From an uncultured Gammaproteobacteria bacterium (lineage in GTDB: Bacteria; Pseudomonadota; Gammaproteobacteria; Magnimaribacterales; TMED112): DNA of 61,029 nt. Under the pieces are notes generated by a model. That model was not told where the DNA came from and ran no database searches. It was given only the letters and a program-made list of their open reading frames with translations. A program made the translations under genes and the position numbers. Position 1 is the stretch's first letter; each line of letters opens with the position of its first letter. Below are positions 1-61,029 of this stretch, one piece after another. The stretch is from contig CAJWAI010000004.1 in NCBI GenBank assembly GCA_913020145.1, positions 1 to 61,029 of the forward strand. The letters are read 5' to 3'.

Positions 1-191
1 ACATTGATTGGGATAAACAAAAAGAAATTGGCGTTCCTGTTAAACCAGCAATTATTGAATACACTGAAACAGGTATAAGAGAAGGAGTTCCTGTAGGCAG
101 CAGACCAGATCTAGATAACATTTTATCTTTTGAAGGCGAAGTAATAGATAATATATATAACAGATATTATATTGAATGCGTGGATTCTTAG
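1..191 (+). CDS. 3' end of an unknown protein truncated by the window edge
   Basis: Frame 3 is open from base 3 (IDWDKQKEIGVPVKPAIIEY...YYIECVDS) to TAG at 189-191, overlapping the next start. Confidence 0.7.
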   Translation, partial: IDWDKQKEIGVPVKPAIIEYTETGIREGVPVGSRPDLDNILSFEGEVIDNIYNRYYIECVDS

Positions 192-964
192 CCTCATTTT
201 CTATCTTGCTCCTGGCTTCATGTAAAAGTGTTGGCCAGATAGAGACTCCAGTTGAAATAATTCAAGGCCAATCGGCCGGCTACGTTCTAATACCTACAGA
301 TAATCTAGATTCTGGTTATTTAATCACTCAGGATAATGCAAGATTTCTAGTGTATGGATTACCTTATGTAGATGAAGATACTGAAATTAATGTTAAAGGT
401 AGAGCCATATTGATCAATTACAGCGATTATGGAGAATCTAGAATTGAAATTGATAATGAATCTCTTGTTAATCCCAGCCTTGAGGACCGTGAAAGAGCTT
501 CTGGTGAATATTTAAAAGTACTAAGCATTACAAAAGGAAGTTCAGCTCAATTTGATCAAGATTTTAACTTCATTACGCCTGTTAATGCAGTAATCACTAG
601 CCGTTTTGGTAAGAGAAGATTTATAAATGGTAATCCTCGTTCACCTCATATGGGATTAGATATTAGAGGAGCAGTTGGAACTCCAATTGTTGCACCGAAG
701 AGAGGCAAAGTTGTTCTAGCTGAGAGCCATTTTTACAGTGGCAATATCGTAATAATCGATCATGGAGGAGGGCTGTTCACTTCTTTCAGTCATTTAGATA
801 GTTTTAAAGTAGAGCTTGGCGATATAGTAGATCAAGGTCAAGAATTTGCTTTTGTAGGTTCGACAGGAAGAGTAACAGGGCCACACTTACATTGGGTGGT
901 CTATCTCAATGGCAACAGAATCAACCCAGAATTATTGGTAGAGCTAGAATTAGCTCAAGACTGA
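176..964 (+). CDS. M23 family metallopeptidase, probable lipoprotein
   Basis: HMGLD (HxxxD) and GPHLH motifs, 'STGRVTGPHLH'; N-terminal LLLASC lipobox. Confidence 0.92.
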   Translation: MRGFLASFSILLLASCKSVGQIETPVEIIQGQSAGYVLIPTDNLDSGYLITQDNARFLVYGLPYVDEDTEINVKGRAILINYSDYGESRIEIDNESLVNPSLEDRERASGEYLKVLSITKGSSAQFDQDFNFITPVNAVITSRFGKRRFINGNPRSPHMGLDIRGAVGTPIVAPKRGKVVLAESHFYSGNIVIIDHGGGLFTSFSHLDSFKVELGDIVDQGQEFAFVGSTGRVTGPHLHWVVYLNGNRINPELLVELELAQD

Positions 965-1557
965 AGAAAGAATTTTTTCCATGCTGCAGATTCTTTTTTA
1001 TAGCATTCTCTGTAATTGAGTCTTGCTTCATTAGCTTCCCAAAATTCAAAATAATCTACCTTAATTTGATATCCACCCCAATTGTCTGGCCTTTTTTCTT
1101 CTATTTCACCTGAATCAACCTTTTGTCTGATTACTTCATATTTTTCTTTAAGTAGTTCATAAGACTCGATTTCTTCAGACTGGTTTGAGACCATAGCAGC
1201 AATATTTTTACCTGCATCTCGGCCAAAAAAGTGTTCATCTGAAAATTTTTCTTCACATTTTGAAATAGTCCCTTCAATTCTTACTTGTGTTTCTATAGAA
1301 GGCCACCAAAAATTTACACATATATTATTGTTGGCAGAAAAATTATCTGCCTTTTTACTTTTATAGCTACTAAAAAAAATAAGGTTATCTTCAAAAAAAT
1401 ATTTAAAATTAACAAAACGAGAATGAGGCTTATTCTCATTATCAACAGAGCTTATGCATCCAGCCTCAATAAATTTTTCACCATGTTCTTCTGCTTTCAA
1501 ATAATAATCTTGAAAGTTTAAAAAAGGACTAGATTGAGGCAAATTCTTAAATTCCAT
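955..1557 (-). CDS. pdxH: Pyridoxine/pyridoxamine 5'-phosphate oxidase
   Basis: PHSRFVNFK, SxK, FWW..QVRIEG, RPDNWGGY, EFW..RL motifs of the PdxH family. Confidence 0.85.
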   Translation of the reverse strand: MEFKNLPQSSPFLNFQDYYLKAEEHGEKFIEAGCISSVDNENKPHSRFVNFKYFFEDNLIFFSSYKSKKADNFSANNNICVNFWWPSIETQVRIEGTISKCEEKFSDEHFFGRDAGKNIAAMVSNQSEEIESYELLKEKYEVIRQKVDSGEIEEKRPDNWGGYQIKVDYFEFWEANEARLNYRECYKKESAAWKKFFLQS

Positions 1558-2951
1558 TATTTTAGAAATCTAATTTGTATAGCATCAGCGAAAATATCAG
1601 AAAAGACTCCTGAAATAACGATAAGTTTATTTTTGGTTTTGAACTTATATGCACTTTTCAATACTTGGAAAGCATTTTTAATTGTCTTTTCATGATCTTT
1701 ACTAAAATTTAAAAAAATATTTTCTATTGATGATGAGATTGAAAGTTTATTCTGTGTAGCTCTATTATTTGTAAATGCAAAAACTGGGACCCTAGGCCTT
1801 GCACTTGATATTAATTCCGCAGTAAAACCACTTCTTGTCAAAACAACAATTGCATCAGCATCTATTTTTTTTGCAAGTTTTACTGATGTTGCAGCTAAAG
1901 TATGCCAATCACTTTCATGTTTTAGGTTGCTTTCAAAATGAAGTGTCTCAGATCTCTCAGCATTTAGAGAAATATCTCTTAAGTACTGTACGCACTTAAT
2001 TGGATGTTTCCCAATACTTGTTTCCCCAGATAGCATCAATGCATCTGCACCCTCATAAACAGCATTAGTAACATCTGATACTTCAGCTCTTGTCGGATGC
2101 GGTTTATTTATCATTGATTCAAGTAACTGTGTGGCAACAATGGATTTTTTTCCTAATTCAGAAGCTATTTTTACCATATTTCTTTGCACATAAGGCAGAT
2201 TAGTCATATCTGTCTCAATACCAAGGTCACCTCTTGCTATCATCAGACCATCACTATTTTTTGTTATCTCTCTTATGTTTTTTACACCCTCTTGATCTTC
2301 AACCTTTGCAAATATTTCAGGCTGACACTTATTTTTACTTAAAAATTTATTTAATTCTTTTAAATCTTTTGCAGATCTGCAAAAGGATAGTGCTATAAAA
2401 TCGATACCGACATTTAATGCTTCATTTAAATCTGCTTTATCTTTGTCTGTCAGTGTTGGTAATTTAATTCTTGCACCAGGGAAATTAACATGTTTCTTTT
2501 CTGATATTATTCCACTATCTAGAACCAAGCATTTAATACCTTGCTTTGAAATTGATGTTATTTTCAAATCTATTTGGCCATTATCGAGAGAAATTTTCCC
2601 ACCAACTTTCAGACCTTTGATATGTGAAAGATTATCAACAATAAGTTGATTCTTCTTTTTTTGGCTCTTAGAAACAAGTAAAATCTCATCGCCTTTAGTG
2701 AGTTCAATGTCTTTGCCAAAGTTTGCAGTTCTAATTTCTGGTCCTTGGGTATCAATCATTACACCGACAGAAGAAGTAATTTTTTTATTTAATGCCTTAA
2801 TTTCATTAATAATTTTTCTCATATCCATTATTGATGTATGGGACATATTTATTCGTATAACATTCATTCCTTTGTCATAAAGTTTCTTTAATAAAGTTGA
2901 GGAATTAGTTGAAGGGCCTACAGTAGAGATTATTTTTGTTCTTTTATGCAT
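1557..2951 (-). CDS. pyk: Pyruvate kinase
   Basis: RTKIISTVGP, RINMSH, DTQGPEIRT, MIARGDLG, ATQLLESM, PTRAEVSDV, MLSGET. Confidence 0.97.
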   Translation of the reverse strand: MHKRTKIISTVGPSTNSSTLLKKLYDKGMNVIRINMSHTSIMDMRKIINEIKALNKKITSSVGVMIDTQGPEIRTANFGKDIELTKGDEILLVSKSQKKKNQLIVDNLSHIKGLKVGGKISLDNGQIDLKITSISKQGIKCLVLDSGIISEKKHVNFPGARIKLPTLTDKDKADLNEALNVGIDFIALSFCRSAKDLKELNKFLSKNKCQPEIFAKVEDQEGVKNIREITKNSDGLMIARGDLGIETDMTNLPYVQRNMVKIASELGKKSIVATQLLESMINKPHPTRAEVSDVTNAVYEGADALMLSGETSIGKHPIKCVQYLRDISLNAERSETLHFESNLKHESDWHTLAATSVKLAKKIDADAIVVLTRSGFTAELISSARPRVPVFAFTNNRATQNKLSISSSIENIFLNFSKDHEKTIKNAFQVLKSAYKFKTKNKLIVISGVFSDIFADAIQIRFLK

Positions 2952-2983
2952 AAGATAATTGTGGATTCTATTATAATCTGATT
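2952..2983. promoter_or_regulatory. 32-bp divergent promoter region pyk/kbl with overlapping -10 boxes
   Basis: TATAAT at 2972-2977, 6 nt before the kbl GTG; TAGAAT and TATAAT on the minus strand facing pyk; no SD. Confidence 0.55.
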
Positions 2984-4177
2984 GTGAGTAAAAGTTTCTA
3001 CAATCATATTGATCATGAGATCGAGCAAATATTAAGTGATGATCTATATAAAAATGAGAGGTTTATAAAATCCCCTCAACAAACAGCAATTAAACTCAAA
3101 GACGGCAAAGAAGTTATGAATTTCTGTGCCAATGATTATCTTGGTTTGGCAAATAATAAGGAAATAAAGGATGCAGCTGCTGCTTCCATCGAGCAAGATG
3201 GTTTTGGTATGGCATCGGTCAGGTTTATATGCGGAACTAATGATTTACATAGAACACTTGAACAAAAGCTAAGCTCTTTTTTAGGTTTTGATGATTGCAT
3301 ACTTTATGTAGCATGTTTTGATGCAAATGGCGGTCTTTTCGAGCCACTTTTTGGTCCTGATGATGCAATAATTAGTGATTCTCTCAACCATGCTTCAATA
3401 ATCGATGGCATAAGACTTTGCAAGGCAAAAAGATATAGATATCAACATAGTGATATGGATGATCTTGAAAAATGTTTGAAACAAGCAGATGCTGACTCAG
3501 CAAAACACAAAGTTATTGTTAGCGATGGTGTTTTTTCAATGGATGGAACATACGCTAAATTGGATAAGATTGTTGAGCTAGCTGAAAAATACGATGCATT
3601 AGTAATGCTTGATGATTGTCATGCCACTGGATTTGTTGGTGAAAAGGGCAAAGGCACAGCTGAACATTTTGGCTTAGAAGGTAAAGTAGATATTCTTAGT
3701 GGTACGCTTGGAAAAGCTCTTGGCGGTGCATCTGGTGGTTTTATATGTGCAAAAGAAAATGTAATTAAGCTTCTAAAGCAAAGATCTAGACCCTATTTAT
3801 TTTCTAATGCATTATCTCCATCTATAGTCTCTGCATCTTTAAAAGCTTTAGAGATTGTTCAGGATCAGCCAGAAAGAAGAAAAAGAATTAAAGAAAATAC
3901 AACTTATTTTAGAGACTCTATAAAATCTTTAGGCTTTAAAATTAAGGGTGATATGCATCCTATAACTCCAGTAATGTTAGGAGAAGCTAAGATTGCACAA
4001 GAAATGTCAAAGAAGCTTCTTGAAGAGGGTTTATATGCAATTGGCTTCTTTTATCCTGTTGTGCCTAAAGGTGAAGCTAGAATCAGATTACAAATTACAA
4101 GTGAACATACAAAACAACAGCTTGACGAAGCCGTTAAAATATTCGATAAAGTTGGAAAGGAATTGAAAGTCATATGA
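2984..4177 (+). CDS. kbl: Glycine C-acetyltransferase (2-amino-3-ketobutyrate CoA ligase)
   Basis: NFCANDYLGL, GMASVRFICGT, LNHASIIDG, DDCHATG, GTLGKALGG (PLP Lys), RSRPYLFSN; adjacent to tdh. Confidence 0.97.
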   Translation: MSKSFYNHIDHEIEQILSDDLYKNERFIKSPQQTAIKLKDGKEVMNFCANDYLGLANNKEIKDAAAASIEQDGFGMASVRFICGTNDLHRTLEQKLSSFLGFDDCILYVACFDANGGLFEPLFGPDDAIISDSLNHASIIDGIRLCKAKRYRYQHSDMDDLEKCLKQADADSAKHKVIVSDGVFSMDGTYAKLDKIVELAEKYDALVMLDDCHATGFVGEKGKGTAEHFGLEGKVDILSGTLGKALGGASGGFICAKENVIKLLKQRSRPYLFSNALSPSIVSASLKALEIVQDQPERRKRIKENTTYFRDSIKSLGFKIKGDMHPITPVMLGEAKIAQEMSKKLLEEGLYAIGFFYPVVPKGEARIRLQITSEHTKQQLDEAVKIFDKVGKELKVI

Positions 4178-5199
4178 AAGCATTAGTTAAAGAAAAATCA
4201 GAAGTTGGACTAAAATTACAAGAAGTAAAGACGCCTAAAATAAAATCTGATGAAGTGCTAATTAAAGTTAAGACGACAGCTATATGTGGGACTGATTTGC
4301 ATATTTGGAATTGGGATAATTGGGCAAGTAAAACAATTAAGCCTCCAATGACTGTTGGTCATGAGTTTATGGGGGAAATTATAGAAATTGGCAGTGCTGT
4401 TGAGGGACTAACAATAGGAGATAGAGTCTCAGCAGAATCACATATGGTTGGACAGGTAAGCAGAAATGCTAGAGCAGGTAAATTACATCTTGACCCTGAC
4501 ACTGTAAATTTAGGTGTTGATAGAGACGGTGCTTTTGCTGAATTCGTTTCAATTCCATCAAGAAATGTAGTGCAACTTCCAGATTCTGTAGATAACGAAA
4601 TGGGAGCGATACTAGATCCCTTTGGTAATGCTATTCATGCTACTTTATCTTTTGACCTTGTTGGGGAAGATGTTTTGATAACAGGAGCAGGACCAATAGG
4701 TATTATGTCTGCAGCTATTGCTCTTCATGTTGGAGCTAGAAAAGTTCTAATAACTGATATTAATGATGATAGGTTATCTCTTGCAAAAACTGTATGCAAT
4801 GTTGAGACACTTAATCCATCAAAAGAAAATATAGAAGATAAAATGAAAGATATGGGCTTAAAGGAAGGTTTTGATATCGGATTAGAGATGTCTGGTTCAG
4901 AAGCTGCCCTAGATCAAATGATTGATTCGATGCTTATGGGAGGAAATATAGCCCTACTAGGCTTGCCATCAGATCCAATTAACTTAGATCTATCTAAAAT
5001 AATCTTTAAGGCTCTAAACTTAAAAGCTATTTATGGCAGAGAAATGTTTGAAACCTGGTACAAAGGACTAGCTCTCATCGATTCTGGGCTAGATGTAAAA
5101 AATGTGATCACTCATTCTTTTCATTACACTGATTTTGAAAAAGCATTTCAATTATTGAATGAAGGAAAAGCTGGAAAAGTAGTGCTTAATTGGGACTAG
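4174..5199 (+). CDS. tdh: L-threonine 3-dehydrogenase
   Basis: AICGTDLHIWNWD, GHEF, DPFGNA, ITGAGPIG, IYGREMFETWY; ATGA overlap with kbl. Confidence 0.96.
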   Translation: MKALVKEKSEVGLKLQEVKTPKIKSDEVLIKVKTTAICGTDLHIWNWDNWASKTIKPPMTVGHEFMGEIIEIGSAVEGLTIGDRVSAESHMVGQVSRNARAGKLHLDPDTVNLGVDRDGAFAEFVSIPSRNVVQLPDSVDNEMGAILDPFGNAIHATLSFDLVGEDVLITGAGPIGIMSAAIALHVGARKVLITDINDDRLSLAKTVCNVETLNPSKENIEDKMKDMGLKEGFDIGLEMSGSEAALDQMIDSMLMGGNIALLGLPSDPINLDLSKIIFKALNLKAIYGREMFETWYKGLALIDSGLDVKNVITHSFHYTDFEKAFQLLNEGKAGKVVLNWD

Positions 5200-6361
5200 G
5201 ATCACTAAGCCCAAAAATTAAATCCTGTATTTTACTTACACCTGGACATGCATCTGGAGCAGTAAAAGGGCAATTTAACTCTGATACACCAAGTGATTTA
5301 GTGTCTGGAAAATTAATGCTAGGGTCATCCTCAGGCATTTGGCCAGGCTCAGTTTCAGTGGCAACTAAGGTCGTAATATATTTAACCCATGAATAGGGCA
5401 TCCATAATAAATATTCTAAAATTCCAAATTCTACTTGATGGCCTTTTTCATAATTATGAAAATATTTAGTGAATCTGACTGTAGATATTCCATCTTCAGG
5501 AATAAAAAACATAAACTGCCCATCAGTTACTTCGAGACCAACTAAAGTTTTTTCTTGGTTAAATTTTCTTACACTCCAATGTAGCCCAAACCATTCTCCA
5601 GTTCCTTGAGAAAGTGGCTTTATAGATTCTTTTAGAAATTCTTCATTGATAATTTGGATTCCATTTAATCTTCCATTATTCATAAATAAATTTGCAAACT
5701 TTAAGAAATCTTTCGGCATTAAATCTATTCCATAATAAGTCATGTCATTTCCTGCAGAATCACTCCATAAACCATGCTTTTCAATGCCTAAAGGATTAAA
5801 TATCTCTCTAATTAGAACATTGTGAGGTTCGTCATTAAAAATATTTTTGATAATAGGGTTTAACAGCATTGTATTAACATTATTATATTCATAGGTCTCA
5901 CCTTGAGGCATGGCTGGATCAACATTCATTGCAAATTCTAAATTATTCATTGAAAAGAACATTTCTTCATTTTGATATTCAGTAATCTCAAGCCCAGAGC
6001 GCATGGCTAATAAGTTATATAGGGTCAGTTGTGATTTGGAATCCTCAATCAATTCTGGAATAAAAAAACTTATAGGTTTCTGAAGGTCTTCATATGAAAT
6101 CAACCCTTTTTCTATAGCTACTCCAAAAAGAGCAGCATAAAATGTTTTTGATATTGACCAAGATGTTGCAAAATCATCACTTGAATAACCCTCCGCATAG
6201 TACTCATGTACCACCTTGTTATTATTGGATATCAGAAAGCTTTGAGTAGCATCATCAGATTCGATCAACTCGACCAATTGCCTTAGAACTTCTCCATTAA
6301 GGTTCTCTTTTGAAGCAATACTTAAAGATAATGATAAGGCCAGTAAAAATCTAGCTATCAT
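5186..6361 (-). CDS. Serine hydrolase, beta-lactamase/family VIII esterase fold, exported
   Basis: SWSISK (SxxK), LLAMRSGL, YEYNN (YxN); signal peptide. Confidence 0.88.
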   Translation of the reverse strand: MIARFLLALSLSLSIASKENLNGEVLRQLVELIESDDATQSFLISNNNKVVHEYYAEGYSSDDFATSWSISKTFYAALFGVAIEKGLISYEDLQKPISFFIPELIEDSKSQLTLYNLLAMRSGLEITEYQNEEMFFSMNNLEFAMNVDPAMPQGETYEYNNVNTMLLNPIIKNIFNDEPHNVLIREIFNPLGIEKHGLWSDSAGNDMTYYGIDLMPKDFLKFANLFMNNGRLNGIQIINEEFLKESIKPLSQGTGEWFGLHWSVRKFNQEKTLVGLEVTDGQFMFFIPEDGISTVRFTKYFHNYEKGHQVEFGILEYLLWMPYSWVKYITTLVATETEPGQMPEDDPSINFPDTKSLGVSELNCPFTAPDACPGVSKIQDLIFGLSDPSPN

Positions 6362-7547
6362 CTTTTTCTAGATCAGCAATTCTTTCCACAATCTTTACAT
6401 AATTCTCATAGAATTCTTTTGACTCTCCGTCTGCGTCTGTATAAGGTATGACAACACTACCACCATCAATATCTATTAGGCCAATCCACATTAAAAATCT
6501 TGAAAAATTAATAGCTCTATTAACGCTACCCAAGAAACGTAAGTAGCCTAATGGGCCCCAATCCTGAACATCACCTTCAACTGGCCTATATTTTGTAATT
6601 CTAGTAAAAATGATATCTCTTTCTTTATCGAGGAATACAAACTGTCCAAATTTACCACTTGTATTATAAATTTTTGCTTGATCATCATATTTAGAAATCC
6701 ACCATTGAAGACTATACCCTCTTGTATCGCTATGAGCCCATCCCATACTTGGTGTAGAGCCCCAATAAAGCTTTAAAGATTCATCAACATAATTTTTTGA
6801 AATGACTTGTTCGCCATTCCAGTTGCCATTTCTTGAAAATAAGATTCCAAATCTTGAATAATCTCTAGCAGACATATCTAAACAACAATAAGTAAGAGTA
6901 TTGCCTGCGCTATCTTCCCATGCAGTGTAATTTTTTAAACCAATTTTACTAAATAGCCTCTCTTCAATTAATTGTTTTGCAGTTTTACCTGTCGCACCTT
7001 TAAGTATTTCGCCCATTAACATTGAATTAACATTGTTATATTGAAATACTTCACCCGGATTATTTTCGACGCCAACTTCATATGCATATTCCATATGGTC
7101 AGGTTCAAAAAACATCATTTCATGCTCATGACTTGGGAACTCTAAACCACTAGTCATATTCAAAACTTGTCTTATAGTAATGTCCTTCTTTTTTCCTTCG
7201 TCATATGCAGGCACGTATTTTGCTACTGGATCATCTAAGCTATCAATTTCTCCATTATCTAGAGATATTCCAACAAGCGCAGCATAAAAACTTTTAGCGG
7301 TCGACCATGAAGTACCGTAAGAATCCTCATTATAACCTTCAGCATATTGCTCTTTTATGATGTACCCATCTTTTATAAGAACGGCACTCATTGTTGCGTC
7401 ATCTGAAAAAGTTAGATCAAATAGCTCTTCTATTTTTAATTTATCTAAACCAACTTCATCATGATTTTTTGTTTCCCAAGCATCATCTGGAAAATAAGGA
7501 TTGGCAAAAATATAGCCACATAGTAAAAATATTGAAAGTACTCTCAT
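6351..7547 (-). CDS. Serine hydrolase, beta-lactamase/family VIII esterase fold, exported (paralog)
   Basis: SWSTAK, VLNMTSGL, FQYNN, TSGKFGQ; signal peptide; SD-like AAGGGGG upstream. Confidence 0.9.
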   Translation of the reverse strand: MRVLSIFLLCGYIFANPYFPDDAWETKNHDEVGLDKLKIEELFDLTFSDDATMSAVLIKDGYIIKEQYAEGYNEDSYGTSWSTAKSFYAALVGISLDNGEIDSLDDPVAKYVPAYDEGKKKDITIRQVLNMTSGLEFPSHEHEMMFFEPDHMEYAYEVGVENNPGEVFQYNNVNSMLMGEILKGATGKTAKQLIEERLFSKIGLKNYTAWEDSAGNTLTYCCLDMSARDYSRFGILFSRNGNWNGEQVISKNYVDESLKLYWGSTPSMGWAHSDTRGYSLQWWISKYDDQAKIYNTSGKFGQFVFLDKERDIIFTRITKYRPVEGDVQDWGPLGYLRFLGSVNRAINFSRFLMWIGLIDIDGGSVVIPYTDADGESKEFYENYVKIVERIADLEKDDS

Positions 7548-7595
7548 AAGTCCCCCTTTAAATCATTTCTCTTGATAAAATACTAAGGTAATTCC

Positions 7596-8162
7596 ATGAA
7601 TTTATACAGTCTTAAACATATATCTCATCAAATAGATGGAAAGCTAATATTTTCTGATGTTTCAGAAGTGATTAACTCTGGTGAAATAATTGAGATAAGA
7701 GGTAAAAATGGATCTGGAAAAACAACTCTTCTCAAAATAATTACCGGAATAATTAATTGTAAAAATATTGATTCAGGTGCTATGACATTGGATCATGTTT
7801 CTTATCTTGGCCACAAAAATGCTCTGATAGAAGAAATAACCTTGAGACAAAATTTTGAAATTCTTGGAATAGAAGTTGAGAAGGGTCTCTTCAAAAAATT
7901 TGATCTATCACAATTAAAAAATCAGAAAATTTTTAATCTGTCGTATGGAGAAAAAAGAAAAGTAGCATTAGTAAGATTAATTAGCTCAAGAAAAAATATT
8001 TGGATAATGGATGAACCATTTGCAGGACTGGATAGTAAAGCAATAGCAGAGCTCAAGGATATTATCAGTAAGCATATTGAAAAAAATGGGACTGTGATAA
8101 TGACGAATCATCAAGAAGAAATTCCTGAAAGTAAAAAAATTATTTTGAGGCCAGTAGAATGA
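7596..8162 (+). CDS. ccmA: Cytochrome c maturation ABC ATPase CcmA
   Basis: GKNGSGKTT, YLGHKN, LSYGEK, WIMDEPF; first gene of the ccm cluster. Confidence 0.92.
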   Translation: MNLYSLKHISHQIDGKLIFSDVSEVINSGEIIEIRGKNGSGKTTLLKIITGIINCKNIDSGAMTLDHVSYLGHKNALIEEITLRQNFEILGIEVEKGLFKKFDLSQLKNQKIFNLSYGEKRKVALVRLISSRKNIWIMDEPFAGLDSKAIAELKDIISKHIEKNGTVIMTNHQEEIPESKKIILRPVE

Positions 8163-8773
8163 ATAAAGCTTTACAGAGAGAATTAAAATTATTCTTTTTG
8201 ATTCCAAAGAATATTTATTTACCTATTTCGATTTTTGGAATTATTTTTGTAATTTTCCTAGTTTTAGATCTAGATAATAGCCTTAACTATGCTAGTTCAT
8301 TCATCGCATCATTCATAACAATATTTATTATTTCAGAAAATTCATTTAAGGATGATCATAATAATGGTTATCTAGAACAAAAATTATCTGAAGGCGGCAT
8401 ATCAGATATTTTTTTGTATCTTTTGGCTAAGTGGATAACTAATGTATTTTTTGTATTTATCCCAATTGCGATAATTTCACTAATATTTCAAGGACATGAG
8501 ATATCTATAGAACTTTTTGGTACTTATGTAATTATGCTGAGCACTCTTTATTTTTTCTTTAATCTTGGTAGTGCAATATCTCTAAAAAGGAATAATTCAC
8601 TTAATGCCTTATTGATTATTCCACTTTTAATACCATTTATTATTCTAGTTAAAGGAATCTTTGTTGATGGTCAACTTGAGCCAAATTTTTGGTTTTTATT
8701 TGCGTATTTTGTATTCGCATCTTCCTTTATCTTTTACACAATTTTACAAGTTTTAAGAATACAGAGCAGGTGA
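8159..8773 (+). CDS. ccmB: Heme exporter membrane protein CcmB
   Basis: Multi-TM; FKDDHNNGYLEQ and LLIIPLLIPFII motifs; lies between ccmA and ccmC. Confidence 0.88.
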   Translation: MNKALQRELKLFFLIPKNIYLPISIFGIIFVIFLVLDLDNSLNYASSFIASFITIFIISENSFKDDHNNGYLEQKLSEGGISDIFLYLLAKWITNVFFVFIPIAIISLIFQGHEISIELFGTYVIMLSTLYFFFNLGSAISLKRNNSLNALLIIPLLIPFIILVKGIFVDGQLEPNFWFLFAYFVFASSFIFYTILQVLRIQSR

Positions 8774-8774
8774 G

Positions 8775-9506
8775 ATGTATCAATATGTAGCAAAATATTT
8801 GGTCCTTAATAAAGTCTTCAGGTTTTTTGAAAAGGCTATATTTCCATCAATAATTATTGGGCTAATTGGATTTCTTTTAGCTTCGTATTTAGCAATATAT
8901 GTATTGCCAGCAGACGCTGAACAAAAAGAGATTTATAGAATTCTATTTATCCATGTGCCTTCAGCTATCTTATCTGAAATTATTTATATATTTATGGCGG
9001 TTAGTGGTTTTATTTATTTGGTCTGGAGAACGAAGATCTCTGCTATATTTCTTAATTCTGCTATTAGCATAGGTTTAGTATTCACAGCCCTAGTTTTAAT
9101 GACTGGATCAATTTGGGGTAAACCCACTTGGGGCACCTATTGGGTCTGGGATGCGAGAATAACATCAACCTTTATTTTATTTGTCCAATACATTGGTTTA
9201 CTTGCTTTACGGTCTTCATTTAGCTCTCATCAGACTGCAGATCAGATTGTAAGTATCCTTGCGATAATAGGAGCAATTAATATTCCTATTATTAAATTCT
9301 CAGTAGATTGGTGGAATACCTTACATCAAGGTGCCAGCATAACTACAAGTGGCAGTTCAATTGACTCAGAGATGCTTTATGCGCTTCCCATAATGTTGAT
9401 AGCTCTTTTATTTATATCTTTTGCTATTTTTGGCAGAAATATTCAATTTGAAATACTAAATCGAAGCAGTAATACAAAAATGATTAAAGAGGTGCTTAAT
9501 GGATAG
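8775..9506 (+). CDS. ccmC: Heme exporter CcmC
   Basis: IHVP, WGKPTWGTYWVWDAR (WWD domain), WWNTLHQ. Confidence 0.96.
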   Translation: MYQYVAKYLVLNKVFRFFEKAIFPSIIIGLIGFLLASYLAIYVLPADAEQKEIYRILFIHVPSAILSEIIYIFMAVSGFIYLVWRTKISAIFLNSAISIGLVFTALVLMTGSIWGKPTWGTYWVWDARITSTFILFVQYIGLLALRSSFSSHQTADQIVSILAIIGAINIPIIKFSVDWWNTLHQGASITTSGSSIDSEMLYALPIMLIALLFISFAIFGRNIQFEILNRSSNTKMIKEVLNG

Positions 9507-9627
9507 TCTATCTACAGTCATCTTTACATATATCTTGTCTATTTCAGCTATTTTATTTCTTTATTCTCTTTCATATATGAGGTATTCAAAGAAATTAAAA
9601 GACTGCCAGGAAGATTTAAATGATTAG
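9499..9627 (+). CDS. ccmD: Probable CcmD (42 aa, not in ORF track)
   Basis: MDSLSTVIFTYILSISAILFLYSLSYMRYSKKLKDCQEDLND: one TM plus basic tail, GAGG SD upstream, overlaps ccmC stop and ccmE start. Confidence 0.75.
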   Translation: MDSLSTVIFTYILSISAILFLYSLSYMRYSKKLKDCQEDLND

Positions 9628-10036
9628 AAAAAATAGATTAAACAAAATTTTTATTATTGTTTCACTTTTAATATCGCTAACACTGATTCTCTATTCAATT
9701 CTCAGAGCTTTAGAAACAAATATTGATCTTTATTTAACGCCAACTCAAGTAGAGTCAGGAGAATATAATATAGATAAGAGTTTTAAGCTAGGAGGAATGG
9801 TAAAGAAAGAAAGCTTGAAGCAGTCTGAATCATTAGAAATTAAATTTACAGTTACAGATTTTAATAAAGAGATTGAGGTAGTTTATATAGGCATCTTACC
9901 TAATCTATTCAAAGAAAATAGTGGCGTTGTTGCCTCTGGGTATTTAGATAAAGAAAAGAAAGTCTTTATTGCTGATGAAATTCTAGCCAAGCATGATGAA
10001 ACTTATATGCCAATAAAAATAGAGGTGCAAGATTAA
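9620..10036 (+). CDS. ccmE: Heme chaperone CcmE
   Basis: LGGMV, GILPNLFKE, ILAKHDETYMP heme-binding HxxxY. Confidence 0.96.
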   Translation: MIRKNRLNKIFIIVSLLISLTLILYSILRALETNIDLYLTPTQVESGEYNIDKSFKLGGMVKKESLKQSESLEIKFTVTDFNKEIEVVYIGILPNLFKENSGVVASGYLDKEKKVFIADEILAKHDETYMPIKIEVQD

Positions 10037-10091
10037 TACCACTGCAGATTTATTTGGGAGTTCAATTCTTTGGTTTTCAGCATTTTTATGC

Positions 10092-11861
10092 ATGCTAATC
10101 TTCGCATTCTCTTTGAAAGTAAAATCACATGATTTAACAAAAAATTTAATTTACGCTAATTTTTGGACTCTACTTATTGGTTCTTTATATCTTTCTTACC
10201 AATTTTTAAGTAATAACTTCTCGTTTGTATATGTTTGGCAAAATTCCAATGTCTTGCTACCTATTTTTTACAAAATATCAGCTTTTTGGGCAGCACATGA
10301 GGGTTCTTTTTTTCTAATGGTATTATTGCTTTCGCTTTGTGCAGCTTTAAATAATATTTTTATGAAAGAGAGTAGATATCTGTCACTCTCAAATTCTGTT
10401 TTAGCTTTTATACTTTTTTTCTATTTAATTTTTCTAGTCTTAACGTCTAATCCATTCATGATTTTTGATGTTGCCTTTACAAATGGATCTGATCTAAATC
10501 CATTGTTACAAGATCCATTATTAGTAATACATCCTCCTATGCTTTTCACTGGCTATGTTTTTTATGCAATTACATTTAGTTTTGTTATTGCAGGCATATT
10601 CACTAATTTTGATAAAGAGCTATTTAAAATAATAAAGCTTTGGGCTGGTATAGCATGGTTTACTTTGTCTCTAGGCATTCTACTAGGATCAATGTGGGCT
10701 TACTACGAATTAGGTTGGGGTGGGTATTGGTTTTGGGATCCAGTTGAAAATGTTGCTTTAATGCCTTGGTTGGCAGGCACAGCATTTACACACTCTTTAA
10801 CCTTCAGTAGAAATAAAGTACTTCTATCCTGGATGGTATTTTTAGGCATATTAACATTTTTACTCTCTATTCTAGGTTCATTTATAGTTAGATCAGGTAT
10901 TTTAAATAGTGTTCATTCCTTTGCAACCGATCCTTCACGTGGTGTCTTTTTGCTTAGCTTATTTGCACTTTTCTCATTAGTTTCATTGGGATTATTTTTT
11001 TGGAGAAGTAACTTTTTGCATAGCAAGTGGCCAAGATTTATGTCTAGAAATTATTTGCTCGTTCTCAATAACATAATCTTAATGACCATATTGCTTGTAG
11101 TTTTTTTAGGAACTTTATACCCCATCTACTATGAAGTTATCTACAATGAGAAGTTCAGTGTTGGTCCAAACTATTTTTCTGAATTGATTACCCCTGCTGT
11201 ATTCGCATTAATTATCCTATTCACTGCAGAGCAATTTCCAAAGATATTATCTATGGATAAATTAAAATTATTTATTATTTTAGTTGTCGTAACTATTGCT
11301 ATTCTTATACTCAATTCTTTTGACATGGGCTTATTTCTATCCGGAATATTTTTAGCCATCCTAATTTTCAAAGCTATTTTCGATTTTTTAAGTAAAAAGA
11401 AGTCATTGAAAATTCATAAGGTATTAGGCCATCTAGCTGTTGCCTCACTTACTTTTTCAGTCCTCTTAAATCATGAATTTTCTAAAAATATTGATTTCAA
11501 AATTAAACCCAATGATGAAGTTGAATTTATGGGCACAAATTTAATTTTTAAGTCCGCAGATGTTATTCAGGGTCAAAACTTTAATAGTGTTGTAGCAAAT
11601 TTTGAAGTCGAAGATAAAGGTAAATATTTTAATATCGTTGCTGAAAAGCGCAGATATAAAGTTGGAGGCGTAATAACTTCAGAAACAGGAATTGCTCCAT
11701 ATATAACAAAAGACTATCTAGTAGTTTTGGGAGACTTAAAACCAGATGGATCATGGGTAATAAGGTACTCCATTAAGTATGGAATTATGATGATTTGGGT
11801 GTCATCATGTTTACTGCTTTTATCAATTCTTTACGGGACAATTAGAAGGCATGACTACTAG
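10092..11861 (+). CDS. ccmF: Heme lyase CcmF (true start possibly ATT at 10032)
   Basis: HEGS, LNPLLQ..IHPP, WAYYELGWGGYWFWDPVEN, RSG..SVHSFA. Confidence 0.96.
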   Translation: MLIFAFSLKVKSHDLTKNLIYANFWTLLIGSLYLSYQFLSNNFSFVYVWQNSNVLLPIFYKISAFWAAHEGSFFLMVLLLSLCAALNNIFMKESRYLSLSNSVLAFILFFYLIFLVLTSNPFMIFDVAFTNGSDLNPLLQDPLLVIHPPMLFTGYVFYAITFSFVIAGIFTNFDKELFKIIKLWAGIAWFTLSLGILLGSMWAYYELGWGGYWFWDPVENVALMPWLAGTAFTHSLTFSRNKVLLSWMVFLGILTFLLSILGSFIVRSGILNSVHSFATDPSRGVFLLSLFALFSLVSLGLFFWRSNFLHSKWPRFMSRNYLLVLNNIILMTILLVVFLGTLYPIYYEVIYNEKFSVGPNYFSELITPAVFALIILFTAEQFPKILSMDKLKLFIILVVVTIAILILNSFDMGLFLSGIFLAILIFKAIFDFLSKKKSLKIHKVLGHLAVASLTFSVLLNHEFSKNIDFKIKPNDEVEFMGTNLIFKSADVIQGQNFNSVVANFEVEDKGKYFNIVAEKRRYKVGGVITSETGIAPYITKDYLVVLGDLKPDGSWVIRYSIKYGIMMIWVSSCLLLLSILYGTIRRHDY

Positions 11862-12363
11862 AGCATTTTTAATAATTTTTTTACTTTTACTACTAAGTCT
11901 ATTTAGTTTTTTTGCTATCTCCCTTCAAAATGATTATGTGCAGCCAGTCAAAAATCAAGAAGGCAAGCCTCTTATTTTAGATAGACAGCTTTATACAATC
12001 GACGGAAAAAAGATAAGTGAAGATTCCCTATTAACAGGGAAAGTAATTTTAAATGTTTATGCAAGTTATTGTCTTCCATGTGAGGTTGAACACCCATTTC
12101 TAATTGAAATTGCAGACTCAAAGGATGTAAAAATGGTAGGGGTAAGTCATAAAGATCAGGTTTCTGCCACTAAAGTATATCTTGAAGAATTAGGCGATCC
12201 ATATGATTTTTCCATTCTTGATTTAGATGGTGACTTTTCTTTAAAGTTGGGAGTAATAGGTCCCCCAGAAACATTTTTAATTATTGATGGAGAGATTGTT
12301 GCTCATAGGATTGGTGTAATTGATATAAATATTTGGAATGAAAAATTTGAGAAATATTTTTAG
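11851..12363 (+). CDS. ccmG: Thiol:disulfide interchange protein CcmG/DsbE
   Basis: N-terminal TM, NVYASYCLPCEVEHP (CxxC), GPPETF. Confidence 0.93.
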   Translation: MTTRAFLIIFLLLLLSLFSFFAISLQNDYVQPVKNQEGKPLILDRQLYTIDGKKISEDSLLTGKVILNVYASYCLPCEVEHPFLIEIADSKDVKMVGVSHKDQVSATKVYLEELGDPYDFSILDLDGDFSLKLGVIGPPETFLIIDGEIVAHRIGVIDINIWNEKFEKYF

Positions 12364-12724
12364 ATCTTTATTATTCTTTTGCTTTTTTATACAGGCAGAT
12401 GCTCTTTATGAAGATTTAGATAAAGAAGAGTTAGAACGGCTTGAATATCTCGCAGATAATATTAGATGTCCTATGTGCTCATATGGGAATTTGTCCAGCT
12501 CTAATGCTCCAATATCTAGTGACCTAAAGCAAGAAATTGCTTCTTTAATTAATGAAGGTTATTCAGACCAAGAAATTTTTGATTTCATGCAAGATAGATA
12601 TGGAGATTACATATTGCTCGACACAAATATTGAAGATAATAGGTCAATTTTTCTTATCCCTTTAGTGGTTTTATTTATATCCATATTGCTTGTAACCACC
12701 TATACTATTAGAAAATCTAAATGA
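12338..12724 (+). CDS. ccmH: Cytochrome c biogenesis protein CcmH (short CcmL-type)
   Basis: IRCPMC, SNAPIS, RYGDYI, C-terminal TM. Confidence 0.92.
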   Translation: MKNLRNIFRSLLFFCFFIQADALYEDLDKEELERLEYLADNIRCPMCSYGNLSSSNAPISSDLKQEIASLINEGYSDQEIFDFMQDRYGDYILLDTNIEDNRSIFLIPLVVLFISILLVTTYTIRKSK

Positions 12725-14927
12725 GACTTAAAAGCTTAAAAATAGCAGGGTTCAAAAGTTTTGTTGACCCAATCCAGATTGATTTTCCAGGAATCATGTG
12801 TGGCATTGTTGGCCCTAATGGATGCGGAAAATCCAACATCATTGATGCCATAAAATGGGTGAAAGGAGAGCTCTCACCTAAAAGCCTTAGAAGCGAAAGT
12901 CTTCAAGATGTAATTTTTAATGGTTCTGACACTAGAAAGCCTGTTAGCCATTGTTCAGTTGAGCTATTTTTTGATAATTCTGAAAATTTCTTAGGTGGGG
13001 AATATCTTGAATTTGATGAAGTAAGTGTAAAAAGAGAGATGGGTCGTGATGGACAATCAAACTACTTTATTAATAATGCTTCTGCTAGAAGAAGGGACGT
13101 TCAGGATCTTTTTCTTGGCACTGGTTTAGGAGGAAATAGTTACGCAATTATTGAGCAGGGCATTATATCTAGTTTAGTAGGAGCCAAACCAGAAGAGCTT
13201 AGAAGCTATGTTGAAGAAGCAGCAGGAATCTCAAAGTACAAAGAAAGAAAGAGAGAAACAGAATCAAGAATAAGAAGAACATCCGAGAATATTTCAAGAC
13301 TTAAGGATTTAGAAGATGAAGTCAAAAGATCAATTAGAAGATTAAATGCTGAAGCAAATTTAACATCAAAATATAAAAAATTAAGAGACAAGGAAAAGCA
13401 ATACCAAAAATTTATACTTTCTGATGATATGAGTGAGCTAATGAAGCTGATGAATCAGTCAGAAAAAGAAAATAAATCAATTGATAAAGATCTCGAGAAA
13501 ATAGATGGCGATAGATTGGCTCTAGTTGCTAAAAGAGATGTCAATAAGACTCAGCTAATGGAAAGTCTTAAAGATCTTGAAGAAGAACAAAGAGGATTCT
13601 TTGAATCAGGAGCAAAAATATCTTTAATAGAAGAAAAAGAAAGAACTGTTGCAAGCCGTATAGAGGAATTATCAAAAGAAGAACAAAAGAATCTGGTTAA
13701 TCTTGGAGATTTATCAAAAGAATTAGACTCAGCGAAGTCTGATTTAAGCAGAATTGATGAGAAAGTCATGGAAGGCATCGTCAATGACTCTAAAAACATC
13801 TTAGAAAGCATGGAATCTAATATAAGTAAGAAAGATTCAAGTTTAATTGAAAAGTCATTAAAAGAATTCTGGAAGAAAGGCTATCAATATGGTGTAGGCG
13901 AAAGTGGAGAAGCAGTAGAGACAATAAATGCTTTGCGTGGGCAGTTTGCATCACGAAATGATCAAATTACTAAAGACATAGAATCCATGAAGAAAAATCT
14001 TGCCAAAGAAAAAGGTGAACTTTCAGGTTTAGTTGAAACAAGAAAGAGTCAAGAGTTAAAAGTCATCGAACTAAGATCAAATCAAGATAAAGCAAATGAA
14101 GAAATGAGAACTATAGAAGCAGAAATTACAAAATTAGAGTCTGAAAAAGAAAGAATAGTACAACAAAGAAATGAAAAAGAAGTTAGCAAAAGAACAATCG
14201 AAATAGATATCAAAGAAAAACAAGAAAGATTAGATGCTTATTCAGAAGTTAAAGATTTAGAAGGCGAAAGAGAATCAATTGTTCAAGATTTAGAAAAATT
14301 ACAAAAAAGAATAATGAACCTTGGACCAATTAATTTTGCAGCTCCAGAAACACTAGAAGCAGAAAAAGAACGTAAAGAAACTTTATCTGGCCAAATAGAA
14401 GAATTAGAGACATCCTTAAATAAATTAGATGAAGCAATTAGAAAAATCGATATGGAGTCAAATAAGTCTTTTCATAATTGTTTAAATTCAGTAAATAAAT
14501 ACCTAGAAGAAATGTTTCCTAAACTTTTCGGCGGCGGTTTTTGTAAATTAGATTTATTAGATAAATCTGAAGACTCAGGCTTGATATTAATGGCTAGATT
14601 GCCAGGAAAGAAAAATACAAAACTATCTCAACTGTCAGGTGGTGAAAAAGCATTAACAGCATTAGCTCTTGTCTTTTCTCTATTTTCTATCAATCCTGCA
14701 CCATTTTGTTTATTAGATGAGGTGGATGCACCTCTTGATGATGACAACACTGCAAGATTTATAAGTCTTGTTAATGAAATGTCAGAGAAAGTTCAGTTTA
14801 TCTTTGTAACTCATAATAAGATTTCAATGGAGAAAAGTTCTCATTTACTTGGAGTTACTATGCGAGATCTCGGAGTATCAAAAGTTGTATCTGTCGATGT
14901 GGAACAGGCTATGGAGTTAGCGCAATC

Positions 14928-14931
<4 letters not shown>
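12721..14931 (+). CDS. smc: Chromosome segregation SMC protein, unusually short (736 aa)
   Basis: GFKSF, Walker A GPNGCGKSN, Q-loop IIEQG, EEAAGISKY, LGPINFAA, LSGGEK, LLDEVDAPLDD, VTH; smc-zipA-ligA synteny. Confidence 0.9.
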
Positions 14932-18127
<3,196 letters not shown>

Positions 18128-18131
<4 letters not shown>

Positions 18132-21007
18132 ATTTTTTTGATCAAGAAATCTTCTTGTTGAGCAGTTTTCTCTAAATTTGGATTAATAATAGAAAAAATG
18201 CTTCTTGGCTTATTTTTAAGATGTTCTGCAGTCTCAACTATGTCATCTTTGGTTACATTGAATATATTATTTCTATAAGTCTGTCTATTCTTTTGTGACC
18301 GGTTCTCTGAATTTAAACGGTAATCTTTGAAAGCTTCGCCGGCTGGAGAAGCAGGTTTATCTATATCAGATAGTACAGACAATTTACTTTCAAGAATCAT
18401 GTCATCATCAAAACTGCCAAGAGAAGCCCATGTTAATGAACTATCAAAATCTTCTAATGTTTCGATAAATCTAGGATCTCTATAAGAGAACATTTTAAAT
18501 GTTCCTGAGAATGGATCATATGTTGCTCCACCACCGTATGCTCCACCTTGCTCTCTAACTCTTTTATGCAAGTACTCATTTCTTAAAAGACTAGAAAGAA
18601 GGACAAATTTTGGAGAGTCTTTAGGATCATAAATCGGGGCATCAAATGACATTGCAGAAAAATTTACTTGTGTATTTATAGGCAAAGCAACTTTATTAAA
18701 AGTTTTACTAAACTCTACATTAATTGAAGAACTGCCATCTTTTTCAAAATCCAAAGCTCTAATTCCATCTATTTGTTCATTTGTTAATTTAATATTAGAA
18801 ATAAAAAGTAGTTCATTTTTATCTGATTTAGTTTTTTGAAGCATTTTTTGCATTTTTTGCATTTGATCTTTTATCTGATCATCTTGATTTGAGATAAAAG
18901 GAACAAACCTATTTATTGCACTTAGGCCTCCAATAGCTTCTTGCACAAACGATAATTCATTATGTGCAGATGATGCTCCTAACATTGCAAATCTATGGCC
19001 ATTTTCAACAATAGATTGTTGGAAGCCCATGAAGTTTTGAAACATTAACTCTTTAATCCTTTTTTCATCATCAAGTTTTGTCTCATTAAGAATTTCAAAG
19101 ATTAATTCAGTTGCTTCAACTGTATTCTCCGGCAAAAATTTTGAAGATAGAGAGATTTTTCCTTTTATCTGATCATCTTCATCATAGTAAAAATGGTTTG
19201 AGGTATTTATGCCTCCAGTAATTCGAGAAATTTCTTCTTGTAGTTGGAAATAATCTCTTTTTTGGACCCCAACTTTACCAAATAATGCAGTAAGAGCCAT
19301 AAGATGCCCTAGTTCCTCGCCAGAAGATATATTTAAATCTTTTGTAACTGCATTGTAGGTTAAGCCATTTGTATGCTGCTCATAAAATGTTGGACTATAT
19401 CCAAAAGTTTTAAGTTTTTTGGTTCTAGGATAGCTTGTACTTTGTGGGACATCACTCAGTTCCAACTTTGGTAATACATTTTTATCTGGAATAGCATTCT
19501 GTCTGTCTGCAAGCTTCTTAGAGTCGTTAATAAGATCCAATTTTTCTTTGCTACTCATAGAAGATTTTATGCTATCGAGTATTTTCTTTAATTCGGCTTC
19601 TTTTTTATTAATGAGATCTAAATCCGGAACCATCTCAAGGTTGACCCTATGATTATTAGAAACAAATAAGCCATCAATTAACTTATTTAGATAGCCCTTA
19701 TCCTTTACTCTCTCTTTCAATCTAGTCAAAGCTTCATCTACACTTGCTAAGACCAGAGGATCAGATTTATATAGAGATCCTGGCGCCATTGAAAGAAGAA
19801 TTTGAAGTCCATAAGGAAGAGATCCAGATGAAATTTCTCTTTTTCCCATTTCAAGCTGGTACAAAGCAGCATCTATCTGTGCCTCAGAAAAACCGTCTTT
19901 AACAATATCTTTGAAAGTTTTATCTACTAATTCATTAAATTTTAGCTGTGATTTAGGTTCTGTGCCCTCAATTCCGCATATAAAAACTAAATGTCTCATA
20001 CTGTCTTCAAGACCCAATATTTGTGCTGGCGATTTTCCTAGATCATTTGACTCTAATACCTTATATAAAGGAGAAGCTGAATTACTTAAAAGCAGCAAAG
20101 AGATTAAATGTGCATCTAGTAGTTGGTCAATATTAAAACTTTCACCCAATGTCCATGCACAATAATTTTGATAACCTGTTTGTTCTTTTGATACAGGATT
20201 AAAAAACTCGTTTACGTTTACTGGTTCTGAAAAGCTTTTTTGCTTAGAAACAATCTCTATCTTGTTTTCTTCAATCTTCTTAAATTTTTTAGTTAATTTT
20301 TTATCAATAAATTTTTGTATTTCTTTAGCATCTAGGTCTCCCCAAGTGAAATATGTAGCATTTGATGGGTGATAGAACTTTTTATGAAAATCTTTTAAAT
20401 ACTCATGTGTTAAATTAGTGATGTCTTCGGGTTCGCCGCCACTATTATTCTTATAAGTTATATCTGGAAATAAGCCTTTTGTTAATGCTTGCCATGTTGT
20501 ATTAGAAATGTTGCTCATCGATCCTTTCATTTCATTAAATACCACACCTTTGTATTCAAGATCACTACTACTTTTATCAAATTTAGCGAACTCTAATCTA
20601 TGTCCTTCTTGTTTAAAATCTTCTTCTTCAAGCAAAGGGAAGTATGCAGCATCTAAATAAACATCTAGTAGATTAAAAAAATCTTTTTTGCTTTGGGTTG
20701 CAAATGGGTATGCTGTCCAGTCACTTGAAGTGAATGCATTCATGAATGTACTCATTGATCTTCTTAGCATCATAAAAAATGGATCTCTAACTTTAAAATT
20801 TTCTGAACCGCATAGGGTAGTATGTTCGAGTATATGGGCTACACCTGAAGAATCTTCTGGAATCGTTCTAAACATCACCATAAAAACCAATTCTTTGGAA
20901 TCATTTTTAAGATGAATATGCTCAGAATTATATTCACCAAGCATATATCTTTGCGCTTCAAAGCCTAAGGAAGTATTTTGTTTTTTTTCAATAATTTTGT
21001 CATTCAT
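18128..21007 (-). CDS. M16C metallopeptidase (presequence protease/insulinase family)
   Basis: GVAHILEHTTLCGS (HxxEH), DPFF, FMNAFT, KGVVFNEMKG, VREQGGAYG, SYRDP. Confidence 0.95.
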
Positions 21008-21059
21008 ATGCTTGAGTTTTAGGGAACTAATATTATATATTTTAAGTCAGAAAGAAAGT

Positions 21060-21587
21060 ATGTTTAGAAAAATTTTAGCTTTATTAACTTTAACTGCAGT
21101 GATTGGTTGTAGTTCTAATCCTGTAAGCGTAGAAAAGCTGAGCACCTTCAATTTATCTGATTACAGCACCTTTGATGTAAAAGTCGTAGGCATGGAAGAT
21201 ACTAAAGTAAGCCCATTTACTAGGTCTGGATTAAAAAGAGAATTTATTGAACAGCTATCAGGTCTTGGGCTATCTATGAATGACAAGTCACCTGATTTTA
21301 TTGTGAAAATATCTATTGATGTCAGTGATGGGTATAAAGGTTCAAGAAGTAGTTTTAGAAGAACTAGATCTTACTATAGAGGGGGCTATGCTTATGACCC
21401 TTTCTTTGAAGATTATTACCATCAAGAACAATCCTATTTAAGAGTTACCCTTTATTCGACTAGCAATGAAGAGCCTCTGTGGACAGGATTAAGACCAACT
21501 AAATATGTCGATAAAGATCTTAAGCTTTCTGAAGTAGAGATTGTCAAATATGTTGAAAGTCTCATTAATGAAATCGTAAATTCTTAA
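21060..21587 (+). CDS. Lipoprotein, DUF4136-like
   Basis: Start corrected to ATG 21060 (MFRKILALLTLTAVIGC lipobox); Tyr/Gly-rich loop followed by LRVTL..PLWTG. Confidence 0.7.
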   Translation: MFRKILALLTLTAVIGCSSNPVSVEKLSTFNLSDYSTFDVKVVGMEDTKVSPFTRSGLKREFIEQLSGLGLSMNDKSPDFIVKISIDVSDGYKGSRSSFRRTRSYYRGGYAYDPFFEDYYHQEQSYLRVTLYSTSNEEPLWTGLRPTKYVDKDLKLSEVEIVKYVESLINEIVNS

Positions 21588-22165
21588 GGTATAAGCCAGT
21601 AAGATTTAACCCCCCCTCTTTTATTCCATTCAAACTTACATCTTCGATGTCCAGATCTCTGTAAATAAAGAAATTCTAGCGAAGAAAAAGTAAAGACTAT
21701 GGTAGAGAAGTTTTTGTAACCATCTTCAAGGTTTACATCCTTGATGTGGAAGTCATAAGATTCAGGATTATCTGTTGAATGACTAGAACCATCTTTAACT
21801 GAATAACACTTTTTTGATATAGCTTGAGACTCTTCCCAAGCTTTTTTAGACTGTTTATTTTTATAGTTAACCTTTGATATTCCTACCATCCGAATTTGTG
21901 TTTTACTTCCTGGATCGTAACCAATTAAGCTAGTAATGGGATTATCTTTTATTGCTTGTACTTTTTGTGATCGGTAATCTGAATGAAATCTTAAAAATCT
22001 TTTAGAAGCATTGAAGTCTCTAAGCACCATGACTCTGGAATAAATCTCTTTATTATGCAATGTACTCATTGTTAAGGTATGAAACATAGAGGATCTATTC
22101 TTTATTCCATCGCGAATAAGTTCAAAGGCTCTTTGCATAATTTTTGCTTTGTTATCGTAATTCAT
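21584..22165 (-). CDS. FMN-binding pyridoxamine 5'-phosphate oxidase-related protein
   Basis: SRVMVLR, FHSDYRSQK, QIR, LEFLYL..GHRR, WLIP terminus. Confidence 0.85.
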   Translation of the reverse strand: MNYDNKAKIMQRAFELIRDGIKNRSSMFHTLTMSTLHNKEIYSRVMVLRDFNASKRFLRFHSDYRSQKVQAIKDNPITSLIGYDPGSKTQIRMVGISKVNYKNKQSKKAWEESQAISKKCYSVKDGSSHSTDNPESYDFHIKDVNLEDGYKNFSTIVFTFSSLEFLYLQRSGHRRCKFEWNKRGGVKSYWLIP

Positions 22166-22255
22166 AAAATGAGTCTAATTCATGTTTCACCACTTCTAAA
22201 ATTTTTGTTTTAAAATACCGGGTAGATTTATAGTTTTTATGGCAAAATCTAATGA

Positions 22256-22912
22256 TTGATTATGAGTGAAAGTACGAGAATTCCACCAAGAAGGAAATCA
22301 AAAGGTGATGGACAGTTTATGTTCAGTGCTTTGATATTAGTTCTTGTTGTAGCATCTCTATTAGGAATGTACTTCTATATTGAGGATCAAAAAAATAAGA
22401 GCGGTGAAGCGGTTGAAATAATTGCAGGCAAAGTTCAGAACATAGAAAGTAAATTATCGATTACTAATGAAGACTCTGCACAGAATATGGATACTGTGAC
22501 AGACCAGATATCTTTTTTAGATAAAGAGGTAAGGAAATTATGGGCACATCGTAAGGGATATCTCGAAAATTTTAAGAATCAAGAGAACCAGCTTAATTCT
22601 AATGAAAAGAGCATTAAAAATTTAAGATCTCAGATAACAGGAGTGGATGATAAATTAGGGTCTTTAAATGAAAAGATACAATTAGCAGAAGATCTTCAGC
22701 TCAAAATAACACTCCTTACCAATGAGCTAAATAAGCAGAAAAAAATTTTAGAAGATAATGAAGAAACTTTAGGAGCTATAGATCAATATAGAATACAAAA
22801 TAATCAAAAAATCACCGAAGTACTTAATAGGTTAAATAATCTATCAAGAGAGCTAGAAGATATAGAGTCTGATTTAAATGCATTAAGTCCAACCGGAAGT
22901 AACAATGAATAA
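22256..22912 (+). CDS. Membrane-anchored coiled-coil protein of unknown function (start possibly 22262)
   Basis: One N-terminal TM followed by long heptad-rich region with LDKEVRKLW motif. Confidence 0.75.
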   Translation: MIMSESTRIPPRRKSKGDGQFMFSALILVLVVASLLGMYFYIEDQKNKSGEAVEIIAGKVQNIESKLSITNEDSAQNMDTVTDQISFLDKEVRKLWAHRKGYLENFKNQENQLNSNEKSIKNLRSQITGVDDKLGSLNEKIQLAEDLQLKITLLTNELNKQKKILEDNEETLGAIDQYRIQNNQKITEVLNRLNNLSRELEDIESDLNALSPTGSNNE

Positions 22913-23117
22913 TATGCTAAACGAAACTTTTTTTAAAATTTTTCTTATAGTTTGTTTAGTGCCCGGGATATTACTAATTGGCAAAGCATTTGTATTGCTT
23001 TCACCAATTATTTTCTGGGTTTTAAGTTATATGGCATATAAGAAAGAGAATCAGAACGAAGCAATAATGTGGATTATTTTTGCTATTTTGGGTTTAATCC
23101 TAGCCTTTGTCATATAG
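22905..23117 (+). CDS. Small hydrophobic membrane protein
   Basis: 70 aa, 2-3 hydrophobic helices, overlaps upstream stop. Confidence 0.65.
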   Translation: MNNMLNETFFKIFLIVCLVPGILLIGKAFVLLSPIIFWVLSYMAYKKENQNEAIMWIIFAILGLILAFVI

Positions 23118-23132
23118 AATATGCAATCTACC

Positions 23133-23217
23133 GGGGATGTGGTGGAACTGGCAGACACGCTGGATTTAGGTTCCAGTGCCGAAAGGCGTGGGGGTTCGAC
23201 TCCCTCCATCCCTACCA
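23133..23217 (+). tRNA. tRNA-Leu (anticodon TAG)
   Basis: Acceptor GGGGATG/CATCCCT, anticodon arm CTGGA-TTTAGGT-TCCAG, long variable arm GCC-GAAA-GGC, GGTTCGACTCC, encoded CCA. Confidence 0.97.
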
Positions 23218-23256
23218 ACTTAAAAAAAATAACTCAAGAAAAGTTAAAATAAAAAT

Positions 23257-23400
23257 ATGAAAGATGAAGACTTAATGAAATTGAGTGAGCATTTTTTTGA
23301 AAAGTGTCCTACAGAAGCAAGGAATTTTTTTCACCAAATACTTGCCAAACTGGATGAAATTGAAAAAAAGCTTGAGGATTTGGAATCAAGAGGAACTTGA
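23257..23400 (+). CDS. Small hypothetical protein (47 aa, not in ORF track)
   Basis: MKDEDLMKLSEHFFEKCPTEARNFFHQILAKLDEIEKKLEDLESRGT; fills the gap, C-terminal coiled coil. Confidence 0.6.
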   Translation: MKDEDLMKLSEHFFEKCPTEARNFFHQILAKLDEIEKKLEDLESRGT

Positions 23401-23450
23401 TTCCAGCAATCAATTTGACTGCATTTTAAATATTTAAGAGGATAAGACTT

Positions 23451-23816
23451 ATGGATAGGTTTTTGAACATACTTACATACGCAATAGGCTTTCTTTTTTT
23501 ATTTAATGGACTTATGTGGCTTATTAGCCCAGTAAATATTGCATCAAGTTTGGGTATGCCACTATTAACAGGCCATGGCCTGAGTACACAAATTGGCGAC
23601 TTAGCTAGCTTTTTTTTGGTCGTTGGTATTTTTTCTTTGATTGGCGCTTATACAAAAAAACCGTATTGGTTATATACACCAGCAGCTTTAGTTGGTTTTG
23701 CAGCTCTATCACGAATAATTGCATACTTTGCTCATGGTGCTGCTTTATCAACTGATAAGATATTGGTCGAAGTAGTTGTTATGAGTATTTTATTATTCAT
23801 TGCGAAGAAAAATTAG
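23451..23816 (+). CDS. 4-TM membrane protein, DUF4345-like
   Basis: GAGG SD; GLMWLISP...LGM, STQIGDLASFF, SRIIA...HGA, VEVV pattern. Confidence 0.7.
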   Translation: MDRFLNILTYAIGFLFLFNGLMWLISPVNIASSLGMPLLTGHGLSTQIGDLASFFLVVGIFSLIGAYTKKPYWLYTPAALVGFAALSRIIAYFAHGAALSTDKILVEVVVMSILLFIAKKN

Positions 23817-23823
23817 CTTAGAG

Positions 23824-24084
23824 TCATTTGGGCTTGATCTTATTATTATCATAGGATTGATGCCGACCAACTTTAAAGTTTCTTAAGGATGCATGCTTTG
23901 TTTTTCTGCCTCGCACTCTTTTCTTCCATACTAAAAATGACCCTGAATTCAATTCTTTTTCCATAATTTTTCTAACTTGCGATTGATTTAAATCAAATTC
24001 TTTTTTAATGGCTTCAAAGGGTGTTCTGTCCTCCCATGCCATTTCTATTATTCTTGATAGATCTTCTTTACTAAACTTAATCAT
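23824..24084 (-). CDS. TIGR03643/DUF2805 family protein
   Basis: RIIEMAWEDRTPFEAI...SF.VWKKRVRGRKTKH signature. Confidence 0.9.
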   Translation of the reverse strand: MIKFSKEDLSRIIEMAWEDRTPFEAIKKEFDLNQSQVRKIMEKELNSGSFLVWKKRVRGRKTKHASLRNFKVGRHQSYDNNKIKPK

Positions 24085-24123
24085 ATAATTGAAAAAAACT
24101 ATTATCCTTATATATATAACTAT

Positions 24124-24765
24124 ATGAAGTTCGTTGTAGCAGGTTCAACAGGTCTTATTGGAAAAAGTTTAGTAAATCATATTTCCACAAATAATGAAGT
24201 GATCGCTTTAACTAGAAGAAATTTCAGTTTCCCTAAAAATATTCAGCAGATTTTAGTAGATTTTGATAATCATTATGATATTCCTAATGCAGATCATTTA
24301 TTCATATGTCTTGGCTTTCCAGTCAAACTTGCTGACCTTTTCATAATGCAGAAAGAAGTAAAAAAACAGTTTTATAAAGTTGATTATGAATATGTTTGCA
24401 ATCTAGCAATCAAAGCAGAAAAAGCAGGCATCAAAAATGTTTCTGTAGTTTCAGCTGTTGGCGCAAATGAAAGCTCCTTTAATTATTATTTAAAGATAAA
24501 GGGCTTAATGGAAGAACAACTAAAAAATCTAAATTTTCAAACACTAAATATAATTCAACCTAGTCATTTATTAGGTGAGAGAGAAAAACCAAATGGATTG
24601 GACGTAAAAATATTTGAAGCCATGACTAATATCACAGGAAATTTATTATTAGGCCCATTAGCAAAATTCAAAAATGTTAACGCCATTGAAATTGCAAAAT
24701 TAATGTATGAAAAAGCATTAAATAGCAGGAAAGGCATAAACTATTTTACTAGAATGGACATATGA
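24124..24765 (+). CDS. NAD(P)H-binding protein, TIP30/HTATIP2(YraR)-like
   Basis: GSTGLIG, CLG, FYKVDYEY, VSAVGAN, YLKIKG, QPSHLLGER. Confidence 0.87.
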   Translation: MKFVVAGSTGLIGKSLVNHISTNNEVIALTRRNFSFPKNIQQILVDFDNHYDIPNADHLFICLGFPVKLADLFIMQKEVKKQFYKVDYEYVCNLAIKAEKAGIKNVSVVSAVGANESSFNYYLKIKGLMEEQLKNLNFQTLNIIQPSHLLGEREKPNGLDVKIFEAMTNITGNLLLGPLAKFKNVNAIEIAKLMYEKALNSRKGINYFTRMDI

Positions 24766-25649
24766 AAATTTTAAGAACTCCAGAGTCAAGATTTGAAAAT
24801 CTTAAAGATTATAATTTTGAACCACACTATTTTGATGTGCAGTATGAAAGTGAAGCACTAAGAATGCATTATGTCGATGAAAACCCTTCATCGGATGAAG
24901 TGGTTTTACTTCTACATGGAGAGCCAAGCTGGTCTTATCTTTATAGGCATATTATTCCAATTCTTGCTCAAGCAGGTAAAAGAGTCATAGCACCGGATTT
25001 AATTGGCTTTGGTAAGTCAGATAAACTAGCAGAGAGATCCGATTATTCGTATGCCAATCATATTAATTGGACAACTCAATTAGTAGAGCATCTAAACTTA
25101 TCCAATATGATTCTATTTGCTCAAGATTGGGGTGGCCTTATAGGTTTACGGATATTGACTGCCAATCCAGAAAAATTTTCTGGTTTAGTAGTTTCAAATT
25201 CAGGATTACCAGTTGGAATTGGGGCAACAGAAGGGTTCAATCAATGGCTTAATTTTAGTCAAACTGTGGAAGATTTTGATTCAGGAAAAATTGTCTACCA
25301 AGGTAGCATGAAAAAACTTGATGAAGCAGAGATAGCTGCTTACAACGCACCATTTCCAGATGAATCTTTTAAGGCTGGACCAAGAGTATTTCCTACTCTA
25401 GTGCCTATAACTAATGAACACCCTCAAGTTCAAGAAAATATTGAAGCTTGGGAGGTTCTAAAAAATTTTGATAAACCAACTATCGCAATTTTTGGAGAAT
25501 ATGACTTCTCATTTAGAGAACAAGATAAATATATTATTGAAAAAATTGCTGGTGCTAAAGGAATGAATCATCGAAGAATTGAAGCAGGGCATTTTTCTCA
25601 AGAAAATCAACCAGAATTAATAGCTGAAACAATACTGTCTATCGATTAA
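24762..25649 (+). CDS. Haloalkane dehalogenase
   Basis: LRTPESRF, HGEPSWSYLYR, DLIGFGKSDK, QDWGG nucleophile elbow, AYNAPFP, AGHFSQE. Confidence 0.93.
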   Translation: MKILRTPESRFENLKDYNFEPHYFDVQYESEALRMHYVDENPSSDEVVLLLHGEPSWSYLYRHIIPILAQAGKRVIAPDLIGFGKSDKLAERSDYSYANHINWTTQLVEHLNLSNMILFAQDWGGLIGLRILTANPEKFSGLVVSNSGLPVGIGATEGFNQWLNFSQTVEDFDSGKIVYQGSMKKLDEAEIAAYNAPFPDESFKAGPRVFPTLVPITNEHPQVQENIEAWEVLKNFDKPTIAIFGEYDFSFREQDKYIIEKIAGAKGMNHRRIEAGHFSQENQPELIAETILSID

Positions 25650-26239
25650 AGATAATCAGGCATTTCTCTTAAGGCTTCTTTACCCCAAAACATCTGTTTA
25701 CCAATAAAGAAAGTAGGAACACCAAAAGCACCCATAACGACAGCTTCTTCTGTGTTTTTGATAAGTTTTTGTTTAATTGCATCATCAGAAGTCTTTTGGA
25801 TGATATCTGAACCATCTAAACCATTTTTATTTAGGTAATCAATCAATATATTTTTATCACCTAAATTGATCTGCTCTTCCCACATACCTTTTGCCATAAT
25901 ATCGATATAGTTCATCAGAATTCCTCTTTCTTCCGCTACAAGTGCACCTCGTTGCATGGTTAAGGTGTTTATTGGAAAATGAGGATTCATTTGAAAACTT
26001 TCAATTTTATGAAATTCCACGAATCGCTCTATTTCTTTACCAAAGTAAGAATTTTTATTTGGTATTTCTGCATAGGCAATCATAGGAGGCGTATTATTGC
26101 TTAATTTATGAATGCCACCAAGCAAGCAAATGAAGTAATCAAATTTTACTGAATATTTTGCTTCAAAATCAGGAATAACTTTATGACATAAATAGCCGTT
26201 AGGGCTAGCAATATCGTAGACAAATTTTATTTTCACCAT
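25646..26239 (-). CDS. 2-hydroxychromene-2-carboxylate isomerase / kappa-class GST (DsbA family)
   Basis: YDIASPNGYL, LLGG, MNPHFPINT, GAFGVPTF, FWGKE. Confidence 0.9.
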   Translation of the reverse strand: MVKIKFVYDIASPNGYLCHKVIPDFEAKYSVKFDYFICLLGGIHKLSNNTPPMIAYAEIPNKNSYFGKEIERFVEFHKIESFQMNPHFPINTLTMQRGALVAEERGILMNYIDIMAKGMWEEQINLGDKNILIDYLNKNGLDGSDIIQKTSDDAIKQKLIKNTEEAVVMGAFGVPTFFIGKQMFWGKEALREMPDYL

Positions 26240-26295
26240 TTTATATTAACTAGATTAATATAATCTTAGACATAATTTTAATTTTTGGAATAGTT

Positions 26296-27015
26296 TTGAA
26301 AGGATCAGTAATTATTATCGGTACAGGGCCAGGTTTAGGCTCTAGCCTAGCTAGAAAGTTTGCAAAAGAGGGTCATCATGTTTTTGTTGTCAGAAGAGAA
26401 AGACATTCTGAAGAATTAAATTCACTTTGCGATGGAATAAAAGAATCTGGAGGTTCTGCAACAGCAATTCCTTCTGATGCAAGAGAAGAAGAACAGGTCA
26501 TAAGTTTATTTTCTAAAGTAGCAAAATCTGGTCCCATTGATTGCGTTATTTTTAATATTGGAGCTAATGTATTTTTCCCCATTGAAGAAACCACCTCTAG
26601 AGTCTTTAGAAAAATTTGGGAGATGGGTACATTTGCAGGATTTTTAGTTGGAAGAGAGGCTGCAAAACATATGAAAGATAAAGGAACAATAATATTTACT
26701 GGAGCAACAGCATCAATGAGAGGAGGATCAGGATTCGCCGCATTTTCTTCAGCTAAATTTGGTCTAAGAGCTGTGGCACAATCTCTTGCAAGAGAATTAG
26801 GTCCGAAGGGTATTCATGTTGCCCATACTGTTATTGATGGAGCCATTGATCATCCATGGATCAAAGAAAATTTTCCAGATTTATATAAGCTTAAAGAGGT
26901 TGATGGCATATTAAACCCTGATGATATTGCTGAAGCATATTACAATTTACACTTACAGGAAAAAACTGCATGGACTCATGAATTAGACTTGAGACCATAT
27001 ATGGAAAAATTTTAA
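26296..27015 (+). CDS. Short-chain dehydrogenase/reductase
   Basis: GTGPGLG, FTGATASMRG, FSSAK (Phe in the catalytic Tyr position), IHVAHTVIDG, WTHELDLRP. Confidence 0.92.
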   Translation: MKGSVIIIGTGPGLGSSLARKFAKEGHHVFVVRRERHSEELNSLCDGIKESGGSATAIPSDAREEEQVISLFSKVAKSGPIDCVIFNIGANVFFPIEETTSRVFRKIWEMGTFAGFLVGREAAKHMKDKGTIIFTGATASMRGGSGFAAFSSAKFGLRAVAQSLARELGPKGIHVAHTVIDGAIDHPWIKENFPDLYKLKEVDGILNPDDIAEAYYNLHLQEKTAWTHELDLRPYMEKF

Positions 27016-27024
27016 GGAAATTAT

Positions 27025-27441
27025 ATGAGTAAAGAAGTAAAAGAATTCTTTTCAACTTATAGTGACTTTGTTACTAAAGTTACAAGTGAACCAAGCTTAG
27101 ATTTAGAAGCTTTAAGAGAAAGCTTGAAAGATATTGAAAAAAATTCACCAGTAAAATCAGCAAGATTGCTAACAGCAGCCCTTGGCTTAGGAAGTGAATC
27201 AGGTGAATTCGTTGAAATAGTTAAAAAAATGTTTCTGCAAGGAAAGCCACCTTCTGAAGAAAACATATTTCATATGAAAAGAGAGTTAGGTGACATTATG
27301 TGGTATTGGGTAACAGCTTGTGCAGCACTCGACTTAGATCCTTATGAAGTTATTAGTGAAAATCAGAAAAAACTAGAAGCAAGATACGGCGAAAAATTTG
27401 AAATAGATAGAAGTGAAGTAAGAAAAGAGGGAGATCTCTAG
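27025..27441 (+). CDS. Single-domain MazG-like NTP pyrophosphohydrolase
   Basis: LLTAALGLGSESGEFVEIVKK..QGK, KRELGDIMWY, N..KLEARY (ExxE...ExxD). Confidence 0.9.
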   Translation: MSKEVKEFFSTYSDFVTKVTSEPSLDLEALRESLKDIEKNSPVKSARLLTAALGLGSESGEFVEIVKKMFLQGKPPSEENIFHMKRELGDIMWYWVTACAALDLDPYEVISENQKKLEARYGEKFEIDRSEVRKEGDL

Positions 27442-27510
27442 TTTCGCTAGAATCTCAGCAGAGATTACTAAGAAAGTTTATAATTAAGTTGCTTAAAATA
27501 AATTTTTCCT

Positions 27511-30500
27511 ATGGTGGATAAATTGTTGCAAAAAAAAATCTCTTTGAGTGATAAGTACACTTCAAGAGAAGGAAAAATCTTTCTTACTGGAATTCAAGCT
27601 CTAGTAAGACTTCCACTTATCCAAAAAGAACTAGACGAAAGTAATCACTTAAATACTGGTGGTTTTATATCTGGATACAAAGGTTCGCCTCTAGGAGGGT
27701 ATGACCTAGAGCTAGAAAGGGCGAAAGCACATCTTAAAGATAAGTCCATTTACCATCAACCAGGCCTCAATGAAGAATTAGGAGCAACTGCTGTTTGGGG
27801 CTCTCAGCAAGGAGAATTCAAAGATAGAGGAAACAAAGATGGAGTCTTTGGTATTTGGTATGGAAAAGGTCCGGGAGTTGACAGGACCATGGATGTATTT
27901 AAGCATGCCAATGCTGCAGGCTCATCAAAATATGGTGGAGTATTAGCTATTGCAGGCGATGATCATGCTGCTAAATCATCAACATTACCACATCAATCAG
28001 ACCATAATTTCATAAGTGCGTTCATGCCTTACTTGTATCCTTCTGGAGTAGAAGAAATAGTTAGATATGGTCTGCTTGGTTTTGCAATGAGTAGATATAG
28101 TGGATGTTGGACTGGGTTTAAAATTGTTTCTGATGTAGCTGATTCTGGGACAAGGTATGACACAGCTATAGAAAAATTACCGATAATTATTCCAAGTGAA
28201 GAGTTTCTTGGCGAGTACAAAGATTTAGAAAGAAATATTTTGTTTGAAGATACTCCCAGAGATCAAGACTATCGACTACAAAGAGCAAAAGGTTTTGCAG
28301 CCCAAGAGTTTGTTAGAGCTAATAATATTGATCAATCAATATGGAAAGATAACACCTCAAAATTAGGAATAATAACGGCAGGAAAATCTTATAACGATGT
28401 AAGAGAAGCACTAAAGTGGCTAAAAATTGATGAAGCAAAAGCTAAAGAATTAGGGCTATGCATTTATAAGGTTGGAATGCCATGGCCTTTAGAGCCACAT
28501 GGAGTCAGAGAGTTTTGTGAAGGATTAGATACTGTCCTAGTAGTGGAGGAAAAAAGAGAACTTATAGAACATCAGGTAAAGTGGCAACTTTATAATTGGA
28601 AAGATACGGTCCGACCAATAGTCATAGGGAAGCAAGATGAATATGGAGGGTGGCTATTGCCGGCTGAGAATGACCTTCCGTTACAAACAATAGTAGAAGC
28701 CATATCAACAAGATTACATAAAATATCTGGAGATCCAGACTTAGTTAAACAATTAGAATGGTTTAAGAAAAGAAATGAACAACAAAAAGATTTAGAAGCA
28801 CCTATCCAGAGGAAGCCTTTTTTCTGCTCCGGTTGTCCACATAACTCATCATTAAAATTACCAGAAGGAAAACGAGCATTAGGCGGTATAGGTTGTCACT
28901 ATATGGCTGTTGATTCTGTAGAAGGAACTGAATTCTTTACACAGATGGGTGGTGAAGGCACGCCTTGGATTGGGATTTCTCCATTCTCAAAAGAGAAACA
29001 TATATTTGCTAATTTAGGTGATGGCACTTATAAGCATTCTGGTATTCTTGCTATTCGTGCTGCTCTAGATGCAGATGTAAATATTACATACAAAATACTA
29101 TATAACGATGCAGTAGCTATGACTGGAGGCCAAGAAATCGGAGGTAATTGGGATGTTGAAGGAATAGTTAAACAAGTTTTAGCAGAAGGCGTTAAAAAAG
29201 TTTCGATCCTGTCAGAAGAACCAAAAAAATATAAGCATCTTAGGTCCAAAGAAGTTAAAAGCTTACATAAAGACTCTATTGTTTCTGAGCAAGAGAAATT
29301 AAGCGAACATGAAGGTGTAAGTGTATTAATTTTTGATCAGACTTGTGCAGCTGAAAAAAGAAGAAGAAGAAAAAGGGGGCTGATGAATGATCCTGCTAAA
29401 AAAGTTCTCATCAATGATGAGGTATGTGAAGGTTGTGGAGATTGCTCCATACAATCTAGTTGTGTCTCTATTGAACCATTAGAAACACCCCTCGGAAGAA
29501 AAAGAAAGATTAATCAATCGAGTTGTAATAAAGATTACACTTGCATGAAGGGTTTCTGCCCTTCCTTCATAACAGTAGATGCTCAGTTAAAATCTAAATC
29601 TGCTTTTCAAGATATTGGCGATTTACCAGATCCAGTTATTAAGTCAACAGATAGAGTTTCCAATATAATGCTTACCGGTATCGGAGGAACTGGAGTATTA
29701 ACCATATCGGCTATTCTTGCCTATGCGGCTCATTATGAAGACAAAGATGCATCTATATTAGATATGACAGGACTTGCACAGAAAGGAGGCGCAGTTTGGT
29801 CTCATATTAAAATCTATGAGAAGGGTATCAAGCCATTTAGTCAAAAAATTTCACCAGGGTCAGCAAATGTTCTTTTAGCTTGTGATGCTGTAGTTGGCAC
29901 TAAACCAGAAATACAAGAAGTAGTTTCAACTGAAAAAACCTTTGCCGTCATAAATAGCAATACAATGCCGGTCGCTGATTTTGTTACTAATAGAGAATTA
30001 AATTTTAGGAGTAATGAGGTTCTTGATCTCATAGAGAAAACCACTAAAGAAATTGTTTCTTCTCTACCTGCAATAAGAATTTCAGAAGTTTTATCTGGTG
30101 ATGCCATAGGCACAAATATCCTTATGCTGGGTTCAGCTTTTCAGAATGGTTTAATACCACTGAGAGAAGAAAATATAATTAAAGCAATCACCCTTAATGG
30201 TGTTGGTATTGAAAGAAATATATACAACTTCAATCTTGGTAGGCTATATAGTATTAACCCGGAGCATGAGATATTTACATTTTTAACCAAAGACAAATTA
30301 AAGGAATTAAATTCTGTAGAGTTATATGAAGACAGACTTAAACGTATTGAAAAGTATGACAAAAGAATTGTTACTGATTTCGAGAAGAGTAAATTATTAA
30401 TTGACGATATTCTGTCTAGTGAAGTAGATACAGAAAGATTAAGTAAAGATGCGTTAAAAGAACTATATCGAGTATTTGCAATAAAAGATGAGTATGAAGT

Positions 30501-31023
30501 TGCTCGAATGCATTTAGAGACCACCTCAAGTATATTGGATAAACAATTTTCAAGTTGGAAAAATTTAAATTTTTATCTATCACCACCAATGCTTTCTTTT
30601 ATTAAGGACGAAAGAACGGGAAGACCAAAAAAAATAAGAGTTCCAGGATTTATTGCCATTCCGATATTTAAAATTTTAAAATCGCTCACTTTCTTAAGAA
30701 GTATTGGTTTAGATCCGCTACGATTTACACCTGACAGGATTAGAGACCTTGAGCATAAAAAAATATTTAAACAGAAACTTCTTGAAATAAAAAGTATAAG
30801 TAGTGGTCAAAAAGCAAATAAACTCAGGGAATTAATAGATATATCAAGCACTGTAAAAGGTTACGGTCCAGTAAGGGATGAGGCATTTAGAAAATTTAAA
30901 AAAAGAATACAAGGGGTCGAAGTTAAGAAAGTACGATTTTTCAGAAATTTATTTAAATTTTCTAATAGAACATCTATTGTTGCTTCAAAAATTAAACAAA
31001 AAGATAGGGATATAAATAGATGA
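27511..31023 (+). CDS. Fused indolepyruvate:ferredoxin oxidoreductase family protein
   Basis: ISGYKGSPLGG, GLNEELGAT, FCSGCPHN, GIGCH, NLGDGT..HSG, CEGCGDC..SSC, CNKD..C..GFCP, GIGGTGV, GLAQKGG, KDEYEVAR. Confidence 0.95.
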   Translation: MVDKLLQKKISLSDKYTSREGKIFLTGIQALVRLPLIQKELDESNHLNTGGFISGYKGSPLGGYDLELERAKAHLKDKSIYHQPGLNEELGATAVWGSQQGEFKDRGNKDGVFGIWYGKGPGVDRTMDVFKHANAAGSSKYGGVLAIAGDDHAAKSSTLPHQSDHNFISAFMPYLYPSGVEEIVRYGLLGFAMSRYSGCWTGFKIVSDVADSGTRYDTAIEKLPIIIPSEEFLGEYKDLERNILFEDTPRDQDYRLQRAKGFAAQEFVRANNIDQSIWKDNTSKLGIITAGKSYNDVREALKWLKIDEAKAKELGLCIYKVGMPWPLEPHGVREFCEGLDTVLVVEEKRELIEHQVKWQLYNWKDTVRPIVIGKQDEYGGWLLPAENDLPLQTIVEAISTRLHKISGDPDLVKQLEWFKKRNEQQKDLEAPIQRKPFFCSGCPHNSSLKLPEGKRALGGIGCHYMAVDSVEGTEFFTQMGGEGTPWIGISPFSKEKHIFANLGDGTYKHSGILAIRAALDADVNITYKILYNDAVAMTGGQEIGGNWDVEGIVKQVLAEGVKKVSILSEEPKKYKHLRSKEVKSLHKDSIVSEQEKLSEHEGVSVLIFDQTCAAEKRRRRKRGLMNDPAKKVLINDEVCEGCGDCSIQSSCVSIEPLETPLGRKRKINQSSCNKDYTCMKGFCPSFITVDAQLKSKSAFQDIGDLPDPVIKSTDRVSNIMLTGIGGTGVLTISAILAYAAHYEDKDASILDMTGLAQKGGAVWSHIKIYEKGIKPFSQKISPGSANVLLACDAVVGTKPEIQEVVSTEKTFAVINSNTMPVADFVTNRELNFRSNEVLDLIEKTTKEIVSSLPAIRISEVLSGDAIGTNILMLGSAFQNGLIPLREENIIKAITLNGVGIERNIYNFNLGRLYSINPEHEIFTFLTKDKLKELNSVELYEDRLKRIEKYDKRIVTDFEKSKLLIDDILSSEVDTERLSKDALKELYRVFAIKDEYEVARMHLETTSSILDKQFSSWKNLNFYLSPPMLSFIKDERTGRPKKIRVPGFIAIPIFKILKSLTFLRSIGLDPLRFTPDRIRDLEHKKIFKQKLLEIKSISSGQKANKLRELIDISSTVKGYGPVRDEAFRKFKKRIQGVEVKKVRFFRNLFKFSNRTSIVASKIKQKDRDINR

Positions 31024-31439
31024 AAGAAGTTACAAAAAATTACTTTGTATCGCCGCAGATAATCCCTAGTGATATTGAGCTGCTAAAAGAGCAAGGTTTT
31101 GAGGTTATAGTTTGTAACAGGCCAGATAAAGAAGAGCCGAATCAACCAGACTTCGAATCTATTAATAAAGAATGCTCAAGATTAGGGTTAAAATTTTACA
31201 ACCACCCAATCAGTCCTGGAGATTTAAATTTAGAACGAGTACTAGAAACAAAAGGGATGCTAGAAGAGGAAAAAAAGACACTAGCTTACTGTCGCACAGG
31301 CACTAGATGTATCACTCTTTGGGCCTGTGCAGAAGCTCCCAATAAAGAAGTAAAAGAAATTTTAAAAATATCTGAAATAGCTGGATACGATTTAAGTCAT
31401 ATTGAAGAAATTCTGTCTAGTCTTAAGACTGTTTCTTAA
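31020..31439 (+). CDS. TIGR01244/DUF442 sulfur transferase (PTP-like fold)
   Basis: VSPQI, CNRPDKEEPNQP, AYCRTGTRC. Confidence 0.9.
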   Translation: MKEVTKNYFVSPQIIPSDIELLKEQGFEVIVCNRPDKEEPNQPDFESINKECSRLGLKFYNHPISPGDLNLERVLETKGMLEEEKKTLAYCRTGTRCITLWACAEAPNKEVKEILKISEIAGYDLSHIEEILSSLKTVS

Positions 31440-31695
31440 ATAAAAGAATAAACCAGACTATTGGTATCACTATTAGACAACCTGCAGTTATATTTATTGC
31501 GAGCTCTAATGGAAAATCAACTATAGCACCTAAAAAATCAGATAAAGTGTTGCCAAACAAAGCACCATAGATCGCTCCATGTATTCCAGAACCTTTAAAA
31601 TATTTATCAATATCTATGCCTAATAAAGTCGAGAAAGCTAATACCCCATTATCTATGAGGCCATAAATTATCCCATCATTTACCCAATCTAACAT
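31423..31695 (-). CDS. Small 3-TM membrane protein with TMEM65-like motifs
   Basis: YGLIDNGV...GIDID...ALFGNTLSDFLG; end of the lysR-putA minus-strand run. Confidence 0.65.
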   Translation of the reverse strand: MLDWVNDGIIYGLIDNGVLAFSTLLGIDIDKYFKGSGIHGAIYGALFGNTLSDFLGAIVDFPLELAINITAGCLIVIPIVWFILLFKKQS

Positions 31696-31696
31696 T

Positions 31697-32083
31697 TTAA
31701 AAAATTTTCTTTTTCATTTGATTAAGGTGTATATATAAGGTTATAAACCAAACCAGCTCAAAAGCAGTGAAACCCCATAAGAAAGCTGAATTTAATTCAC
31801 CAAATATTAAAGACACGACTCTGCCTAGCAGAATACCGAGTATTATAAATATTAGTATTTTCATGAATAACTCTTCATGTTTGCTTTGAAAGAGTGCTGC
31901 AAAAGCAAATAGACCGATTAATAAATTTATGCCGCCATATACAGAACGTATTTCAGATGAACCTAAATTAGAGGTAATAGTTAATCCAACTTCACTTACA
32001 AACGATACTGGATCAAGCAATGCCCAACCACCTAATCCACCATAGATTACTGCTGTTATTAAAAGAAATATTCTAATTATCAC
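31697..32083 (-). CDS. DUF4345 family membrane protein
   Basis: SEIRSVYGG, LGRVVSL..G, FELV; 4 TM. Confidence 0.8.
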   Translation of the reverse strand: MIIRIFLLITAVIYGGLGGWALLDPVSFVSEVGLTITSNLGSSEIRSVYGGINLLIGLFAFAALFQSKHEELFMKILIFIILGILLGRVVSLIFGELNSAFLWGFTAFELVWFITLYIHLNQMKKKIF

Positions 32084-35000
32084 TATTGATTATTTTTATT
32101 TAACAAATCTATGTTACCACCTGTTGCCATTACATTGTCAGTAAAAGTTTTTTCAGTTGTAAAACTTTTTAAGTAATTGGGCCCACCAGCTTTCGGACCA
32201 GTACCACTAAGTCCTTGTCCACCAAATGGTTGAACTCCAACTACAGCACCAACTATATCTCTGTTTAAATAGAAATTACCAACTTTGGCTTTTTCAAATA
32301 TTTTATTTGCTTTCTCAGTAATTCTTGAATGTACACCCATAGTTAAGCCAAAGCCAGTTGAATTCACTTCTTCCAATACCTTATCTATCTCTTCACTTTT
32401 ATAGCTTATAAAGTGTAGTATCGGACCAAATTTTTCTCCGTCAATTTCTTTAATATTGTCAATCTTAAAAGCTATTGGCTTAACAAAAAAACCATTTTTT
32501 AGACAATCTTTATCACATTCAATAAACTCCTTATCAGCTTTAAGCTTGGATATATGATTATTAAGTTTATTCAATGAAGATTCATTTATTATTGGTCCAA
32601 TATCAGTTGTTGGGTCATTAGGATCACCCAATTCTAGTTCTTGCAAAGCCTCATCTAGATAATCCCAATACTCTTCTGCTATTTCTTCTTGTACATAGAC
32701 AACTCTCAATGCACTACATCTTTGTCCAGCACTTAGAAAAGCTGATCTGACAATATCATCAATTACTTGTTCTTTAAGAGAAGAAGAGTCCACAAACATT
32801 ACATTTTGACCACCGGTTTCAGCAATTAATGTTTTTATTGGGCCATCTGAAGTAGCAAGATTAACATTAATTTTTTTTGCAGCTTCTGATGAACCAGTAA
32901 AGGCTAATCCATTTAAAAATTGATTTTTTGTAAGTTCATTTCCTATTTCTTTTCCGCCAATTATTAGTTGTAATGCAGATCCGGGAACGCCAGCATCATG
33001 GAATATTTTTATTATTTCATAAGCAATAATTGATGTATCTTCTGCTGGTTTGGCAGTAACATTATTGCCAGTCACTAATGCCGCAGAAATTTGCCCTATA
33101 AAGATTGCCATTGGAAAGTTCCAGGGGCTTATACATAAGAAATTTCCTTTTGGTGCATGTAATAAATAATTCTTCTCTCCTGTTGGCCCCTCCAATTCCT
33201 TTTTGGTAAATATTTCTTCTGCTTGTTGGCAGTAATAGTTAATAAAATCTATAGATTCTCTAACTTCAGCATCACAATCTTTTAAAGTTTTGCCAGCTTC
33301 ATTTGCCAAAAGATAAAAAAACTTATCTCTATTACTCTGAATCTCTATAGCAACTTTATTTAAAATTTTTATTTTTTTACTAAGATTTAATTCGAGCCAA
33401 GAACTGTCAGAGCTATATAGATCTAAACTTTTTAATTTGTTTGTAGATATATATGAGACTTTCCCTAATTCCCTTTTATTATCAAAAGGTGTCTTTTTTA
33501 TCTCATATCCTTCAGCTATATCGAGTCCATCAATAATCGAACAAGCTTTGAATCCATAATCATGAAAATCTTTCATACTATTTTCTAATTCTTTTATATC
33601 CTCTAAATCACCAAAATCAAAACCTTTTGAATTGTCTCTATTTGAAAATATATCCATTGGTCGCGGGACAATTTTCAGAAAATTTCTTTTTTCTAAATTT
33701 TTTGAAGCAGTTTCTATCGGATTTTTAACTACATCACTGACAGGAATTTCTTTGGAAAGGTATTTGTTTACAAATGAACTATTAGCTCCATTTTCAAGCA
33801 GTCTTCTAACTAGGTATGGTAAGAGCTCTTTTTTTGAACCGACAGGGGCATAAACTCGTGTCAGCGGAAATTCTTTATATACTTTCTTAGCATTTCTATA
33901 AGTTAGGTCCCCCATTCCAAATATTCTTTGAAATTCGAATTGATCTTCTCTGCCTTTATAAAGATCCATGATCCCTGCAATAGTATGAGCATTATGAGTA
34001 GCAAAATAAGGCCTAATATTTTTGGTTTTTGAAATAATTTTTGCAGAAGCTAAGTAATTAATATCTGTAAATGATTTAGATGTGAATACAGGCAGATCTG
34101 GAGCACCTTTAGTTTGATGTATTTTAATTTCTTGATCCCAATAAGCACCTTTAACTAGTCGCATCATCATTCCATTTCTTTTGGATCCAAGCTCTTCAAC
34201 AAAATCAACTATTATTGGAGCTCTCTTTCCATATGCTTGAATTGCCAAACCAAGACCACCCCAATCTTGTATTTTTTTTCTTGAAGCTAATTCTTTTATT
34301 AAATGGAGACTAAGTTCTAGTCTATCCTGTTCTTCAGCATCAATTGTTAGAGCAATATCATGCTGAGCGGATTGCAAACAAAGTTCATATACTCTTTCTA
34401 AGAGCTCTGACATTACTCTATCTTTTTTTGTTGCTTCATATCGCTGATGGATTGCAGATAATTTAATTGATATTTCATGAAAAGACGAAGATAGTAGAGC
34501 ATTCTTTTCACCTACTTTTCTAATCGCATCTTCATAAGAGTCAAAAAAGAAATCAACATCTGATTGTGTTCTTGCAGCTTCACCTAACATATCAAAAGAG
34601 CAAGGTACTTTTGGTGAATCAAATTTTTCTAAAGCATCCTCTATATCAATACCTGAAACAAATTCTTCACTAAGAATTTCCATACCTTTTTTAATAGCTT
34701 CTCTTAAGACAGGATCACCTATTCTTGAAGTTAAGCCCTGAAACCAGCTTATTGGATTTACACTAATTGATTTATCAAGTTCGACTACTTGCTCTGCTAA
34801 AAAAAGACCAAAGGTTGTCGCATTCACAAAGAGGGAAGGAGATTTATTGAAATGATCTAGCCATTTCTTGCCACCAATTTTTTCTTCAATTATTTCATCA
34901 CATGTTTGATTGTCTGGTATTCTTAAAAGTGATTCTGCAAGACACATTAATGCAACACCCTCTTGATTACTTAATCCATACTCAAGAAAAAAACTATCTA

Positions 35001-35169
35001 GTCTTGTTTTATTTCTATCTCTTCGGCAATTTTCTACTATTAGAGAAGCATTTTGACTTATATCTGGATTATTGATCCAATCATTTTTACTAATCAGCTC
35101 ACTAACAAGTTCATGCTCTTCTGCGTACTTTAATTTTTTTAAATCTTTGAAATAATCCTCAGTAGCCAT
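32083..35169 (-). CDS. putA: Bifunctional proline dehydrogenase / glutamate-semialdehyde dehydrogenase (no N-terminal RHH)
   Basis: EGVALMCLAESLLRIPD, SFDMLGEAA, IDAEE, RLVKGAYWD, FATHNA, YLVRRLLENGANSSF, AETGG, SAGQRCSA, GTGPKAGGP. Confidence 0.97.
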   Translation of the reverse strand: MATEDYFKDLKKLKYAEEHELVSELISKNDWINNPDISQNASLIVENCRRDRNKTRLDSFFLEYGLSNQEGVALMCLAESLLRIPDNQTCDEIIEEKIGGKKWLDHFNKSPSLFVNATTFGLFLAEQVVELDKSISVNPISWFQGLTSRIGDPVLREAIKKGMEILSEEFVSGIDIEDALEKFDSPKVPCSFDMLGEAARTQSDVDFFFDSYEDAIRKVGEKNALLSSSFHEISIKLSAIHQRYEATKKDRVMSELLERVYELCLQSAQHDIALTIDAEEQDRLELSLHLIKELASRKKIQDWGGLGLAIQAYGKRAPIIVDFVEELGSKRNGMMMRLVKGAYWDQEIKIHQTKGAPDLPVFTSKSFTDINYLASAKIISKTKNIRPYFATHNAHTIAGIMDLYKGREDQFEFQRIFGMGDLTYRNAKKVYKEFPLTRVYAPVGSKKELLPYLVRRLLENGANSSFVNKYLSKEIPVSDVVKNPIETASKNLEKRNFLKIVPRPMDIFSNRDNSKGFDFGDLEDIKELENSMKDFHDYGFKACSIIDGLDIAEGYEIKKTPFDNKRELGKVSYISTNKLKSLDLYSSDSSWLELNLSKKIKILNKVAIEIQSNRDKFFYLLANEAGKTLKDCDAEVRESIDFINYYCQQAEEIFTKKELEGPTGEKNYLLHAPKGNFLCISPWNFPMAIFIGQISAALVTGNNVTAKPAEDTSIIAYEIIKIFHDAGVPGSALQLIIGGKEIGNELTKNQFLNGLAFTGSSEAAKKINVNLATSDGPIKTLIAETGGQNVMFVDSSSLKEQVIDDIVRSAFLSAGQRCSALRVVYVQEEIAEEYWDYLDEALQELELGDPNDPTTDIGPIINESSLNKLNNHISKLKADKEFIECDKDCLKNGFFVKPIAFKIDNIKEIDGEKFGPILHFISYKSEEIDKVLEEVNSTGFGLTMGVHSRITEKANKIFEKAKVGNFYLNRDIVGAVVGVQPFGGQGLSGTGPKAGGPNYLKSFTTEKTFTDNVMATGGNIDLLNKNNQ

Positions 35170-35176
35170 TTTTCTA

Positions 35177-36082
35177 CTATTCAGATTTTGCTTGAGCGAA
35201 AGACTGTTTAATAAGTTTTTTTAGCCAAATATGACCAGGGTCACTATCATTTGATTCATGCCACGCCAAAAAGAATTGAGATGGAGCTACTTCAAAGGGC
35301 AGTGTTTTAAATGCTAAGTCATGTTTATTGGCAAATGATTTAGTACAAGTCAGAACCATATCAGTGTTATTTAGTATCTCAGGAGACACTAAATAATGTT
35401 GAGCTCTCAGAACTACTTTTCTATCTAACTGTAATTTTGCTAATGCATTGTCGACTAATGCCGCACCCTGACTTCTTGCCGACATTTTTATATGATCTAA
35501 ATCTAAATATTGCTCTATGCTTATATTCTTTTCTTTAGCTAATTCATGACCTTTTCTAAATCCGCATACGAATATATCTTCAAAAATAAGCTCTTTCTTT
35601 ATTTCTGAATCTGATGGAGGGAAAGGATCAACTGCAAAACTTACTTCATTTGCCGCCATTGCGTGTTTTAGGTCTTCACGACTGGTGTAGTAACTTGATA
35701 ATTTAACATTAGGAGCAGCCTCATGAACCTTCTGCATCAAAATTGGCAGAACTCTACCTTCGCTAATATCATTCAGTGATAACCTAAATTTTCTGCTTGA
35801 GACAGCAGGATCAAATGAGTCTGGCTTTTCTAAGCTGCGTTGTAAAATTGATAGAGCATCTCGAACATGAATAATAATGTTTTCTGTTTTTGCTGTAGGT
35901 CTAACTCCTTGTCCAACTCTGATAAATAGCTGATCATCAAAATATTCTCTTAACTTTGCCAATGCACTACTAACAGCAGGCTGTGTAATGCCAACAAGCT
36001 CTCCAGCCTTTGTTAGACTGCCCTCTGAATATATGGCATTAAAGATAACTAAGAGATTCAGATCTAGATTATTTAATTTCAT
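35177..36082 (-). CDS. LysR family transcriptional regulator (NodD/SyrM-like)
   Basis: LDLNLLVIF..GSLTKAG..ITQPAVSSALAKLR HTH, FDPAVSSRKF, WH...DPGHIWL. Confidence 0.95.
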   Translation of the reverse strand: MKLNNLDLNLLVIFNAIYSEGSLTKAGELVGITQPAVSSALAKLREYFDDQLFIRVGQGVRPTAKTENIIIHVRDALSILQRSLEKPDSFDPAVSSRKFRLSLNDISEGRVLPILMQKVHEAAPNVKLSSYYTSREDLKHAMAANEVSFAVDPFPPSDSEIKKELIFEDIFVCGFRKGHELAKEKNISIEQYLDLDHIKMSARSQGAALVDNALAKLQLDRKVVLRAQHYLVSPEILNNTDMVLTCTKSFANKHDLAFKTLPFEVAPSQFFLAWHESNDSDPGHIWLKKLIKQSFAQAKSE

Positions 36083-36090
36083 AAATAGCT

Positions 36091-36133
36091 TATAATTATT
36101 ATACGTAGAGTTATATTATAAGTAACATTTATA
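36091..36133. promoter_or_regulatory. Putative LysR-type operator palindromes in the divergent spacer
   Basis: TATAAT-T-ATTATA (36091-36103) and TATAA-N7-TTATA (36117-36133), both fitting T-N11-A; region is very AT-rich. Confidence 0.4.
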
Positions 36134-36166
36134 GTGTTTTAGAAATTTTTTTTATATATAAAAATT

Positions 36167-37381
36167 ATGAAATTTGAGACAACAGAAAAAATTGAGCATT
36201 ATCTTCCAAAAGTTAAAGATTTTATCAAAGATGTGGTAATGCCTATCGAGATGGAAATTCTAGCAAAAGAAATTCCAGAAAAAGACAGATGGCAGCCTTA
36301 CCCCGAATTAGAAGAATTAAAAAAAGAGGCAAAAAAACGAGGTTTATGGAATCTCTTTCTGCCCGATAGTGAATATGGTGCAGGTTTAAGTAATTTTGAA
36401 TATGCACACTTAGCTGAAGAAATGGGAAGGACTCATTTCGCTTCTGAAGCAATGAATTGTAGTGCACCAGACACAGGGAATATGGAAGTTTTGGTCCGAT
36501 ATGGTTCTAAAGAACAACAAGAAGAATGGCTTAAGCCACTTTTAGAAGGCGATATAAGGTCTGCTTTTGCAATGACAGAGCCTCAGGTAGCATCTTCCGA
36601 TGCAACAAATATGGAAGCAACAGCAGAAATAGTTAATGGTGAGTGGGTCATTAATGGACAAAAATGGTGGACTTCAGGTGCTGGCGATCCTAGATGCAAA
36701 ATTATGATTTTCATGTGTGTAACTAATCCGGAAAATGAACGACATCAAAGACACTCTATGATTCTAGTGCCGATGGATACTCCTGGAGTAGAAGTTCAGA
36801 GAATGATGCATGTATTTGGTTACGATGACGCTCCTCATGGACATGCACATATTAAATTTAACAATGTTAAAGTGCCTCATGAAAATGTAATTCTTGGAGA
36901 GGGAAGAGGTTTTGAGATTGCTCAAGGAAGATTAGGTCCTGGAAGAATACATCATTGCATGAGATCGATAGGTGCTGCAGAAGTTGCCTTTGAAATGATG
37001 TGTAAAAGATCATTAGATAGAAAAGCATTTGGGAAAGAATTAGCAAGATTAGGTGGAAATTTTGATGTGATTGCAGATTCGAGAATGGAAATAAATCAAG
37101 CAAGACTTTTAACACTATATGCGGCATGGAAAATGGATAAATATGGCAATAAGATCTCCGCAAGTGAGATAGCCCAAATAAAAGTTGCAGCTCCAATAAT
37201 GGCTTGTAATGTAATTGATAGAGCAATACAGATGCATGGGGGTGGTGGAGTAAGCCAAGATTTTCCTTTGGCAAGCATGTATGCACATATGCGATGTTTA
37301 AGGCTTGCTGATGGTCCTGATGAAGTACACCGCAGAAGTATAGCTAGACTTGAATTAGCAAAATTATTTGAAGATTCATAA
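36167..37381 (+). CDS. Acyl-CoA dehydrogenase (ACAD10/11-like)
   Basis: [62 protein letters not shown]. Confidence 0.96.
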
Positions 37382-37782
37382 TGAAGGTAGAAAATAAGAT
37401 TCTTCCTAATGAAGAGCAGATAAAGGGTTTTACAGATGAGCCAGAAAAAGGCCCTATTAAAATGCTCAACCTTGTAAAATTAAAAAATCACGCTGAATAC
37501 GCTGACGGTAGAGAAACAAATCTTTCAGGTCTCGAAGCTTATATACTTTATGGTGAAGAGACAAAAAAACATTTAGAGAAAGTTGGAGCCGAAATAATCT
37601 TTAGCGGCCCAGTTTCAAGGCTAATGATAGGTGAAGCTGATGATATGTGGGACCTTGTTGCTATTGCTGAATATCCAAATAGAAAAGCTATGTTGGAAAT
37701 GATAATGGATCCTGATTACCAGGAAAGTGCAAAGCATAGAGAAGCAGGTCTTGAAGGACAACTTAATATCGAAATTCTGTAG
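37381..37782 (+). CDS. DUF1330 domain protein
   Basis: GPIKMLNLVK, SGLEAY..YG, WDLVAIAEYP, HREAGLEGQ. Confidence 0.85.
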   Translation: MKVENKILPNEEQIKGFTDEPEKGPIKMLNLVKLKNHAEYADGRETNLSGLEAYILYGEETKKHLEKVGAEIIFSGPVSRLMIGEADDMWDLVAIAEYPNRKAMLEMIMDPDYQESAKHREAGLEGQLNIEIL

Positions 37783-37786
37783 ATAA

Positions 37787-38848
37787 ATGAAATTTATTAA
37801 ATATCTATTTGTTGTTTTAATATTACTTGGAACATTATCTTATGGCCTTTTTCAGATATCGGGAGTTCAAGACTTCCTTGCTAAAAAATCAATTGAACAA
37901 CAATTTAAACAACGAAACTTATTTTCTGAAGAAGATGCTCTTTCGGCTTTAGTCTGTGGTTCAAGATCACCATTTCCAGACCCAGATCGAGCAGAAACAT
38001 GTATTTTAGTTAAGGCAGGACAAAATCTTTTTGTGGTTGATATTGGTGATGGCAGTATGTCGAATCTACAAAAGTGGCAAGTTGATCTAGGTAAAGTAGA
38101 TGCAGTGCTTTTAACTCATTTACATTCAGACCATATAGCAGACTTACCTGGACTTAATTTTGCTTCTTGGCTCGGGGGTAGATCAGAAAAATTAAAGGTT
38201 TTTGGACCTGAAGGTGTAGAAGTTTTAGTAGAAGGCTTCGAAAAAGCATATTCAGAAGATACCAAGTTCAGAGTTACCCATCATGGTGAGGGCGTCCTTC
38301 CTTTAGACACTGCTGGATATGAGCCAATAATTGTACAACCAGACAAACCCATAATTTTTGAAAAAGATAATCTAAAAATAACAGCTTTTACTGTTAGTCA
38401 CGAACCTGTTGAGCCAGCTTTAGGCTTTAGGTTTGATTATAAAGGGAGGTCAATACTTTTTAGTGGCGATACCATGGCTGATGAAAATGTAATTCAAAAT
38501 GCGAATGGCATCGATGTTTTATTTCATGATGCTATAGCTCTAGAACTTATTCACACTATTAGAGATATTGCCTCTGAATCTGGAAATGACACTCTTACGA
38601 AGATTTTGGATGATATACAGACTTATCATGAGAATACGATTAGGGTTGCTGATCTAGCCAATGAGGCAGAAGCAGGATATTTAGTTTATTACCATCTAAT
38701 CCCTTCTCCAAGATCAAGTCTAGCTGAAACTCTGTGGACCAGGGGGATTGATGAAGTACGAAGTGAAAATTGGATCTTATCAAAAGATGGGACATTAGTT
38801 ACTCTTCCTGTCGGAACTGATGAAATTATTTTTGATACTATAGAATAA
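37787..38848 (+). CDS. MBL-fold metallo-hydrolase (RNase Z/AtsA-like) with N-terminal anchor
   Basis: CGSRSP, VDIGDG, LTHLHSDH, VSHEPV, SGDT, YH, YYHLIP. Confidence 0.9.
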   Translation: MKFIKYLFVVLILLGTLSYGLFQISGVQDFLAKKSIEQQFKQRNLFSEEDALSALVCGSRSPFPDPDRAETCILVKAGQNLFVVDIGDGSMSNLQKWQVDLGKVDAVLLTHLHSDHIADLPGLNFASWLGGRSEKLKVFGPEGVEVLVEGFEKAYSEDTKFRVTHHGEGVLPLDTAGYEPIIVQPDKPIIFEKDNLKITAFTVSHEPVEPALGFRFDYKGRSILFSGDTMADENVIQNANGIDVLFHDAIALELIHTIRDIASESGNDTLTKILDDIQTYHENTIRVADLANEAEAGYLVYYHLIPSPRSSLAETLWTRGIDEVRSENWILSKDGTLVTLPVGTDEIIFDTIE

Positions 38849-38862
38849 TTTAGGAGGCCAGT

Positions 38863-39702
38863 TTGCTTAGTACCATAGACCACTTAGTTATCACTGTAGA
38901 TGATCTTTCTTCTGCTATAGAAGATTACACTAAAGTATTGGGTTTTCCTCCTACTTGGAGAGGAGAGCACCCTGAAATGGGAACAGAAAATGCACTTTTT
39001 CCATTTCAAAATACTTATCTAGAATTAATGGCAGCTAAAGGAGTTGGCCTATATGCAGATATAGTAAAAACACACCTTGAGAATAAAGGAGAAGGTTTGT
39101 TTGGTATGGTTCTTGGAACAAAAGACCTAGAAGCTTATAAAAATATTCTTACTGAAAATGGTATTGAGACTGGGGAGATCACTAAAGGAAAGGGATTTGA
39201 GCCTAATCTTAACTTAACTAGAACTTGGAAAAATCTATTTTTAGATCCATTGATAACTAGAGATCTTTTTGTTTTTCCAATAGAACATACTTCAGGGGAA
39301 TTACCACCTGTTAAAGAAGATATATCTCATGTCAATAGATTAGATGCCGCAGTCATTAATACAAATGATCCTGATGGTTTTATATCTCTATATCGAGATA
39401 AGTTTGGCATTAGATTAGCCTTAGATAAGGTTATTGAACAATGGAAAACCAGAATATTATTCTTTCGTATCAATAAAACTACTATAGAAGTTATAAATAA
39501 AGAAAACCAAGCACAAAAAGTACAGGATTCTCTATGGGGTCTTTCTTGGGCTGTAGACAATATAAAATCAGCGCATGAAAGGCTAGTAAGTAAAGGTGTA
39601 GAAGTGACAAATGTAAAAGATGGTATAAAACCAAAAACTCTAGTCTGCAGTGTTAAATCTCATACTAGAGGAGTTCCTACACTTTTAATCCAACATCTTT
39701 AA
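38863..39702 (+). CDS. Two-domain VOC/glyoxalase family protein
   Basis: IDHLVITVDDL, GEHPEMGTENALF, YLEL; second repeat LDAAVINT; AGGAGG SD before TTG. Confidence 0.87.
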   Translation: MLSTIDHLVITVDDLSSAIEDYTKVLGFPPTWRGEHPEMGTENALFPFQNTYLELMAAKGVGLYADIVKTHLENKGEGLFGMVLGTKDLEAYKNILTENGIETGEITKGKGFEPNLNLTRTWKNLFLDPLITRDLFVFPIEHTSGELPPVKEDISHVNRLDAAVINTNDPDGFISLYRDKFGIRLALDKVIEQWKTRILFFRINKTTIEVINKENQAQKVQDSLWGLSWAVDNIKSAHERLVSKGVEVTNVKDGIKPKTLVCSVKSHTRGVPTLLIQHL

Positions 39703-39736
39703 AAATAATGCTATATTCAAGGTCTAGGTACTAAAT

Positions 39737-40318
39737 ATGCGATATCTACATACCATAAATTCTTTATTTGCTCTTTGTTTTCTCTCATTTTCTATTTCTG
39801 CAGATGACTATGAATCGAGTATAGATACTGTCACAGAAAACGAGAATAATAGTTTGCTTTATATTGGGCTTGGCTCTGCAGATGACTCCGATATAGTTGG
39901 TGAAGAGCCATGGTCAGTAGGTTTTGTATTTCGAGATGAAAATAATTTCTATGGTCTTGATATAGCCGGCGAGGGAGTCAAGATAAACCAAGCGAGAGAT
40001 TATTATGAAGGAACTTATTATGTTGAATCTACAGAACAGGCAACTTCATTTAACCTTATCGCTGGAATTAAAGTAAGTGGAGACTCTAACTTTCGTACAG
40101 ATTTAGGTCTTTTAATCGGGATAGTAGAGCAGTCAGAGGAATGTCCTACTTCATATTCTGGATACAATTGTTACTACTCTTCTTATTACCAGAATCGGTC
40201 TGATGTTGAGTACACATTCAATTATGGTTTAGCTCTACATGCAACTTATGATCGAGTGACATTTGGAATCAGAGCCACAGGGGAAAGTACCCAAATTATT
40301 TTTGGATTTAATTTTTAG
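39737..40318 (+). CDS. Probable small outer-membrane beta-barrel protein
   Basis: Signal peptide, alternating beta-strand pattern, C-terminal FGFNF. Confidence 0.6.
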   Translation: MRYLHTINSLFALCFLSFSISADDYESSIDTVTENENNSLLYIGLGSADDSDIVGEEPWSVGFVFRDENNFYGLDIAGEGVKINQARDYYEGTYYVESTEQATSFNLIAGIKVSGDSNFRTDLGLLIGIVEQSEECPTSYSGYNCYYSSYYQNRSDVEYTFNYGLALHATYDRVTFGIRATGESTQIIFGFNF

Positions 40319-41420
40319 TATTCTTATAGGTGACTTTAAAGATTTGATTAGACCTATCATCTGAAATAAGCATAGAACCATCTTTTAAAACTAATGGTGC
40401 AGCAGGCGCGCCCCAAGATATCTCTTCTTCAAGCCATCCATCAATAAAAACTTCACTTGATTCAACTAACCCATTATTAGTTTTCATGAAAAGCACTCTA
40501 TAACCGACTTTTGATGATCTATTCCACGATCCATGTTGTGCTACAAAGATTCCATTTTTATAGTGATCAGGAAACATTGTTCCATCATAGAATTTCATTC
40601 CTATTGGCGCAGTATGTGCTTGAAAGTTCCAAACTGGTTTAGAAAATTCAAATCCTTCTGGAAGTTTAAAACCATCATCTTTGACGTCTGAACCATGAAT
40701 GTAGGGAAAACCAAAATGTTCGCCTTCATACTGTACTCTATTTAATTCACAGGGCGGTATATCATCTCCCATCCAATCCCTTCCATTATCAGTAAAGTAC
40801 ATCTCACCTGAAGTTGGATGCCAATCAAAACCAACACTATTTCTAACACCATCAGCATATATTGATAGATTATTATCCGAGAGCTTCAATATAGTGCCAA
40901 ACCTCTCATCATCTTCATCGCAAACGTTACAGGGAACACCTTCAGCTATATAAAGATTTCCATCAGGGCCAAAGTCAATCCACTTCCATCCATGCCAACC
41001 TTTTCTCATGGGGTTCCACATATCCTTTCTGGGTAAAGCATCAAAAAAGATTTCAGCTACAAGCCCGGTTCCTAGTTCCATTCTTTGTTCAATATTTTTT
41101 ATAACTAGAATTTTATCTACCTCAGCAATATATAAATTACCTTCATGAAGAGCTACACCACTCGGAGCATTTAAGTCTTCTAAAAGTACTAAAGATTTAG
41201 TGCTATTGTCTTTTTTTATGGCATAAACATTACCAGCAGAACGGCTACCTACAAAAATATAGTCATCTCCCTCAACCATTTGGCGGGGATTAATTATTTC
41301 AGCATTAAAAACCGATATCTCAAACCCTTCAGGAACATTTAATTTTGAGAGATCAGAAGAAATGAACTGAGACAGAAACATTGCAAATATGAAGATTATT
41401 TTTTTATGTAAAAAACGCAT
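40308..41420 (-). CDS. PQQ-dependent sugar/sorbosone dehydrogenase family protein
   Basis: HGWKWIDFGPDG, GVPCNVC, GVRNSVGFDW, DNGRD, AHTAPIG, HGSWNRS, ISDD. Confidence 0.92.
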   Translation of the reverse strand: MRFLHKKIIFIFAMFLSQFISSDLSKLNVPEGFEISVFNAEIINPRQMVEGDDYIFVGSRSAGNVYAIKKDNSTKSLVLLEDLNAPSGVALHEGNLYIAEVDKILVIKNIEQRMELGTGLVAEIFFDALPRKDMWNPMRKGWHGWKWIDFGPDGNLYIAEGVPCNVCDEDDERFGTILKLSDNNLSIYADGVRNSVGFDWHPTSGEMYFTDNGRDWMGDDIPPCELNRVQYEGEHFGFPYIHGSDVKDDGFKLPEGFEFSKPVWNFQAHTAPIGMKFYDGTMFPDHYKNGIFVAQHGSWNRSSKVGYRVLFMKTNNGLVESSEVFIDGWLEEEISWGAPAAPLVLKDGSMLISDDRSNQIFKVTYKNTKN

Positions 41421-41454
41421 TTTGTGCTAGTTTAATCTAATTAAGGGGATAAAT

Positions 41455-43941
41455 ATGAAATATGTAAACATTTTTTTATTTCTAGCATTTGCTATGAATT
41501 CTGCACAAACGATTCCGGACGATTTGACAGCAGAAAGATTGAAAGAGATGCCGGATGCAGTTGTAGATAGAATTCTTGATAGTTTAAGAGAAGAAGATGC
41601 AGATACTACAACAATAGACAGTTTTCTAAGTGATGGCGATTTTAAAACATATGATGGGTTTTTAAAGATACATCAAAAAGTAGGAAAATTAGAGAGATCG
41701 GACGATGAATACTATCTGGAAATAAAGGAAGAACAACTAAACTCAGAATTTATATATTTTGCTTACGTTTTAAATGCTCCCCAAGCAGCAGGAGTCAGAG
41801 GAGGAGCTATTGGTCAAGGAGCAGTATTAGAATTTAGAAAATTCAAAGATGGAATTGCTCTCTACAAAAAGAATACTTATTTCTCTAATGAAACTGATAA
41901 CAATATTGCCAAGGCAGACTTAACAAACATTATCGAGGCTTTTTTAGTTGAACTAGATATTGTTGCTGAGCAAGATGGAAGAGTCGTCATAAAAGCTGAT
42001 GATTTATTTATGGAAGAGATTTTAACTAGTGTGTCTCCTAATCTTCCGCCAGAGTATAGAAATCGTGTTGCACTGAATCTTGGAAAATTAGATGCAGATA
42101 AAACCTATGTTAACCAAGTTAGAAATTATCCAAAAAACACAGCTGTAGAAGTAAACTTTAGTTTTGAAAATACAAGGCCTAATCAAAGAAGAGCTGTTTA
42201 TGCAGTAGCAGACGCAAGATTTACATCGATTTCAGCAAGACATCTTTTTGTAGAGATGCCAGATCAGAACTTTACCCCTAGAGTAGCAGATCAAAGAGTC
42301 GGTTATTTCTCTCAAAGAGTTACAGACATGTCTACTTATGATAATTATCCCCAACGAGATTTAATTAATAGGTGGAGGCTTGTCAAAAAAGACCCAAGTG
42401 CAGAATTATCTGAACCGGTAAATCCAATTGTCTTTTGGGTAGAAAAGTCTACTCCAGAAGAAATCAAACCTATGGTAGTAAAAGGTATTGAGGCATGGAA
42501 TATTGCATATGAAAGAGCAGGCTTTAAAAATGCTGTGGTAGCTAAGATTCAGCCTGATGATGCAGAATGGGATGCCGGAGATATTCGTTATAACGTCGTC
42601 AGATGGTCTTCGTCACCAGAACCTGGTTTTTCTGGTTATGGTCCAAGTATTGGTAATCCAAGGACTGGTGAGCTGATAGCGGCAGATATTGTACAAGAAT
42701 TTAATGCCATTAAAAGAGGTTACAACTACAGAAAAATTTGGGGCTGGACTCCAGAAAATGATCCGCTGGAACAATGGATAGTAAGTCTTACGATGCATGA
42801 AGTTGGCCATACAATTGGCTTAAGACATAACTTTACTGCCAGCTATCTTTGGGGACCAAAAGAAATACACGATGTAAGCATTACTGGCGATAGCACGATT
42901 GCATCCATAATGGATTATGATCCAATCAATATAGCTCCACCAGGAATGAAACAAGGGAAATATTTTCCGACAGTGCCAGGTGAGTATGATAGATGGGCAA
43001 TTGAATTTGGGTATAGCCCAGAGCTATCTGACCAAGAAAGGGCAGAACTATTAGCTCTTTCGATTCTACCTCCTTATACATATGGAACTGATGGAGACAC
43101 AATGTCTTCTCCAGGAAGAAACATAGACCCAAGAGCAAAAAGATACGATATGTCCAGTGATGTTGTTACATATACTGCAGATAGATTTATCGTGCTTGAT
43201 AATAAAATTGCTGAGCTTAATGAAATTTTCTCTGATGAAGGCGAGAGTAAAAATGATTTTGCAGACACTTTCTATAGTTTAGTAAGAGACAAGGGAAGAT
43301 TTATGGATGCAGTATCAAGGCAAGTAGGAGGCGTTTATGTAACTAAACTAGTAAACGGACAGGACAGCGTTAATGCCTATGAGCCTGTACCTTACGAAAA
43401 ACAGAAAGCTGCAATGAATTTAATTATTAATAAATTCTTAGCAAATGGGGCATGGACCTTTGACCCAGCTATTCTTAAAAATCTACAAAGAGAAAAAAGA
43501 GCAACAGGATATTCCAGCACCGGAAATGAAGATCCTCAATTACATGAGATGGTAACAGGCATGCAGGCCCGAGTATTAGCAGCTCTTTTACATCCAGCTG
43601 TTATGACGAGATTGGTAGATTCTGCACAATATGGCAATACTTATATGCCTGAGGAAGTATTAAGCGATCTATTTAATGGTCTGTTCGTAAGAAATGAAGA
43701 TCCAGATACTTTTAAAAGGAATATACAGTCTGCTTATGTTGATGGTTTAATTTCTGCTTTTAAAGAAGATAGTGAATACGATGAAATATCAAAAGCAGCT
43801 GTCTTTACTTCTCTTACTAAGATACAAGATTTTACCAAAGGTAACTTTAGAGATAGTGAAACAAAAAGCCATTATCAGTACCTAAATTGGAAAGTAACAA
43901 ACTTCCTCGATGGAAAAGCTTTTAACTTTTTAGAAAAATAG
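41455..43941 (+). CDS. Exported zinc metalloprotease (metzincin, EcxA/DUF4953-DUF5117-like)
   Basis: PRVADQRVGYF, INRWRL, PIVFW, NPRTGELI, HEVGHTIGLRHN, SIMDY Met-turn; AAGGGGA SD. Confidence 0.92.
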   Translation: MKYVNIFLFLAFAMNSAQTIPDDLTAERLKEMPDAVVDRILDSLREEDADTTTIDSFLSDGDFKTYDGFLKIHQKVGKLERSDDEYYLEIKEEQLNSEFIYFAYVLNAPQAAGVRGGAIGQGAVLEFRKFKDGIALYKKNTYFSNETDNNIAKADLTNIIEAFLVELDIVAEQDGRVVIKADDLFMEEILTSVSPNLPPEYRNRVALNLGKLDADKTYVNQVRNYPKNTAVEVNFSFENTRPNQRRAVYAVADARFTSISARHLFVEMPDQNFTPRVADQRVGYFSQRVTDMSTYDNYPQRDLINRWRLVKKDPSAELSEPVNPIVFWVEKSTPEEIKPMVVKGIEAWNIAYERAGFKNAVVAKIQPDDAEWDAGDIRYNVVRWSSSPEPGFSGYGPSIGNPRTGELIAADIVQEFNAIKRGYNYRKIWGWTPENDPLEQWIVSLTMHEVGHTIGLRHNFTASYLWGPKEIHDVSITGDSTIASIMDYDPINIAPPGMKQGKYFPTVPGEYDRWAIEFGYSPELSDQERAELLALSILPPYTYGTDGDTMSSPGRNIDPRAKRYDMSSDVVTYTADRFIVLDNKIAELNEIFSDEGESKNDFADTFYSLVRDKGRFMDAVSRQVGGVYVTKLVNGQDSVNAYEPVPYEKQKAAMNLIINKFLANGAWTFDPAILKNLQREKRATGYSSTGNEDPQLHEMVTGMQARVLAALLHPAVMTRLVDSAQYGNTYMPEEVLSDLFNGLFVRNEDPDTFKRNIQSAYVDGLISAFKEDSEYDEISKAAVFTSLTKIQDFTKGNFRDSETKSHYQYLNWKVTNFLDGKAFNFLEK

Positions 43942-43959
43942 GTTAAATTATTCAGTCCT

Positions 43960-44036
43960 AGACCCGTAGCTCAGCTGGTTAGAGCGCTGTCTTGACATGG
44001 CAGAGGTCGTTGGTTCAAATCCAATCGGGTCTACCA
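43960..44036 (+). tRNA. tRNA-Val (anticodon GAC)
   Basis: Acceptor AGACCCG/CGGGTCT, D-arm GCTC..GAGC, anticodon arm CTGTC-TTGACAT-GGCAG, GGTTCAAATCC, encoded CCA. Confidence 0.97.
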
Positions 44037-44088
44037 TTTGACTTAATATAAATATAAGTTATATTACATTATATTAAATATTTATAAT

Positions 44089-44520
44089 ATGAAAAATATA
44101 ATCTTATTAATACTAATTTCGATATCAAATATTGTTTATACCGCAGAATATGAAGTAAAAATGCTGAATTTTGGGGCTGAAGGTGGGATGGTGTTTGAAC
44201 CTGGATTCCTTAGGGTTGAAGTGGGTGACACCATAAATTTTATAGCGACTGATATGTCCCACAATACAGAGTCTATTGCCGGTTTAATTCCTGAGGGAGC
44301 ACAGGGCTGGTCAGGCACAATCAATGAGAATGTAAGTGTCGTAATAGACAAAGAAGGTGTATATGTCTACCAGTGTACTCCTCATCTTATTTTAGGCATG
44401 GTAGGCGTCATACAAGCAGGAGAATCAGTAAATAAGGAAAAGGTAATGGCAAGTATAGATAAAGTAACTATCGCAGTTAACCAAGAAAGATTAACCAGCT
44501 ACCTTGATCAAGTTAATTAG
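44089..44520 (+). CDS. Pseudoazurin-like blue copper protein
   Basis: Signal peptide, VKMLN..GMVFEP, Cu ligands SHN and YQCTPHLILGM. Confidence 0.92.
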   Translation: MKNIILLILISISNIVYTAEYEVKMLNFGAEGGMVFEPGFLRVEVGDTINFIATDMSHNTESIAGLIPEGAQGWSGTINENVSVVIDKEGVYVYQCTPHLILGMVGVIQAGESVNKEKVMASIDKVTIAVNQERLTSYLDQVN

Positions 44521-45361
44521 ATAAAAGTATTTCGGCAGCAGCTCCTGACATTTTCGAGTTGCTATGTGCAGCCCCATTAACAATTTGATATTTCCATTCA
44601 AAATCTAGATTATTTTGTTCAACTATATTTGTTGTTACATCGAAGAAATTTCTTGCCCTTTGAAATCTATTACTTCCTTGAGCATTAGCTCCATCTGACT
44701 GATTCACAGAAGAATCAACATCAATATCCTTAGAACCTATAAGAATATGTATTTCAGTGCTTAAAAATCTTCTAATATGAGCTGAAGTTAGCTCTATAGG
44801 CGGATTTTTAATGCCATAAGGGAAGAGTGCTCCATGTAGGAATGTATACCAACCTGCATTAGCAGCAACAGCTTTGTCTACTTTAGGGTTGTCCGACATT
44901 AATAAATATCTATGCACGAACTGAGATCCACCGGAATGGCCGTAAATCATGTATTTATCGGCATTTAAGTCAAACTTATTACTAAAGTAGTCAAAAAATA
45001 GGTCTATAGAGTTATGTAAGTATAAGTCCTTATTTTCCCTTATTCTCCCATCAGAGGTGGACATCATGAGTGTGTTATAGCTGGGAAAGCTAGACCTGTT
45101 AAATTCAGGGGCTATAAGCAATACATTATGTTTACGAGCTAATTTCATCCATACATTAAGATAACCGTCAGCATTTCGGCTATTACCATGAATAACGAAG
45201 ATAACTTTGGTATTTTCAGTAATCTGGGCAGGTAAGTTATAAAAAATATTGATTTCCGGCTTATCCCACTCGGAAAATACTATTTTTTCCATATCTTTTG
45301 AGTAAGCAATATTAGAAAGTATCAAAATGCTTATTATTAGTGACTTAAAAGAATGTAACAT
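44513..45361 (-). CDS. Exported alpha/beta hydrolase
   Basis: VIHGNSRN, APEF, YGHSGGSQFVHR, ANAGWYT, AQGSNRFQR, GAAH. Confidence 0.85.
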   Translation of the reverse strand: MLHSFKSLIISILILSNIAYSKDMEKIVFSEWDKPEINIFYNLPAQITENTKVIFVIHGNSRNADGYLNVWMKLARKHNVLLIAPEFNRSSFPSYNTLMMSTSDGRIRENKDLYLHNSIDLFFDYFSNKFDLNADKYMIYGHSGGSQFVHRYLLMSDNPKVDKAVAANAGWYTFLHGALFPYGIKNPPIELTSAHIRRFLSTEIHILIGSKDIDVDSSVNQSDGANAQGSNRFQRARNFFDVTTNIVEQNNLDFEWKYQIVNGAAHSNSKMSGAAAEILLSN

Positions 45362-45409
45362 ACAGCTATTGTAACAATAAATGTAACATTTATTAACCTA
45401 TAAAATTTC

Positions 45410-45486
45410 TTTGAACACCACGTATAATGCTTTGAACACTAAATTTTAATTTGAACACTAAATATTTAGATTTGAACACTTAAAAT
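45410..45486. repeat. Four direct repeats of TTTGAACAC in the divergent intergenic region
   Basis: Exact 9-mers at 45410, 45431, 45450 and 45471; copies 2-3 extend to TTTGAACACTAAAT. Confidence 0.9.
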
Positions 45487-45564
45487 TGGCAAAAAAAGCA
45501 TTTTTTTAACCATATTAGGATGATTATTTCTTAAAACAAACTATATTGTTAAGTTGGAATTAAT

Positions 45565-47655
45565 ATGAGACATATATTTTTATTACTTTTTTTTAATTTT
45601 TCTCTATTAGCTGAATATGGTTGGCTAGAAGATGTTGTTGGTATTGATTTAAAAGAGTTCGAATATTTAGAAGGTTCTGATAAAGAACTTGAGCTATATA
45701 CAAAGAAAACTTTTTTTACAGATATTAAAATGTCTCCAAATGGTAAATATCTAGCATTTCAAAGTGATAGTGAAAATTTTACTCAGGGTATATTAGTTGT
45801 AGATCTAGATACTTACCTAGAGAGTGGTATAGAGAAAGCTACTATAGCTAAAGCAGCTGTTGAGAATAAACCTGATAGCGATCTAGGTGTTAGGGCATTA
45901 TTTTTATGTAACTTCGAGTGGGCTAGTAATAAGTACATACTGCTAGAGCTTTGTGGTAAAAGAATAGATTTTATCCAAGGAGAAATCTTCTTTTCATTAG
46001 GTGTTTGGAAATTATTTAATTTAGAAACAAAAGAATTTAAAAGTTTTATCTATCCATTAGCTCCAGCACCAAGAAAAGGAAGCAGCACTTTTGAAGATAG
46101 ATATAAGGTAGCGACTTTCATTTCAAGATATGACGATGAACATATACTTATGTCTGTTCCTGAGAATAAAAGAGGCTATAGATACGCTAATCTCAGAAAA
46201 ATTAGCCTTACTAAAAGAGGAACTGAACCTAAAGGAGACAATATATATGTGTCAAATGTTGCTTGTCAGTACAAACTAAAATACAGAGCAACAAATTTTT
46301 GTAATCAAAGCAGCATATTCTTGCTAGATGAAAACAAGGAGCCAGTATTGACCTTGTCAAGCACCATTAACAGCGATGGTAAGACCAATGTATATGCACA
46401 TTTGGCAGATAGCAAAACAACTAAAATCGATGTTGATCTTGAAGAATATGGAATAGTAGGTATTGATAAAAACAATGTATGGCTATCTGGCGATCCAAAT
46501 GGAGAAACTTTAGGTATAAGTCTTCTCAATCTCAAAACAAAGAAAATAACAAGAATTAATCCGTCAGAATGTCACTCTTACTTAGGTGGATTTGCTTCAT
46601 TAAATGCAACAGCACCCTATGCTGTTAGCATGGAATGTGAAGGGAAAAAAGATCTTATAGTTTTCGATCAAGATAATAGAGATGCACAGATACTTTCAAA
46701 TCTTTCAAGAAGTTTTCCAGGCAAAAGCATACGATTTGGCAATTGGACAGACAAAAATGACAAAGCATTATTACAAATATCTGACTCCTCCAATATAAGT
46801 GAAGTATTTCTATTAGATTTGAATGATGGCCAATTAAAATATATTGCAACTGCCTCTAATGTCCCTAAAAATTTACTGCATAAGAATGAGCCTCGTGCTT
46901 TTACCACTGAAGATGATGATCAAATATATGGCTATCTAACTAAACCCAAAGGGGAGATAAAAAAACTAGTCGCTTATGTACATGGAGGCCCACATGGCCC
47001 CCGCGACTATGATGGTTATGATCCTTTTGAACAATACTTAGCAAGTAAGGGTGTGGCTGTATTAAAAGTTAATTTTAGAGGTTCTGGTGGATATGGGAAA
47101 CAATATGAAGAAATTGGTTATCAAGAATGGGGAGGATTAATAATGGATGATGTTGCTACTGCAACCAAGGTAATCCAAGATGAATTAAATATTTCTCGTG
47201 ATAATACTTGTGTAGCCGGAGCAAGTTTTGGAGGTTATGCCGCCTTAACTATGTCTTATAAATATCCTGATTTATTTGAATGTGTAGTGGGAATGATGGG
47301 GGTCTATGATTTAAAAATGTTAAGAAATGGAACTGATGACAGTGTTTATACACAACAAGGAGATGAGTATTTTGAGATTATGGAAAAATATTTAGGTAAT
47401 GATGAAGCTAATCTTATAGATTTTTCTCCAGTATTTAATGCAGACAAGATGAAAACAAGAATTTTGATGTGGCATGGGCAGCAAGATCAAATCGCCCCTA
47501 TTGTTCATATGGACTTAATGAAAGATGCATTAGAAGAAGAGGGGATCGAATATCAATCATTTACAATGTCTAGATTAGGGCATGAATATGGTGAGGCAGA
47601 AGACATGAAAGTTCATTTACCTGTAATGAAGAAGTTTATTTTGGACGAGCTCTAG
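45565..47655 (+). CDS. S9 family (prolyl oligopeptidase-type) serine peptidase, exported
   Basis: VHGGPHG, VNFRGSGGYG, GASFGGY nucleophile, HGQQD, GH; N-terminal propeller region. Confidence 0.92.
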   Translation: MRHIFLLLFFNFSLLAEYGWLEDVVGIDLKEFEYLEGSDKELELYTKKTFFTDIKMSPNGKYLAFQSDSENFTQGILVVDLDTYLESGIEKATIAKAAVENKPDSDLGVRALFLCNFEWASNKYILLELCGKRIDFIQGEIFFSLGVWKLFNLETKEFKSFIYPLAPAPRKGSSTFEDRYKVATFISRYDDEHILMSVPENKRGYRYANLRKISLTKRGTEPKGDNIYVSNVACQYKLKYRATNFCNQSSIFLLDENKEPVLTLSSTINSDGKTNVYAHLADSKTTKIDVDLEEYGIVGIDKNNVWLSGDPNGETLGISLLNLKTKKITRINPSECHSYLGGFASLNATAPYAVSMECEGKKDLIVFDQDNRDAQILSNLSRSFPGKSIRFGNWTDKNDKALLQISDSSNISEVFLLDLNDGQLKYIATASNVPKNLLHKNEPRAFTTEDDDQIYGYLTKPKGEIKKLVAYVHGGPHGPRDYDGYDPFEQYLASKGVAVLKVNFRGSGGYGKQYEEIGYQEWGGLIMDDVATATKVIQDELNISRDNTCVAGASFGGYAALTMSYKYPDLFECVVGMMGVYDLKMLRNGTDDSVYTQQGDEYFEIMEKYLGNDEANLIDFSPVFNADKMKTRILMWHGQQDQIAPIVHMDLMKDALEEEGIEYQSFTMSRLGHEYGEAEDMKVHLPVMKKFILDEL

Positions 47656-48872
47656 CCAAAAATTGCTCTTAATTTGTTTCGGTCAGATTCATAGTATTTG
47701 CCAGCCAAATAATAAAATATTGGCCCTAGTACCAAAAACATAACACTAAAACCAACAAGCAGAAGAGTATATGGATTTTCGACTCCTTGTGAAATTAGAT
47801 TATCGGAAAGCATACCCATTAATAGTGACCCAGGAACAATTCCAAGCATATTTAAACAAAGGAGTAGGAATGCCACAACTGTACCTCTTATTGAAGGAGG
47901 CACTAATTCCTGAACTACTGCTAGCACAGGACCATAAAAACAACCCAAGCTAAAAGCTGAACTACACACCCCAACCCAGAAAAGAATAGTGTCTGTTTCC
48001 AAATACCTAGTGAATGCTAAAGGCATCATGATTAAAGTTAAGATGAATAAGAACCAAGTCCGAGGGAACCTAAATTTTTTGAGTGCCCAATCACTCATAA
48101 TGCCACCAAAAAGACTTCCAAGAACACCAAAGAAGACAAAAATCCAACCATTAATTTGGGCAAAAGAGTTTGCGTTGAATCCTTTGTCTTCTACTGCCCA
48201 GATTACATCAAACTGTGCAGCCCCTAAGACTACGTGGTAAAGAGTACCAGCCAGGATAGTGAAAACCAATGATTTGGATGTTAATAGAACTTTTCCGAGG
48301 AGAGAGATTATCTGCCAAAAGGATCTTGTATCGTTTGTAGCAACTTGATTCCGTCTTGGAGTATCTTTTATAAAAAGCATACCTAGACCAAGGACCAAAC
48401 CAAGAAAACCAAGAAGGTAAAAGCAGCCTCGCCAACCAATGAGTGGCTCAATATATCCAGCTATAATTAGGCTAAAACCCACACCAACAGGAACACCTAG
48501 ATAATAAAAACCTGCAGCAAAACCAAGTCTTTTTTGTTCATATCGATCTGACAAGATTGACATTGTGGTAGGTGTTATAGCTGATTCACCAACTCCGATA
48601 AATAGTCTTGGTATTGCAAGTGTTACAAAATTTTTAGCTAATCCTGATACAGCTGTAAAAGCACTCCAAAGTATGACACCAATACCAATAATTTTTGTTC
48701 TGTTATATCTATCTGCTAAAGTTCCTACAAATAGGCCTGCTATGGTGTAAAAGAAAATGAAGACGACGCCTGTCAAAAGACCAATTTCGGTATTTGTTAA
48801 ATCAAGGTCTCTTTTCAAGAAAGGGGCAAAACTTGATATGAACTGACGATCAACAAAATTTATAACATTCAA
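47652..48872 (-). CDS. MFS transporter, spinster-like (true start probably near 48917-48906)
   Basis: NFVDRQ, GTLADRYNR, RLFIGVGES, GWRG, QELVPPSIRG. Confidence 0.92.
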   Translation of the reverse strand: MNVINFVDRQFISSFAPFLKRDLDLTNTEIGLLTGVVFIFFYTIAGLFVGTLADRYNRTKIIGIGVILWSAFTAVSGLAKNFVTLAIPRLFIGVGESAITPTTMSILSDRYEQKRLGFAAGFYYLGVPVGVGFSLIIAGYIEPLIGWRGCFYLLGFLGLVLGLGMLFIKDTPRRNQVATNDTRSFWQIISLLGKVLLTSKSLVFTILAGTLYHVVLGAAQFDVIWAVEDKGFNANSFAQINGWIFVFFGVLGSLFGGIMSDWALKKFRFPRTWFLFILTLIMMPLAFTRYLETDTILFWVGVCSSAFSLGCFYGPVLAVVQELVPPSIRGTVVAFLLLCLNMLGIVPGSLLMGMLSDNLISQGVENPYTLLLVGFSVMFLVLGPIFYYLAGKYYESDRNKLRAIFG

Positions 48873-48920
48873 GATTGTTACAAAAATTAAGAAAGATGTA
48901 TTTTTCAGATTTAAAATAAT

Positions 48921-50057
48921 CTACTCCATAAAGCTATTCAGTCTTTCATAGGCTTCAATAAATTCTTCTTTAAACTTTTGTACTGTTTGCCCAGCTGTAA
49001 TTTTTTCATCAACTAAGCCAATTCCTTGTCCAACCCAGTAGGTAGCTAGTTTTTTTGCTCCCTCATGATCAACTTCAGCTGCCTTGTTAATTTTATCAAG
49101 TGCAGGTTCACTAACCATGGTCTGTAAAGGCATAGGTAATGGATCTGGAGCTCCATCAGATTCCCATGCATCTGTCCAATCAGATTGTAGTTGTCTTGAA
49201 TGTTTGCCAGTTCTACTCCTCGAGCGAACTGTTTCTTTTGAAGTTGCTGCTAACATTTTTTCTTTTACGACTTCAGAAGTTTCAGCTTCGGATGTTGTTA
49301 AAAATACGGAAGCACACCATGCGCCTGATGCACCCATTGCCATGGCGCCAGCCATTTGTTCTCCTGTGCATATCCCTCCAGCAGCGAGTATTGGAACTTC
49401 TCTCATTCCTTTAGTTGCTCGATGAACTTCTGGAACAAGAACCATAGTCGAGACACTTCCACAGTGACCACCACCTTCTGTTCCTGAGACTACAAGAATA
49501 TCTACACCAGCTTCAACTTGTTTTACGGCGTGTTCTTTTGCTCCGACTAGAGCAGCAACAGGTACATTATTTTCTTTGCATAAATCAAGCATCCATTTAG
49601 GAGGCACACCTAAGGCATTTGCATAAAGCTTCACTCCATGATCAAAACCTATTTGTAACATTTTTGTTGCGCCTTCCTCTTTCATATTAGCCCCCCAGTT
49701 TGAGTAGTCAGTTGTTTGTTCTCTTAATTCCTCACCATCCAGATCATATTTGTTTAAAACATCAGCTCTAAAATCCCTATGTTCTTGTGGAATCATTGCA
49801 GCAAGATCATTTGGATCGATACTACCCTCTTTTCCTACAAATTTATTCGGTACCAATAGGTCAAGACCATAAGGCTTACCATCAACATTCTCATCAATCC
49901 AACTAAGCTCTTGTTCAAGAATTTCAGGAGTCATGCCGACCGCACCCAAGACTCCCATGCCTCCAGCTTTTGAAACTTGAGCAACAACATCTTTGCAATG
50001 ACTAAATGCAACAAGAGGAAACTCAATTCCTAGAATTTCAGATATTTTTGAATTCAT
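48921..50057 (-). CDS. Nitronate monooxygenase / FabK-like FMN oxidoreductase
   Basis: GIEFPLVAFSHC, VSKAGGMGVLGA, GTEGGGHCG, ILAAGGI, YWVGQG. Confidence 0.9.
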   Translation of the reverse strand: MNSKISEILGIEFPLVAFSHCKDVVAQVSKAGGMGVLGAVGMTPEILEQELSWIDENVDGKPYGLDLLVPNKFVGKEGSIDPNDLAAMIPQEHRDFRADVLNKYDLDGEELREQTTDYSNWGANMKEEGATKMLQIGFDHGVKLYANALGVPPKWMLDLCKENNVPVAALVGAKEHAVKQVEAGVDILVVSGTEGGGHCGSVSTMVLVPEVHRATKGMREVPILAAGGICTGEQMAGAMAMGASGAWCASVFLTTSEAETSEVVKEKMLAATSKETVRSRSRTGKHSRQLQSDWTDAWESDGAPDPLPMPLQTMVSEPALDKINKAAEVDHEGAKKLATYWVGQGIGLVDEKITAGQTVQKFKEEFIEAYERLNSFME

Positions 50058-50163
50058 TTTTAAAAAATCCCCCGATTTCTGTGGCTTTTCTTGCGTTATG
50101 TTTAGGCCACCTAATAATTATCTATTATAGCTTAATATTGCTCAGTGAAATTTGGATATATGC

Positions 50164-50949
50164 CTATTTCCAGTTAGGTTTTCTTTTTTCTAGAAAGGCA
50201 GTAATACCTTCCTTTGCTTCTTCACTTTGAATGCTCTCACCAATCTCTTTTTCAAGAAATTCCATGGATTTTTCAAAGTCATCAAATTCCTGATTGTTAT
50301 AAGCATTCAAACCCTTTTTCATTGCATTAGGTGGAAGATTTGAAAGATCATTCACTACATTATCAACATAGCTTGAAAAATCATTTTTATTTAGAGCAGC
50401 ATTAATTAGCCCAGTTCTCTGAGCCTCATCAGCTTCTATTGGTTCTCCTCTCATAATCAAGTCAAGACCATCTCTTTTTGGCATAACTCTAAATAGACCA
50501 GCCATTACCATAAATGGCCATATTCCTCGTTTTATTTCAGGCGCGGTGAAAGTAACATTATCCAAAGCATATGCATGTGATGAATTGCATACCAAAAGTA
50601 ATGCACCTGCATAAACATTACCCTCTATTCTGCAAACAACAGGTTTGCATAAAGACCTTAGTTTCTTAACTACATCTGCAATAGTGCCTTTCATATCTGG
50701 AATTGTTTCATTTTCTTCTCCAGACATTGTTTGCAAATCACCTCCGGCACAAAAAACATCTCCTTCCGCACTGATTTCAAGGGCTCTTACATCATCTTTA
50801 TTATTTGCATAATCCAAAACATAAAGTAATTCATTGGTCATTACTGGATTAATGGCATTTTTCTTTTGGGGACGATTGAGTTTTATAAAAAGTTTATTTT
50901 CATCCTGATTAATTAGAAGTGTCTTGAACTCAGTATTATTTATTTCCAT
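50164..50949 (-). CDS. Enoyl-CoA hydratase/isomerase (AtuE/LiuC-like)
   Basis: LNRPQKKNAI, FCAGGDL, PEIKRG, EGITAFLEKRKPNW. Confidence 0.9.
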   Translation of the reverse strand: MEINNTEFKTLLINQDENKLFIKLNRPQKKNAINPVMTNELLYVLDYANNKDDVRALEISAEGDVFCAGGDLQTMSGEENETIPDMKGTIADVVKKLRSLCKPVVCRIEGNVYAGALLLVCNSSHAYALDNVTFTAPEIKRGIWPFMVMAGLFRVMPKRDGLDLIMRGEPIEADEAQRTGLINAALNKNDFSSYVDNVVNDLSNLPPNAMKKGLNAYNNQEFDDFEKSMEFLEKEIGESIQSEEAKEGITAFLEKRKPNWK

Positions 50950-50950
50950 G

Positions 50951-52714
50951 CTATTTGTTTAATAGAGCATTCGGACAGCTAATTATTTTTGCGCCTAGAT
51001 ATTCACCAAGTGACTTTGCTTGGCCATCCTTTCTATTGTTTGATGATACCCCATTCTCAAGCAAACCTCTAACGTAGAAATTTAGAGATTTTATGTTTGG
51101 TAATTCATATCTTTCAATTTCAAAATCATGCAAATCTGGTAATAACTCTTTAAGTTTTTTCACACTTAAAAAATGGTAGAGATATCTATATGCATTTTCA
51201 TTTTTTGCCCAGACACCGAGATTTGCACAGCCACCTTTATCACCAGATCTTGTTCCAAAAATACGACCAAATTCAATCTCAGACATCTCACTATCTGGAA
51301 GAGGCTCAACTTCTGCAACAATATCTATTTTATTTTTTGAATCTTCAAATTTTTCTCTCTCAATGACTGTTTTTTTGCCATTGAAGTGTAGACACTCATT
51401 AATTTTCACACTATCCACTAACGCTGGCCAGTAAGATATAAAGGGTGTGCCTTGTTTGATGTCACTCTGCGTTGTCCAGCCAGGGTAATTTGCTAAAGCA
51501 AGCTCAACTATTTTGGCACTAAATATTCTTCCAACTATCTCAGGATCTTTTGATTTAACTACAATTTTTAAAGTTGCCATAGCTTCTTCATTAGTTTGAG
51601 GATTTTCCTTATCTGTTCTGAAAAGCTGTATAGAAACATTATCAAAATTCTCTTTTCCACCCAGAGATCGAAAGAGTTCATCGGTAAAGACTTTTGCTTT
51701 TTCGGATATATCTAATCCTGTTATGACTAATTCCATTCCATTTTTATACCCACCCGATAAGTTCATACATACTTTGTGCGTTGATGGAGGAGGACTACCT
51801 TTTATATCTGAAATATATACACGATCTTTACCAACTTCATCTATTTTTAACGTATCAAAGTGGGAAATAACATCAGGGTTTAAATAATCCGGAGATGAAA
51901 TTTCATAAAGCAATTGAGCAGTTACAGTTCCAGTAGACACAAGTCCACCTGTATTCTCATGTTTGGTGATATAAAAACTTCCATCCTCTTTTATTTCAGC
52001 AATTGGATAGCCAATATTTTCGAAACTTGGAACTTCTTTAAAAAACGAGTAGTTTCCACCTGTTGCTTGAGCGCCACATTCAATAATATGTCCAGCAGCT
52101 AATGCACCTGCGAGCTTATCAAAATCATTCTTGTCCCAGTTAAACTTCCATGCAGCTGGACCCATGACTACTGCTGCATCTGTTACCCTTGGACAAATTA
52201 CTATATCAGCACCTTGATCAAGAGCTTCCTTTATTCCCCAACACCCTAAATAGGCATTAGCAGACAGAGGAGGCATATTTTGTTCAAAAAAATTCTCCCC
52301 CGTATCAATGTTAGTTAATTTTTCTCCAGAATCTTTTAGTTCATCAAGTCGAGGCATTAAGTCATCACCATCTATGTAAGCAACTTTTAAATCTAGATTC
52401 ATAGCATTAAGCATTTCTTTAGTATCTTCTGCCATGCTTTTAGGGTTAAGGCCTCCAGCATTTGAAACTATTTTTATATTTTTTTCTGCACAAGTATTTG
52501 CAACCTCTTTAAGTTGCTTCATGAATGTTCCTACATAGCCAGCTTTTTCACCTCTTTGCATTTTCTGGCTAAATAAGATTGCCATAGTCAATTCTGCAAG
52601 ATAGTCACCAGTTAGAACGTCAATTGGACCACCTTCAACCATTTCTTTTGCAGCGGATAATTTATCACCATAAAACCCACTACAATTTCCAATTCTTATG
52701 ATATTCTCATCCAT
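50951..52714 (-). CDS. atuA: Acyclic terpene utilization AtuA (DUF1446) family protein
   Basis: IRIGNCSGFYGD, DYLAELTM, NAGGLNP, ANAYLG, RVTDAA, AGHIIECGAQATGGN, RSGDKGG, DGQAKSLGE. Confidence 0.93.
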   Translation of the reverse strand: MDENIIRIGNCSGFYGDKLSAAKEMVEGGPIDVLTGDYLAELTMAILFSQKMQRGEKAGYVGTFMKQLKEVANTCAEKNIKIVSNAGGLNPKSMAEDTKEMLNAMNLDLKVAYIDGDDLMPRLDELKDSGEKLTNIDTGENFFEQNMPPLSANAYLGCWGIKEALDQGADIVICPRVTDAAVVMGPAAWKFNWDKNDFDKLAGALAAGHIIECGAQATGGNYSFFKEVPSFENIGYPIAEIKEDGSFYITKHENTGGLVSTGTVTAQLLYEISSPDYLNPDVISHFDTLKIDEVGKDRVYISDIKGSPPPSTHKVCMNLSGGYKNGMELVITGLDISEKAKVFTDELFRSLGGKENFDNVSIQLFRTDKENPQTNEEAMATLKIVVKSKDPEIVGRIFSAKIVELALANYPGWTTQSDIKQGTPFISYWPALVDSVKINECLHFNGKKTVIEREKFEDSKNKIDIVAEVEPLPDSEMSEIEFGRIFGTRSGDKGGCANLGVWAKNENAYRYLYHFLSVKKLKELLPDLHDFEIERYELPNIKSLNFYVRGLLENGVSSNNRKDGQAKSLGEYLGAKIISCPNALLNK

Positions 52715-52718
52715 ATCT

Positions 52719-54656
52719 TTATTCTATCTTCATTAGATCACTGCCGCTCTGAACTTGCTCACCAGTTTTTACATAAAGTTCAACAACTTTACCATCAGAA
52801 GTTGCTTTAATTGTATGCTCCATCTTCATAGCTTCTAGGATTAATAAGGTTTCACCTGCTTTGACGTCAGCACCTTTTTTTACATTTATATTGAGAATTT
52901 TTCCAGGCATAGGAGCAGTTAGACTGCCTTCTATAATTATCTCATTTGGATCTAAGAATTTAGGCAGCACTTTAAATACTAAATCACCCGAACCACTATT
53001 AATTGTTATCTCATCATGAAAACAGCTTATAAAAGCCTTTATAACTATACCGTCTATTTCACAATGAATATGTTCTTCATCAACTGAAATAATTAATACA
53101 CTTGAAGTGGATAGCCTTTTAAAATGTTCTCGATGTATTTGAATATGATTATTGTTATTCTCATATTGGAATTTGTATTCTTCATCGTTGAATTCAAATA
53201 TTATGTCTTGTTTTGGGAGAATGCCATTAGTCCAGTTTCTAGGTAAAAAATATAATTTCTTGTTATCTTTTTTATTGTGTTCTTGTAACCATAAAGCTGA
53301 TGCCTTCATTGCGTTATCTAGAAGTTTTTTGTCGACAGCCTTAAAAAGTTTCTTATGTTCTCTTGGAATAAAATCAGATGTGGTTTTTCCTTTTAAGAAA
53401 GAATTGTTTTCTAAGCACTGCACTAGAAAGTCTTTATTTGTTTTTATTCCTGATAGGTGAGTCGATCTCAATTCTTTAGCAAGAAGTCTTGCAGATTGTT
53501 CTCTTGTTTCGCCTATCGCAATTACTTTAGCAAGCATAGGATCATAATCAGGTGTTATTTTGTCTCCAGTTGCTATCCCAGTGTCCCATCTTATTCCTTT
53601 ATTATTTGAGCAAGACAATTTATTAATTGAACCAATCTCTGGCAAGAAATCATTTTCAGGATTTTCTGCGTAGAGTCTAGCTTCAATTGCATGACCATTA
53701 AACTCAATATCTTCCTGTAAAAAATCTAGCTTCTTGCCTGAAGCTATTTTGATTTGTTCTTTTACTAAATCAATGCCAGTTACTTCTTCTGTTACTGGGT
53801 GCTCAACTTGAAGTCTTGTGTTTACTTCTAGAAACCAGAACTCATTGGTATCTTCATCAAATAGGAATTCTACTGTTCCAGCTGATTTATAGTCTAATTT
53901 CTTAGCAAGCTTAACCGCAGTAGAGGTGATATCTTGTCTTATTTTGTTAGTAAGCCTAGAAGAAGGAGACTCTTCAATAATTTTTTGGTGTCTTCTTTGT
54001 ATTGAACATTCTCGTTCACCAAGGTGGATAACGTTACCAAAGTTATCACCTAATATTTGAACCTCTATATGCCTAGAATGCTGAATATACTTTTCTAAAA
54101 ATACTCTATCATCACCAAAACTAGATTTTGCTTCTCTTTTCGCCGCAACGACGGCATCATTAAGTTCTTTTTCAGTCTTAACTATTCTCATTCCTTTCCC
54201 ACCGCCACCTGCAGAAGCTTTTACTAGAATAGGAAAGCCAATTTTTTTTGCATCGGATACTTTAGATGTTTTTTGAAGTGTAGGTATATTCTGTTTTATG
54301 CAAAAATCCTTAGAGTTAATTTTGTCCCCCATTAAGCTTATGGTTTCGGCATCAGGACCTATCCATACAATTTTTTGATCCTTAGCTTTTTTGCAGAAGT
54401 CTGCATTTTCAGATAGAAAACCATAACCTGGGTGTATAGCGTCTACTTTTAATTCTTTAGCTTTATTTATTATTGTTTCTTGATCTAAATACCCATTTGG
54501 AAGAAGGAATGATTCATCAGCTTCTTTGACAAATAGTGAATTTCTATCAGCTTCTGAATGCATTGCAATTGCATCCATGCCAAGCTCTTTAATGGTTCTG
54601 AAAATTCTTCTCGCTATTTCACCCCTATTGGCAACTAGTATTTTTTTAAGCTTCAC
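52719..54656 (-). CDS. Biotin-dependent acyl-CoA carboxylase alpha subunit (geranyl-CoA carboxylase AtuF-like)
   Basis: ANRGEIA, HPGYGFLSEN, GGGGKGMR, ERECSIQRRHQK, EVNTRLQVEH, EAMKME biotin site. Confidence 0.93.
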   Translation of the reverse strand: MKLKKILVANRGEIARRIFRTIKELGMDAIAMHSEADRNSLFVKEADESFLLPNGYLDQETIINKAKELKVDAIHPGYGFLSENADFCKKAKDQKIVWIGPDAETISLMGDKINSKDFCIKQNIPTLQKTSKVSDAKKIGFPILVKASAGGGGKGMRIVKTEKELNDAVVAAKREAKSSFGDDRVFLEKYIQHSRHIEVQILGDNFGNVIHLGERECSIQRRHQKIIEESPSSRLTNKIRQDITSTAVKLAKKLDYKSAGTVEFLFDEDTNEFWFLEVNTRLQVEHPVTEEVTGIDLVKEQIKIASGKKLDFLQEDIEFNGHAIEARLYAENPENDFLPEIGSINKLSCSNNKGIRWDTGIATGDKITPDYDPMLAKVIAIGETREQSARLLAKELRSTHLSGIKTNKDFLVQCLENNSFLKGKTTSDFIPREHKKLFKAVDKKLLDNAMKASALWLQEHNKKDNKKLYFLPRNWTNGILPKQDIIFEFNDEEYKFQYENNNNHIQIHREHFKRLSTSSVLIISVDEEHIHCEIDGIVIKAFISCFHDEITINSGSGDLVFKVLPKFLDPNEIIIEGSLTAPMPGKILNINVKKGADVKAGETLLILEAMKMEHTIKATSDGKVVELYVKTGEQVQSGSDLMKIE

Positions 54657-56302
54657 AGTCTAAATACCCCATAGCCTTTTGCTCCCTTTACTTCATTGTT
54701 ATCCACAACAGACAAACAGAACCCTAAAACATTCCTAGTGTCCCTAGGATCTATAATTCCATCATCAGTAACCATACTGCTTGCAGATAGAGCGAGAGAC
54801 TCTTTTTCAGCAGCAGCTTCTATTAGTTCTACTAGTTGTTTATCTAATTTTTCATCAAATTTTTCTCCCTTTCTTTTTGCTTTAGCTCTTCTTACTAGAG
54901 ACATGACCCCTGCAAACTGTTTAGGACCCATTACTGCTACCTTGGCAGTTGGCCATGCAAATATAAATCTATTGTTAAAAGCTCTCCCAGACATCGCATA
55001 AGTTCCAGCACCATAGGATGCACCTACTACAAAAGTAATATGTGGCACTGTTGAATTTGAAACAGCATTAACCATTTGTGAGCCTTTTTTAATTATTGCT
55101 TGTCTCTCATATTCCTTTCCAACTAGAAATCCAGTGACATTATGCAAGAAAACTAAAGGAGTGCTTGTTTGGTTGCATAGTTGTATAAATGATGCAGATT
55201 TCTCTGCAGTTTCTGGATAGATAGGCCCATTATTGCCAAGTATTCCTATCGGATACCCAAAAACATTTGCCCACCCACAGACCATTGTTGATCCATACAA
55301 AGGTTTAAATTCCTCAAACCTTGAATCGTCTACGAATCTCATGATGACCTCTCTTATGTCAACTTGTTCTCTTAAATCTTCATTAAACAATCCAAGCAAA
55401 GCTTCAGAATCATGTTTAGGTTCCTTATATTGCCTTAAATCAAAATTGCTTCTCTTTACTAAATTCAAATGATTCACAACATTTCTGCATATTCTTAGAG
55501 CATCCATCTCATCTTCAGCAAGGTAATCAGAAAATCCTGAAACTTCTGAATGCATTTTTGCTCCACCTAAACTTTCATCATCAGATATCTCTCCTGTTGC
55601 CATTTGTACAAGGGGAGGGCCACCAAGAAAAACTTTCGACTGGTTTTTAATAAAAATGTTGTAGTCTGACATTCCGGGTTGATAAGCTCCACCAGCTGTT
55701 GAAGAACCAAACACCAAAGATATTACAGGGATTTTTAATTTAGACAGTTCTGTCATTTCATAAAAAGATCTGCCTGAATCTGCAAAGTGAGGATATTGTA
55801 ATTGCCTAACTAAATTTTGGCTTGTATCTGCAGTCGCTCCTCGAAGGTCGGCACCTGCTGATTCAACAAAATTTATAAATGGAATTCTATTCTCTCTAGC
55901 TATTTCTATGCATCTCATCCATTTTTCTTGTACATAGACTGTCATTGCTCCACCTAGTACTGATGGATCATTAGCAAAAATGACACATTCCTTGTCAGCC
56001 ACCAAACCTATACCTGCAACACAACCACCACCGACGGTATAAGTGGTTCCATATGCTGCATATGGGGAGATCTCTAAAAAAGGCGTATCAGGATCAAGTA
56101 AATTTTTTATTCTTTGACGCACTGGCATTTTTCCTCTAGCTGCAAGACGATCAAGATGGTACTGCCCACCCCCTAATTCAGCTTCATTGAGTAAAGAATT
56201 TAGATGTTCAATCTTTTCTAACATCATTTCTTTATTCTTCAGAAAGCTGTCTGAATCAAGATTTAAATTGCTCTTTAACTGTGGTGCGATGTTCTTATAC
56301 AT
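54653..56302 (-). CDS. Acyl-CoA carboxylase carboxyltransferase subunit (AtuC-like)
   Basis: VESAGADL, FGSSTAGGAYQPG, FLGGPPLV, HNVTGF, GASYGAG.YAM, DDGIIDPRDTR, YGVFRL; clustered with atuA. Confidence 0.93.
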   Translation of the reverse strand: MYKNIAPQLKSNLNLDSDSFLKNKEMMLEKIEHLNSLLNEAELGGGQYHLDRLAARGKMPVRQRIKNLLDPDTPFLEISPYAAYGTTYTVGGGCVAGIGLVADKECVIFANDPSVLGGAMTVYVQEKWMRCIEIARENRIPFINFVESAGADLRGATADTSQNLVRQLQYPHFADSGRSFYEMTELSKLKIPVISLVFGSSTAGGAYQPGMSDYNIFIKNQSKVFLGGPPLVQMATGEISDDESLGGAKMHSEVSGFSDYLAEDEMDALRICRNVVNHLNLVKRSNFDLRQYKEPKHDSEALLGLFNEDLREQVDIREVIMRFVDDSRFEEFKPLYGSTMVCGWANVFGYPIGILGNNGPIYPETAEKSASFIQLCNQTSTPLVFLHNVTGFLVGKEYERQAIIKKGSQMVNAVSNSTVPHITFVVGASYGAGTYAMSGRAFNNRFIFAWPTAKVAVMGPKQFAGVMSLVRRAKAKRKGEKFDEKLDKQLVELIEAAAEKESLALSASSMVTDDGIIDPRDTRNVLGFCLSVVDNNEVKGAKGYGVFRL

Positions 56303-56386
56303 AACTTTTTAGATATTATAGATTAAAATGCTTGATTTTCTAGAAAATTATTATTTCTAACTTCGCATAATATTGCACATTGAAAA

Positions 56387-57007
56387 TTATGTTTTTTGCT
56401 CAAATTTATAAGATGACGCTATTTTGAAAGCTTCTCTTTCAAAAAGCATATCTGTCCATCTTTTAATATTTGGTTTAAAGGCCTGATGAATTTCTAATGA
56501 TTTAGCTAGGTTGATAGCATAACTTACACATATATCAGCAATTGTGAATCTATTGCTACATAGATACTCTCTGTCTTCCAAACTTGACTCTAAAAGCTTT
56601 AGTCTTGAAACAAACCACCTGCTATAACCTTCAATTGCTGCATCGGCAACGCCTGGCTCCTGAAATTTATATCTTAAAACTACAGTCTGAGGAAAGGTTA
56701 GGGTAGCATCAGCATGAAATAGCCAGTTTAAATAATTTGGATAATCTTCTTCATCTGGCATGACTTTAAGGTCAGTTGGCCCATATCTATCTACAAAATA
56801 CTGACACATAGCAACAGACTCAGTCATTTTGATATCTCCATCGATCATATAGGGTACAGTCCCAAGCATGTTTACATCTAGATATTCTTTCATAAAGACT
56901 CTTGGAGGGAAGGGCATCATTTCAAGATCGAAATCTAAGCCCATTTCTTCAGCTGTCCATATTGGTCTTACTGCTCTTGAATTTTCGGTTCCGTAAATTT
57001 TAATCAT
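56387..57007 (-). CDS. Glutathione S-transferase family protein
   Basis: SRAVRPIW..EE, NMLGTVP, TESVAM, RFTIADI. Confidence 0.92.
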   Translation of the reverse strand: MIKIYGTENSRAVRPIWTAEEMGLDFDLEMMPFPPRVFMKEYLDVNMLGTVPYMIDGDIKMTESVAMCQYFVDRYGPTDLKVMPDEEDYPNYLNWLFHADATLTFPQTVVLRYKFQEPGVADAAIEGYSRWFVSRLKLLESSLEDREYLCSNRFTIADICVSYAINLAKSLEIHQAFKPNIKRWTDMLFEREAFKIASSYKFEQKT

Positions 57008-57044
57008 GATTTCTGCTACTTAATTATAATTGATGGCATCTATT

Positions 57045-57743
57045 TTAGTAGATGCCATCTACTTCTATAGAGCTTTCTTGAACTTTTATAAGCTCACCTT
57101 CATTGTTTTTAGCAACCATTTGGCCATTCGAATCAATTCCTAAGAATTCCAAGCGCTCATTACTAGACTTAATTTTCACAAATTGACCAATATGCACACA
57201 TTTTTTTATCCAATTTGATTCCCAAGAGCTCGATAATTGATCGTTAGTAATCTCTAGCAGACGATTAGATAGATCTTCTATTAACGATTCTTTTAATGAT
57301 TCATCAGATTTATCGATGCTTAGATCTCCCCAGTGTTTTTCTTCAGGATCAATCTGAAGATTTATACCTATACCTATTACAGTAATAAAATCTTTACCTA
57401 AATTCTGAGTTTCAACTAATATGCCTCCAACTTTCTTAGATCGATAGATCAAATCATTTGGCCATTTCAAACCTACATCGATATTAAAAACCTTCTTTAA
57501 AGCATCTGTTGCAATTAAGCCTGTTTTTATACTTGCTGCTGAAATTATCTTTTCTGATTTATAACCAAACGAGTAAGAAATATTGCCATGCGGACTTTTC
57601 CAATCTTTTTGGTTTCTTCCTCGCCCTCTAGTTTGTTTATCAGCCGTTATTACTATAGGCATTTCACTTTCTTTACACTTTTCAAAACAAATATCATTTG
57701 TTGAAGTAACTTCTTGGTAATGTGAGCGGTTATACTTAGGCAT
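57045..57743 (-). CDS. birA: Biotin-[acetyl-CoA-carboxylase] ligase, monofunctional (no HTH)
   Basis: STND, QTRGRGR..W.SP, LKWPNDL, KVGGILVE, GIGIN. Confidence 0.94.
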   Translation of the reverse strand: MPKYNRSHYQEVTSTNDICFEKCKESEMPIVITADKQTRGRGRNQKDWKSPHGNISYSFGYKSEKIISAASIKTGLIATDALKKVFNIDVGLKWPNDLIYRSKKVGGILVETQNLGKDFITVIGIGINLQIDPEEKHWGDLSIDKSDESLKESLIEDLSNRLLEITNDQLSSSWESNWIKKCVHIGQFVKIKSSNERLEFLGIDSNGQMVAKNNEGELIKVQESSIEVDGIY

Positions 57744-58428
57744 TCCTATCTTTCAATTGAAGAGGAACGTATATCAGATAAGTAAGAAGCCAAGCTACAG
57801 GAATTAACGCAACTATATGATAAGGAGCTTCAGGCATCGCCTGCATTATATTCTCGCCGTAAGGCTTTTCTAGGAGATACCAATAGTTTGTATCTAAAGC
57901 AAAGTTTATTGTGTACATTGCTGGCAAGAAACCAAAAGTGCTCCATAACATTGTAGCGAAATAGTCTTTTAAGTAAGGTCTTTCATTAGTTAAAGTCAAA
58001 ACAAATGAAACTCCTAAAAGAATGAGCGTATGACCATACATATGATTCAAATAATCGAAAGAAGGAAAACCAGTTAAAGTATCAGGCGTTAAAACCGACA
58101 TTCCTGCACCTGCAATTCCCCAAAAAAAAGCAAATAGGAAGAACATTCTATGCCCACCTAATAGATATATAGAAATACATATACTTGAAAATGCACACAT
58201 ATGAAGAGGTAGGGAATCTTTTACAATTTCACCGAAAAAAGCCACCTTGAGAAATGGGTCAAGTACCTCATGAGATAGCATTAAGAAAGCTAATACATAT
58301 CTAGCAATAGTAATGGTTCTTTCACTGCTACCAATAAAAAATCTAGGCAAATATACAGAAATACCAATGCAAAAAGCAGCAAAAATAATGTGTGAAGGTG
58401 CTAATAGGTTAAATGCTTCTGCTTCCAT
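57736..58428 (-). CDS. TIGR02206/YwaF (TMEM164-related) integral membrane protein
   Basis: LPLHMC, FFWGIAG..LTPD, YGH, NYWYL.KP, PEAPYH. Confidence 0.85.
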
Positions 58429-60097
58429 GCTCTTTAATTAAATCAGCTGCTTTTTCTGCAATCATGATAGTTGGGGCATTAGTATTACCCCCTACTAAAG
58501 TTGGCATAATTGATGCATCAACAACTCTTAAGTTTTCTACTCCCTTAACTCTGAGAGAATTATCCACTACAGCCATATTGTCGATACCCATTTTACATGT
58601 TCCAACTGGATGGTAAATAGTATCAGACCTTGTTCTTATGGCCGTCTCAATAGCTTTATCATCATCAATATTTATTGGATTACGAATATTGTTAAATTTC
58701 TTTAAAGGCTCAGTGGTCATTATTTCCATCATTTTTTTATAGCCTTTAATTAATACTTCCATATCTGATTCTGCTGTTAGATAGTTTGGATCAATTAGAG
58801 GTGCAACCGTAGGATCTTTAGAGGCAATTTTTACTGTCCCTTTTGACTCAGGTCTTAATAAACAAACATGACAACTAAATCCATTGCCCCAAAGTTTAGT
58901 TCTGCCGTGATCCTCAACCATAGAAACAACAAAATGCAGCTGTATGTCTGGCATTTCAAGTGTCTTATCTGTTTTAATAAATGCTCCTCCCTCGGCTAAA
59001 GAAGATGAAAACATACCTGTGCGAAGCAACAGATACTTTAGAAGTTCAAAAGGAGCACGAAACCAAAACTTAAATGATCTGCTGCCCATCAATTCCCAAC
59101 TATCGACCCTATGTGAAGTTATATAATCTATATGGTCTTGTAGATTTTCTCCGACTCCAGGAAGATCAATTAAACAATCTATATCTTTAGTCCTCAAATA
59201 TTCTTTATTGCCAATTCCTGATCGCATTAATATTGATGGTGAGCCATACGCTCCTCCACAAAGCAAAATTTCCTTGCTTGCTTTAATAGAGAAAGTTTTA
59301 TCTTTTTTAATGCACTTTACACCGACAGCCTTTAAGCCATCAAATTCAACTTTTTCAACTACTGTTTCAGTAAAAATTGTTAGATTTTTTCTATCTTTAA
59401 CTGGATTTAGATATGCCACTGCTGCACTACATCTCTGTCCATTTTTTTGAGTAACCTGATAAAGGCCAACTCCTTCTTGCTTCTCTCCATTGAAATCATT
59501 ATTTTCAGGATAATGTTTTGAAGCTGCTTCGACAAAGAACCTTGTAAAAGGATTGTCATGTCTTAATTCTGCAATATTTAGTGGACCATCATTTCCATGA
59601 TACTCATCTTGCAATCTCTCATTACATTCAGACTTTATAAAATATGGCAGCACCTCATCATATGACCATCCATCATTTCCTAAAGAGGACCAATGATCAT
59701 AATCCCAGCGATGCCCCCTTACATATAACATTCCATTTATTGAACTAGAGCCACCTAATGTTTTTCCTCTTGGCTGAAATCCTCTTCTTTTTTCTTGGTG
59801 TGATTCTGGAACTTTATAGGAGCCTCCAAGTGTATCCTGCATGTTTGCGGAGCCTTCAGTTACAGTAACGCTATTAAATCCTTTTTGAGGTTCAGTATTA
59901 TACTGATAAGCGTATTCTGATTCTTCACCTTCTTTTACAAGAAAAGCAAACAATCCAGGAACATGTATTAAAGGACTTTTATCTACAGGACCTGTTTCTA
60001 TTAAACATACTTTTTTATTAGGGTCTTCAGTCAGTCTATTTGCCAATACACAACCTGCTGAGCCACCCCCAACAATCACATAATCAAAATCTATCAT
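58409..60097 (-). CDS. GMC oxidoreductase (AlkJ-like alcohol / choline dehydrogenase family)
   Basis: [50 protein letters not shown]; [17 protein letters not shown] resembles the AlkJ type. Confidence 0.94.
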
Positions 60098-60840
60098 GCT
60101 TTCTTAAATTTATCCCAAACTAAAAATGGCAAATAAAGTGAAAAGAACACAGCAAGCGATAAAGGAATGACACCTAGCATATGAAATGGCGCAGCAGGCA
60201 TGAAATCCATTAAAGATGCTCCACCAGGCGTGTCCATTAAATACCAGTAATTTGCTATGTCAGAAACATTTTCTCCAGTTACAGGATCAACATAAGTAAA
60301 GCCACCAATAATTAAATTAATAATGTATATAGGTATTAAGAGAAGTAAGGAAATGGCTGCCATCTTTAAGAAATTCTGCAAATAAGGTCTATATTTAAGA
60401 ACAGCTAAAGCAAAGAAAATTCCTAAGACAATTTGCCCATGACCATAGAAAAACATAAAGTACTCAATATCTGGCCAGGCATAATCTAAGTCAGGAGTAA
60501 TTAGTGCCATTGTTGCTCCACCAATTCCCCAATAAAATGGAAGCTCAAAAAACATCTGATCTTTTTTCTTGGTTAACAGAAAAATTCCAATTAATACAGC
60601 ACTAAAGTTACACATATGTAATGGCAAGAAAGTTTGCCATGGCCTATCAAAACCATAGATGTATATAAACGGCTTTGCAATTTCAAAAACTAGTAAAGAA
60701 ACACCTATTACTTTAGCTGCCATATCCTGACTCTTTGTGTTTATAAAGTTACCTAAAAGGCATAGAAAAACTATTACTACACCTGAATAAATTAAAGATA
60801 ATACGTGCTGATCCCCAAAAAGAATAAATGGTTCTGTCAT
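60094..60840 (-). CDS. TIGR02206/YwaF (TMEM164-related) integral membrane protein (paralog)
   Basis: LPLHMC, FYWGIGG..ITPD, FFYGH, NYWYL..P, PAAPFH; AGGGGGA SD. Confidence 0.87.
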
Positions 60841-60928
60841 TGGTCCCCCTAAATAACCTAGTTTAATAATACAACCTCAGTTGATAGATACAAAATTTAA
60901 TTTAAGATGGAATTGTTGGAGCTTTTTA

Positions 60929-61029
60929 ATGTCTAATGACTGTCTTTTATTAAATGGTAACGGTAAACCCGTAAGTTACTTCCCGCTGTCTACAATTAAT
61001 TGGAAAACAGCGATAAGGCTTTTATTTAC
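60929..61029 (+). CDS. HNH endonuclease family protein, N-terminus (truncated by window edge)
   Basis: MSNDCLLLNGNGKPVSYFPLSTINWKTAIRLLF resembles the 'L.LNAD..PLS..PLS...W..AI' start of bacterial HNH proteins; GGAG SD; the HNH motif itself lies outside the window. Confidence 0.7.
   Translation, partial: MSNDCLLLNGNGKPVSYFPLSTINWKTAIRLLF

Follow-up and report, generated by a model that had tools for sequence, protein, structure and literature searches.

A short-armed Smc protein with no recognisable hinge in the marine SAR86 lineage

In B. subtilis, the hinge fold of Smc can be replaced by the zinc hook of Rad50, and shortened Smc proteins become functional again at arm lengths of 253-267 residues, with no shorter arm described as functional in the accessible part of that study (Burmann et al. 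2017, PMC5344682). A natural clade of hinge-less oceanic SMC proteins was described in 2025 and assigned, in the main text of the report, to Actinobacteria (PMC12153180). According to the available text of PMC11582366, few bacterial groups in surface seawater are as abundant as SAR86 (Magnimaribacterales), which has a cultured isolate. Here, we analysed a window of 61,029 nucleotides (contig CAJWAI010000004.1) from an uncultured member of this order, which encodes a short Smc with an intact ATPase head, and compared this protein with its relatives and with the systems described so far.

Identity, locus and distribution of the short Smc

The smc gene of the window lies downstream of ccmF, a redoxin gene and ccmH and upstream of zipA and ligA (Table 1). 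An smc-zipA-ligA arrangement is also found in other Gammaproteobacteria. The first-pass annotation, made from the letters alone, had placed the gene at this locus, and the domain matches to zipA and ligA agree. It had also described one uninterrupted 736-aa frame with all five head motifs, which was borne out by the open reading frame and by the motif positions: in addition to the three motifs listed in Table 1, IIEQG was located at aa 143-147 and VTH at aa 696-698. The key residues of the five motifs were invariant in all 30 aligned members of the order.

Table 1. Coordinates of the short smc gene, its parts, its neighbours and its partner genes (window positions unless another contig is named).
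Feature	Position	Strand	Basis and remarks
ccmH	12338..12724	+	PF03918, 2.1e-24; stop shares 4 nt with smc start
smc, hinge-less short-armed Smc	12721..14931	+	open frame, 736 aa plus stop codon
N-terminal half of ATPase head, aa 1-165	12721..13215	+	Walker A GPNGCGKSN aa 31-39, Q-loop Q146; AF2 strands and helices
N-terminal arm helix, aa 170-342	13228..13746	+	AF2 single helix, pLDDT ~75-90; collinear with model up to 360
Tip, aa 343-394, in place of the hinge	13747..13902	+	AF2, pLDDT 52-63
Genus-conserved element, aa 382-416	13864..13968	+	W384, G387, G391, G393, F409, R412, I416
C-terminal arm, aa 395-569	13903..14427	+	AF2 helices 395-505, 517-533, 541-603; joint-like break 506-516
C-terminal half of head, aa 570-736	14428..14928	+	signature LSGGE 638-642, Walker B/D-loop LLDEVDAPLD 664-673, H698; AF2
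zipA, 213 aa	14928..15569	+	PF04354 ZipA_C, 1.5e-10; start overlaps smc stop
ligA, 658 aa	15559..17535	+	NF005932, 752.9 bits
ScpA	genome contig 5, 54771-55400		adjacent to ScpB gene
ScpB	genome contig 5, 54250-54729		adjacent to ScpA gene

The bacterial Smc equivalog model TIGR02168 matched the protein with 725.8 bits (cut-off 567.35) in two stretches, aa 2-368 against model positions 1-360 and aa 416-727 against positions 859-1181, so that model positions from 859 onward begin at aa 416 and about 500 positions of the distal arms and hinge stand replaced by about 47 residues. SMC_N spans aa 3-720 (1.4e-56). Foldseek returned prokaryotic Smc head, coiled-coil and ScpA structures as top matches, with 5xei (Smc head with coiled coil and joint) as the best match for the N-terminal half of the head (E 3.9e-27). 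The nearest sequence relatives are gammaproteobacterial Smc proteins of 1130-1190 aa (34-56% identity), and in a tree a branch with support of 99 parts 24 SAR86 rows from 40 others, of which all but 4 have lengths of 1149-1187 aa. Identification as RecN (TIGR00634, 29.8 bits versus a cut-off of 407.85) or as Rad50/SbcC (best Rad50 model 51 bits versus a cut-off of 700; no zinc-hook CxxC) was rejected. The gene is single-copy, with one smc per genome. The equivalog score and the motifs confirm the annotated Smc with an intact head; the protein does not group with RecN or SbcC, and no full-length smc was found elsewhere in the genome. The 736-aa protein is thus an orthologous Smc by descent, and a hinge-less derivative rather than the textbook architecture.

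A look-up of scpAB and mukBEF, as proposed at first pass, revealed adjacent genes for ScpA and ScpB on contig 5 of the source genome and no MukB match. Neither a second Smc nor MukB or RecN was found in this genome, in which the MukB N-terminal domain PF04310 had no match at E<=0.01; nor was ParB found in this 83% complete assembly. Among 41 relatives, ScpA was present in 38 and ParB in 34. The short Smc is most likely the only condensin of the lineage.

Short smc genes were detected in 143 of 151 genomes of the order, one-contig genomes included, and in 37 of the 41 relatives, including all 21 high-quality genomes among them. Open frames uncut by contig ends encode 729-1010 aa, always short of the usual 1130-1190, with length classes of about 730, 810, 825 and 1000 aa within the order; one of these arm-length classes originated when matching segments of the two arm strands were duplicated. 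Carriers include single-cell genomes and complete chromosomes. Among the best 120 protein clusters listed, 113, drawn from several sources, have a length of precisely 736 aa. The tip is bridged collinearly by RNA-library contigs of two studies, and the DNA runs of four studies contain the stretch at 100% of the sampled words; the portions lacking RNA-contig cover and the low word shares in runs X15-X18 were left out of account. Short clusters with SMC_N only are also listed for other phyla in the ESM Atlas, which we record as a lead only.

The gene is under strong purifying selection. As had been proposed as a check, we determined dN/dS, from 13 of 231 pairs; the resulting medians are rough because dS lay at 0.6-1.3, near saturation, and amount to 0.035 over the full gene, with 0.011 in the heads, 0.04-0.05 in the arms and 0.13 in the tip. 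Within the central region, the element at aa 382-416 reached 0.027 and aa 330-381, the least constrained part, 0.16. The short hinge-less Smc is a lineage-wide selected trait and not an assembly deletion.

Hinge search, arms and tip

No recognisable hinge had been seen at first pass, and profile searches and structure prediction support this. The hinge domain SMC_hinge (PF06470) had no match in the protein at E<=0.1, none in the whole genome at E<=1 and none in any of 41 order genomes. In a set of ten tested proteins it matched four, namely the full-length relatives P0124 and P0139 and two forms of about 1000 aa. A Pfam negative alone does not prove hinge loss, because the model misses the centre of P0136, which is non-helical and hinge-like; P0136 and P0138 (1109 and 1110 aa, both Pfam-negative) were therefore rejected as further hinge-less forms. 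Aligning a profile of the tip with a profile of 80 full-length Smc proteins (hhalign) gave no hinge match (E 0.49), and the flanks of the tip mapped collinearly onto positions 300-351 and 811-886 of the full-length profile. AF2 predicted a centre that is helical throughout, both in the 736-aa protein and in the 822-aa family. A MAFFT alignment that put WKKGYQYGVG opposite the hinge start of full-length Smc was treated as chance, since the profile-profile test gives E 0.49. The GX6GX3GG motif is missing, but this is not diagnostic, because the strict form also occurs in 0 of 141 full-length relatives and a relaxed form in only 4 of them. CxxC was found neither in the 736-aa protein nor, in a central position, in any of 36 SAR86 sequences.

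In the AF2 model, each strand of the predicted coiled coil measures about 173-175 residues, and the coil ends in a short helical tip, most likely a hairpin; the strand length would be about 195-200 residues if both tip helices continue the coil. From the Smc-like fold, the two arm strands presumably pair in antiparallel orientation. The annotated arm length of roughly half the usual value agrees with the predicted arm helices and with the missing model positions. We dropped an assignment to the natural length modes of Burmann et al. 2017 (163, 238, 341 aa and others), since the tip borders are too uncertain: with this uncertainty, an arm of about 175-200 residues sits between modes, and the arm of the 822-aa family, about 236-245 residues provided that its tip helices prolong the coil, would match the 238 mode.

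Within the tip, AF2 predicted short helices at aa 347-364 and 370-391 with breaks at 343-346, 365-369 and 392-394, at pLDDT values of only 52-63. The central Gly/aromatic segment noted earlier, EFWKKGYQYGVG, is present and begins at aa 382, one residue before the annotated start at 383. It opens the genus-conserved element, whose residues listed in Table 1 are invariant or at least 90% conserved in 21 sequences of the genus, with G387, G393, F409, R412 and I416 invariant. The element is not conserved in the other three families, and the central regions cannot be aligned across all four families; the order as a whole therefore has no common dimerisation motif. A tip homodimer predicted from two copies of aa 300-450 with the genus alignment scored 0.38, compared to a mark of 0.42 and controls of 0.00, a value that weighs neither for nor against binding. 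A database search with the tip only (aa 335-415) yielded 54 matches, all from close relatives (52 of 736 aa and two fragments); no source of the tip was found in this word-based search, which cannot see distant relatives.

Proposed function and alternative explanations

The best explanation, which we hold to be very probable, is that the single orthologous Smc of SAR86 (CHAB-I-7/TMED112 family) was internally shortened and works as Smc-ScpAB. It would derive from a full-length gammaproteobacterial Smc of about 1170 aa by internal loss of about 460 residues, which would have taken away the hinge together with the adjoining segments of the two arm strands, in register. Co-retention of the ScpAB genes suggests function as Smc-ScpAB on a chromosome of about 1 Mb, in which ScpA would bridge heads brought together by ATP, loading would occur at ParB/parS, and the short rod would serve chromosome-arm alignment and segregation. 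The streamlined condensin with half-length arms of the first-pass annotation stands for the ortholog, its short arms and its hinge loss (HMM scores, AF2, 143 of 151 genomes). How two such proteins would be held together is a separate matter: joining by arm-arm zipping and a small helical bundle at the tip, in the genus via W384/G387/G391/G393, is a proposal for which we see the chances as evenly balanced.

Rather unlikely, in our view, is an open-ended clamp, in place of a closed ring, with no junction at the tip, in which ScpA and ATP-engaged heads hold the rods and lateral arm contacts are optional. Such a clamp would fit the failure of Pfam and hhalign to recognise a dimerisation domain, the different tip sequences of the four families and the weak constraint on aa 330-381. 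In contrast, the element at aa 382-416, with its five invariant residues (n=21), is constrained like the arms, and every functional B. subtilis construct described in the accessible part of PMC5344682 kept some dimerisation domain. More generally, we doubt that the SAR86 chromosome is run by Smc-ScpAB without a stable or covalent junction of the arms at their far end, be it hinge, hook or tip interface. If it were, a closed tripartite ring would be dispensable for condensin in a free-living, globally abundant bacterium, and arm length would be freely tunable via loss and matched re-duplication of paired segments, giving the four length classes.

A changed role, in which the protein acts mainly as a RecN-like clamp in DNA repair or cohesion and not as a loop-extruding condensin, appears quite improbable. 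RecN is itself short and hinge-less, and its model scored above the cut-off in none of the 41 order genomes; moreover, the stem branch of the family is very long (1.45 changes per site). Against this, ScpA, ScpB and ParB are all retained, and the protein exceeds the cut-off of the Smc equivalog model and reaches only 29.8 bits with that of RecN. The long stem needs no functional change, because fast evolution marks SAR86 as a whole, and this family above all, according to the available text of PMC11582366. Finally, an assembly deletion, pseudogene or binning error has next to no chance of accounting for a gene whose architecture recurs in 143 of 151 genomes, including one-contig and single-cell genomes and complete chromosomes, whose 736-aa length and sampled words recur across clusters and four studies, and whose open frame has a dN/dS of 0.035, even though the source genome is only 83% complete in 55 contigs and two DNA runs gave no tip-spanning contig (contig-dropping filter; X2 short end pieces, X7 nothing).

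Relation to known SMC systems

We found no paper connecting SAR86 with Smc. The first-pass annotation expected a challenge to size requirements of rings and loop extrusion, which was overstated, given that hinge swap and short arms (PMC5344682) and hinge-less SMC proteins (PMC12153180) precede it in the parts of these papers available. The SAR86 Smc is a naturally occurring example of a design that has until now been examined mainly in engineered proteins. With a hinge-less Smc throughout the order and ScpAB retained, SAR86 lets two questions be addressed in nature: whether a bacterial condensin needs the hinge, which acts as dimeriser, DNA-binding site and possible gate, and how short its arms can be. 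Four arm-length classes in one order provide a comparative series for the rule that arm length changes in discrete steps. Both the hinge and the arm-length questions are directly testable, because the cultured isolate, Ca. Magnimaribacter mokuoloeensis HIMB1674, comes from a sister family, and genomes that probably belong to that family carry a hinge-less form of 821-827 aa; the smc of the isolate is presumably of this kind (~822 aa).

Like the SAR86 Smc, RecN and Rad50/SbcC have SMC-like heads and a coiled coil that lacks an SMC hinge. Rad50/SbcC has Mre11/SbcD as partner, whereas the SAR86 Smc has kleisin partner genes and no zinc hook. The oceanic clade of PMC12153180 shares SMC heads, a hinge-less coiled-coil end, the lack of CxxC and of a canonical SMC beside it, as well as high abundance in ocean metagenomes. 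The main text of that report mentions neither SAR86 nor Gammaproteobacteria, the paper leaves ScpAB, arm length and selection aside, and its supplementary sequences may overlap SAR86. Because the SAR86 proteins group with gammaproteobacterial Smc, hinge loss in SAR86 is likely independent of that clade.

The engineered Mini-Smc and Smc(Zn-hook), as described in the accessible part of PMC5344682, show that function tolerates short arms and the exchange of the hinge for an unrelated element, features found again in SAR86. In these constructs the dimerisation domain is proven and the arms measure 253-267 residues, whereas the SAR86 arms are shorter and end in no known dimeriser. Canonical Smc-ScpAB (TIGR02168; B. 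subtilis type; 5xei, 5xg3, 3zgx) differs in its hinge and its arms of about 330-340 residues, compared to about 175-200 residues without a hinge in SAR86. Both have in common the head motifs, the neck, the joint-like break and the ScpA/ScpB partner genes, and ParB occurs in the SAR86 lineage as well.

Genomic setting and conservation of the short smc gene

Smc is encoded by an uninterrupted frame of 736 codons, the start of which is overlapped by the ccmH stop and the stop by the start of zipA, with ligA following. The open frame, the head motifs and the zipA-ligA neighbourhood described in the first-pass annotation were all borne out. SMC_N spanned aa 3-720 (Pfam, 1.4e-56), and the NCBIfam bacterial Smc equivalog TIGR02168 scored 725.8 bits (cut-off 567.35). 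The latter match was split in two (aa 2-368 on model positions 1-360; aa 416-727 on positions 859-1181), so that about 47 residues stand in for about 500 model positions, which take in the hinge and the outer half of each arm. All genes in this cluster overlap or abut, by 4 nt at each end of smc and by 11 nt between zipA and ligA, and the division protein ZipA is shortened too (213 aa only; ZipA equivalog score 28.4 bits, below the cut-off of 119.65). A separate 218-aa frame in the window, with a TTG start, gave weak coiled-coil matches (tropomyosin-like, E about 0.003) and aligned with the arm region of the Smc model at 23.5 bits.

Positions of smc, its motifs and other features in the window and in the protein
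Feature	Window (nt)	Strand	Smc (aa)
ccmH-smc-zipA-ligA	12338-17535		
smc	12721-14931	+	
GPNGCGKSN			31-39
IIEQG			143-147
LSGGE			638-642
LLDEVDAPLD			664-673
VTH			696-698
Tip, where a hinge would be			343-394
Genus element			382-416
218-aa frame	22256-22912	+	

Because the genome holding the window (0.93 Mb) is 83% complete and in 55 contigs, an artefact had to be excluded. The gene was present in 37 of 41 genomes of the same order (SAR86), including all 21 that are at least 90% complete, and the four genomes with no match are 60-70% complete. Same-genus open frames were 733-759 aa long with 71-97% identity. In a larger sample, of 151 order genomes with a completeness of 80% or more, smc was present in 143, and frames not cut by a contig end formed four length classes (729-759, 809-817, 825-843, and 996-1010 aa), none of which approached the usual Smc length. 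Among the 120 best listed clusters of a 5.8-billion-protein collection (sources ENA, JGI, NCBI, and Tara), 113 were exactly 736 aa, and public records with the gene, titled 'SAR86 cluster bacterium', include single-cell genomes and two complete chromosomes. All sampled words of the central stretch (100%) were present in DNA runs from four studies; no contig spanning the tip was obtained from two DNA runs. RNA-library contigs from two studies, at 13685-14148 and 13676-14206, were collinear over the tip-coding part, with a 2-base gap at 14167 in one of them; such libraries may also carry DNA. These lines from relatives, clusters, DNA words, and RNA contigs exclude an assembly deletion, and the short length extends to all uncut frames of the larger sample (729-1010 aa).

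Pairwise dN/dS (NG86; the 13 of 231 pairs with whole-gene dS of 0.05-1.5) came to 0.035 over the whole gene; by region the values were 0.011 (heads), 0.04-0.05 (arms), 0.13 (tip), and 0.027 (genus element), all of them rough because dS is close to saturation. Even so, smc is clearly constrained, with strong purifying selection over the whole gene.

Examination of the Smc centre for a hinge

SMC_hinge was absent from the protein even at an E-value of 0.1, and PF06470 matched neither the window's genome at E<=1 nor any of the 41 order genomes. The same model does recognise the nearest full-length relatives: four of ten proteins tested were positive, the Smc representatives P0124 (30.0 bits) and P0139 (32.2 bits) together with two shorter forms, of 990 and 1003 aa, that belong to other lineages. 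Two further representatives from other Gammaproteobacteria (P0136 and P0138, 1109-1110 aa) had no Pfam hinge match. Since the centre of P0136 resembles a divergent, non-helical hinge despite this result, a Pfam negative by itself is not proof of hinge loss, and two independent tests were added.

A tip profile built from 27 genus sequences, when set against one made from 80 full-length Smc proteins, matched nothing in the hinge (E 0.49). Wider tip flanks were weakly collinear with full-length positions 300-351 and 811-886 (E about 0.08-0.1), placing the loss at about positions 352-810. The AlphaFold2 model (30-sequence alignment; mean pLDDT 75.2) consisted of helices at 170-342, two short ones at 347-364 and 370-391, and then 395-505, 517-533, and 541-603, with no strands between the head halves and a tip pLDDT of only 52-63. 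In the 822-aa family the centre was all-helical too (170-360, 367-405, 411-443, 447-584; pLDDT mostly 72-88 there). A central CxxC occurred in none of 36 SAR86 sequences, and hence there is no zinc hook. In Foldseek the closest structures to the model were those of the head, coiled coil, and joint of prokaryotic Smc (best 5xei, E 3.9e-27). The earlier claim that no hinge is recognisable was thus upheld by the Pfam scans together with the profile and AlphaFold2 tests. Separately, the nearest feature clusters among ESM Atlas look-alikes of P0001 were proteins of 747-882 aa with SMC_N alone, labelled Actinomycetota, Minisyncoccota, Spirochaetota, and also Pseudomonadota, which hints that several phyla have short SMC forms.

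Ancestry and length classes

When 1.84 billion cluster representatives were searched exhaustively with phmmer, the best 150 matches listed comprised five SAR86 length classes (736, 732, 995, 810, and 827 aa), two hinge-bearing proteins of ~1000 aa, two of 1109-1110 aa, and 141 of 1132-1188 aa. A 64-row tree of the first 300 and last 330 residues was built from 22 of the 36 SAR86 sequences, two representatives, all other matches below 1120 aa, and every fourth remaining full-length match. The 24 SAR86 rows gathered on one side of a branch (SH-aLRT 99) next to full-length Smc, and contained two pairs of families (support 99 and 96). If the tree is rooted among the full-length proteins, this topology would fit a single hinge loss in the ancestor of the order. 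At 1.45 changes per site, the stem of the window's family exceeds every other internal branch several-fold, which agrees with the fast clock described for CHAB-I-7/TMED112 in a SAR86 isolate paper (PMC11582366).

In one SAR86 family, the ~1000-aa class is a ~730-aa hinge-less form re-lengthened. The 995-aa protein L030 (G035:C4) reads as residues 1-345, 225-537, and 394-732 of the 732-aa L027 (genome G029), with paired segments duplicated on both strands (N-strand ~120 aa, C-strand ~143 aa). The duplication is equivalent to exchanging the tip for a copied, larger arm-tip-arm hairpin. L030 nests among the short forms with a support of 87.

Partners, tip joint and relation to known Smc proteins

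ScpA, a kleisin, and ScpB, a kite protein, adjoin on contig 5 of the window's genome, both matching their Pfam models almost end to end. ScpA was found in 38 and ParB in 34 of the 41 relatives; in the window's genome, at its 83% completeness, ParB was not found, nor were a second Smc, MukB, or RecN. RecN (TIGR00634) exceeded its cut-off in none of the 41 order genomes, 21 of them at least 90% complete, the sole matches being weak P-loop ones to RecF-sized frames and Smc itself, and SAR86 may lack RecN altogether. The Smc described here is genuine and under selection, occurs across the order, lacks a hinge, has short arms, and retains ScpAB.

The ATPase head is intact and conserved. Each arm strand in the AlphaFold2 model spans ~173-175 residues; should both tip helices extend the coil, with its apex at aa 365-369, the figure rises to ~195-200. 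These arms are the shortest among the SAR86 classes. Smc most likely still serves as the motor of a Smc-ScpAB complex on a ~1 Mb chromosome, presumably loaded through ParB. W384, G387, G391, G393, F409, R412, and I416 of the genus element are conserved in 21 sequences, and in the model the element sits at facing strand breaks (343-346 and 392-394). The chances appear even that it is a small tip interface joining two molecules. That there is no stable tip joint, with heads, kleisin, and lateral arm contacts alone keeping the rods together, seems rather unlikely. In its favour, and against a tip interface, the centres of the four families are not alignable to each other and aa 330-381 are the least constrained part of smc; against it, the genus element equals the arms in constraint.

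In nature, the arms of Smc fall into length modes of 163 (a minor one), 238, 341, 423, and 515 residues; B. subtilis Smc with shortened arms regains function at 253-267 residues, and a Rad50 zinc hook can stand in for the hinge (Burmann et al. 2017, PMC5344682). That survey located hinges by alignment and would therefore presumably have passed over proteins that lack one. Our literature searches linking SAR86 with Smc returned nothing relevant, those on SMC proteins lacking a hinge gave no paper on such an Smc in SAR86, and the main text of PMC11582366 does not mention smc, condensin, or the segregation of chromosomes. A 2025 paper (PMC12153180) described a 'hinge-less SMC' clade that is abundant in the ocean, in a main text that names neither SAR86 nor Gammaproteobacteria. 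The streamlined, short-armed condensin proposed in the first-pass annotation stands in its essentials, but its novelty was overstated. Both groups are hinge-less and oceanic, whereas the published clade is assigned to Actinobacteria; the SAR86 Smc is a new, probably independent lineage of an already known kind, and, as far as our literature searches show, the first hinge-less Smc in Gammaproteobacteria.
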